A stretch of 44,442 nt of DNA from Candidatus Asgardarchaeum abyssi (GTDB lineage: Archaea > Asgardarchaeota > Asgardarchaeia > Asgardarchaeales > Asgardarchaeaceae): assembly GCA_040225955.1 (NCBI GenBank), contig JBECUL010000015.1, positions 1 through 44,442 on the forward strand, written 5' to 3'. A program made the translations under genes and the position numbers. This document shows positions 1-44,442 of this stretch, piece by piece; the stretch's first letter is position 1; the number at the start of each line of letters is the position of its first letter. The notes under the pieces are model-generated. The model saw only the letters and a list, made by a program, of their open reading frames with translations, was not told the origin of the DNA and made no database searches.

Positions 1-396
1 TCTCCGTATGAAATCAGCAATGAACTTGCTCAGTTATTACATATATATACTATGTATGCCGGGATTAGACCATTTGGTGTAGTTCTCCTTATAGGAGGAG
101 TCTATGGTAATGAAAAACAATTAATTTATCTTACTCCAGATGGATCATCTAAAGTTTTTAAAGCATGGGGCGCTGGAATGGGAGGGGCAGAAATAAGAGA
201 TTTGCTTGAGAAGGAATATAATGAGAATATGACACTTCTTGATGCCTACGATCTTATCAAGAGGGGCATTGAGAGGAGTTTAGATAAAAAAATAAGTCCA
301 GATAGTTTAGAATTTGCTATTATTCCTGTAAAAACAAAGAAAGTTGAAATTATTTATGGTAATGAGCTTATAAATCGTTTAGAAAAAAGAGACTAA
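1..396 (+). CDS. Proteasome alpha-type subunit, divergent (5'-truncated by window edge)
   Basis: Frame is open from base 1: SPYEISNELAQLLHIYTMYAGIRPFGVVLLIGG. It carries the alpha-subunit RPFGV motif and LEKEYNENMTL. Confidence 0.85.
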   Translation, partial: SPYEISNELAQLLHIYTMYAGIRPFGVVLLIGGVYGNEKQLIYLTPDGSSKVFKAWGAGMGGAEIRDLLEKEYNENMTLLDAYDLIKRGIERSLDKKISPDSLEFAIIPVKTKKVEIIYGNELINRLEKRD

Positions 397-431
397 ATAA
401 ACATATGGCTATAATTTCTGGAGGGATATAA

Positions 432-1253
432 ATAACAACACTTAAGGAAGTAGTTGATTTTTTGGGTAAAGAAATTTCACCACAAGAGTATAGATACCCC
501 TGGGATAGAGATATTGATTTTGTTTTAGGTTTTGAGGATGAGGATGTCTTAGAAAAAGTTAATGTAAAGAATATTTTTTTGAGTCCAATAGCCGATATAA
601 GTAGCATTATGAGATGTATAACAAGCAAAGCAAACTTAATGATATCATATGAGCCAATAATTAGTAGTACTTTAATAAATAACAATCTAGAAATATTAGT
701 GCATAAAATAAGATTATTATCGAGTTATAGAATTACCTTTTATAGCTTAGGATCCTCATGGCTTAATGCCCCCGGAGGAGGAAATTATATACTAGGAAAA
801 ACACTTGGAATTGAGGATTTACAGTCAAAAAGAGTATTAACTGAGGATTTGAAGTCTATCTATATAACTATAGGAAAATTACAAAGCGCATCCATTATTC
901 GTGAAATTATTAAAACCCTTGCATTTAAAACTGGATTTAAGATGTTCGAAATTTTTGGAACAAGTAAAAGTAGTGTGACTAGAATAGGTATTCTTGCTGG
1001 TATTCTTGAAAATCTTAAGATCTTCAACGCACTAACAAAAGAGAATATTGATTTATTAATTGTTGGTGAAATTCCGTACGAAATAGCAATGTATGGAGTT
1101 GATATGAAAATTAATATACTTAAAGTAGGTTATATTGAATCTCTAATTCCTGGCTTAAGATATTTGAAAAACCTATTACAATTAAAATTTAAGGATGTAA
1201 AAGTAATAATGAGTGAGAAAAACGAAAAATATGAGATAATACATTTTGAGTGA
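432..1253 (+). CDS. NIF3/YbgI-like protein with degenerate metal site; probable ATA start at 432 (track start 462)
   Basis: N-terminus ITTLKEVVDFLGKEISP...WD resembles NIF3. APGGGN and LLIVGEI occupy the expected motif positions. GGAGG at 420-424. Confidence 0.7.
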   Translation: MTTLKEVVDFLGKEISPQEYRYPWDRDIDFVLGFEDEDVLEKVNVKNIFLSPIADISSIMRCITSKANLMISYEPIISSTLINNNLEILVHKIRLLSSYRITFYSLGSSWLNAPGGGNYILGKTLGIEDLQSKRVLTEDLKSIYITIGKLQSASIIREIIKTLAFKTGFKMFEIFGTSKSSVTRIGILAGILENLKIFNALTKENIDLLIVGEIPYEIAMYGVDMKINILKVGYIESLIPGLRYLKNLLQLKFKDVKVIMSEKNEKYEIIHFE

Positions 1254-1295
1254 AAAATTCTAAATTATACAACAAATCAAGACATTATTCATTTT

Positions 1296-1916
1296 CTATT
1301 CGGTACTATTAATTTGCTGCGCAGATTGTCTAATTAAATCTTCTAATGTATCTGATTTGATCTTTTTAGAATCAAAATTTCTTACTAATGAAAGTAGTTT
1401 CAACTTTAGACTCTTTTTATCAAGAGGTAAACCAAAATATTCTGAAAAGCGTTTTGTTGTAACAAGAACCTTTGTTCGACCTTGTCTTTCTGCTGAGACA
1501 AATCCAAGTTCTATTAATTTAGAAATATGCTCATAAGCTTGAGTGCCTCTAATTTTCGCTATTGTTGATTGAAAAACTGGCTGTTTTATAGCTATTAAGG
1601 CTAATGTTTTAAGCTCTGCTACTGTAAGCAATGGTTGAGGAGATAATCGTTTAACATACTTTACTAAATGTGGTCGTAACTGCATTAAATATGTTGGTCC
1701 AGGAGAGATTACAATCTCGAGAAAATCATTTGATTTATCAAACTCTTTCTTAATAGCACGTACTATTTTATGTACCTCAGTAGATGGTAATCCAACAAGC
1801 TTTGATAATATGTCAACGGATAATGGTCTGCCAGATGCATAAAGCGCTGCTTTTATAATTTGTTCTGGATTTGGTTCGCTTATTGTTTGACGAGATTTTG
1901 ATTCATTCACTCCCAT
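1296..1916 (-). CDS. scpB: SMC-Scp complex subunit ScpB
   Basis: IKAALYASGRPLS, LKTLALIAIKQPV, IRG, TTKRFSEYFGL. Lies downstream of smc-scpA. Confidence 0.95.
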   Translation of the reverse strand: MGVNESKSRQTISEPNPEQIIKAALYASGRPLSVDILSKLVGLPSTEVHKIVRAIKKEFDKSNDFLEIVISPGPTYLMQLRPHLVKYVKRLSPQPLLTVAELKTLALIAIKQPVFQSTIAKIRGTQAYEHISKLIELGFVSAERQGRTKVLVTTKRFSEYFGLPLDKKSLKLKLLSLVRNFDSKKIKSDTLEDLIRQSAQQINSTE

Positions 1917-2604
1917 TCACCAATTCTATATGAATTATAAGATCGTCATCTTGATATAGATATATCTTACCAGCAAAATGAAGAGATAGCACTGCAAAGA
2001 ATGTTCTTACAACTTCTAATTCATCAGGATCGTCGGAAAGCAAATCCACAAACCATACATCCTTAGTATTTTTGTTCATAAATAATGTTTTTATTTTTAG
2101 ATAGATTTCATTTATAAAATCCTCCATATTAATAATGGCTCTCTCATCAAATAGCACATTTAGTTCTGAAAAGTCTTTTTTATCCTCTCTTATTTTTCTA
2201 ACTATTCTTTCTTTCCTTACTCTTTTCACAAGTTCTCCTATATCTTGTTTAAATGTAATTACGAGATCTTCTAAACTCACAGTAGAAATTGCTGCGGTTA
2301 ATGGCTGAGTAATCTTAGGAAACACAAGTTCTAATAGCTCATCATCTATATCGAAAATTCTCTTACGGCTATCACTGTTGACATAATTTAGTAATGTTTC
2401 AGACTGAATCCTAAGAATTACTGATGATGAATATACAGCTAGACCACCAATTCGAAAATTTATGTCGTCTTCTTCTATCATTCTTTGAAATAATTTAGTA
2501 AGTAAGTAGCATAAATCTATCTCAAATGGATCTAATTGCTTAATTGAAATAGGATTGAATAGTATATTTAGAGGGTTTTCACTCCAGTATGGAACTTTAT
2601 TCAC
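1903..2604 (-). CDS. scpA: Kleisin ScpA (probable GTG start at 2604)
   Basis: DPFEIDL N-terminal motif and VRTFFAVLSLHFAGKIYLYQ C-terminal winged helix. GAGGTG SD precedes the GTG. Sits between smc and scpB. Confidence 0.9.
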   Translation of the reverse strand: MNKVPYWSENPLNILFNPISIKQLDPFEIDLCYLLTKLFQRMIEEDDINFRIGGLAVYSSSVILRIQSETLLNYVNSDSRKRIFDIDDELLELVFPKITQPLTAAISTVSLEDLVITFKQDIGELVKRVRKERIVRKIREDKKDFSELNVLFDERAIINMEDFINEIYLKIKTLFMNKNTKDVWFVDLLSDDPDELEVVRTFFAVLSLHFAGKIYLYQDDDLIIHIELVNGSE

Positions 2605-5600
2605 GAAGAACACCTCGTAATTCCTTTGCCATCCTGACACCCTCTTTACCAAGTGGTAGGAAAATCACATTTGTAACACCACATCTTTGCGTTACGCCGA
2701 TTAATGTATCAGCCTTCGCCATAGTCTGTTCTCGGAGAGTTATGACAATAATTTGAGAAAATTTTGAGAATTCCTTCAATAAACGAGCTACTCGATCTAT
2801 ATTTTGATTATCTAGTGCCGCATCAATCTCATCCAAAATGTAAAATGGGGCACTAAAATATTGTTGGAGAGCAAAAACTAATGCTAGCGCCGTTAAAGAT
2901 TTTTCTCCACCTGACATCATTCCTATATGTGTCACATTCTTACCAGCGGGTTTAGCTTTTATAAATAAACCGCCATCAAGAGGCTTTTCTGGAAATTCAG
3001 GTTCAAGATAAGCTTCGCCACCAGGCGATAATATAGAAAAAATCTTTCGCATATTTTCATTAACTTTTGATAAAGTATCCATGAATACTTTAGTCCTCTC
3101 ACGCTCTAATTTTTCCATAAACTCAATTATACTACGTTTTTCTTCAATTATTTTTGTCTCTTTCTCTTTAAGTTCATTATATCGCTTTAGCTGTTCCTCA
3201 TACTGAGTGATTGCTTTATGATTAATTTCACCTAAAGCTTCAATTTGCGAGGAAATATATGCTATTTTGTTTTCTAAATCTTCAATGCTTAAACTAAACA
3301 AACCCTTTGGTATTTCAATATTATTAATTAGCTTTTCTTTTAACTCACTAATTTGCTTATTTATTATCTCTATTTTGCTATTTATTTTCCCATTCTTTAT
3401 TGCGAATGACACGGTTCTATCTTTTAGGTTTTGTATTTTTGTGTCAATATCTTCTTTAAGCTTTTGATACTCATTTAGGTCATTTTCTAACTTTTCTGAG
3501 ATATCTATTAGAGCTTGAATTTTTACTTCAGCAGACTTAACTTTGTTCTTTAATCCCTCTATTTCTTTATGAAGATCTGGGAGCAATTTTTCTCTTTTTT
3601 CTATTAACTCTCTTAAGTGACCATTTCTAGCTTCAATTTCGTTAATTTTATTTTCTAAAGATCTTTTGCGCTCCTCAGTTTGTGCAATCTTAATGTTTAT
3701 AGTGTTCAACTCTGATAATACTTTACTTATCTCTTGCCTTAGATTTTCAAGTCTAATATTCAAATTATCTAAATCTGCCATGTTTGACTCTTTCCATAGT
3801 TTTTCATATTCACTCTTAAGATTGTTGTATTCTATTTGATTTTCATCAATAATTTGATTTAAAGCAGATATTTCATTTTCAGTTAATTTTATCTTTTTAG
3901 AAAGATCTTGTATTCTATCGTTAAGTTGATTTATAGACTTTTGAATATCATTAATTCTATTATTATAGTTATTTATTTTAGTTTCTAAAGGTCGAATGGA
4001 TAAGAGTGTTTCATTAATATCAGCTGTTAAAGTATTAATCTCCTTTTGTAAGCTATTCCTTGATTCACTTAAAGTTTTAAGTTCAGATTCAATAATGTCA
4101 AGCTGTTTTGATATTTCTTCTATCTCTCTTTTAGATATTGACGTGAACAACTTATGACTATCTCTCCTTAGACTGCCTCCAGAAATTAAACCATTCGGCT
4201 CTATAATGTCACCGTCTATGGTCACTTTACGCCAGTTATTGCCTATCAGACTTTTAGCTATGTTAATATCGCGAACAACTAAAACGTTCTCTAAAAGGAA
4301 CCTAACTGCATTCTCATATTTTTTGTCATATTCTATTAAATCAATAGCATTTCCTTCAATCCCATCTATCTGAGGAGGCACTGATTGTGAGATATGAGAT
4401 TTTATTATACTTAGGGGGATAAATGTAGCAGTACCAATTTTATTTTCTTTAAGATATGTTATACAGGAGATTGCGACATCCTCGTCCCTAACTATGATAT
4501 AATTTAACTTACCGCCTAATGCGGCACTTATGGCACGCATATACTTCTCAGGAACGGAAATTATTTCATTTATAGTGCCTACTATTCCAGATATTTTACC
4601 CTCATCTCTAAGTCTAAGAATTTCTTTAACAGCTTTTCTCTTTGATAAGTAACGTTTACGCAATTGCATAATCATAGCTTTCTCTGCATTGTACTGATTT
4701 ATTTTATTAGTAAGAGATTTGTAGAGATTTTCGAGATTTTTCAGTTTTTCGTCTAATTTAACTAGTTGTTCACTCTTCTTATTTAATTCCATAATCATAT
4801 TCTGCCTTTTTAAAATTAAATTTTTGAGTTCTTTTTCATCCGACTCCCTTTTTAATAACAAGTTATGAAGCTCGGAGTTTAATGTATTTATTCTTTCTTC
4901 AAGCTCGGATAATAATTTAAGATCGGTTTCTTTTTTCACAATAAGTGAATTTAATTTGCTCTTAAGAGAGTAAATTTCATTTTGCTTGCGTTCGATTTCA
5001 TACTTTATGCTCTCTAATTTCTTTAAAATGGTGTCATGTTTACTATTAAATTCTCTAATTTCGTCTTGTATTTTCTTTTCAAATTCTCTCAGCTCTCTTA
5101 ACTTCTGCTCATAATGATTCCTTTCATTAAGAAGCAAGTTTAAGTTATACGATAGATTAACAAGTTCATTTGAAAGCTCACTTATTTTTTTAGCTCCTTC
5201 TTTGATTTCATAAGAGTAATTGTTAATTTCACGAATGATGTTGTTTAAAGCCAATTCTTTGGAAACTAGTTCGGTTTTATATTTAGTAAGAATACTTTGA
5301 AGCTCATACTGGACATTCCTATTTTGTTTCAACGACTCTTTTATTTCTTTTATTTGTTTTAATAAGCTATTTCTTTCTTCTCTAAGTAAATCAATCTCTC
5401 GAGATATTTCCTCTAATATTCTATTATTTTCTGATAATTCATTTTCCAACATTCTAAGTTCATCATGAAGATTTTCTAATCGTTTTCTTATTAACACTTG
5501 TTGATGAAATTCTAATTGCTGAGAGAGATGTCTATATTTCTCGGCATCCTCCTTTTCTTTTTTCAATTGTTCTAATTTTCGTTCATTCTCGACAAGAACA

Positions 5601-6190
5601 GCTTTTATTGCAGATAAATTATTCTCAACCCTTTGCAATTGTTTCATAGCAAGTTCTTTTTTTTCATCATATGAAGATATGCCAGCAATCTCTTCTATAA
5701 GGCCACGAATTTGCATAGGGTTCATATTAACAATTTCACTAATTTTTCCCTGAGGGATTATATTATAATTATCCGGAGATAAACCAACTGATTGAAGAAA
5801 ATCTAAAAGATTATTTCTAGTTATTATATGGCCATTAAGACGATATATGCTTCTCCCATCTTTGTGCAACTCTCTTGAGATAATCACAGTTTTTGAATCA
5901 ACTGGAAAAAAACGATCAGAATTATCAAAATATATTTTCACGATTGCAGATCTTGCTGGTTTTAATTTCGATCTCCCCACTTCTGGGTTAAAAATTATAT
6001 CACTTAAAACACGCATCCTTAAAAATTTAGCACTCAATATTCCTAAAGCAAAAACTATAGCGTCTAGAATATTACTTTTACCAGCCCCGTTAGGCCCAAC
6101 TATGACATTTAATCCCTTGGAAAATCTGACAATCGTTGTTCCGCCAAAGCTTTTAAAGTTAGTTATTTCAAGTTTTTGGATAAATACCAC
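2597..6190 (-). CDS. smc: Chromosome segregation protein SMC
   Basis: NFKSF, Walker A GPNGAGKSN, hinge GTATFIPL...GLISGG, signature MSGGEKS, Walker B/D-loop LDEIDAALD, long coiled coils. Confidence 0.98.
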   Translation of the reverse strand: MVFIQKLEITNFKSFGGTTIVRFSKGLNVIVGPNGAGKSNILDAIVFALGILSAKFLRMRVLSDIIFNPEVGRSKLKPARSAIVKIYFDNSDRFFPVDSKTVIISRELHKDGRSIYRLNGHIITRNNLLDFLQSVGLSPDNYNIIPQGKISEIVNMNPMQIRGLIEEIAGISSYDEKKELAMKQLQRVENNLSAIKAVLVENERKLEQLKKEKEDAEKYRHLSQQLEFHQQVLIRKRLENLHDELRMLENELSENNRILEEISREIDLLREERNSLLKQIKEIKESLKQNRNVQYELQSILTKYKTELVSKELALNNIIREINNYSYEIKEGAKKISELSNELVNLSYNLNLLLNERNHYEQKLRELREFEKKIQDEIREFNSKHDTILKKLESIKYEIERKQNEIYSLKSKLNSLIVKKETDLKLLSELEERINTLNSELHNLLLKRESDEKELKNLILKRQNMIMELNKKSEQLVKLDEKLKNLENLYKSLTNKINQYNAEKAMIMQLRKRYLSKRKAVKEILRLRDEGKISGIVGTINEIISVPEKYMRAISAALGGKLNYIIVRDEDVAISCITYLKENKIGTATFIPLSIIKSHISQSVPPQIDGIEGNAIDLIEYDKKYENAVRFLLENVLVVRDINIAKSLIGNNWRKVTIDGDIIEPNGLISGGSLRRDSHKLFTSISKREIEEISKQLDIIESELKTLSESRNSLQKEINTLTADINETLLSIRPLETKINNYNNRINDIQKSINQLNDRIQDLSKKIKLTENEISALNQIIDENQIEYNNLKSEYEKLWKESNMADLDNLNIRLENLRQEISKVLSELNTINIKIAQTEERKRSLENKINEIEARNGHLRELIEKREKLLPDLHKEIEGLKNKVKSAEVKIQALIDISEKLENDLNEYQKLKEDIDTKIQNLKDRTVSFAIKNGKINSKIEIINKQISELKEKLINNIEIPKGLFSLSIEDLENKIAYISSQIEALGEINHKAITQYEEQLKRYNELKEKETKIIEEKRSIIEFMEKLERERTKVFMDTLSKVNENMRKIFSILSPGGEAYLEPEFPEKPLDGGLFIKAKPAGKNVTHIGMMSGGEKSLTALALVFALQQYFSAPFYILDEIDAALDNQNIDRVARLLKEFSKFSQIIVITLREQTMAKADTLIGVTQRCGVTNVIFLPLGKEGVRMAKELRGVLRE

Positions 6191-6320
6191 ATATTTCCCT
6201 CCTAACTAAAAAGAGAAGTGGCATATCTTTGTTTTTAATTTTTTCATTTATCAATTACAATAGATTATTAAGAATTGAAAAAAGAATATCAATGTATTAC
6301 AATCGCGCTAATAGTTAATT

Positions 6321-6689
6321 CTATGTTAATTGTTTCAGAATTGCTTCTAACTTTTTTCGAATTAATGCTATATGAGGCTTTCCATCAACTCCCACAAGTG
6401 ATATTATAACTATATCAGATGCTCCAACCATCAAGAACGACCCTTTACTACTATTTACAAGCACATCTCTAAGTACACCTTTCTTAACGCTACTGCTAGC
6501 TGAAGCTAAAAGTCGCGCTGAATCCAAAATTTGTCTCACAAATGATTGAAGCACCGCTTCTTCAAAATGAGTTATAGTTTGAGCCGCAACTATTTGACCA
6601 TTAACCTTAGAGACTATTATCCCCTCTATTGTTGGGACTTCATCCATTATTCTGGATATAGTTTCTCTTACCTTATCAACAGATACCAT
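6321..6689 (-). CDS. Roadblock/LC7 domain protein
   Basis: ~122 aa with the roadblock pattern EVPTIEGIIVSKVNGQIVA...GVLRDVLVNSSKGSFL. AGGTGA SD. Confidence 0.8.
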   Translation of the reverse strand: MVSVDKVRETISRIMDEVPTIEGIIVSKVNGQIVAAQTITHFEEAVLQSFVRQILDSARLLASASSSVKKGVLRDVLVNSSKGSFLMVGASDIVIISLVGVDGKPHIALIRKKLEAILKQLT

Positions 6690-6801
6690 TTGATTCACCT
6701 GAAATTGTCATTATTCAAAAATGAAAATATAATTAACGAAAAATATAGACCCTTTTTTGTATATTATATTTTCTAATGCATTAATTTTTGCTATTAAAAA
6801 A

Positions 6802-7209
6802 CTATATTATTTTAAATTGAGACTGAACACTCTTTAATAATTCCCCTAGTTCGTTAGCCACAGGAATAATATAGTAATACAATAGCCCTAATTTCAGGTC
6901 CTTTGGAACACTTACTGTTAAAACTGCGGTATCACCAGCAGAGAGCGTAATTACATAGCCATCTTTTCCTCTAATTACAACCTCTTTCATACGCCCTCTT
7001 TTTAATTTTGAAACTGCATGTTGACCTAAAATTAGCATAGATGCGGTAATAGCGGCTATTTTTACATCTCTTTCAGGATTATCCTCCTCCGGATAAATGG
7101 CAATAGGGCTTCCTTCTGGACTTACCAATGCTATTGTTTGAATTTCAGGAACATCATCTTTTAATTTTTTTAAGAGAGACATTATTTTTTCTTGTATATC
7201 AACAGACAT
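6802..7209 (-). CDS. Roadblock/LC7 (MglB-like) domain protein
   Basis: IALVSPEGSPIA, KIAAITASM, GRMKEVVIRGKDGYVI, KLGLL are typical roadblock motifs. Confidence 0.92.
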   Translation of the reverse strand: MSVDIQEKIMSLLKKLKDDVPEIQTIALVSPEGSPIAIYPEEDNPERDVKIAAITASMLILGQHAVSKLKRGRMKEVVIRGKDGYVITLSAGDTAVLTVSVPKDLKLGLLYYYIIPVANELGELLKSVQSQFKII

Positions 7210-7289
7210 AACAAGAATCACCCATTAAGAATCAAGTAGAAATAATATAAATTTAAGGTAAAACTGCATAATATGACTGCTAATTATAG

Positions 7290-7730
7290 CTACATCTCCC
7301 CTAAGAACTTTGAAAATTCATCCTCACCTTCTGGAGAATATGGTTTTGCGGATAAGAACTCATCTAATACCTTTTTCAATTTTTCAGAAGTTTTCTGCAT
7401 GAGATAACGTACCATACCTATGTTTACATTATTATCAGTAACAACAGTTAAAATCCCCTGACCACAACTAGCTGCGAAAATCTTCCCATTTTCAAATTCA
7501 GAGGTAACGAAATCTAATTTTCCAATTCTTAGGTTTTTGCCTTGTTCCTCACTGGCTCCAAAAACAGCACTTGCTATGGCGCCGATACTTTCGATATCCA
7601 CGGGTGACCCTACATCACGAGAAACATGAGAAATTGTTAAGCCACTACGGTCTACCAGAATTACCTTTTTTATTCCGCTTTCTCCCTTTATTATATCTGA
7701 TAATATTCGTTCAAACATGTCTTCAGCCAT
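7290..7730 (-). CDS. Roadblock/LC7 (MglB-like) domain protein
   Basis: ILVDRSGLTIS, SIGAIASAVFGASEE, EFENGKIF, NIGMVR. Confidence 0.92.
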   Translation of the reverse strand: MAEDMFERILSDIIKGESGIKKVILVDRSGLTISHVSRDVGSPVDIESIGAIASAVFGASEEQGKNLRIGKLDFVTSEFENGKIFAASCGQGILTVVTDNNVNIGMVRYLMQKTSEKLKKVLDEFLSAKPYSPEGEDEFSKFLGEM

Positions 7731-8050
7731 GGATAACCCTCAGCTATTTTTAATAAAGATAATACTCATAATAATCTACAACGACGAATCATTATACAAA
7801 ACCTATATTCAAAATATTGTTATTCTTTATTTTAATTTTTTTAGTAATAAAACTTCTCTTATTCTCACATTAAAAAATACAATATCTATAAATTTACTAC
7901 AGAGAAACAAATTTTAATAATTACTATGCCCAAGTTCGAATAGAAGTAGATCTCTGAATGAAACAATAAAAATATTATTTAAATTAAAGATTCATATACT
8001 ATTAATCATAATATTGTATAATAATATAAACTATATGTAGTGAGTTAGCT

Positions 8051-8815
8051 ATGAAATTGGTAGCACCAATTTATAGATTATATGCATGGTACCTATGGAA
8101 CCAAATACGTAACGGAAAGATGCCAAATCATATAGGAGTTATACTAGATGGTAATAGAAGATATGCTAAAAAGTTAGGGCTTAAGCCTCATGAAGCACAC
8201 AAGCTTGGTGCTCAAAAAGTAGAAGAGTTTTTAGAGTGGGCATGGGAATTAGGAATAAAATACGTTACGTTATATACATTTTCTACTGAGAATTTTAATA
8301 GATCACCAGAAGAAGTAAGAGAAATTATGAGATTAGCCGAAGAGTATTTCAGAAGAGTTTTAAATGACGAGAAAATTCATAGATATAAAGTAAGGGTGCG
8401 AGCTATAGGAAAAATAGATCTACTACCAAAAAGTGTTAGGGATGCTATTAAAGAAGCGGAAGAGAAAACAAAAAAATATAATCAACATTTCTTAAATATA
8501 GCAATTGGTTATGGAGGAAGAGCTGAAATTGTTGACGCTGTACGAAAAATAGCTGAGAAGGTACTAAGAGGAGAAATAGCTCCTGATGAGATAACTGATG
8601 AGATGATAAGTAAGCATCTTTATACATCCGGTTTACCAGATCCAGATTTGATTATAAGAACATCTGGTGAGGAGAGACTCTCTGGTTTTCTTTTATGGCA
8701 ATCCGCTTATTCAGAGTTGTTCTTCTGTGAAGTTTTTTGGCCAGCAATTAGAAAAATAGATATATGGAGAGCTATAAGAACCTACCAGCAGCGGCATAGG
8801 AGATTTGGGAGGTAA
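8051..8815 (+). CDS. uppS: cis-prenyltransferase (undecaprenyl/polyprenyl diphosphate synthase)
   Basis: HIGVILDGNRRYA, FSTENFNR, YGGRAEI, DLIIRTSGEERLSGFLLWQ, C-terminal RRFGR. Confidence 0.98.
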   Translation: MKLVAPIYRLYAWYLWNQIRNGKMPNHIGVILDGNRRYAKKLGLKPHEAHKLGAQKVEEFLEWAWELGIKYVTLYTFSTENFNRSPEEVREIMRLAEEYFRRVLNDEKIHRYKVRVRAIGKIDLLPKSVRDAIKEAEEKTKKYNQHFLNIAIGYGGRAEIVDAVRKIAEKVLRGEIAPDEITDEMISKHLYTSGLPDPDLIIRTSGEERLSGFLLWQSAYSELFFCEVFWPAIRKIDIWRAIRTYQQRHRRFGR

Positions 8816-8820
8816 TTAGA

Positions 8821-9279
8821 TTGCAAAATATAACTAAAATAAAGAGAAAAATAAGGCGAATGACTAGGAAAAAAACTTTAGTTATGCTTGTTGACGCTCA
8901 AACTTTCAATTTAGACATGTTTCATGAAAAAATTGCTAGCTTTCGCAAGGTTATTAATGATTTGGGAAGATTGATTGCTATTAAGATATTTTTTGAGGGA
9001 AACATAGAGGAAGAAAAAATAAAGAAAGTAATTATGAACGGATGTGTTCCGATTATAGTACCTTCTGATGTTGATATCCATATGGCATTAGAGGCTGCTG
9101 AATATTCATTCAATAAGAAAATTGCTAGTATAATCTTTGGAACAAGCAATATAAACATGATTCCAGTCCTTGTTAGTGTAAAGGAAAACGGAAAGAAAGT
9201 TATTTTATTAAAGGATGATACTGAAAATAATACATTAGAGAATTTGGCAGACCTGACTATCGATTTAAGAAGTATTTGA
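8821..9279 (+). CDS. NYN-domain (TIGR00288-like) protein, degenerate active site
   Basis: LVD, SDVDIHMALEA and KENGKK...LADLTI follow the archaeal NYN family pattern. Confidence 0.75.
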   Translation: MQNITKIKRKIRRMTRKKTLVMLVDAQTFNLDMFHEKIASFRKVINDLGRLIAIKIFFEGNIEEEKIKKVIMNGCVPIIVPSDVDIHMALEAAEYSFNKKIASIIFGTSNINMIPVLVSVKENGKKVILLKDDTENNTLENLADLTIDLRSI

Positions 9280-9355
9280 CTAGCTAATTGATTAATAATG
9301 AACATAATAGTTATTTTATTTAATTAACTTTGCTATCTATTAACCAGTTAGGTGA

Positions 9356-10591
9356 TTGTATTTGCTTAAAACATATAAGGAGTTTTATTTTACTTTAAGT
9401 ACACCGTTACCTTTAGATATCCATGAACAAATAGACAGCATGCTAAATAATATTCTTACCTCTGAAGTTTTATATAATCTATATTTACCCACTCGATATA
9501 TAAAGGAGATTAAGGCTTTTGTAATTAATTCTGTAAAAATATTTCACTTTATTCTGAACAGTAACTTAGATTTTATCCATCTTGATAAAAACACAGTTAA
9601 TGCTGCTTTTAATCTATGGTTTAATATTACAACAAGAAATAAAATCAAAGATATTGTCCTCAAAGAAGAATTTTTTCCTTTAGTTCCATCTAAATTTTCA
9701 TATCCTATGCTAATTAATAACGTAATAAATACATCACTTTCATATGACGCTAAAACATGTCTTGAAAAAATACTTGCTCAAAAGGAAGAGTCTATGAGAC
9801 TCCTGAAGATAAAATATGAAATAAAAAGGAATACATTAAAAACTTTAGGTTCAAGTATATTATTTTTAGGAAGAATAATAGCCTTGGAAGATAACAGAAC
9901 TTATATTAATGGTAACGACATAAAGATAGCGGATAACTTTTTGAGATTTTTGTTCTTCCGCTTTACGAAGGAAGATATTACTTTATTGGAGAAAACGACT
10001 AAGCTACATGAGCTTGATATTCTTAGAAAACTTAACAGTATCAAATTTGAAGATAAGACTCCGCAAAAGTTACAAGATTTCCTAAGTAAGAAATTTAATT
10101 TTTCAGCAAGTTTTGAAAAAATAACAATGGATACTATTAGAATATTATCAAGAGTTGTTTGTGTAAGGGAAAATGTTAAAATTGTGGACTCAGAGATATT
10201 TAACGAGGGATGGCGATATTTTTTATTAAATGTATTAGGAGCTATTCTAGGACTTAAAAGAACAGATATTCTTCTTAATGATTTTACCTATACTGGGCAA
10301 CTATTAAAAAAGATTAGTAAAATTAACATAGAAAGGGATAAAAGTATCAATTTTAGATTTAGCGAGCTCAAAAGATGGTTCCTGGAGTATGTTTCAAGTA
10401 TGGAAATCGAAGAAAAGGTACCAGGATATACAAAACTTATTAATGAAATAGTAAACTTTATCAAATTTCTATCGATTGTGTTTGCTTTCAGAAATAAATT
10501 TACTAAATGTAAATTAGAAAATATAAAAAGCGCTATAATTTTCTTTTTTGATATATTCTTAGAAAATATTAATCCTCCAATTGCGCAATAA
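9356..10591 (+). CDS. Hypothetical protein with four helical AAA+ lid-like repeats
   Basis: 411-aa ORF with recurring units such as LGRIIALEDNRTYINGNDIKIA. No Walker A motif. Confidence 0.6.
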   Translation: MYLLKTYKEFYFTLSTPLPLDIHEQIDSMLNNILTSEVLYNLYLPTRYIKEIKAFVINSVKIFHFILNSNLDFIHLDKNTVNAAFNLWFNITTRNKIKDIVLKEEFFPLVPSKFSYPMLINNVINTSLSYDAKTCLEKILAQKEESMRLLKIKYEIKRNTLKTLGSSILFLGRIIALEDNRTYINGNDIKIADNFLRFLFFRFTKEDITLLEKTTKLHELDILRKLNSIKFEDKTPQKLQDFLSKKFNFSASFEKITMDTIRILSRVVCVRENVKIVDSEIFNEGWRYFLLNVLGAILGLKRTDILLNDFTYTGQLLKKISKINIERDKSINFRFSELKRWFLEYVSSMEIEEKVPGYTKLINEIVNFIKFLSIVFAFRNKFTKCKLENIKSAIIFFFDIFLENINPPIAQ

Positions 10592-11273
10592 CCATTGCAT
10601 GATCCTTATCGTAGGGATCCAAAAGTATCGTGTCTATAATCTTAAAACCATTTTGCTCTAATGTTTCAATTTCTTTCTTAAAAATCTCTCTTGGAGATTT
10701 AGTTACATCTATGCTTCTCGCTTTTATTGCTAGGAAAATATATCCATTTCTTTTCAAATAAAATTTAGCGTTATTAACTAAAATTTCGGCTTGATTCGGC
10801 TGAGCTACGTCTTGATATATAACATCAACTTCTGAAACAAAATATCTATAGCTCTCGGGAAAACGCGCATCAGCAAGTATTGGAATCATATTATATCTAA
10901 TACGTGTAACATTTAAAAGCTCTCGAAGAGCTCTTGCTGAAAATTCTATACAATAAACTATACCATTTAAGTTAACAACGTCTGAAACATGACTAGCAGT
11001 AGTTCCCGATGCAGCCCCAAGATACAGCACTCTGTCGCCATCTTTAATAAGAGGACGATTAAAACCTTTATATATTGCAGCAGCTAACTTACTGCGGAAC
11101 GGATCCCATGTTCTATATTCATAATTTTCAATTTTTAGCAACCTCTCACCATAGACTACGTTTCCTACAAAAATATTCTTTGTAGCTAAATATTTTTGTG
11201 CCTCAGATAAAATCCAGTAGGTATTTGAGAGCTCTAATTTCCTTATTTCATATAAATTTGCAGACATTACCAT
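10569..11273 (-). CDS. flpA: Fibrillarin-like rRNA/tRNA 2'-O-methyltransferase
   Basis: VYGE, EYRTWDPFRSKLAAAI, VLYLGAASGTTASHVSD, DVAQPNQA, KARSIDVT. Confidence 0.98.
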   Translation of the reverse strand: MVMSANLYEIRKLELSNTYWILSEAQKYLATKNIFVGNVVYGERLLKIENYEYRTWDPFRSKLAAAIYKGFNRPLIKDGDRVLYLGAASGTTASHVSDVVNLNGIVYCIEFSARALRELLNVTRIRYNMIPILADARFPESYRYFVSEVDVIYQDVAQPNQAEILVNNAKFYLKRNGYIFLAIKARSIDVTKSPREIFKKEIETLEQNGFKIIDTILLDPYDKDHAMVIAQLED

Positions 11274-11276
11274 CCC

Positions 11277-12530
11277 CTACTTCTTCTTTTTCTTTTTTAA
11301 TTTAGTTTTCTTTGCCTTTTTATCTTTGCTTTTCTTAACAGAAACCGAAACCACTCTTTCTTTTTTGGGAGGCTTTGGATATTTTTTATAAAGCTCCTTT
11401 ATCCTTCGTTCTAAATCTCTATAAAGATCGTCACCTATATATGTTCCAGAAAAGGCGTCTACACGTGCTGCGATGGATAATTTTCCAGCAAACGCTCTAG
11501 CTACTTTTCCTCTTAACCACCTAGGTGCACCGTGTACTATTGGATGTTGGAAGATGACACCATGCTTAGGGGGTCTTCCTCTCTTCCTTAATGCAAGAAA
11601 AAGCGCTTTTTCAGCACCAAGTACTTGTATTGTGCTAGATGGCATTCTTGCTAATTCTTGCAAACCACCAGCAATTTTTATTAAACGAGCACCAATAAGA
11701 GGGCCTGCTAGTTTAGTTAAATTTGGTGCCATATCCTCCATAAGATCTGAGAGGTACCTTTCTAGATTATCCCTTAGAGCATATAGGTCCAGTCCTTCTT
11801 TTGCAAATTCTTTCATCTGCTTAATATCCATTTCTGTAAAATCGGCGCCTATCGATCTCTTAGAACTATCAATTATAAGTTCTATTCTACGATCTGGAAG
11901 TCCAATCTCTTGCAACTTATGAGTGTTTAATTTTTGACGTTCACCTATAAGGGAGACTATTTTTAAAAATGTTTTATGATTCTCCACTAAATCATTTAAT
12001 TCAGGGAAGTGATAACCGTACCATTCTCTTAGGCGTGAGGTCATTAGATTTATAATTTTGTTTAAGTCATCTATTGCGCTTATTGTTTGAACAATAAGAA
12101 GATCTCTCCTCTCAGACAAACGTTTTACTTTTGTTTCAGAAAATTGAGTTGCAATATTATAGATATATGAGTAATATTCCTTATTTGTTTGAAAAATATT
12201 ATTTTGCTTAGCAATCTCAATTATCTTTCTTCTAAAAAGTAAACCACCTTTTGACGGTTTTTCTATTAAGTAATTAAATTCAGGGTGGACACCATATTCT
12301 TTCATATAATTTATAATCTCATCATCTTCAAAAATTACGTATTCGTCTTTTTTAACTAAATTACTTAATTTATGATTTATTCTTTCAATTATATTTCTAT
12401 CATATCCTTCAATAAGATATTGTATAATTCTGTCAGATTTAAACTCACGGAAATCAATATCATCTAAAATTTTTCCATTATCGTCAAGAAAGTAAATTCC
12501 TGTTGCGGTTTCAACTACATAGATAACCAT
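11277..12530 (-). CDS. nop5: C/D box sRNP protein Nop5 (Nop56/58)
   Basis: RLREWYGYHFPEL, APNL, PSSTIQVLGAEKALF, PPKHGVIF, Lys-rich tail. Confidence 0.97.
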   Translation of the reverse strand: MVIYVVETATGIYFLDDNGKILDDIDFREFKSDRIIQYLIEGYDRNIIERINHKLSNLVKKDEYVIFEDDEIINYMKEYGVHPEFNYLIEKPSKGGLLFRRKIIEIAKQNNIFQTNKEYYSYIYNIATQFSETKVKRLSERRDLLIVQTISAIDDLNKIINLMTSRLREWYGYHFPELNDLVENHKTFLKIVSLIGERQKLNTHKLQEIGLPDRRIELIIDSSKRSIGADFTEMDIKQMKEFAKEGLDLYALRDNLERYLSDLMEDMAPNLTKLAGPLIGARLIKIAGGLQELARMPSSTIQVLGAEKALFLALRKRGRPPKHGVIFQHPIVHGAPRWLRGKVARAFAGKLSIAARVDAFSGTYIGDDLYRDLERRIKELYKKYPKPPKKERVVSVSVKKSKDKKAKKTKLKKKKKK

Positions 12531-12665
12531 GAACTTCACCCTAAGAATTTTTTACCAATAAAAACTATTAAATTGTACGTAATACTACTATTAAAAATAT
12601 TTATTTCAAAGTTTATTTTTTTCATAATTAACATTATAATAATAATTTCATTTAAGGGATTAGAA

Positions 12666-13568
12666 ATGCTATCAGAAAGGATTATGGAACACTATGAAAA
12701 TCTAATTGCCATTTCACAAGAGATATGGGATTCATTTAAGAAGTATAGTATGTTATTAAAATCCCCAGAAGTAGATATGGATAATTTAATTTCCATGAAT
12801 GAAAAAATAGCAGGGTTATTAAATGTTTTTCATAGCGAAATAATCAAACAATTTCCTGAGCTTGAAAACTCAGTAGCGCTTCTCTTATCAGATTTTAATG
12901 AATTTTTTAAAAGTGCAACTGAGCAGGAGATATCTACTATTCAGAATTTTATTAGATTGTGTAGAAAATATATGGAAATTTTGACTCATGTGGACTTTAT
13001 AGATTCTTATTTAAATGCAATATGGATTCTTAAAAATGAAAAAGAATTTTTCGAGCTTAAGTCTTCATCTTCCGACTTTGAATACTTTATAAAACAATTA
13101 AATGAAAAAAATGGCAGAATTAAGCGACTTAGAAATGAAGTTATAAAGCTTAGAAATGAAAATGACAGACTACTTAATAAAATTAGAATTATTGAGAATG
13201 ATAATAAACATCTATCGATAGAACTTAGGGAGATATACACTAAGTATGATAATATCTTATCTAAGGTTAAAGAGATAAAGAAATTAAAGGCCCAGAATAA
13301 ATTTCTTTTAGAAATCATTGAAGAAAAGAATAAAGAAATTGAACTTCTCAAGAAAGATGTTTCGGATAGCAAAATAAAGTGGGAGGCAGAGATTAATCAT
13401 TTGAGACAAGAAATTAAAAATCTAAAAGAAGAACTTGAAAAATGTAAGGCAAAATTAACAGATAATGCATTTAAGAGTGTAGTTAATTCGATCAAATATT
13501 TAAGAGAATATATTAGAAGGATAGAAAGTGAAAATAGAAAGTTAAAGGAGGCTTTAATGAAAAAATGA
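12666..13568 (+). CDS. Hypothetical coiled-coil protein (probable start 12666)
   Basis: C-terminal ~150 aa is a K/E/L heptad region. The stop overlaps the moaB start (ATGA). Confidence 0.7.
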   Translation: MLSERIMEHYENLIAISQEIWDSFKKYSMLLKSPEVDMDNLISMNEKIAGLLNVFHSEIIKQFPELENSVALLLSDFNEFFKSATEQEISTIQNFIRLCRKYMEILTHVDFIDSYLNAIWILKNEKEFFELKSSSSDFEYFIKQLNEKNGRIKRLRNEVIKLRNENDRLLNKIRIIENDNKHLSIELREIYTKYDNILSKVKEIKKLKAQNKFLLEIIEEKNKEIELLKKDVSDSKIKWEAEINHLRQEIKNLKEELEKCKAKLTDNAFKSVVNSIKYLREYIRRIESENRKLKEALMKK

Positions 13569-14125
13569 ATCAAAAGAAAAATGATATACCAGATGTTATC
13601 AAAGAACACAGAAAAAATGCCCCATCTAAAGTTAATTTTTCGCTTATTATTATAAGTGATACGAGGTATAAAGAGTTCTTAGAAGGTGAGGTAAAGAGCG
13701 ATTTAACAGCTAAAATTGTAAAGGAAATAATAAGCAAGTATGGTCACGAAATAACTAGCATAGAGTATGTTCCAGATGATGTCAAAGAAATAAGAAAAAG
13801 TATACTTAAGCTAATATATTTCAACAGTGATAGAGCAGTAGACGTTATTGTTACGAGTGGCGGTACAGGAATAACATCAAGAGATATTACGATAGAGGCC
13901 ATAAAAACGCTGTTCAAAAAGGAGTTAACTGGTTTTTCTACTCTCTTCCATAAACTTAGTTTTGAAGATGTAGGTCCTGCATCATTTATTTCTAGAGCAA
14001 CAGCAGGAATTATAGGCAAAGTTGTAATATTTTGTTTACCCGGATCGCCTTCTGCTGTAAAATTGGCTCTTGAGAAGATCATATTACCAGAAATTGGGAT
14101 GATTGTAAAACATGCAAGAGAGTAA
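13565..14125 (+). CDS. moaB: Molybdenum cofactor biosynthesis protein MoaB/MogA
   Basis: IISD, VPDD, TSGGTGITSRDITIEA, SRATAG, FCLPGSP. Confidence 0.95.
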   Translation: MNQKKNDIPDVIKEHRKNAPSKVNFSLIIISDTRYKEFLEGEVKSDLTAKIVKEIISKYGHEITSIEYVPDDVKEIRKSILKLIYFNSDRAVDVIVTSGGTGITSRDITIEAIKTLFKKELTGFSTLFHKLSFEDVGPASFISRATAGIIGKVVIFCLPGSPSAVKLALEKIILPEIGMIVKHARE

Positions 14126-14129
14126 AAAA

Positions 14130-14969
14130 ATGAGATTTGCTGTGAAAGTAGCATATGTAGGCTTCAACTATAACGGGTATCAAAGGCAAAAGCACACTCA
14201 AAATACTATTGAAAGTAAAATAATAGATGCTCTAAAAAGATCAAATTATATTAGCTCCTTACCAGAGTCAAAACTTCAAGCAGCGAGTAGAACTGATAAA
14301 GGTGTTAGCGCTATAGGGCAAGTGATTGCATTTAGTACAGATAAGTCTAAAATCTATTTAGGAAAAATTAATCATTATTTACCAAGCGATATAAGAGCAT
14401 GGGCGTACACAGCTGTCGGTAATGATTTCAATCCTAGAAAACAAGCGTATTTAAAGCATTACGTATATATTCTTCATAATGAGGAAATTAATGATTTTCA
14501 AAGGATAAAAGAGATAGCAGATATCTTAAAGGGAGAACATGATTTTAAGAATTTATATATTAGGGATAAAAGAAAAGTTATTACAAAGATTAAAATAGAT
14601 AAAATTGACGTTGTGAAAAATAACTCATTTATTCTTGTACACTTTTTTGCTGAGAGATTCTTGTATGGTCAAATCAGAAAAATTATATCTTTAATGTTGA
14701 TGTATGATAAGCACAAAATTTCGGATACGCAAATATTGAAGATTCTCTCTGGCAAATGTATAAGGATAAATATACCACCAGCTGATTCTAAGAGACTTAT
14801 ACTATTGGATGTGTTTTTTCATAATCTGAAATTTAATCCCTCAAAGACAATTATTAAAAAATTCATTCAAAAATTAACTTTGTCTTACATTGACCATCTC
14901 ATGAAATCTAAAGTTTTGCTAGAAATGAAACATGAAATAAGTAAAAATTTAGAGAAAAGTTTCTTTTAG
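14130..14969 (+). CDS. truA: tRNA pseudouridine(38-40) synthase TruA
   Basis: AYVGFNYNGYQRQ, catalytic ASRTDKGVSA, GEHDF, FLYGQIRKI. Confidence 0.93.
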   Translation: MRFAVKVAYVGFNYNGYQRQKHTQNTIESKIIDALKRSNYISSLPESKLQAASRTDKGVSAIGQVIAFSTDKSKIYLGKINHYLPSDIRAWAYTAVGNDFNPRKQAYLKHYVYILHNEEINDFQRIKEIADILKGEHDFKNLYIRDKRKVITKIKIDKIDVVKNNSFILVHFFAERFLYGQIRKIISLMLMYDKHKISDTQILKILSGKCIRINIPPADSKRLILLDVFFHNLKFNPSKTIIKKFIQKLTLSYIDHLMKSKVLLEMKHEISKNLEKSFF

Positions 14970-16178
14970 GAGAGCTAACATCTCTGGAGTGAGATCCCAT
15001 CTCTTAATAAGTATTTCTTCAAACTTCTTATTATTGGATGCAACTATGGTTAAATACGGTAAAATTTCAGATACAGAATCTCTTGCAGATAAATGTGCAT
15101 ATCGTTTAACAATCTTTCCTATTTCTAATAACTTTTGACGCTTCTCTTGAACAGCTATTTGCTTTCTGATCCAAGTTGGGAAAGCGGATTTTATAAATCC
15201 TTTTATGGGTTCTTTTCTAGCAGCAGCAACACCAGCTGACATAAGAGCAAACGTATATACCAAGAGACGCCAATACTGACCAAATTTAGCTCTACTTAGG
15301 AAGATACTAGCTTTAGATAATTTATCAAAAGCATATGCTATTTCTTCGTTTGTTTTAAAAAATCTAGGAATATTTTCACTTAGCCATCTCATTAAGAGTT
15401 CATAATCAACTTCAGATGACATAACAGCTGATACCGCACTTTCAGCGCTTTTAGCATAAAATATTCTAGATAAAGTTTCGAAAATATTTAGTTCTCTATC
15501 ACGTCTGCTTAAATGTAAATCACTTAATTTTAGTTCTTTTCTACCTTGACAAAAAGCTTGAAGATCGTTAATTGCAGCTCGCAAATCACCACCAGAATTT
15601 TGAGCTATTTTTCTAAGAGCTTCAGGCTCTGCCTTTATTCCCTCTTTTTCACATATTCTTCTTAATACAGTGACAATCATATTTTCAGTTAGTCTATTAA
15701 AAGATGCAATCTCACACTTCTCTCTAAGACTTCTGAATGATGGATCCCAAATATTATTAGATGTCATTACGATGGGATTTCTGGTTATATCTATAATTCG
15801 AATTACCTCACGAAGCCCTCCTCTATCAGCTCTACTTGAAATCCCGTCTATCTCATCTAAAAGAATAATTCTCATTTTTGCGCCAGTCAACGTAGAAAGA
15901 GACGCTGCAGATCCAACAACTTGTTTAAGCGTTTCAGCATCACGTTTGTCACTAACATTTAATTCTATTACTTCTAAATTATATTCGTTTGCTGCAGCAT
16001 ACACTAAAGATGTTTTACCAGTTCCAGCTGGTCCATCAAGGACTATGGCTTTTTTCTTAGGTGGTTTTCCACCGAGCCATTGTTCTAACCATTTAACAAA
16101 TTGAGATATCGCTTTTTTATTACCAATTACTTCAGATATTCTTTTTGGGCGATACTTTATAGTCCATGGTAATACCAT
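14949..16178 (-). CDS. rfcL: Replication factor C large subunit
   Basis: PWTIKYRP, GPAGTGKTS, IELNVSDKR, LLDEIDG, GDLRAAINDLQ. Confidence 0.95.
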   Translation of the reverse strand: MVLPWTIKYRPKRISEVIGNKKAISQFVKWLEQWLGGKPPKKKAIVLDGPAGTGKTSLVYAAANEYNLEVIELNVSDKRDAETLKQVVGSAASLSTLTGAKMRIILLDEIDGISSRADRGGLREVIRIIDITRNPIVMTSNNIWDPSFRSLREKCEIASFNRLTENMIVTVLRRICEKEGIKAEPEALRKIAQNSGGDLRAAINDLQAFCQGRKELKLSDLHLSRRDRELNIFETLSRIFYAKSAESAVSAVMSSEVDYELLMRWLSENIPRFFKTNEEIAYAFDKLSKASIFLSRAKFGQYWRLLVYTFALMSAGVAAARKEPIKGFIKSAFPTWIRKQIAVQEKRQKLLEIGKIVKRYAHLSARDSVSEILPYLTIVASNNKKFEEILIKRWDLTPEMLALLKETFL

Positions 16179-16199
16179 ATACACGCACCCAACTATAGG

Positions 16200-17165
16200 C
16201 TATTTTCTTTGGTTTACACCAATTACTGTGAATTTTGCAAGTAAAGCACTTAATTGAATCTCGCTGTCAGCACCTTCTACTAATCTATACTCCACCTCAC
16301 CAATATGATCTATTAACTCAACTTTTAACCGTTCATCTATTGGGAGTTTAAAAATCTCTCTATGAATTTGTTTAACAACATCTGTAGCAGATAGACCATA
16401 TTTTATTAAAAGTTCATAAAGCTTCTCTCTAGCGTCCATAAATCTTCCAGAAAATGCAAGTTGAAGCATTTCTCTCACTTCTTCAGGACGCGCTCTTCCT
16501 ACAACTTTGAAAACAACATCTGATGTTATTGTCTCTCCTAGTGCTGATGATGCTTGTAAAATATTTATAGCATGTCTCATGTCGCCTTCAGCAGCGTAAA
16601 TTATAGCATCTAAGCCGTCTTCAGTTATCTCTACACCTTCCTGCTCGGCAATCCAAAGTATACGTTTTTTCATATCTTCATCTTTCAGTGGTGCAAATCT
16701 GAAGATCGCACAGCGAGATTGTATAGGTTCAATTATCTTACTTGAATAGTTACAAGTGAGACAGAAACGACAAGTATCAGCATATTGTTCCATAATTCTT
16801 CTTAACGCTTGTTGAGCATCTGAAGTTAAATTATCAGCCTCATCTAGAACTATAATTTTAAAAGGAACATCACCAAAAGGTAGTGTTGATGCAAATTGCT
16901 TAACAGTTGTTCGGATAACTTCAATTTTCCGCTCATCAGATGCATTTAATTCTAAATAGTTTCTCCGCCAATTTTCACCATACAAGTCTCTTACAAATGC
17001 CAAAATAGCTGTTGTTTTACCAGTTCCAGGTGGACCAGCAAAAAGCATATGTGGTACATTTCTTTCTTTTACAAATACTTTCAGTCGCTTAACAATTTCT
17101 TCTTGATTAACAATCTCATCTAGTGTTTTAGGGCGATATTTCTCTGTCCACATTACTTCACTCAT
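16200..17165 (-). CDS. rfcS: Replication factor C small subunit
   Basis: [35 protein letters not shown]. Confidence 0.98.
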
Positions 17166-17309
17166 AGCTCATCCCTCAAGCAATCATACATATACGAAAC
17201 CTATTTAAATAGTTTGTTTGAAGTAAAACATAATTACTTGGATATCTTAGCTATGTACAGTATCCATAAATATATAATTATTTTCTTAAGAATTAAAAGT
17301 GATGGTGGT

Positions 17310-17501
17310 ATGATGTCAAGAGCTAAGAGAAGAAGAGAAGCTCCAATGCCTATGGGCGGAGCTGGATTGATTCGATTCTTCCAAGATGAAAGCGAAGGAA
17401 TTAAAATTGGTCCAGTTACAGTAACTATTCTCTCAATAGCGCTTATCTTAGTAGTTATTATCGCTTGGGCCCGATCCTTAGGTCTTTTACCATTCTTCTA
17501 A
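17310..17501 (+). CDS. secG: Preprotein translocase subunit Sec61beta (SecG)
   Basis: GAGLIRFFQDESEGIKIGP followed by a single C-terminal TM. GGTGG SD precedes the ATG at 17310/17313. Confidence 0.92.
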   Translation: MMSRAKRRREAPMPMGGAGLIRFFQDESEGIKIGPVTVTILSIALILVVIIAWARSLGLLPFF

Positions 17502-17622
17502 AATAAAAGATATAGTTTATTTGCGTATCTTTCATGAAACATAAATTCTTAATTGTCTTTATTTATTCAAAGGATGCATTAATCAGTTCTAACATTGCTA
17601 TAAATATATAGGGGTTATTTAA

Positions 17623-17913
17623 ATGCATACCTCAGAATTACAAGAAATGATGTATAATATTTATTTTAAAAGAGATAGACAACGAGGTATTGAAAAAACC
17701 TTTATGTGGCTGGTAGAAGAGATAGGAGAATTAGCAAAAGCCATTCTGAAGGGGGATAGAGAGTCACAAAAAGAGGAAATAGCTGATGTCTTTGCATGGT
17801 TGCTTAGCTTAGCTAATTTGCTGAATATCAACCTAGAAAAAGTGTTAATTGAAAAATACCCAAATAAATGCCCTCGTTGTGGCAAAAATCCATGCAGCTG
17901 CTTAGAAAAATAA
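17623..17913 (+). CDS. MazG-like nucleotide pyrophosphohydrolase
   Basis: WLVEEIGELA...EEIADVFAWL with a C-terminal CPRCGKNPCSC. Confidence 0.9.
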   Translation: MHTSELQEMMYNIYFKRDRQRGIEKTFMWLVEEIGELAKAILKGDRESQKEEIADVFAWLLSLANLLNINLEKVLIEKYPNKCPRCGKNPCSCLEK

Positions 17914-17926
17914 AAAATATTAATAA

Positions 17927-18295
17927 TTGGTGGAAAAAATGGTTTTTCCAGTAGTATATAACAAGAAGATAGATAAAGAGAATTTTACAATATATGTAAC
18001 AGCGCTATTTCTTGAGAATGGAATTATTTTTCTTGCTACCGATAAGACATTTAGACTAGGAAACTTGGCAATAGCAATACCTTCTTTTAAGGCACTACCT
18101 TCTTCAACATCGGTACCGCTTTCAATCTTTGGTGGGCAAGAGGACATAATTGCAAAAATAATAACAGAGAAAATATCGAGCCTTTCTGGTAAAGCGGTTG
18201 TCTCATTCATAAGCCTCAGTAGTTATGAAAATGAAAAAGTTATAGCGTGCATTGAAGCTTTTAAACAAATTTTAAAGGAAATTAATAAACAGTAA
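17927..18295 (+). CDS. Proteasome assembly chaperone 4 (PAC4/PSMG4)-like protein
   Basis: Size (~122 aa) and the pattern RLGNLAIAIP...STSVPLSIFG...AKIITEKISSLSGKAVVSFISL resemble PAC4. Confidence 0.6.
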   Translation: MVEKMVFPVVYNKKIDKENFTIYVTALFLENGIIFLATDKTFRLGNLAIAIPSFKALPSSTSVPLSIFGGQEDIIAKIITEKISSLSGKAVVSFISLSSYENEKVIACIEAFKQILKEINKQ

Positions 18296-18330
18296 GTGAA
18301 ATTAATTTTTATAGTTGAAGAGGGAACATC

Positions 18331-19662
18331 ATGCTTAGAGAATTTATTGAAAAAATCGATAAAAAAGGCATTATTAAATGTATTGAGAGACCTCTTTCAA
18401 TTAAATATGAAATTGCGATTGTTATGAAAAAGTTTGACGGAATTCCTTTATTATTTAAAAAAGTAACTGAATCGCCTCAGTTTAGGATAATATCAGGAAT
18501 CGCTGGTAATAGAAACTTAATAAGAGAAGCGCTTAACATAAAACAAGAAAATCTTTATGAAAAAATAATACATGCAGCAGAAAATCCAAAAAAACCTAAG
18601 GAAGTTTCGGATGCTCCATTTTTAAAAAATACCAAAGATACTTTAAAAGAACTTCCTATACTAACACACTATGAAAACGATGGAGGACCATACATAACGG
18701 CAGCGCTTGTATATGCTAGAGATACAGATACAGATACTCAAAATGTATCTTTTCATAGGATGATGGTTATCGATGATAGACATTTAGCCATTAGGATTGT
18801 TCCAAGGCATCTATTTACAATTTTTAAGAAAAATAAAGAAAAGGGAAAAGATACTCCAGTTACTATAGTTATAGGTGTTCACCCCGCCGTACTTATAAGT
18901 GCTGCTTATCCTCTTGAGTTTGGAATGGATGAAACTTGGATGGCAAATAGCTTACTTGATGGAAAACTGGAAGTTATAAGTTCGCCTATTAATAATATCG
19001 AAGTACCATCACATTCGGAAATTATAATTGAGGGATTTATTGATTGCAACAAAGAAGTTGATGAGGGGCCATTTGTTGACATTACAGGCAGTTACGATAA
19101 GGTACGAAAACAGCCGATCATAGAGGTAGAAAAGGTCTATTTTAGAGAGAATCCAATATATCATGCTATTTTACCAGCTGGGGAGGAACATAAAATCTTA
19201 ATGGGCATGCCGAGAGAGGTCAAAATTTGGAGTTTTGTCAAACAAGTAGTACCAGAAGTTAAGGAAGTTTCTCTTACCTCAGGAGGATGTGGATGGCTAC
19301 ATGCTGTAATTTCAATTAAGAAACATACAGAAGGTGATCCAAAGAATGCAATAATAGCAGCTTTTGCGGCTCATCCTAGTTTGAAGCACTGTGTTGTTGT
19401 GGATGATGATATAGATGTGCATAATCCTAGTGATGTTGAATGGGCAATAGCTACAAGATTTCAAGCAAGCGAGGATTTAATAATTATTAATAATGTAAGA
19501 GGATCCAGCTTAGATCCATCTGCAGACCAAGAAACACTTATAACTACTAAAGTAGGCATTGATGCAACAATTCCTTTATCTAAGAGAAAAGAAGATTTTA
19601 TTAAAGCAAAACCTCCTGCAGAAATAGAGAGAAAAATATTAAAAATATTAAATAAAAGCTAG
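18331..19662 (+). CDS. UbiD family prFMN-dependent decarboxylase (possibly anhydromevalonate phosphate decarboxylase)
   Basis: DGGPYIT, NVSFHRM, EGPFVDITGSY, VVVDDDIDV, VEWAIATRFQ, GSSLDPS. Confidence 0.92.
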   Translation: MLREFIEKIDKKGIIKCIERPLSIKYEIAIVMKKFDGIPLLFKKVTESPQFRIISGIAGNRNLIREALNIKQENLYEKIIHAAENPKKPKEVSDAPFLKNTKDTLKELPILTHYENDGGPYITAALVYARDTDTDTQNVSFHRMMVIDDRHLAIRIVPRHLFTIFKKNKEKGKDTPVTIVIGVHPAVLISAAYPLEFGMDETWMANSLLDGKLEVISSPINNIEVPSHSEIIIEGFIDCNKEVDEGPFVDITGSYDKVRKQPIIEVEKVYFRENPIYHAILPAGEEHKILMGMPREVKIWSFVKQVVPEVKEVSLTSGGCGWLHAVISIKKHTEGDPKNAIIAAFAAHPSLKHCVVVDDDIDVHNPSDVEWAIATRFQASEDLIIINNVRGSSLDPSADQETLITTKVGIDATIPLSKRKEDFIKAKPPAEIERKILKILNKS

Positions 19663-19668
19663 GAATAT

Positions 19669-20883
19669 TTAGGATACAAGTTCATCAAATGTATAAATTT
19701 TTATATCTATAGGTTGCTTTGTAAAATTACCTTTTCTAGCTGCAATTATATAACTTATTTTTTTACCAAAGGCTATATCGAGTAATCTTTGAGTAATTAC
19801 ACCATCGAAAACCAACGCGTATCCTTCATCAATGGACTTTAAAGTTTCTAATATAGAATTAGTTGCTGTTTTTTTAATCTCTTTAAAGTTTTTATCCAAA
19901 ATTACACCTTCATTCGTTCCACGAACTGCCTGAGCATAGTCAAGTAGTTCTTCTGGAATCAATTCTAGGTTATTAGCTTTACTTATAGTAATAGTTGAAC
20001 CTATTTTTTGCAGCTCACCTCGTTCCATATGTAATTCTTCTGATGGAGTTATTGCCTTAAGTGAGCCTAACTGCTCGATTGGAATTTTATTCTGAAGAGC
20101 TTTAACTATTTCTTTATGCGTTAGTTCTTCAACCTCTTTCCCTGGAGGCGCCCTAGCTACATAATCTATATCAGCAACTTGTAATAACTCACGAAGAATC
20201 AATTCACCACCACGATCTCCATCAACAAATGCGATGGTTGTTTTGTTTCTACTCAACTCTATGATTGTTTTTGGTATGCTTGTTCCCTCCACTGCAATAA
20301 CGTTTGTAAAGCCATGTTTTAGCATATTTAGTACGTCAGCTCTTCCTTCTACTATTATTATAGTATCTGATTTATCAATATTTGGTCCAGCAGGCAAGCC
20401 CTCTTCGCCGTATTTGGTAATTTGCGTTGTTTGAAATGCTTTTAACACAGCTTCAGTAATTTCTTGTGATTCAGGAATCATCTCAGTTGTCCATTGTTTT
20501 AATATCTCTACTGCACGGTGTATCACCTTTTTTCGCTTAGCCTCACGCATGTCCTCAATTTTCTCTATAGTAACTCTAGCACTACATGGCCCAACACGAT
20601 CAACAGTTTCAAGAACCGCGGCCAAAATTGCAGTTTCAACGATTCCTAAACTTGATGGTATAACGATTATTCCTGTAGAACGCCCACTCTTAGAGGTTAC
20701 TTGAACGTGTATCCTTCCGATTCTTCCAGTTTTTTGGAGCTCACGTAAATCCAGTTCTCTGCCTAGTAACCCTTCAGTTTGTCCAAATATAGCTCCTACA
20801 ACATCTGGTTTATCAACAACACCATCAACTTCTATTCTTGCACGAATTAAATATTTAGTAGTTGAGTTATCACGAGTAACCAT
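19669..20883 (-). CDS. dnaG: Archaeal DnaG (exosome-associated primase-like protein)
   Basis: DVVGAIFGQTEGLLG, LRELQKTGRIGRI, toprim VEGRADV and DGDRGG. GAGGTG SD precedes the ATG at 20883. Confidence 0.97.
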   Translation of the reverse strand: MVTRDNSTTKYLIRARIEVDGVVDKPDVVGAIFGQTEGLLGRELDLRELQKTGRIGRIHVQVTSKSGRSTGIIVIPSSLGIVETAILAAVLETVDRVGPCSARVTIEKIEDMREAKRKKVIHRAVEILKQWTTEMIPESQEITEAVLKAFQTTQITKYGEEGLPAGPNIDKSDTIIIVEGRADVLNMLKHGFTNVIAVEGTSIPKTIIELSRNKTTIAFVDGDRGGELILRELLQVADIDYVARAPPGKEVEELTHKEIVKALQNKIPIEQLGSLKAITPSEELHMERGELQKIGSTITISKANNLELIPEELLDYAQAVRGTNEGVILDKNFKEIKKTATNSILETLKSIDEGYALVFDGVITQRLLDIAFGKKISYIIAARKGNFTKQPIDIKIYTFDELVS

Positions 20884-20936
20884 GAGTAAACACCTCATTA
20901 ATTTTATTTTTAAGATCATTGACCATTACTTTTAGA

Positions 20937-21320
20937 TTAATAACAAAACACTTTCTTGAACCCTTCTATCGTAACAGATTGTTTTTTCATAAGTCTTATT
21001 ATACGTTTTCTTAATGATGATTGAAGGCTTACATTTCTTTGAGAGAGAAGCGAAGCTAATTTTTTTGCTATCCTCTTTCCCTCATCATCAAAATCTGTTA
21101 AGATTAAAAATTTTTTGGATTTTTTAGATACATACTCAATAAATTCAACTAATGAACATTTATTATTTCTCACGATTTCTTTAACGGGATATATATTTGT
21201 ATTTATGCCAATTTCTCTCAAAGCTAAAACATCATTTCTCCCTTCAACAATTATTGATATATTTTCTTGATTTATCATCAAAACTAAATTTCTTATTTCA
21301 TCAACTTTATCAATTTTCAT
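20937..21320 (-). CDS. Small Toprim-domain protein (RNase M5-like)
   Basis: IIVEGRNDVLAL...ILTDFDDEG. The real start is probably MKIDK at 21320, because the longer start falls inside the ncRNA. Confidence 0.88.
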   Translation of the reverse strand: MKIDKVDEIRNLVLMINQENISIIVEGRNDVLALREIGINTNIYPVKEIVRNNKCSLVEFIEYVSKKSKKFLILTDFDDEGKRIAKKLASLLSQRNVSLQSSLRKRIIRLMKKQSVTIEGFKKVFCY

Positions 21321-21339
21321 GCCAGTTCGCCTTTTTGAA

Positions 21340-21626
21340 TAGATGGGCGGGGTGTCGCCACGTACTAACACACCACTTCATTGGTTGGCATCGCCGTCCT
21401 CTGTGGGCTCTTAAATACGTGGCTATATACCCCCGCCCAGATATACTCGGCCTGTCCCGCATTTGGGTTGGCCCCTCATTCATCTCACGGACTAAGTCCG
21501 TTGAATCATGAAGAAGCCCGTCAATGCGGATTTCGGCCGAGTTGCTCCGATGGACCCTCTAGGTTGCCCCGGTTCTCATGATTTTCGAACCGGTCCTCGA
21601 CTAGAGGAATGCTCATCATCGCATCT
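21340..21626 (-). ncRNA. Three-hairpin box H/ACA guide RNA (predicted)
   Basis: GC-rich island with three stem-pocket-stem hairpins. Hairpin 1 has a K-loop (C-GA-AAAUC-AUGA-G) and hairpin 3 a K-turn (CCAC-A-GA...AAU-GA-A-GUGG). CCA, ACA and ACA boxes lie 14-15 nt from the pockets. An upstream TATA box is present. Confidence 0.8.
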
Positions 21627-21650
21627 ATATATAGTATTATTAAAGTGTAG

Positions 21651-21666
21651 TTAAAAATTTTGTTTT
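21651..21666 (-). promoter_or_regulatory. BRE/TATA promoter of the H/ACA RNA (and possibly toprim-dnaG)
   Basis: Minus strand reads AAAACAAAA then TTTTTAA, about 25 nt upstream of the RNA 5' end. Confidence 0.5.
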
Positions 21667-21716
21667 AGTGAACTTATTAATGATATAACTAATTAATAAA
21701 TGAAATCATTGTTTAT

Positions 21717-21989
21717 TCAGAGGAAAAGCAAATTATACAGAATTATCCAAAATAACAGAAACGCTATATAATATGTAAAAGATCCAGATATAAACATTTT
21801 TACCTCATTATTATCAAAATCAGATGGAGAAACCTTCAGTAAGAACTTAGCTATATAGTGAGTTATAAAGAGAAAGGCAAGCCCAAATAGTAGACCCATC
21901 CAATCGACAAGATTAAAATATATTGTTATTAAAGCTGCAACAAATGCCATAAATAATTTAAACCAATATAATTTATCTTGTGGTGTCAT
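21717..21989 (-). CDS. EMC6/RAB5IF (OPTI)-like 3-TM membrane protein
   Basis: DKLYWFK...MG...SGSFTYYIAFLLFWIILYN follows the Rab5ip/EMC6 pattern. GGAGGT SD precedes the ATG at 21989. Confidence 0.75.
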   Translation of the reverse strand: MTPQDKLYWFKLFMAFVAALITIYFNLVDWMGLLFGLAFLFITHYIAKFLLKVSPSDFDNNEVKMFISGSFTYYIAFLLFWIILYNLLFL

Positions 21990-21993
21990 AATT

Positions 21994-24108
21994 ATGACCT
22001 CCAAAGGTGGGTACAGTTCAATCAAAAATACATTATCAAATATTGATATATTTGCTATAAAATTTGAGTTAAAAAAGTTATTGATAGATGGGTACATTGA
22101 TAATATATATCATATTGAAAAAGAAACTTTTGTTTTTAAAATAAGAGGAAAAGAGAAAACTTATGAGCTGATATATGAAAATGGTGTAAGATTGCATATA
22201 ACAAATTATGAAATTAAGAAACCTAAAGAACCTACGGCTTTCTGTAAGATGCTTAGAGCTTTTATAAGAAATTCAAAGCTAATAGATATTGAGCAAAAAG
22301 ATTTAGATCGGATTTTGATCTTTCATTTAAGTACAAAAAAAGGTTTAATGAAATTAATTTTTGAACTTTTTAGTTTTGGAAATATGATCCTTGTTGATGA
22401 AAATAATACTATTAGATTAACTTTGAAAAAAAGAAAAATGAAAGATAGGAATATAAGAATTGGAGAAAAATATGAATTCCCTCCAAGTAAAGAATATAAC
22501 ATATTGGACATAAATTTAGAAAATCTGAAACTTTTTCTGGATGATATGCGCAATGAAAGAATAGTTAGGGTGCTCTTAAATTTAAATTTAGGGCCTGAGT
22601 ATATAAATGAGCTTCTATATAGGTGCAAAATGGATGCAAAAGAAAAAGTGGAAGACTTATCTGATACGAAAATCAATTGTTTATTAGAAACCATTATGTG
22701 GCTGAGAAGTGTGTTGCTGAATTGCGATTTTAAACCAATTGTTTATGTTGATGACAATAAGCCTATGCATTTTGCTCCATTGGAATTATTAACTTTTGAC
22801 AAATATGAGAAGAAATATTTTAATACATTCAACGATGCTGTTGATTTTTATTTCTCTAATAGGACGATAGATATTGCGGTTTTTAAAATTAAGGAAGAAA
22901 TTGAAAAAGAAATGCAGAAAATTAGCACTATTATTAATGAGCAAAAAAAACTTTTAGATAAGTATAACGATGAACGAGAAAATTACGAGAGAAAAGGCCA
23001 ACTCATCTATAAATATTATCCGATATTAGAAAAAATGAATGAATCCATTTTAAATGGGATAAGAAAGGGATTTAGTAAAGAAATAGTAAAGCAAAAGGTT
23101 AATGAATTCTTTAACAGGAAAGGAATTCCAATCAAAATTACGAAGTTTGATAAATCACAACCAGTAGTTCGTTTGGTAATAGAAGGAAATGAAATATCAT
23201 TAAATTTTAGGGATAAGATTAGTAAAGCTGCATCACTCTTTTTCGAAAAAGCAAAGAAGATCGAGAAAAAAATTGAAGGTGTAAAGGAAACGATAGAGAA
23301 ATATAATAAAAAACTGGAAGAGTTAGAGAAAGACAGAGTTGAGAGAATCGAAAAAGAGAAATTGGCAAAGGTAACTATAAGGCGGGTGAAAAGCTGGTTT
23401 CATAAGTTTAGATGGTTTTTATCTTCTTCAGGAATTTTAGTAGTAGGAGGAAGAGATGCAAAGACGAATGAAATACTTGTTAAAAAATATATGGGAAAAG
23501 AGGATATTTTCATGCATGCGGATATTCATGGTGCGCCAGTTGTGATTATTAAAAAGGAAAAGGAAAAAGAAATTGATGAAAGTACTATAATTGAGGCTGC
23601 TCAATTTGCTGCATCGTATTCTAAAGCATGGAAAGCAGGACTTGGTTCTGTTGATGTTTTTTGGGTATCATCTTCCCAAGTGAGTTTTACACCACCTTCT
23701 GGTGAATATGTTGCAAAAGGGGCATTTATTATTAAGGGGAATAGAAACTATATAAAGAACGTTCCTCTTGAAATATCAATTGGAATTATACTAGGAAAAA
23801 ATACATTAGAAAATAACAAAAAAGAAGAACATAAGATAAGGGAGATTGAGATCATTTGTGGTCCAACAAATTCAGTGAAAAAAAGAGCTGACATATTTTG
23901 TATATTAATACCAGGAGATTTACCGAAAGGAAAAATTGCAAAAAAGATAAAAGAGTTCTTTGAAACAGAGCTCTATCAAAGAGGAATCATAGCTGCAATA
24001 GACGAGGATGATATAATAAATTTACTACCTCCTGGGTCGTCACGTATTGTTAGTTGTAATGTAGAATTTAAAAAAGATCGAGGTGATGTTGTTGAAAAAA
24101 ATAGCTGA
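21994..24108 (+). CDS. rqcH: Ribosome quality control protein Rqc2/NEMF (NFACT family)
   Basis: PTAFCKMLR, DRIL, ELFSFGNMIL, WFHKFRWF, GGRDAKTNE, HADIHGAP, GAFIIKG. Confidence 0.93.
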   Translation: MTSKGGYSSIKNTLSNIDIFAIKFELKKLLIDGYIDNIYHIEKETFVFKIRGKEKTYELIYENGVRLHITNYEIKKPKEPTAFCKMLRAFIRNSKLIDIEQKDLDRILIFHLSTKKGLMKLIFELFSFGNMILVDENNTIRLTLKKRKMKDRNIRIGEKYEFPPSKEYNILDINLENLKLFLDDMRNERIVRVLLNLNLGPEYINELLYRCKMDAKEKVEDLSDTKINCLLETIMWLRSVLLNCDFKPIVYVDDNKPMHFAPLELLTFDKYEKKYFNTFNDAVDFYFSNRTIDIAVFKIKEEIEKEMQKISTIINEQKKLLDKYNDERENYERKGQLIYKYYPILEKMNESILNGIRKGFSKEIVKQKVNEFFNRKGIPIKITKFDKSQPVVRLVIEGNEISLNFRDKISKAASLFFEKAKKIEKKIEGVKETIEKYNKKLEELEKDRVERIEKEKLAKVTIRRVKSWFHKFRWFLSSSGILVVGGRDAKTNEILVKKYMGKEDIFMHADIHGAPVVIIKKEKEKEIDESTIIEAAQFAASYSKAWKAGLGSVDVFWVSSSQVSFTPPSGEYVAKGAFIIKGNRNYIKNVPLEISIGIILGKNTLENNKKEEHKIREIEIICGPTNSVKKRADIFCILIPGDLPKGKIAKKIKEFFETELYQRGIIAAIDEDDIINLLPPGSSRIVSCNVEFKKDRGDVVEKNS

Positions 24109-24904
24109 TATTATGACTAAAAATGTTATAAAGGTAAATAAGAGTGAAAGATTATCTTATGCTATAGAAATAATGGAAAAGAATAAAATTTCAAGGCTTA
24201 TAGTTGTTGATGATAAGGATAATATTGTAGGCATCCTTACTGAAAAAGACATAATGGATAGACTTGGTGCTGCTCGCACGAGAAGACTTCCACCATCTAG
24301 ATTATCCGTTTCGTCTGTAATGAGCGAAGATATATATACTATTACTGCTGATACTTCTATTTTAGATGCTATAAATTTGATGGTAGATAAGAGGATAGGA
24401 ACGTTACCAGTTGTAGAAAATTCTAAATTAATAGGATTGGTCACCAAATCAAATATTATATCTTTGTTTAAAGATTATTTAGAACCCACAGCTAAGGAAA
24501 TTTTGGATGAATTAGTAAAAAAGATAACACCAGACTATAGATTAATAGCTGCACGTCAAGTTATGCTGGAAGGGGATTTAGAATATTTAATAGTGGTATT
24601 GGATGATAAACCATTAGGAGTTATAACAGAGAAAGATATCGCACGAGCCTATACCAGACTTAGATTTAATGAGAATATAAGACATCTTGGTGAAATATTA
24701 AATAGAATATATGTAAGAGACATCCTAGTTCCAATAAAGGCAATAACCATCGATACGACACTTGGAAAAACCATACGTCTGTTGCTAAATAAAAAACTTA
24801 AGGCCGTACCAGTAGTTGATAATTCAGGCAAATTAATAGGTGGGATTAGTAGAAGTGGAATAATTAAAGCAGTCGCAGCTGGAAAAATCAAACTACCAGA
24901 GTAA
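24083..24904 (+). CDS. CBS-domain protein (two CBS pairs)
   Basis: IADIMTKNV, GILTEKDI, LPVVE, GVITEKDI, VPVVD. Confidence 0.9.
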   Translation: MMLLKKIADIMTKNVIKVNKSERLSYAIEIMEKNKISRLIVVDDKDNIVGILTEKDIMDRLGAARTRRLPPSRLSVSSVMSEDIYTITADTSILDAINLMVDKRIGTLPVVENSKLIGLVTKSNIISLFKDYLEPTAKEILDELVKKITPDYRLIAARQVMLEGDLEYLIVVLDDKPLGVITEKDIARAYTRLRFNENIRHLGEILNRIYVRDILVPIKAITIDTTLGKTIRLLLNKKLKAVPVVDNSGKLIGGISRSGIIKAVAAGKIKLPE

Positions 24905-24942
24905 GCTTCACAATCTTAAGATAGTCGTAGACATGGGGGTAT

Positions 24943-25395
24943 ATGATGTATATAAGTATTAAAGTTAGAGCCGAAGTAAAGAAAACAGAGGACTTAGATA
25001 AGGTCTTATTTGCGATTTCAAATTTGATAACCTTTGATAAGAACGATGTAAAGGTGAAAGAAGAAGGGGAGAGAATAATCATTCAAATAGAAACTAAAAA
25101 TATTAATGCTCTAGAGCCGCTACATAATCTAATAAGACAGGACAGAGTTATAGATGCTGTTGCAAAAGCTTTGAAACGAAACAGAGTTGGTAATATAACT
25201 ACACTTTACTTAAATAGAGAAGCAGCATATATGAAACATATAAACCTTTATTCTCCTGATAGTGATTTATTTCAACCGATTGAAATAGTAATAGCAAGTG
25301 AGAATTTAGATAAAATTTTAGATTGGTTGGTCCCCCCTACTAAAGAAGGTAAACCTTTATTTGAATTAAAAATAGATGATTTAAAAAATAGCTAA
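24943..25395 (+). CDS. DUF54/UPF0201 putative RNA-binding protein
   Basis: TEDLDKVLFAISNL, IRQDRVIDA, LNREAAY, WLVPPTKEGKP. Confidence 0.85.
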   Translation: MMYISIKVRAEVKKTEDLDKVLFAISNLITFDKNDVKVKEEGERIIIQIETKNINALEPLHNLIRQDRVIDAVAKALKRNRVGNITTLYLNREAAYMKHINLYSPDSDLFQPIEIVIASENLDKILDWLVPPTKEGKPLFELKIDDLKNS

Positions 25396-25428
25396 CTTTA
25401 TAGAGAGAATACAATAAGGGATACAGGG

Positions 25429-26517
25429 ATGGTTTTTTCTGAAAAGGAGTCTAAAGATTTATTTTTTGCACATCTTGTAGGAGGTTATCAAGAGTTAGCT
25501 ATTGCAGAAATAAAAAGTTTATTCGAAATGATGAATAGCGAGTTTTCTATCAAAGGTATTATGGATCAAATTTTATTGCTAGAATCCTGTAGGAATGCTA
25601 TATTTAAGATAGCTAGAAGAGCTTGTTTATGTCACGGAATATACGAAAACATAGCGGTTATTGATATAAGTGCAGAAATACTAAATAATTTTTCAGAGTT
25701 ATTTCCTGAGATCATTAAAACTTTAGACTGGAAAGAAGTTATTAAGCAAGCAAAAACATTTTCAGTAAATGTCATTAGAATAAAAAGATATTTAGAATCT
25801 ATTAAAAATATGGATATAGTAAATGCTATTGGAAATTTCATTAAAAATTCGCTAAAGGTAAAAGTAAGTATAGAAAAACCAGATGTTAAAATTGTCGCTT
25901 TTTTAACGGAGAATAAGATTATTCTAGGAAAATTTTTAACCTCATGCGCTCGGAAAGATGTTTTAACGAGGGAACCGTCACATAGACCCGTAATTCACCC
26001 AGCTACCATGAATGCCATTCACTCTCGGATATTAATTAACTTAGCACAAGTAAGGGAGGGGGATATAGTACTAGATCCGTTTTGTGGTGTAGGGGGGATA
26101 ATGATTGAAGGATGTATTGTTGGCGCTTATATGCTTGGCATGGATTTAAATCCTAAAGTTTTAAGGGGTGCTCAAAAGAATTTGTTATATTTTGGGTGTA
26201 ATAACTATACACTAATAAGAGGAAATGCTAAGCACTTTCCAATACCTTTAGAGAGTATAGATGCTATAGTGACGGACCCTCCATATGGTAGAACTAGTAG
26301 TACGTATAAGTATAAATTAGAAGATTTACTAGAAGCCTTTTTAGATAACTCAGCAGACGTTCTTAAAAAAGGGAAAATTATAGCATTTGCTATACCCAGT
26401 ACTGTTACCATGATGAAAAAACTATCTTTACCTAAAAATTTTGAGCTTATTTTTAGTTCTGAGGTATGCATGCATAAGACATTAACAAGAAGATTTATTG
26501 CCCTTAGGAAAAAGTAG
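25429..26517 (+). CDS. trm11: tRNA (guanine(10)-N2)-methyltransferase Trm11/TrmG10 (THUMP + methyltransferase)
   Basis: THUMP-like N-terminal half, then RPVIHPATM, LDPFCGVGG, TDPPYGR, MHKTLTR. Confidence 0.9.
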   Translation: MVFSEKESKDLFFAHLVGGYQELAIAEIKSLFEMMNSEFSIKGIMDQILLLESCRNAIFKIARRACLCHGIYENIAVIDISAEILNNFSELFPEIIKTLDWKEVIKQAKTFSVNVIRIKRYLESIKNMDIVNAIGNFIKNSLKVKVSIEKPDVKIVAFLTENKIILGKFLTSCARKDVLTREPSHRPVIHPATMNAIHSRILINLAQVREGDIVLDPFCGVGGIMIEGCIVGAYMLGMDLNPKVLRGAQKNLLYFGCNNYTLIRGNAKHFPIPLESIDAIVTDPPYGRTSSTYKYKLEDLLEAFLDNSADVLKKGKIIAFAIPSTVTMMKKLSLPKNFELIFSSEVCMHKTLTRRFIALRKK

Positions 26518-26528
26518 TTAAAAAGTGA

Positions 26529-26631
26529 TGCCCCGGCCGGGCTTCGATCCCGGGTCGACGGGGCTTACTCCGGTAGCGCATAGCACTACCGTGAAAGCCC
26601 GTTATGCTTGACCTGGCTACACCACCGGGGC
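26529..26631 (-). tRNA. tRNA-Glu(TTC) with ~28-nt intron (about 26564-26591)
   Basis: Acceptor GCCCCGG/CCGGGGC-A, anticodon stem ACGGG/CCCGT, loop CT-TTC-A, intron hairpin CGGTAG/CTACCG, T stem CCGGG/CCCGG. Confidence 0.85.
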
Positions 26632-26645
26632 GCGTAGAAAATGGA

Positions 26646-26719
26646 TGGGCCCGGTGGGATTCGAACCCACGACCACGAGGTTATGAGCCTCGCGCTCTAA
26701 CCAGCTGAGCTACGGGCCC
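26646..26719 (-). tRNA. tRNA-Ile2(CAT) (agmatidine-type); elongator Met less likely
   Basis: GGGCCCGTAGCTCAG...CGAGG-CTCATAA-CCTCG...GGTTCGAATCCC...CGGGCCCA. The acceptor stem is Ile-type. Confidence 0.9.
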
Positions 26720-26986
26720 TATTTAGTACTATCAGACATATCATATCTAAGATTTTTCTAATAAATTTCATTTTTAAGCATTTTGGTTCTTATACTTATT
26801 GTTTATATAATTTTTATTCTTCAAAATGGCTATGTTATAGTGTTAACTATTAAAGGGTTTCTATTAAGTAAATAAAAACTTTATTATAATTTAGAGCTTA
26901 TTTTTGATATTCTCTTATCTTTAAGGTTATTAGAGATAGCTAATTTTATTAACTATTTTAACAAATTTGTACCAAGGCTGAGAGTC

Positions 26987-27205
26987 ATGTCTGAAAAAGT
27001 TTGTCCAGAATGCGGAGGAATAATGAGGTATGATAGAAATCTAAAGATTTACATTTGCCAAAATTGCGGATTAACTGCAACATTGAAAGAATTGGATGAA
27101 CTTATACATAAATTCCGAAAAGAAATAAATCTAAAGGATGAAGAAGATAAATCAAAGAAAAGGAAAGAATATTTAAAGTGGTGGCTTTCAAGGGAGAAAG
27201 GGTAA
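26987..27205 (+). CDS. Small zinc-ribbon protein
   Basis: CPECGG...CQNCG with a basic C-terminal EYLKWWL. Confidence 0.8.
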   Translation: MSEKVCPECGGIMRYDRNLKIYICQNCGLTATLKELDELIHKFRKEINLKDEEDKSKKRKEYLKWWLSREKG

Positions 27206-27208
27206 GAA

Positions 27209-30142
27209 TCACTTTAATTTAGATAAGAATTTTCTTATATTATTAATAGAAAAACCTATGACTGCTGTTTTGGTCAACTTATTTAATTCATTTTTTGATA
27301 TCATAGAGAAAAAATCACTAATCCTTGGAACAATTATTATTAGCTTATCATACCCTAATAGATTAGCTGTTTGATTATATTCTCTAATTTTGTTAATAAG
27401 TAATTTTGAGGAATATCCATTTATATTAATAGCTTTAAATAGATATCGTTCATTTATGATTCCATCAAAAGGTCCTCCGATGCTATCATCAACAATTAAC
27501 ATCCTTTCGTGACATAGTTCTATAAACTTTGTTGCCATATACACTTCAATAGGGTCTATATTTATCTCTGGCAAAAACATCAGAGTGACCTTTTCATTTT
27601 CATCATTAAAAAATGACACTTGCTTAATATCTTTGTTATTTATAAGAAATGAGAGAACACTATAGATAGTCTTTTTATCAATGTCCTCTAAAAATTCAAT
27701 CAGACTATTTTCTTCCATGACTATTTCTTTATCTAATATTTTCTTTACCTTTGTTATAATTTGTTGATGCTTTTCTGATATCTTATTAAACTCATACATA
27801 GGAATTAATTTATTGACTTGTGACATGCTTAACGCATTTTTACTTAAAAGATAAGTTACTCTATCAAGTATATAGGGTGGCGGTGGATTATAATTACATG
27901 TTTGGATTTCTGTTTTTGCTGGCTGTTCAAATGATAGAGGGGGGAAAGTATATGAGAAAAATTCAGATGGTTCAGGTGGTTTTATCATAAATGGTTTAGA
28001 TTCTCTAAAGTGAGAAATTATGGCAAAATAAAATGGAATTTCTCTCATGATATTCGCTTCTGTATCTTTAAATCCAAAAAATTTTGCTATTTTGTCAAAA
28101 TCAAAGTCATTTTTAAAGGCCACTTTAATACCAGCATTTGCCAATATATTACTACTAATTATAGGACGTGTAGATATTGCTATTATTCCGATACCGAAAG
28201 ATCGCTCTATATGGATCATATCCTCTACTGTTGAAAAGTCAGCGGATGTTCGTTTATAAAAGATCTCTGGAACTAAAAATTGTGCCTCCTCAATAACTAA
28301 AAGATTTTGTAACGTTGAAAGCCCTCGAGAAAAACTTTCTATAAGTAAAAATTTGACTATTACGTTCATTAAAAATCTAATATCGCGAATAGAACCCTTT
28401 TCACGAATATAGCTCATATCTATAATTACTTTATTTTTTAAGAGATATTCAGGCGTTATACATTTTTCCATATCATCAGTAAATACATTTTTTAGGATAC
28501 CATTATACATTATGTGAAGTCTATTCAATAGTGCTAGGGCGGTTCGTTCAAGAGAATTATTTTTTGTTGCGATATTCTTAATCTCATTTATTAAAGCTTC
28601 AAAGCATCTTTTGCTTTTGTCAACCACAACGTTGTATATTGCTTCGTATAAAACACGTCTCATCTGCGAAGAAAAATCTGTAGACTCGCCTTCAAACATT
28701 TCATGAAATATATCAGTCATAATCGAGTATATTCGCATAGCATGAACTTCAGGAGCCTCTCTGTAAGGTTCAAATAAATTTAACTTAAATGATGATGATT
28801 TATGCCCAGGTGTATATATTTTTACTCCTATCTTTTTGCCCATCTTTTTAAAAACATCTGAATATTCTCCTTTAAAATCAATTATTAACCAATTTATTTG
28901 TGGCTTCTTTCTTACTAATTGAAGTAAGATATTTTTAACGAAAGTTGATTTGCCACTGCCAGTTTGTCCGAGTATTATCATATGATGAGCTAAATCATCC
29001 AAAGATAAATAAGCGTCTGATACATAACTACCCTCAAATACAACCTTACCAATATATATATCACCTTCATATAAGTTCTCTGGAATGGACACAATCTGCG
29101 TTATTTTATTAAAATATTTTGAGAACAATATTCCAGAGGATGATACGAGTGATTGAGCTTCAGTAAAAGAAAGAGAAAGCTCTTTTATTGGCAGGTATAA
29201 AGCTATTCGTTCTATATTCTCTAGAAAATACGTTGATTTCAACTCACCTATATATACGCTATTTTTATCATCATTGAAAAATGTAAGTATGGTTTTAGAC
29301 AACTCTAAATTTGATGCTAAAGATTGTTCATCTTTACTAGTAATAAATGTATATAGAGAGATACTATATTGATTTTTTATTCTTAATTTTGGTATAAAAT
29401 GATTAAATTTTCGTATATTAAAAATAATAAAGCCACGCATGCCTTCCTTAATATAAGTTAATATAAGATTATCCAAGAATTTTAATTCTATTTTTCCACT
29501 GTTACTATCATTGTAAATTTTGATTTTATTTAAATATATTCCACCTAAAAAAATACGCTCCTTACCATTAGAAATTTCAATAATATTTTCACTCTTCACT
29601 TTTAAGCGTAGAGGCTTTATTAAAAATGACTTTTTAATAAGAGATTTTATTTCATTTCCTTTCATTAGATCGAGAGAAAAAGTAGATGTCGTTCTTAAGA
29701 TCGCTAGCACCTTTTCAAACTCTAAAAATGATTTAGGAATTAGATTTTTTTTGTCACGCGAAATAAAATAATGAAATATGAAAAAAGAAAGAACACCATT
29801 TTCTACTTTATAAACAATTGATAATAAAGATGTTCTTCCAATTATTTCAAGAATTTTTTTTATTGCAATATCTATGTTTATATGTGCCCCTTCGCTTTCG
29901 ATTGGAAATGATTTGATTTTTACACCACTAATTGTGATATAATAGGAAATAAATAATTTTTTGACCTTTATTATTAAGGAATACCTGTCAATTCTTACAC
30001 TAAGAATTTTGAATTTTGAGTAAGGGTTTAGCAAATTATTAAATGAAATAATAATGAGTAATGTAAAGATTATGAAGAATAACCAGCTATTTATAAAATG
30101 GCGATATATGATATTAATAATCTCATTAAACATATATGGCAC
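27209..30142 (-). CDS. Membrane-anchored HerA/VirB4/FtsK-superfamily ATPase with C-terminal wHTH and nuclease-like extension
   Basis: N-terminal TM, HMIILGQTGSGKS, IIDFKGEY, LNLF, LVIEEAQ, ERSFGIG, ILANAG. Confidence 0.85.
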   Translation of the reverse strand: MPYMFNEIINIIYRHFINSWLFFIIFTLLIIISFNNLLNPYSKFKILSVRIDRYSLIIKVKKLFISYYITISGVKIKSFPIESEGAHINIDIAIKKILEIIGRTSLLSIVYKVENGVLSFFIFHYFISRDKKNLIPKSFLEFEKVLAILRTTSTFSLDLMKGNEIKSLIKKSFLIKPLRLKVKSENIIEISNGKERIFLGGIYLNKIKIYNDSNSGKIELKFLDNLILTYIKEGMRGFIIFNIRKFNHFIPKLRIKNQYSISLYTFITSKDEQSLASNLELSKTILTFFNDDKNSVYIGELKSTYFLENIERIALYLPIKELSLSFTEAQSLVSSSGILFSKYFNKITQIVSIPENLYEGDIYIGKVVFEGSYVSDAYLSLDDLAHHMIILGQTGSGKSTFVKNILLQLVRKKPQINWLIIDFKGEYSDVFKKMGKKIGVKIYTPGHKSSSFKLNLFEPYREAPEVHAMRIYSIMTDIFHEMFEGESTDFSSQMRRVLYEAIYNVVVDKSKRCFEALINEIKNIATKNNSLERTALALLNRLHIMYNGILKNVFTDDMEKCITPEYLLKNKVIIDMSYIREKGSIRDIRFLMNVIVKFLLIESFSRGLSTLQNLLVIEEAQFLVPEIFYKRTSADFSTVEDMIHIERSFGIGIIAISTRPIISSNILANAGIKVAFKNDFDFDKIAKFFGFKDTEANIMREIPFYFAIISHFRESKPFMIKPPEPSEFFSYTFPPLSFEQPAKTEIQTCNYNPPPPYILDRVTYLLSKNALSMSQVNKLIPMYEFNKISEKHQQIITKVKKILDKEIVMEENSLIEFLEDIDKKTIYSVLSFLINNKDIKQVSFFNDENEKVTLMFLPEINIDPIEVYMATKFIELCHERMLIVDDSIGGPFDGIINERYLFKAININGYSSKLLINKIREYNQTANLLGYDKLIIIVPRISDFFSMISKNELNKLTKTAVIGFSINNIRKFLSKLK

Positions 30143-30201
30143 CTAAAAGTAGATAATTTACCGCCTTTAAAAATACTACATTTAAAGTTAAAGATAGAGA
30201 G

Positions 30202-30720
30202 TTAGTTAATTGAAATAAGAAGGGAATACATAAAAAATAAAAATGGTATATAAGGGATATGAGGAAAATTTGCATACTTTAATTCTTTTTCAGCAACAAT
30301 GATTTTTGAAAAATAATGTAACACAAGGTATAAAGAGGTAGAGAGAAGCCAAAAAAGTGTAACTCTTCTTAAGTAATAAAAATAGAGATTTGCAGAGAAC
30401 CGCCCCACTTTTAAAAGCTCGGTAATTGGGTAAACATAAAAGAGAAATGAAGAAATTTTTGAATCAGCACCACCTAATGCACAGATTTTAAAAAAGAAGA
30501 AGAAAATAAAAAAGAATAATGAAAATGAGAATAAGCATATTAAAGATGTATTATATATAAGTAGAACGAATAATACACCATGTTGAACCGCCTCTATGAA
30601 AATTGTAATAAACGAAATAGTTACTATAATGGCGATTTCTGTATTATTAATAAAACCTTTTACTATATCTACTATGGAGAGAACTAAGAGAGAAAGAACT
30701 AAAAATAATTCAATAATCAT
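30202..30720 (-). CDS. Prepilin peptidase (A24 family)
   Basis: Multi-TM protein with the catalytic Asp motifs SIVDI and LGGADSK, plus a C-terminal IPYIPFL. Confidence 0.85.
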   Translation of the reverse strand: MIIELFLVLSLLVLSIVDIVKGFINNTEIAIIVTISFITIFIEAVQHGVLFVLLIYNTSLICLFSFSLFFFIFFFFFKICALGGADSKISSFLFYVYPITELLKVGRFSANLYFYYLRRVTLFWLLSTSLYLVLHYFSKIIVAEKELKYANFPHIPYIPFLFFMYSLLISIN

Positions 30721-30931
30721 GATATGTGAACCCCTCGGCTTTTACTTTAATATCTTAAAGACATATTTAAAGTGCTTTAAAGTAAATAACAAATTTAATT
30801 CTATAACAAACATAAAAGTTATTTCCTGATAATAAAAAGTAGAACTTTAAAAACCACTCTATATATCATGACATGAAAAAATACATTATAAAATGAAAAA
30901 TTTGTTTTCTAAATAACTGAGGATATGAAAA

Positions 30932-31183
30932 ATGCTTAACTATGAAGTAATTCAAGTTTTATTAACAGTTAATTTTGCATTGCTAATATTAAATGACATA
31001 ACAATAGAGATTATTTCAACAATTATTATTTCGAAAGGGATAATAACTATAAATTTAGTACAATTACTTTTAATTTTGAGTACACCCATAAACCCTATAG
31101 TTTTCATTATGCTTTTAATGTATTTATTATCAGCAACTATCATTGTTTTAACGAAAATAGTTTTATTGCTCGTAGTGAGTTGA
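30932..31183 (+). CDS. Small, highly hydrophobic membrane protein
   Basis: 83 aa, almost entirely I/L/V. Directly upstream of, and in frame with, the next ORF. Confidence 0.5.
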   Translation: MLNYEVIQVLLTVNFALLILNDITIEIISTIIISKGIITINLVQLLLILSTPINPIVFIMLLMYLLSATIIVLTKIVLLLVVS

Positions 31184-31189
31184 TTAAAA

Positions 31190-31615
31190 ATGCATACAAG
31201 TATAGAAAGAATGATAGTTATTATTTTCTCTTTGGTGCTTACAATCTCGTTAGCACTGCCACTATATACAACTACAAACACATTGATTGAAGAAGTCAAA
31301 AAAGAAGAATATCTTAGAGATATTACTGCTATAATAAATTTTACTATATATACTGCATATTATAATGAGGCTATCGTATTGTCAATTATTGAGGGCGTTT
31401 CTGGGTTAGTTATAGAGCAAAAAAACACAACATCATTATCACTCAAAATTACATATAATGACACTATTTTAGAATATGCTGATTTAGTATTCGATTTCAT
31501 GATAGTATTTAGCAATAACTCATATAGAGTAAATATAAATAAGCATCTTATGTGTGTAGCAAAATACATCGATGAGGGTAGATATGTGAGATTCTTTTTG
31601 AGAGAAATTAAATAA
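31190..31615 (+). CDS. Pilin-like protein
   Basis: HTSIE followed by a hydrophobic helix and an amphipathic helix, then a beta-rich domain. Adjacent to the prepilin peptidase. Confidence 0.55.
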   Translation: MHTSIERMIVIIFSLVLTISLALPLYTTTNTLIEEVKKEEYLRDITAIINFTIYTAYYNEAIVLSIIEGVSGLVIEQKNTTSLSLKITYNDTILEYADLVFDFMIVFSNNSYRVNINKHLMCVAKYIDEGRYVRFFLREIK

Positions 31616-32462
31616 CAAACAGTTTTTGCTCTTTTAAACTTTTAAGACTACCTAAAAAGGTCCCATTGTTAAAATAAATTTTAAACGAATCTTGAAATGC
31701 GTTTAATAATTCTGTTAGAGAAAGTCTCTTTTTATTAATTTCTTTATGAGTTTCAGGACCCTCGTATGTCAACAATCTACCGAGAAGATAGTCATTAAAT
31801 GACGGAATAATGTAGATTTTAATTCTTCGCTTCTTATTTTTGAGTTTTCTAATCTTCATATTTTTAATTTTAGAAATGCAGTTTAACTCTTTAAAGAGCA
31901 AATCTATTGGTATATCAGCGAAGAGAAAAACTGGATAACGTTTTGTTATTCCTAATTCAGAAAAATGTACAACTGGATGTATATGAGATGTTATCCATAT
32001 GGAGTATAATATTGCATCCCTAGGAATATAATGACCATGAAAGAGAATAATTGAGTTAAAAAGAGAATAATAATTAGTTATTTTTAGGTTAAATTTCTCA
32101 TTAATATACTTTCCTACATGCGAATCATGATTCCCCTTTACTACTACTATTTTTATATTTTTTTTCAATAATGTGCTTATTAAATATCTTAACAATTCCT
32201 TTTCATATCTACTAAAAGAATATATAGAGTCCTTTAGATCACCTAGTAGAACTAAGGTATTAGGTGCGTAAAAGTCTACTATAGAAATCAAACGATCAAT
32301 TATTCTTCTGGAAAGTTTTGGAACAATAATACCTTGATTACGTAGAGATTTCTCAAACCCCAAGTGTAAATCAGAAATTATAAGATAACCTCCCCTTGTA
32401 TCATCAAGACATTTAATTATTAAGGCTTTCTCTTTAAATAATGGTATAAGATTGATTCTCAT
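31608..32462 (-). CDS. Calcineurin-like metallophosphoesterase
   Basis: SDLHLG, LGDLK, GNHD, HGH, SHIHP, PSFN. Confidence 0.92.
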   Translation of the reverse strand: MRINLIPLFKEKALIIKCLDDTRGGYLIISDLHLGFEKSLRNQGIIVPKLSRRIIDRLISIVDFYAPNTLVLLGDLKDSIYSFSRYEKELLRYLISTLLKKNIKIVVVKGNHDSHVGKYINEKFNLKITNYYSLFNSIILFHGHYIPRDAILYSIWITSHIHPVVHFSELGITKRYPVFLFADIPIDLLFKELNCISKIKNMKIRKLKNKKRRIKIYIIPSFNDYLLGRLLTYEGPETHKEINKKRLSLTELLNAFQDSFKIYFNNGTFLGSLKSLKEQKLFVI

Positions 32463-32520
32463 TAAACCACTTCTAGTCTATCATTTTTATTTGCCTTTAA
32501 CAATTTAATATTAGTATGGA

Positions 32521-32652
32521 TTAAACACTCGTGGATTGCTCTTCATATTCTTCTGAAAGAAACATATACCCTAATACTAGTAGTGTTGCAAGTACGATTA
32601 GAAGTACTAATATTGTATATAATGTGTCCGTAGTTAGCTCTATTTGAAACAT
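32521..32652 (-). CDS. 43-aa single-TM protein, not in the ORF track (OST4-like?)
   Basis: MFQIELTTDTLYTILVLLIVLATLLVLGYMFLSEEYEEQSTSV. GGAGG lies 8 nt upstream, and the ORF fills an operon gap. Confidence 0.75.
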   Translation of the reverse strand: MFQIELTTDTLYTILVLLIVLATLLVLGYMFLSEEYEEQSTSV

Positions 32653-32667
32653 GCTTTCAGCCTCCGT

Positions 32668-33093
32668 TTATTCAAATTTCCTCCATTCAGAAATAAATTT
32701 TTTGTAATAAGAATCAGGTAATTTAAATAATTCATATTGATTTAAACTTTCAGCTAACATTTTTGCAAGTAGATGATAGCAAAAACTTCTATTTTTCCTC
32801 AATGCAACGTTCATCATATAATCAACACAGCTACAATAGTAATTATCAAGAATTAAATAATCTCTTGTTTTACCAACTACAATCCATATCTCTAAACCAC
32901 TAGGCACGAAAATGTATTTTTTTACTTTATCCTCGGTAATTATTTTAAGTGCTTGTAAGAATCTAGACTCATATATTGAGTAAAGCTTCTTAATAGCATC
33001 CTTATCAAGATATCCTAGCTTATGTATTCTTTTAAATATAATACGCCCCTCATCTCTTTTAATAACATCATAAATCTTCTTCAATAAGCACAC
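32668..33093 (-). CDS. SWIM zinc-finger protein
   Basis: WIVVGKTRDY...YCSC...CYHLLA. Confidence 0.88.
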   Translation of the reverse strand: MCLLKKIYDVIKRDEGRIIFKRIHKLGYLDKDAIKKLYSIYESRFLQALKIITEDKVKKYIFVPSGLEIWIVVGKTRDYLILDNYYCSCVDYMMNVALRKNRSFCYHLLAKMLAESLNQYELFKLPDSYYKKFISEWRKFE

Positions 33094-34038
33094 CTAATCA
33101 CTTTTTATGAAATCCTCAAAACTTAAGAGCTCGTAATTCTCTTCGTTGATTTTCCTGATTAGACCAGAATTTGAAAGGAAATCTAATTTTTGCTCTAAAA
33201 TCATGAATATTTCATGATAGGTATAATATGAGAATTTAAATTTTATCAAGTCTGTTATTGAAAATTCCTTTTTCTTGTTGAGTAAAGCCATCGTAAGAAT
33301 ATCTCTATAAATTTCAGCTTGGCTTGAAGTAAGGTTAATTATTTTAATAACCTCGGATAAATGCGAGATTGTTTCTTCTGATTGATAACATAGAAATAGT
33401 GGTATTTTTTTGGAGTATATAGATTCCCCAATTTTTCCTATTTCATAAAGCCAATCATATTCAAATTCTATAAGAGCGTCTGGAAGATAAAAATCTATAA
33501 AGAGTATACCTTGGTAAGCTTTAGACAAAAACTTAAGCAATTCCCAGATTTTGCTATCTAAAATTTTTAAAATTGTATCGATTCTCTGAGAGGGGGGAAG
33601 ATTAATTATTGGAATATCAAGATACTTATTAAGTAACATTAACTTATACGAGGGTATTGTTTTTATAAGTTCGTCTGTGTATTTATGTAGAACGATTTCA
33701 CAAAAGTCATTAAGAGAATCCAAATATGATGTAATAGCATTAAGAGTAGGAAAAAGAGTCTTATTTTTTATTCTCAATCTATATAATAAAGGTTTTAATT
33801 CGGACAATAAACTGGTAAGGGCTGAATAAAAAATACGAATATCAGTAGGTCTTTCATTTGGATATATCTTTAATATCATACGACGCGCGGAAGATTCAGT
33901 GTCCCATCTGATAATCACTTCATTATCACTTTTAGAATGCGGCCACTTGATTGATATACCATTATCTAACACAAATAACTTCCGCGACTTAGAGAGTAAA
34001 TGAGCCATTGCAGGATATGCAACATAAGAATATTGCAT
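33094..34038 (-). CDS. Hypothetical protein, probable C-terminal winged helix
   Basis: 314-aa ORF ending LEQKLDFLSNSGLIRKINEENYEL. AGGTGG SD. Confidence 0.6.
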   Translation of the reverse strand: MQYSYVAYPAMAHLLSKSRKLFVLDNGISIKWPHSKSDNEVIIRWDTESSARRMILKIYPNERPTDIRIFYSALTSLLSELKPLLYRLRIKNKTLFPTLNAITSYLDSLNDFCEIVLHKYTDELIKTIPSYKLMLLNKYLDIPIINLPPSQRIDTILKILDSKIWELLKFLSKAYQGILFIDFYLPDALIEFEYDWLYEIGKIGESIYSKKIPLFLCYQSEETISHLSEVIKIINLTSSQAEIYRDILTMALLNKKKEFSITDLIKFKFSYYTYHEIFMILEQKLDFLSNSGLIRKINEENYELLSFEDFIKSD

Positions 34039-34119
34039 AGGAATTCCACCTACGATATTTATTAGTTGATTAGAAATAAGACTTAAAAGCTTTTTTAGTA
34101 AAAATGTGAGTTAATATTT

Positions 34120-34761
34120 GTGATATATATGGAAACAAGAAAGATGAAAAAAATTCAGAGGGCATATAACGAAACAGCAGTTTTCTATGATGAGAGATAC
34201 TATGATATCCAAATAGAAAAATATAATCATATAATAAATTACTTAATGAAAAAAATTACAGCTTATAAAGAAAATAAAATCGTAATAGCAGATATTGGAT
34301 GTGGTACAGGTATATTTTTAGAATATTTACTTAATATATTACAGAACCGTTTTAGATACATTTTAAAAAGCAAGACTACTAATATAAAGTATATAGGAAT
34401 CGATATCTCTAGTGCAATGTTAAATATTTTTAAAGATAAACTGAAGCAATATAGGAAATGTTTCATTCACGCAATACTATTACTTGGAAATGGAGAACAT
34501 TTGCCTGTAGGGGATCAGTTCTCGGATATCACAGTTTCATTTACAACACTACAAAATGTGGAAAACAGATTACTTTTTATAGAAGAATTACTAAGAATTA
34601 CAAAAAATAATGGTATTTTAGTAATAACTGCTCTGAGAAAGAATATAGACAGGCACTTTCTTGAAACGATAATAAACACGTATAGAAAGGCAAAAATAAT
34701 AAAATATGGCAAGATACTAAATTTTAGAAGAGAAGATATAGGTTTATTTATAGAGTTATAG
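34120..34761 (+). CDS. Class I SAM-dependent methyltransferase
   Basis: ADIGCGTG, GIDISSAML, GEHLP, SFTTLQN. Confidence 0.9.
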   Translation: MIYMETRKMKKIQRAYNETAVFYDERYYDIQIEKYNHIINYLMKKITAYKENKIVIADIGCGTGIFLEYLLNILQNRFRYILKSKTTNIKYIGIDISSAMLNIFKDKLKQYRKCFIHAILLLGNGEHLPVGDQFSDITVSFTTLQNVENRLLFIEELLRITKNNGILVITALRKNIDRHFLETIINTYRKAKIIKYGKILNFRREDIGLFIEL

Positions 34762-34913
34762 AATACATTACGGAATTAATATTTACACTAGAGAAGAATA
34801 TTATTGATTAATACACGTAGCGCGTAAAGTTCTGATAATTATATTACAAGAAGTTTAGGAATATTTTTATATCAAATAAGAAAAAATGGTAACCACTATT
34901 TGGAGGATTCGGA

Positions 34914-35147
34914 ATGTCTGAGACACAACCATTAAATTTGCTAAGAAAATCAATAAATAAAACCGTAATTGTAAAATTAAAAAACGGAAATGAATTTAAA
35001 GGCAAACTCGCTGAAATGGATGCATATATGAATGTGGTTTTAATTAATGCAACGGAAATAGAAAATGATCAAGTTGTGGCTGAGTATAGCAAAATATTTG
35101 TTAGAGGAAACAACATTCTCTTTATCAAACCTGATGTAGAAGAATAA
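34914..35147 (+). CDS. Sm/Lsm protein (SmAP)
   Basis: Sm1 motif KLKNG..FKGKL..MDAYMNVVL and Sm2 motif VRGNNI. GGAGG SD. Confidence 0.96.
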   Translation: MSETQPLNLLRKSINKTVIVKLKNGNEFKGKLAEMDAYMNVVLINATEIENDQVVAEYSKIFVRGNNILFIKPDVEE

Positions 35148-35154
35148 TTAAAGT

Positions 35155-37194
35155 TTAAGATTTCCATCTGTTTTTCCTATACTCTTCGATTATACGTTTT
35201 ATTGTAAGTTCTGCTTCTCTTTTCTGTCGTTCTGTAATTTCCTTTTTTACTCTTTCAATAGCTTTTTTAAATTCAATAGCTGGAATAATACCAAAATTTT
35301 TAAAGAACTTAATATTCTTAAGTTCCGAGGATAAAATTACTGGTATTCCAGCGTTAATTAATTTATCAAAAGCTATATGTGCCATAGGCGTCTCACTTAT
35401 AATAGCTTTTATTTTTAATGAGATAAGATAGTCAGCAAGTGTTTTACCGCCACCGCTTCCATCTTTAAAGTAAAGAATATCTTCAGGAAATATTCCTAAG
35501 TTGCTTTGATAATTTAAAATATGATCCATAGTGAATTTTTCAATAACTTTAAACACAATAATATTTGGATTTTTTTCAAACTCATAAACTTTAAGGAGGT
35601 TTGTTAATCTTTCAGTAAGAAGATCTATTTGTTTTCTAAGATTTTTATTTTCTTCTCTAAGCGATTCTAATAATGTATTTGTTAATTCACTTTCGTATGT
35701 TACTTTTTTGTTTTCCTTAACTCTTTTAATTTGTTCATCCATCTCTAAAATTATACTTTTAAGATTCTTGATTTCAAGCCTTAGCCTCTCATTTTCACGC
35801 TCTAAAAAACTTATATGTTCTTGAAGTTTACTTATTTGATCTAAAAGTGATTTATCAAATGAGCTTATAATATTCTTATCTGCTGACAACTTTACATTTT
35901 CTTGACTTGGTTTTTGTTCCTCAGCATCAGTCTTTGTTAACATCTCTCTAATAGCAGATATTATAGATTTACCACGAATCACATCAGCTTTTATTTTCTG
36001 TTTATAATGTAGTGGAATTTTTTCAGACTTTATGAGAGCCTCTATTTTATCCAACTTTGGTTTATAATGGTAAAAGGCTTTTATCGCAGCTGACAGAGCA
36101 TCGCGCTCATGAGCAGTATTTACAGAAAATTGAGATTTTGTGGATAAGAAATTCTCAACAAGCGCTCTTTTTTCATTAACAGTTAGATTTCTTTCTGGAT
36201 AAAAAATAGGAATTTGAAGAGTTGAAGCAAGTTTATTAACAAAATCAGGTGGAGGATTTACATCACTAGCAATTAAGATGGGTATTCCAATTTCAGTAAT
36301 TACACGGATTATTTCACTCCTAGACCACTCTTTATGACTATTTAGATAGACTAGATTTCCATCTAAGTCTAAACATGCTAAACCTGTCGTAGTACCAGGA
36401 TCCACACCGACTATAATATACCTCTGACTTAGCGTTTTCCCACCCTTCTTATCATCTCTAAGAGGAAGGAACATCATATAGGGAGAAACATTTTTCTCTA
36501 TTTTTATTTTAACATCAGCATTACTTATAATTTCTTTTTTAATAATAGCTCTTACATCCGAAATTGGGGCGTATATATCAAAAATAACTTTTTTATAACC
36601 AAACTCGGTTTCGTAAACAATTTTGTCAAAGTCAATATTATTTTCTTTAAGAGCATTTTCTATTCTTTTGGCGATCTCTTTCACTTTCACTTGAAAAAGT
36701 CTTTGATACCTTGCTTGACTCCAGCCCCCCTTTCCAGGGTGACGAGCTCTTGTGATGACTACCCTAGTATTATAATTTATTACTAAAGAAAAACCAACCT
36801 TCTTCTTTGCTAATTTAGCACAAAAATAGGCAGTTTCTATGGACGTTGGCTTATGGTCGATCTTTACATTAAATTTCTTTTTTATTATAGAAACTATTGA
36901 TTCATAAGTATAGCCAGGTGCGCCAGTTATTTGGACGAGTTTTGTATCCTCAGGAATGTTCTGTAAGAAATATAAAAGTTCTTTTTGACTACCAAACTCG
37001 GAAAAATTGTCTATAGCAACTATTTTTGGTCTATATTTTCTTATAGCAAGTATAACAAATTTTAATGGTATCCCTTCCTTACCATAAATAACTTTATTGG
37101 TGCGATCGTCAATAATTATAAGTGAGAATAGATTTTTAAAGAGAGGATGCGAGTGTTCTTGCGTAGAATGATAATCTAATCCAGCAATAAACAA
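35155..37194 (-). CDS. DUF460 (COG2433) RNase H-fold plus coiled-coil protein
   Basis: VAIDN, LVQITG, GKGGWSQARY, IVGVDPGTTTGLA, HERDAL. Confidence 0.9.
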   Translation of the reverse strand: MFIAGLDYHSTQEHSHPLFKNLFSLIIIDDRTNKVIYGKEGIPLKFVILAIRKYRPKIVAIDNFSEFGSQKELLYFLQNIPEDTKLVQITGAPGYTYESIVSIIKKKFNVKIDHKPTSIETAYFCAKLAKKKVGFSLVINYNTRVVITRARHPGKGGWSQARYQRLFQVKVKEIAKRIENALKENNIDFDKIVYETEFGYKKVIFDIYAPISDVRAIIKKEIISNADVKIKIEKNVSPYMMFLPLRDDKKGGKTLSQRYIIVGVDPGTTTGLACLDLDGNLVYLNSHKEWSRSEIIRVITEIGIPILIASDVNPPPDFVNKLASTLQIPIFYPERNLTVNEKRALVENFLSTKSQFSVNTAHERDALSAAIKAFYHYKPKLDKIEALIKSEKIPLHYKQKIKADVIRGKSIISAIREMLTKTDAEEQKPSQENVKLSADKNIISSFDKSLLDQISKLQEHISFLERENERLRLEIKNLKSIILEMDEQIKRVKENKKVTYESELTNTLLESLREENKNLRKQIDLLTERLTNLLKVYEFEKNPNIIVFKVIEKFTMDHILNYQSNLGIFPEDILYFKDGSGGGKTLADYLISLKIKAIISETPMAHIAFDKLINAGIPVILSSELKNIKFFKNFGIIPAIEFKKAIERVKKEITERQKREAELTIKRIIEEYRKNRWKS

Positions 37195-37420
37195 AGATTC
37201 TCCTCCATATAATTATTACACACTCGTATATCATTACGTTTTGGTATGTTATGCTTAATAGAAATATAGAAATCATATTAAAGAATTTATCTATTTGTCT
37301 AAACAAATATTTTATTATTGTACTTTTTCCTTCTTTAACCAATAGAAAAGAAAAAAGTTATTATAGATTAAAAGTATTATAAAAACAGAATTAATTTATT
37401 CGATAGTTAGGTGAGATTAA

Positions 37421-37714
37421 ATGGATAATGACTTAATTGTAAACGATGACACCGTCGTTAAAGTTGCAAAAGCACTAGCTTCGGAAACTAGGTGGGCCAT
37501 ACTAAAGCTTCTTCAAAAAAGGCAAATGGATGTCAGCAGAATTGCTAAAGAACTAAAACAAACAGAAGCAAATATTAGTGCGCAAATAAAAATTCTTGAG
37601 GATGCGGGGCTTATAAGAAGTCACTACGAACCAGGCGATCACGGAGTAAGGAAAGTTTGTGAGACTGCTGTTGATAAAATAATTATTGAGCTTGTTTCTA
37701 AGAGTGAAGATTAA
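37421..37714 (+). CDS. ArsR-family HTH transcriptional regulator
   Basis: KALASETRWAILKLL, TEANISAQIKILEDAGLI, GVRKVC. Confidence 0.9.
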   Translation: MDNDLIVNDDTVVKVAKALASETRWAILKLLQKRQMDVSRIAKELKQTEANISAQIKILEDAGLIRSHYEPGDHGVRKVCETAVDKIIIELVSKSED

Positions 37715-39189
37715 AGTGTTTCATATTTTTTTGCAATTTCTTCTATCGACTCTTCGAATGGTGCAACTTTTATAAATTGACGTTTTCTTATTTTAACAAA
37801 TATAGGGAAATTAACAACTTCACCTGTAATTAATGCCTCACCAACTGATAAAGAAGATATCATGTCAAGAGTACGCCTATCTATATGTTCACTACTTGCA
37901 CCTATATGTTGTAAATCGTATGGGTTTGTTATTCTAAGTATAATCTGAGTATTACACTGTGAGAGTGCCGTTGTTGACAATCTCACTGGACGTTGTGAGA
38001 TAAGACATAAAGAAAAATAAAACTTACGACCTTCTCGAGCAATTGTTTCAATTATTCCTTTAGATATAGCTTCTTCTCGTCTGGCTTCTGGACAAAACTG
38101 ATGAGCTTCCTCTATAACAGCTATCACAGGAGGTATTCTATTATTTCTTCTTAAACTGAATAGACGATGAAGGACATATGTGACAACTAATTGTTTTTTA
38201 TATAGACTTATGAGATTACTCAGATTTAGTATTATTAGCTTTCCTGGTTTCATTAAGTTCTCCCAAAATGGATTTTCCGTATCACTAAAAAAGTATGTTT
38301 CCTTTAGCATATAAAGCCAACCTAGCAGTGCCTCTTTCGTTCTAGGATTAATATCATTTGAAATTTGTATTTTTGATATTATAGATTCTAATGTAAATTT
38401 TTTTTCTGCATTACGCATTTCAGAAATCACTCTCATTAATTCTCTAATTTGAATCTCAGACAGTTGTGGAAGAAAACTTGAGAAGAGCGATCTATTGATG
38501 TATTTCATTGAAAACTGAATTTCACTAGCGTTAATAACATGCACATTGTTGATAAATGGGCTATCATTTAATGAAAATGGAACGTATTCTCCGTGAACAT
38601 CAAAGACTATAATACTAACACGGCCTTCGGATGGCTTTCTAAGCATCAATTCTTCTAAGAGTACAGATGTTGTATATGATTTGCCCGCACCAGACATAGC
38701 AAGAATTGCAACATGCTTTCTAAACAGTTTTGTTAAATCTAACTTAACCTCATAGCCATGACCAAGAAGCTTCCCAAGGAAAATCCCTTTTGTATTAAAT
38801 CCTAAAATTTTGCTTAAAGTCTCATAGGAGGCTAAAAAGACTCTATCACCAGGGCTAGGTGGAATATTACATGAAGATAGTTTTCCTTGCGACTTATCAA
38901 GAATCCCTAATGACTTAATCTTTAATAAGGTATATTCCCAAAGATCAATTGGAAATAGAGAGTCTAAAGCACTACCGCTTCTTTCAAATTCAGCTACTGA
39001 TTCTATTTGACTAAAATAACGATTTGTCTTGATTATATCAACTATTAAGCCAACTAATAATTTCGCTTGATATGGTATTTCCACATATAGTCCTTTTTCA
39101 AGGTTTGAAGCTATTTCTGGTTCTGCTAAAACATAAAATTCTTGCGTATTTGGGGTTTCCCCCAAACTAATAACTCGACCTATTTTCAT
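37711..39189 (-). CDS. herA: HerA helicase/translocase
   Basis: N-terminal HAS barrel, HVAILAMSGAGKS, DVHGEY, EEAH, AREGRKF, SQRP. Adjacent to nurA. Confidence 0.93.
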   Translation of the reverse strand: MKIGRVISLGETPNTQEFYVLAEPEIASNLEKGLYVEIPYQAKLLVGLIVDIIKTNRYFSQIESVAEFERSGSALDSLFPIDLWEYTLLKIKSLGILDKSQGKLSSCNIPPSPGDRVFLASYETLSKILGFNTKGIFLGKLLGHGYEVKLDLTKLFRKHVAILAMSGAGKSYTTSVLLEELMLRKPSEGRVSIIVFDVHGEYVPFSLNDSPFINNVHVINASEIQFSMKYINRSLFSSFLPQLSEIQIRELMRVISEMRNAEKKFTLESIISKIQISNDINPRTKEALLGWLYMLKETYFFSDTENPFWENLMKPGKLIILNLSNLISLYKKQLVVTYVLHRLFSLRRNNRIPPVIAVIEEAHQFCPEARREEAISKGIIETIAREGRKFYFSLCLISQRPVRLSTTALSQCNTQIILRITNPYDLQHIGASSEHIDRRTLDMISSLSVGEALITGEVVNFPIFVKIRKRQFIKVAPFEESIEEIAKKYETL

Positions 39190-39224
39190 ATTATTTATCC
39201 CCGCATACTATTCCATGTATATAT

Positions 39225-40403
39225 TTATCCTACATTTAATGGGAAAATTCCCTTTTCTCTACGTTTTTTATGTAAGAGTTGAATGAATTGAGTTTTTGAT
39301 AAAAGCCTACGATATATTAACTCAGCATCTTTTTGAAGTACTTTTGCCCTGTTATCAGCCTCAACAAGAATACTAGGGAAAGAATAAATGGAACTATAAG
39401 AGGATAACCCAATTAGAATTGAAGCTATTTTTATAACGGAATTTATAATATCGTTATCGGGTGAGAAAAACTCAATACGAAGAGGAAGATCGAAATCTAC
39501 AGGCTTTAGATAGAATGTTCCTAGATTAGAGTATATTTTTTTAATTATTTTATTTAATAAAGGAGATTGAAGTTGCTTTAGCTCGTAGGGTGCGAATACT
39601 GCTGTTCTTTCTGATTTGTTAAGAACACTATGTAAAAATATTACATCATTAATAGTCTTTAAAATCCCTCTATAATCCATATCCAATATTTCTCTCAAAG
39701 AGTCAAAATATTTAATCATCATGGGAAGAGCTTTTAACAGCCAGTTTATAAAAGAACGTTTACGACTGTCCTTAATTACACCAACAACATATACATTATA
39801 TAAATTACTGACCTCAAACAATTCGGAATATATACTAAATACTTCTTCAATTAATTTATCTATATTGGCATCATGAGCGTACATGGAATACATGTAAAAA
39901 AAAGGATTAGAAAATATACTACCATCAAGGAGTAATACATTCGGTGTATCATCTTTAATTATCTTTAGAGCTAATTTTTTTTCTAGTAGTTCTCTATGAA
40001 AGGAAGCCATAACATCGAGATCTGAACCATGAACCGCTGAAAAATTAGGAATTATTTCAAGATCCTTTGGTTTTGCACTAACATACTTAACATTAATTTT
40101 CGAATCATGTTTATATGTATATATGACACCTGCAGCTCGTGTAATAATGATATCAACACCAGAAAGAGATTTTGAGACAAGCCCACCATCTACAGCAGCT
40201 ATTGTTAGACCATCGAGAGAGATTGGTGATACATCAAAGAATAAATAATTTTCATATACGCATTCTCTTAATTTTTCCGGTAAAGCAGAGATAGGAGCCT
40301 TTTGCAGTTTACTTCTTATAATGTAAGCTAATTTTTCCTTTTTCTTTTCTATTTCCATAAGTTGTTTTGCAATCTTGTCTATAATTATATCTATTACGCT
40401 CAA
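39225..40403 (-). CDS. nurA: NurA nuclease
   Basis: AAVDGG, LLLDGS, GVIKDS, PLRIEF, FPSILVEADNRA. Confidence 0.92.
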   Translation of the reverse strand: MSVIDIIIDKIAKQLMEIEKKKEKLAYIIRSKLQKAPISALPEKLRECVYENYLFFDVSPISLDGLTIAAVDGGLVSKSLSGVDIIITRAAGVIYTYKHDSKINVKYVSAKPKDLEIIPNFSAVHGSDLDVMASFHRELLEKKLALKIIKDDTPNVLLLDGSIFSNPFFYMYSMYAHDANIDKLIEEVFSIYSELFEVSNLYNVYVVGVIKDSRKRSFINWLLKALPMMIKYFDSLREILDMDYRGILKTINDVIFLHSVLNKSERTAVFAPYELKQLQSPLLNKIIKKIYSNLGTFYLKPVDFDLPLRIEFFSPDNDIINSVIKIASILIGLSSYSSIYSFPSILVEADNRAKVLQKDAELIYRRLLSKTQFIQLLHKKRREKGIFPLNVG

Positions 40404-40525
40404 AATAGTTCAACCTCTAACACTTATGTCTAGCTAATAAAATATTTTCTTAAATTTTCCTCTAGAAAGCAATGTTTTTAAACATATACATATAAACATA
40501 GAATCCACTAGGAGGAGGCACCTCC

Positions 40526-40822
40526 TTGGCAATAAGCATAAATATTAATAATTTTCTTGACAACAGTTCATCTATTAGTATAAAAAAAGTAAGCATTAGA
40601 TCGAATATTAAATGTATAGTGATACGTGATAACATCATGCCTATTGTAAGTATTATACATTTAGGTGAGAAAGAAATAACAATAAATAATAATTTACTTG
40701 CAGAAGAAGAGAATTTTGTTGATTGGATAAAAGATGAAACTAAAAATTCTACTATATTGGTTGATGTTAACTTAAATGCTAAAAATTTAATAAATTTACA
40801 CCTTAAAATTTATAGGAGCTGA
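40526..40822 (+). CDS. Hypothetical protein
   Basis: 98-aa ORF with a GGAGG SD. Ends 5 nt before the GPN GTPase gene. Confidence 0.5.
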   Translation: MAISININNFLDNSSSISIKKVSIRSNIKCIVIRDNIMPIVSIIHLGEKEITINNNLLAEEENFVDWIKDETKNSTILVDVNLNAKNLINLHLKIYRS

Positions 40823-40827
40823 TTTTT

Positions 40828-41604
40828 ATGTATTTTGTCTTTATTGTAGGAACTGCTGGTAGTGGTAAAACTACGTTAACTGCAACGTTTTTAGATTGGC
40901 TAAGAAACCAGAATATTTATGCTATTTCTGTCAATTTAGACCCTGGCGTAAAACGAGTGCCATACTATCCAGAGATTGATGTACGTGAATATATAGATGT
41001 CGATAAAATAATGGAAGAATATCAATTAGGTCCCAATGGCGGGCTTATCGTTTCTATGGATTTTCTTGCTCTAAAAATGAAAAAAATAGTGGATGAGATA
41101 CTCTCATATGATGCAGAATACGTATTAATAGACACACCGGGTCAATTAGAGTTATTTGTCTTTAGAGATGTGGGGCCTTATCTCGTTGACGAATTATCTA
41201 AAATAGAAGCTGCACGATCAGCAATTCTCTACCTAATTGATTCAAATTTGAGTAAAAATCCAGCGAATATAATTTCAGTTCTCTTGCTAGGAGCTGCAAT
41301 TCAGTATAGGTTTATAAAGCCCCAATTAAATCTTCTGACGAAAATCGATACTTTAACAGAGAAAGAATATGCAAAAATATTAGAATGGACAAATGATCTT
41401 GATGATCTAATAAAAGCGGCAGATGAAGAAACAAAAGGGATACTAAGAGAAATGACTATTAAAATTGGGGAAATGCTTAAAGATTTCGGAACGATTTCAA
41501 GAATACTACCTATCTCTGCCTATGAAAGAACCAACATGGATACGCTTTATGCTGAACTTCAAAGGATATTTGCGGGAGGAGAGGATTATTTATCGTATGA
41601 ATAA
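40828..41604 (+). CDS. GPN-loop GTPase
   Basis: GTAGSGKT, NLDPG, LGPNGG, DTPGQLE, TKID. Confidence 0.96.
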   Translation: MYFVFIVGTAGSGKTTLTATFLDWLRNQNIYAISVNLDPGVKRVPYYPEIDVREYIDVDKIMEEYQLGPNGGLIVSMDFLALKMKKIVDEILSYDAEYVLIDTPGQLELFVFRDVGPYLVDELSKIEAARSAILYLIDSNLSKNPANIISVLLLGAAIQYRFIKPQLNLLTKIDTLTEKEYAKILEWTNDLDDLIKAADEETKGILREMTIKIGEMLKDFGTISRILPISAYERTNMDTLYAELQRIFAGGEDYLSYE

Positions 41605-41661
41605 ATAAATTTAAATATGCCATTTTTGTGTATCTTGTGTAAATTTGTAATGGTGGTAATC

Positions 41662-42219
41662 ATGCCAAGAAGACCTTCAAGATGCTATAGATATTTTGAC
41701 ACTCCCCCGTATACTAGGAAAGAATACATACGTGGTGTTCCGCAGCCTAAGATCCAAATTTTTGATATGGGTTCAAAGAATAAAGAATTTCCAATATATT
41801 TAACATTGGTATCTCTAGAGCAAGGAAATATAACACATAATGCGTTAGAGGCTTTGAGAATAGCTGCTAATAGATATTTATCCAAGAAATTATCAGCAGA
41901 AGGCTATCATTTAAGGATCAGAGCCCATCCTCATCATATTCTGAGAGAAAATAAAATGATGGCCTTTGCAGGTGCTGATAGGCTACAAGAGGGCATGAGA
42001 AAAGCATTCGGAAAACCTTTTGGAATGGCAGCAAGAGTTTTCTTCGGTTCCCCGATTGTTACGATAGGCGTGAATGAAGATGGTATATCGATAGCATTAG
42101 AAGCTTTAAGACGAGTCTCTATGAAAGTCCCTATGAAGACAAGAATAGTAATAGAAAAAGCACCAGAACATATAATAAAGAAAATAGGATTTCCTTTAAT
42201 ATCTGAATTTAAAAAATAA
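41662..42219 (+). CDS. rpl10e: 50S ribosomal protein uL16 (L10e)
   Basis: RRPSRCYR, YTRKEYIRGVP, RENKMMAFAGADRLQEGMRKAFGKP. Confidence 0.98.
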   Translation: MPRRPSRCYRYFDTPPYTRKEYIRGVPQPKIQIFDMGSKNKEFPIYLTLVSLEQGNITHNALEALRIAANRYLSKKLSAEGYHLRIRAHPHHILRENKMMAFAGADRLQEGMRKAFGKPFGMAARVFFGSPIVTIGVNEDGISIALEALRRVSMKVPMKTRIVIEKAPEHIIKKIGFPLISEFKK

Positions 42220-42237
42220 TTAAAAAGAAATATTGAT

Positions 42238-44442
42238 TCATTGCGGTAAATCTTCATCTGGATCTTCATAGAAATGACCTAATAATTTCTCCATGATTAT
42301 TCTTTGTTCGATTTGAGCCACTTTTTTCCTAGCTTCTATAGCGACATCTGGATTTACACTTATGCTATCAATCCCAGCCCTGACCAGAAATTCTATGTAA
42401 CCTTCTATCGTAGATGGAGCTTGCCCGCATATTGATACTGTTTTTCCTCTTTTATGTGCATGTTTTATTAGATATTTAATTGCTCTCCTTACTGCTAAGT
42501 TTCGTTCATCAAATAGATATGCTAATTTTCCAGACTCCCTATCTACACCTAATATTAACTGAGTCAAATCGTTAGATCCTATGGAGAAGCCATCTACGTA
42601 CTCGCAGAATTTGTCTACCAAAAGTATATTAGAAGGAACTTCAGCCATCAACCATACTTTAAAGTCGGGTCCACGTTTAAGACCTTCTTCTTCCATTATT
42701 TTTATTACTTTCTTAAGATTCTCTACCGTACGAACAAAGGGAATCATAACCCATACATTTGTCAGTTGCATTTCCTCTCGTACTTTTTTAATAGCCCTTA
42801 GCTCCAGTCTGAATGCTGGTTCATAATCGGGGTCCACATATCTAGATTGTCCACGCCAGCCCAACATTGGGTTTTCTTCTTCAATCTCATATTTTTCGCC
42901 GCCTTCTAGTTTTCGGTATTCATTTGTTTTGAAATCAGAAAATCTTAGCACAACGGGTCTAGGATAGAACGCTTTAGCAACCATGGCAATGCCTTCGGCT
43001 AGCTTATCTATGAAAACTTGTTCATTACCCTCCTCTATTAGCTTCATTGGATGTTTACCAATATATGTAGCTACTATAAATTCTTCACGCATTAAACCAA
43101 CGCCATCAACAGGCAGCTTAGCATATTCTTCAGCTTTTTCAGGAACACCTAAGTTTATGTATATCTTTGTACCCGTGATAGGAACAGCCTCGCCAAGTGT
43201 AACGGCTTTAACTTCAGCGGCTTTCTCTTCTTTTTTAACATATTCTTCTATTGCACCCTCATAAACAACTCCTCTTTTTGCATCAACCGTTATTAACTGT
43301 CCCGTTTTGATGACTTTTGTAGCATTACCTGTACCTACGATACATGGAATACCTAGTTCTCTACTTACAATAGCAGCGTGTGCTGTAAAACCACCTTCAT
43401 CGGTGATTATAGCTGCTGCCTTTCTCATTGCGGGAACCCAATCAGGAGTTGTCATTGTTGTAACTAATATATCACCATCTTTCATCAAATGAATGTCCTT
43501 AACATCTAGAATCACTTTAGCCCTACCTATAGCAATACCTGGACTTGCAGGTAGTCCTTGAACTAGAACTTTCTTTTCAACAGTTATTTCGACTTTCTCT
43601 TCCGAGGGCTCAACTGCTCTTTCACTAAATACAGTTTCTGGTCTAGCTTGTAGAATGTAAATTTTATTATCTTCACTTTCAATTGCCCATTCAATATCCA
43701 TTGGGCGTCCATAATGTTCTTCTATTTTGATACCATATTTAGCTAATTCGATAACTTCTTCATCAGAGAGAGATGGCTTATCTTGAAGATCCTTAGGGAC
43801 TTCGGTCTTTATAGTTTTTCCTGTCTTTGGATCGCGGATTACTTGAATTTTTTTAGTTGGAATATGGCGCTCTACTATTTCCAATGATTTTTTATCAACA
43901 ATAAATGTATCAGGAGTTACAGATCCACTTACAACAGCTTCACCTAAGCCCCAACTTCCTTCAATCATTATTTTTGTTTTATCCCCCGTAGATGGATGAA
44001 TTGTAAACATAACACCCGCTGTCCTAGCGTTAACCATCTTTTGAACTGCAACACTTATTAAGACTTTATCATGTTCAAATCCTTTTTCTTCCCTGTAAAA
44101 AATAGCACGTGGTGTAAAAAGACTACTCCAACATTTTCGTACTTTGTCAAGCAAATCTGCACGACCTACATTTAAGTATGTTTCTTGCTGACCTGCAAAG
44201 CTTGCTCCTGGTAAGTCTTCTGCAGTTGCAGAACTACGTGTTGCAACAAGAACCTCATCAACTCCTTCACGCCTACAAAGTTCATTGTATGCATTCATTA
44301 TTTCCTTTTGTAAATATTCAGGAATAGGAGTTTTCTCTATTAGTTCTCTAATTCTCTTACTTGCATTTTCTAAATCCTCTGTATTATGAATATTTGTATT
44401 CTTAACAATTGAAAGAATCTCATCTTTAATTCCAGTATCTTC
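42238..44442 (-). CDS. ppsA: Phosphoenolpyruvate synthase (5'-truncated by window edge)
   Basis: [30 protein letters not shown], phospho-His motif [28 protein letters not shown]. Frame is open to the window end. Confidence 0.97.

Follow-up and report, generated by a model that had tools for sequence, protein, structure and literature searches.

A very probable Asgard orthologue of the three-module Pab40/HgcG box H/ACA guide RNA, encoded beside an archaeal dnaG gene

The closest described systems are archaeal box H/ACA guide RNAs, and the statements cited below on their targets and box requirements are drawn from two studies (PMC2377435 and PMC7075261). In the three-module Pab40 family (Pab40, Pf7, Pho40, Afu4 and HgcG; Rfam RF00064), module 1 of Pab40 makes Ψ2588, and module 2 of Afu4 and Pf7 was argued to aim at the 2678-equivalent, a pseudouridine in H. 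marismortui, Drosophila and mouse (PMC2377435). The third module of these RNAs is directed at the loop of helix 69 (P. abyssi 2016). In Haloferax volcanii, the two-hairpin guide sR-h45 requires an internal ANA for its 5′ module, while the ACA box is dispensable in typical single-hairpin guides, and where the target lies in a run of U's, it is the most 5′ unpaired U that becomes modified (PMC7075261). A third relevant architecture is that of Pab21/Pf1, a single H/ACA hairpin with 16S 891 as its target, which is joined to a C/D-type K-turn motif and, in the case of Pab21, is known both with and without that motif (PMC2377435). In the literature available to us, searches found no dedicated paper on the H/ACA RNAs of Asgard archaea.

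The window analysed here, a stretch of 44,442 nucleotides from Candidatus Asgardarchaeum abyssi, very probably carries on its minus strand, at about 21628–21336, a three-module archaeal box H/ACA sRNA gene that is a diverged Asgard orthologue of Pab40, Pf7, Afu4 and HgcG, with the same three hairpins in the same order (HP1, HP2 and HP3; Table 1). The anatomy, homology and covariation of this locus, the complementarity of its pockets to the rRNA of relatives and the presence of the protein genes in the same genome are established; we infer that the RNA is transcribed, assembles into a ribonucleoprotein and directs the modifications discussed below. The stretch stands out in base composition (54–56% GC versus 34% for the genome) and in folding energy, with a minimum free energy of −130.9 kcal/mol on the minus strand (z −7.5 relative to shuffles) and −116.9 kcal/mol on the plus strand (z −5.75), a difference that fits the G·U pairs of the proposed stems. 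The original prediction, made by a reader who had only the sequence and its open reading frames, had described a three-hairpin guide RNA on this strand, and all of the elements that it listed are present where it placed them; the outer clamp helices of HP2 and HP3 and the C/D-like K-turn beside HP1, described below, go beyond its list. As for the H/ACA architecture that it proposed, lower stem, pocket, upper stem, K-loop or K-turn and the 14–15-nt spacing held up, whereas HP1 has CCA rather than an ANA box and the geometry of HP2 is atypical.

At the Rfam gathering thresholds only a tRNA is reported in the window and the three-hairpin RNA is not, which agrees, as an indirect check, with the earlier view that the gene is unannotated. 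Below those thresholds, the RF00064 (HgcG/Pab40) model matches the minus strand over its full length with 33.6 bits (E 1e-7; gathering score 77), and the RF00060 (HgcE/Pab105) model matches HP3 with 20.6 bits. Of 151 genomes from this phylum (Asgard), 14 carry full-length RF00064-like RNAs, likewise sub-threshold (19–52 bits), and an additional RF00064-like RNA upstream of dnaG at locus L026 reaches 62.9 bits. A BLAST search with the 301-nt RNA stretch against 40 relatives gave no match, and the genome has no close relative among those compared; the family is too diverged for a DNA search. As a diverged member, the three-hairpin RNA belongs to a family already described in Rfam and forms no new class.

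Table 1 Features of the guide RNA locus and its neighbouring genes in the window
Feature	Coordinates	Strand	Basis or remark
Whole RNA gene, about 290 nt	21336..21628	−	GC island, MFE z −7.5, RF00064 match over 21437–21668; ends approximate
Possible TATA box, TTTAATAA	21637..21644	−	Candidate picked by eye and because it aligns with the promoter section of RF00064
5′ strand of box C-like K-turn, UGC-GAU-GA-UGA including AUGAUGA	21613..21623	−	Pairs with 21550–21543; may belong to the transcript
HP1 guide hairpin	21556..21607	−	Strand reading, RF00064 alignment, alignment of relatives
CCA in place of the HP1 ACA box	21551..21553	−	15 nt after the pocket top
3′ strand of K-turn, UCG-GA-GCA, box D-like CGGA	21543..21550	−	Strand reading and relatives
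HP2 with outer clamp	21445..21542	−	Folding and alignment of relatives
HP3 with outer clamp	21345..21438	−	HgcE match (20.6 bits), folding, alignment of relatives
Small Toprim protein, 127 aa, PRK04017-like	20937..21320	−	Starts about 20 nt past the RNA
Archaeal DnaG, 416 aa	19669..20919	−	NF003108, 516.8 bits versus cut-off 300

HP1 corresponds column by column to module 1 of RF00064 in its stems, pocket and K-loop, keeps the spacing of that module and is aimed at the same uridine (P. abyssi 2588). Its lower stem (CCUCUAG, 21607–21601, with CUAGAGG, 21562–21556) opens into a pocket formed by UCGAGGA (21600–21594) and GGCAAC (21568–21563), followed by a 7-bp upper stem (CCGGUUC/GAACCGG) and a K-loop (GAAAAUCAUGA, 21586–21576), as in the RF00064 consensus. 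In a MAFFT alignment of 13 sequences, compensatory changes are found in 12 of the 16 predicted pairs, and the bases CGAGG, UGA and G-GCAA are invariant. The box is where this hairpin departs from the model, which has ACA at the place of the CCA; the distance to the pocket is that of a functional box, the base identity is not.

This substitution bears on whether the gene is intact. If it were partly decayed, HP2 and HP3 would still work while HP1, having lost its ACA box, would no longer guide, a reading that draws on the CCA at 21553–21551, where 11 of the 13 aligned sequences show ACA (another has AAA), and on the internal ANA required in a double stem-loop guide (PMC7075261). However, the pocket bases CGAGG/GCAA, the K-loop and the stems of HP1 are intact and agree with the columns that are invariant across the family, three further metagenome runs (X2, X4 and X19) gave no reported difference at the CCA bases, and typical single-hairpin guides can dispense with the ACA box (PMC7075261). 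The variants of the RNA seen in metagenomes lie in loops or keep the pairing. Decay of HP1 therefore appears unlikely to us and we prefer to regard the gene as intact; in view of the CCA and the contrasting ANA requirements described for archaeal guides (PMC7075261), we take HP1 as a putative guide.

The segments on either side of HP1 (21623–21613 and 21550–21543) could pair into a C/D-type K-turn just below the hairpin. An H/ACA hairpin and a C/D-type K-turn motif are also combined in Pab21/Pf1 (PMC2377435), from which the RNA in the window differs by its three hairpins and its 23S targets. The motif is also present in L013, L016 and L017, in L023 and, less clearly, in L026, with compensatory changes in both short stems; only four lineages carry it. 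Given the perfect box C (AUGAUGA, 21619–21613) and the D-like CGGA, the 5′ part of the gene might be taken for a methylation guide of the box C/D kind joined to H/ACA hairpins, the more so as weak matches to sR39 (E 0.18) and snoPyro_CD (E 4) were obtained and Pab21 exists in forms with and without a C/D motif (PMC2377435). Such a fusion is very improbable: C′ and D′ boxes and a guide spacer are missing, the H/ACA hairpin itself fills the space between the two boxes, and the Rfam C/D matches are at chance level. We treat the motif as a possible basal K-turn of HP1.

HP2 and HP3 show a common plan, each being enclosed in an 8-bp clamp helix that starts directly after its ACA. HP2 has a lower stem of UCCGCAUU (21530–21523) and AAUGCGGG (21463–21456), a pocket of GACGGGC (21522–16) and AACCCA (21469–64), K-turn GA dinucleotides at 21507–06 and 21481–80, an ACA at 21455–21453, 14 nt from the pocket top, and an outer clamp formed by 21542–21535 and 21452–21445. 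Its upper stem is unusual, with 9 bp and a bulged U below the K-turn as against the usual 6 bp; module 2 is the atypical one in Pab40 as well. In HP3, the lower stem (GCCACGUA, 21423–21416, with UACGUGGC, 21364–21357) leads to a pocket of UUUAAGA (21415–09) and GUUAG (21369–65), an upper stem of 6 bp plus A·A plus GA/GA, and a consensus K-turn (CCAC-A-GA...CC-AAU-GA-A-GUGG) with GA at 21401–00 and 21379–78. With GCCCAC/GUGG(U)GU taken as the upper stem of HP3, its ACA (21355–21353) is 14 nt away from the pocket top; the outer clamp of this hairpin pairs 21438–21431 with 21352–21345.

For these two hairpins MAFFT misaligned the stems and yielded a poor consensus, and its alignments were replaced by alignments of relatives to single-sequence covariance models built from the hand-drawn structures, from which the antisense row of the window was removed before counting. 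In HP2 (8 sequences), 95% of cells are paired and double changes occur in 27 of 31 pairs, compared with 30–51% paired when the partners are slid; in HP3 (6 sequences), the corresponding values are 92%, 18 of 27 pairs and 40–48%, and all of these figures come from related sequences in alignments biased towards the model structure. The clamp, lower and upper helices have wholly different sequences between lineages, and the clamps covary fully, while the pocket strands, the GA/UGA bases of the K-turns and the ACA boxes stay constant. The pattern that the original prediction would lead one to expect, with covarying stems and fixed pockets, K-turn GA motifs and ACA boxes, is thus what relatives display. 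A bulge-helix-bulge splicing motif was also considered at the clamps and rejected, as the two loops there face each other and lack a 4-bp offset.

The RNA stretch is overlapped by four mechanical open reading frames of 48–104 aa, which had been dismissed beforehand as spurious. A protein-coding reading of the stretch would depend on one of them, yet none has a Pfam match at E 0.1 and conservation tracks base pairs rather than codons, so that we give this possibility practically no weight against an RNA gene. The ends of the RNA can be placed approximately. The minimum free energy fold contains a possible terminal stem (AUAGAUG, 21628–22, with CAUCUAU, 21345–39), and besides the candidate TATA box in Table 1 there are further AT-rich or TATA-like candidates near 21637–21644, several of which would fit a promoter. 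A metatranscriptome contig from X19 with a depth of 2 spans 21409–21752, overlapping the RNA and extending 125 nt upstream; it may represent DNA rather than transcript, and we take no evidence of expression from it.

The LSU and SSU rRNA of the organism itself were sought in the assembly and not found, and targets were therefore tested on relatives only. About 4.6 kb of LSU and SSU rRNA was scanned, with pocket tops placed 14–15 nt from the box, and scored in two relatives. In both relatives the predicted site of each hairpin outscores every other position in the LSU and SSU rRNA, and all three are conserved 23S sites. The score of the HP1 site, UUGC[U]N-CCUCGA, was reached by 18–19 of 1,000 shuffled pockets, that of the HP2 site, UGGGUU[U]A-GACCGUC, which has one G·A mismatch in the 5′ guide, by 2–4 of 1,000, and that of the HP3 site, UAAC[U]C-UCUUAAG, in which the 3′ guide forms only 4 bp with the target, by 0–2 of 1,000; these counts refer to a scan in which the conserved sites appeared only with the top one or two pocket bases of HP1 unpaired and with the 14-nt rule fixing the pocket borders of HP2 and HP3, in part once the target was known. 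A strict scan, demanding contiguous pairing within the pocket borders of the original prediction, gave no conserved site. The target sequences are conserved in 5–7 of the 8 Asgard LSU rRNAs read, namely in those uninterrupted at the site in question.

Judging by sequence context, we take the E. coli equivalents of the three sites to be U2496 (HP1), U2586 (HP2) and U1921 (HP3), and the HP1 and HP3 sites to be yeast positions 2865 and 2264. Presumably, these two are the positions served by the yeast snoRNAs snR46 (Ψ2865) and snR3 (Ψ2264) and by their human counterparts, which are two-hairpin eukaryotic H/ACA snoRNAs without K-turns and are likened to the RNA in the window by target position alone. 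The HP2 site corresponds to H. marismortui 2621 and P. abyssi 2678. Its distance from the HP1 site is exactly 90 nt, the same as between P. abyssi 2588 and 2678, and from this correspondence we conclude that both modules keep the targets of the family; HP2 is accordingly aimed at the site proposed for module 2 of Afu4 and Pf7 (PMC2377435). The same universally conserved UUU site is the one at which SL1 of sR-h45 makes Ψ2605 (PMC7075261). Within that run U2585 may be the target in place of U2586, and we favour the latter because modification falls on the most 5′ of the unpaired U's (PMC7075261).

Set against the family targets P. abyssi 2588, 2678 and 2016, modules 1 and 2 thus match, while module 3 points to the 1921-equivalent. 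HP3 retains the GUUA 3′ guide of the family, which pairs with UAAC in helix 69 and could do so with either copy of this repeated sequence. Its 5′ guide, UUUAAGA, differs from that of the family and pairs with UCUUAAG, which puts the predicted target at 1921 rather than 1915, six nucleotides further downstream than the loop site of helix 69. Helix 69 is also where SL2 of sR-h45 acts, but there the modified positions are 1940 and 1942 in the loop and not the 1921-equivalent (PMC7075261).

Guides of the same type as HP3 are found at L018 and L021. Two-hairpin relatives of the RNA were observed as well, at L019 (1501–1701) and L024 (1501–1709), and the pocket of their second hairpin, CGAGAGAG/GUGUUAGUU, fits the U1917-equivalent in the helix-69 loop, which suggests that the helix-69 uridine addressed by the HP3-type module varies from one Asgard lineage to another. 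Insertions that are probably introns interrupt rRNA genes of some Asgard relatives (the LSU rRNA of L002 (G001) and L005 (G011) and the SSU rRNA of L011, 2,426 nt) right at the guide-targeted helix 69–71 and peptidyl-transferase regions.

The genome encodes Cbf5 (468 bits), Nop10 (77 bits), Gar1 (30.4 bits) and L7Ae (110 bits), all above the curated cut-offs, so that the full protein set is at hand for the L7Ae- and Cbf5-bound particle envisaged at the outset, the binding itself being assumed by analogy. Following the model of characterised archaeal H/ACA ribonucleoproteins, L7Ae would sit at the apical K-loop or K-turn of each hairpin and Cbf5–Nop10–Gar1 would occupy the lower stem together with the box. 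Both strands of each internal loop would base-pair with 23S rRNA and leave a single uridine unpaired between them, which Cbf5 would then convert to pseudouridine.

Compared with the Pab40 family, the RNA in the window thus deviates in the CCA box of HP1, the C/D-like K-turn beside that hairpin, the long clamps of HP2 and HP3 just past ACA, and the 5′ guide of HP3. It is possible, although on balance doubtful, that these deviations belong together and that the lineage runs a structurally rebuilt Pab40-type guide combining an ANA-less 5′ module, bulged ACAs and a re-aimed module 3. HP1 would then work without an ANA box, held in place by a second L7Ae site, the basal C/D-type K-turn; every ACA would be a 3-nt bulge between a lower stem and a clamp helix; and HP3 would have kept GUUA but exchanged the universal pseudouridine of the helix-69 loop for the position of yeast Ψ2264 as its target. 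If this were true, the way in which H/ACA modules switch targets could be read from Asgard archaea, and box recognition by Cbf5 would be looser than thought. Even so, neither the three-hairpin RNA nor its deviations amount to a new kind of system.

Taken as an intact orthologue of Pab40, the RNA adds a well-supported non-coding gene to an Asgard genome in which threshold-based Rfam annotation finds nothing of the kind, and it extends the three-module Pab40/HgcG guide into Asgard archaea with two of three targets unchanged. Both of these are uridines of the peptidyl-transferase centre that are modified in eukaryotes or haloarchaea too. The CCA for ACA, the basal K-turn of HP1, the clamped ACA boxes and the shifted helix-69 target offer leads on how Cbf5 recognizes its guides and how guides acquire targets.

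The genes downstream of the RNA are, as had been proposed, those of a small Toprim protein and of archaeal DnaG. The best matches of this DnaG are in Hermod-, Odin- and Promethearchaeota MAGs, in line with the Asgard-type genome assumed from the letters of the stretch. The RNA lies beside archaeal dnaG in six loci, namely the window (19669–21628, minus strand), L026 (1284–4197), L012, L014, L022 and L025; the order RNA, Toprim, DnaG is found in the window and in L026, whereas in the other four dnaG is nearby in other orientations. Eight other DnaG loci, including some in Hermod-, Odin- and Promethearchaeota MAGs, have no HgcG-like RNA near dnaG according to Rfam. An oligo-U tract is absent from the spacer ahead of the Toprim start codon, so that the RNA and the Toprim gene may be co-transcribed.

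The same facts, a distance of some 20 nt to the start codon with no oligo-U in between and the recurrence near dnaG in six loci, could indicate a cis-acting structured leader of the toprim–dnaG mRNA instead of a trans-acting guide. On the other hand, homologues are also encoded in different gene neighbourhoods and vary in their orientation towards dnaG, and what is conserved are the rRNA-complementary pockets, the K-turn GA bases and the ACA boxes, with nothing tied to the downstream reading frame; a leader function is accordingly highly improbable, and the trans-acting guide remains our interpretation of the locus.

A few further observations concern the surroundings. The Toprim protein is weakly RNase M5-like in both the window and L026, and the open reading frame just upstream of the RNA (21717–22097, minus strand) matches EMC6 weakly (E 4e-4), falling slightly short of the Pfam cut-off. 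Beside tRNA-Met (26646–26719) lies a second tRNA of 103 nt (26529–26631, minus strand; RF00005, 43 bits), which was reported neither by ARAGORN nor by the whole-window Rfam scan and presumably contains an intron. Close to it on the plus strand, at 26405–26468, is a weak box C/D snoRNA-like match to SNORD36 (26.5 bits versus a cut-off of 30, E 0.049).
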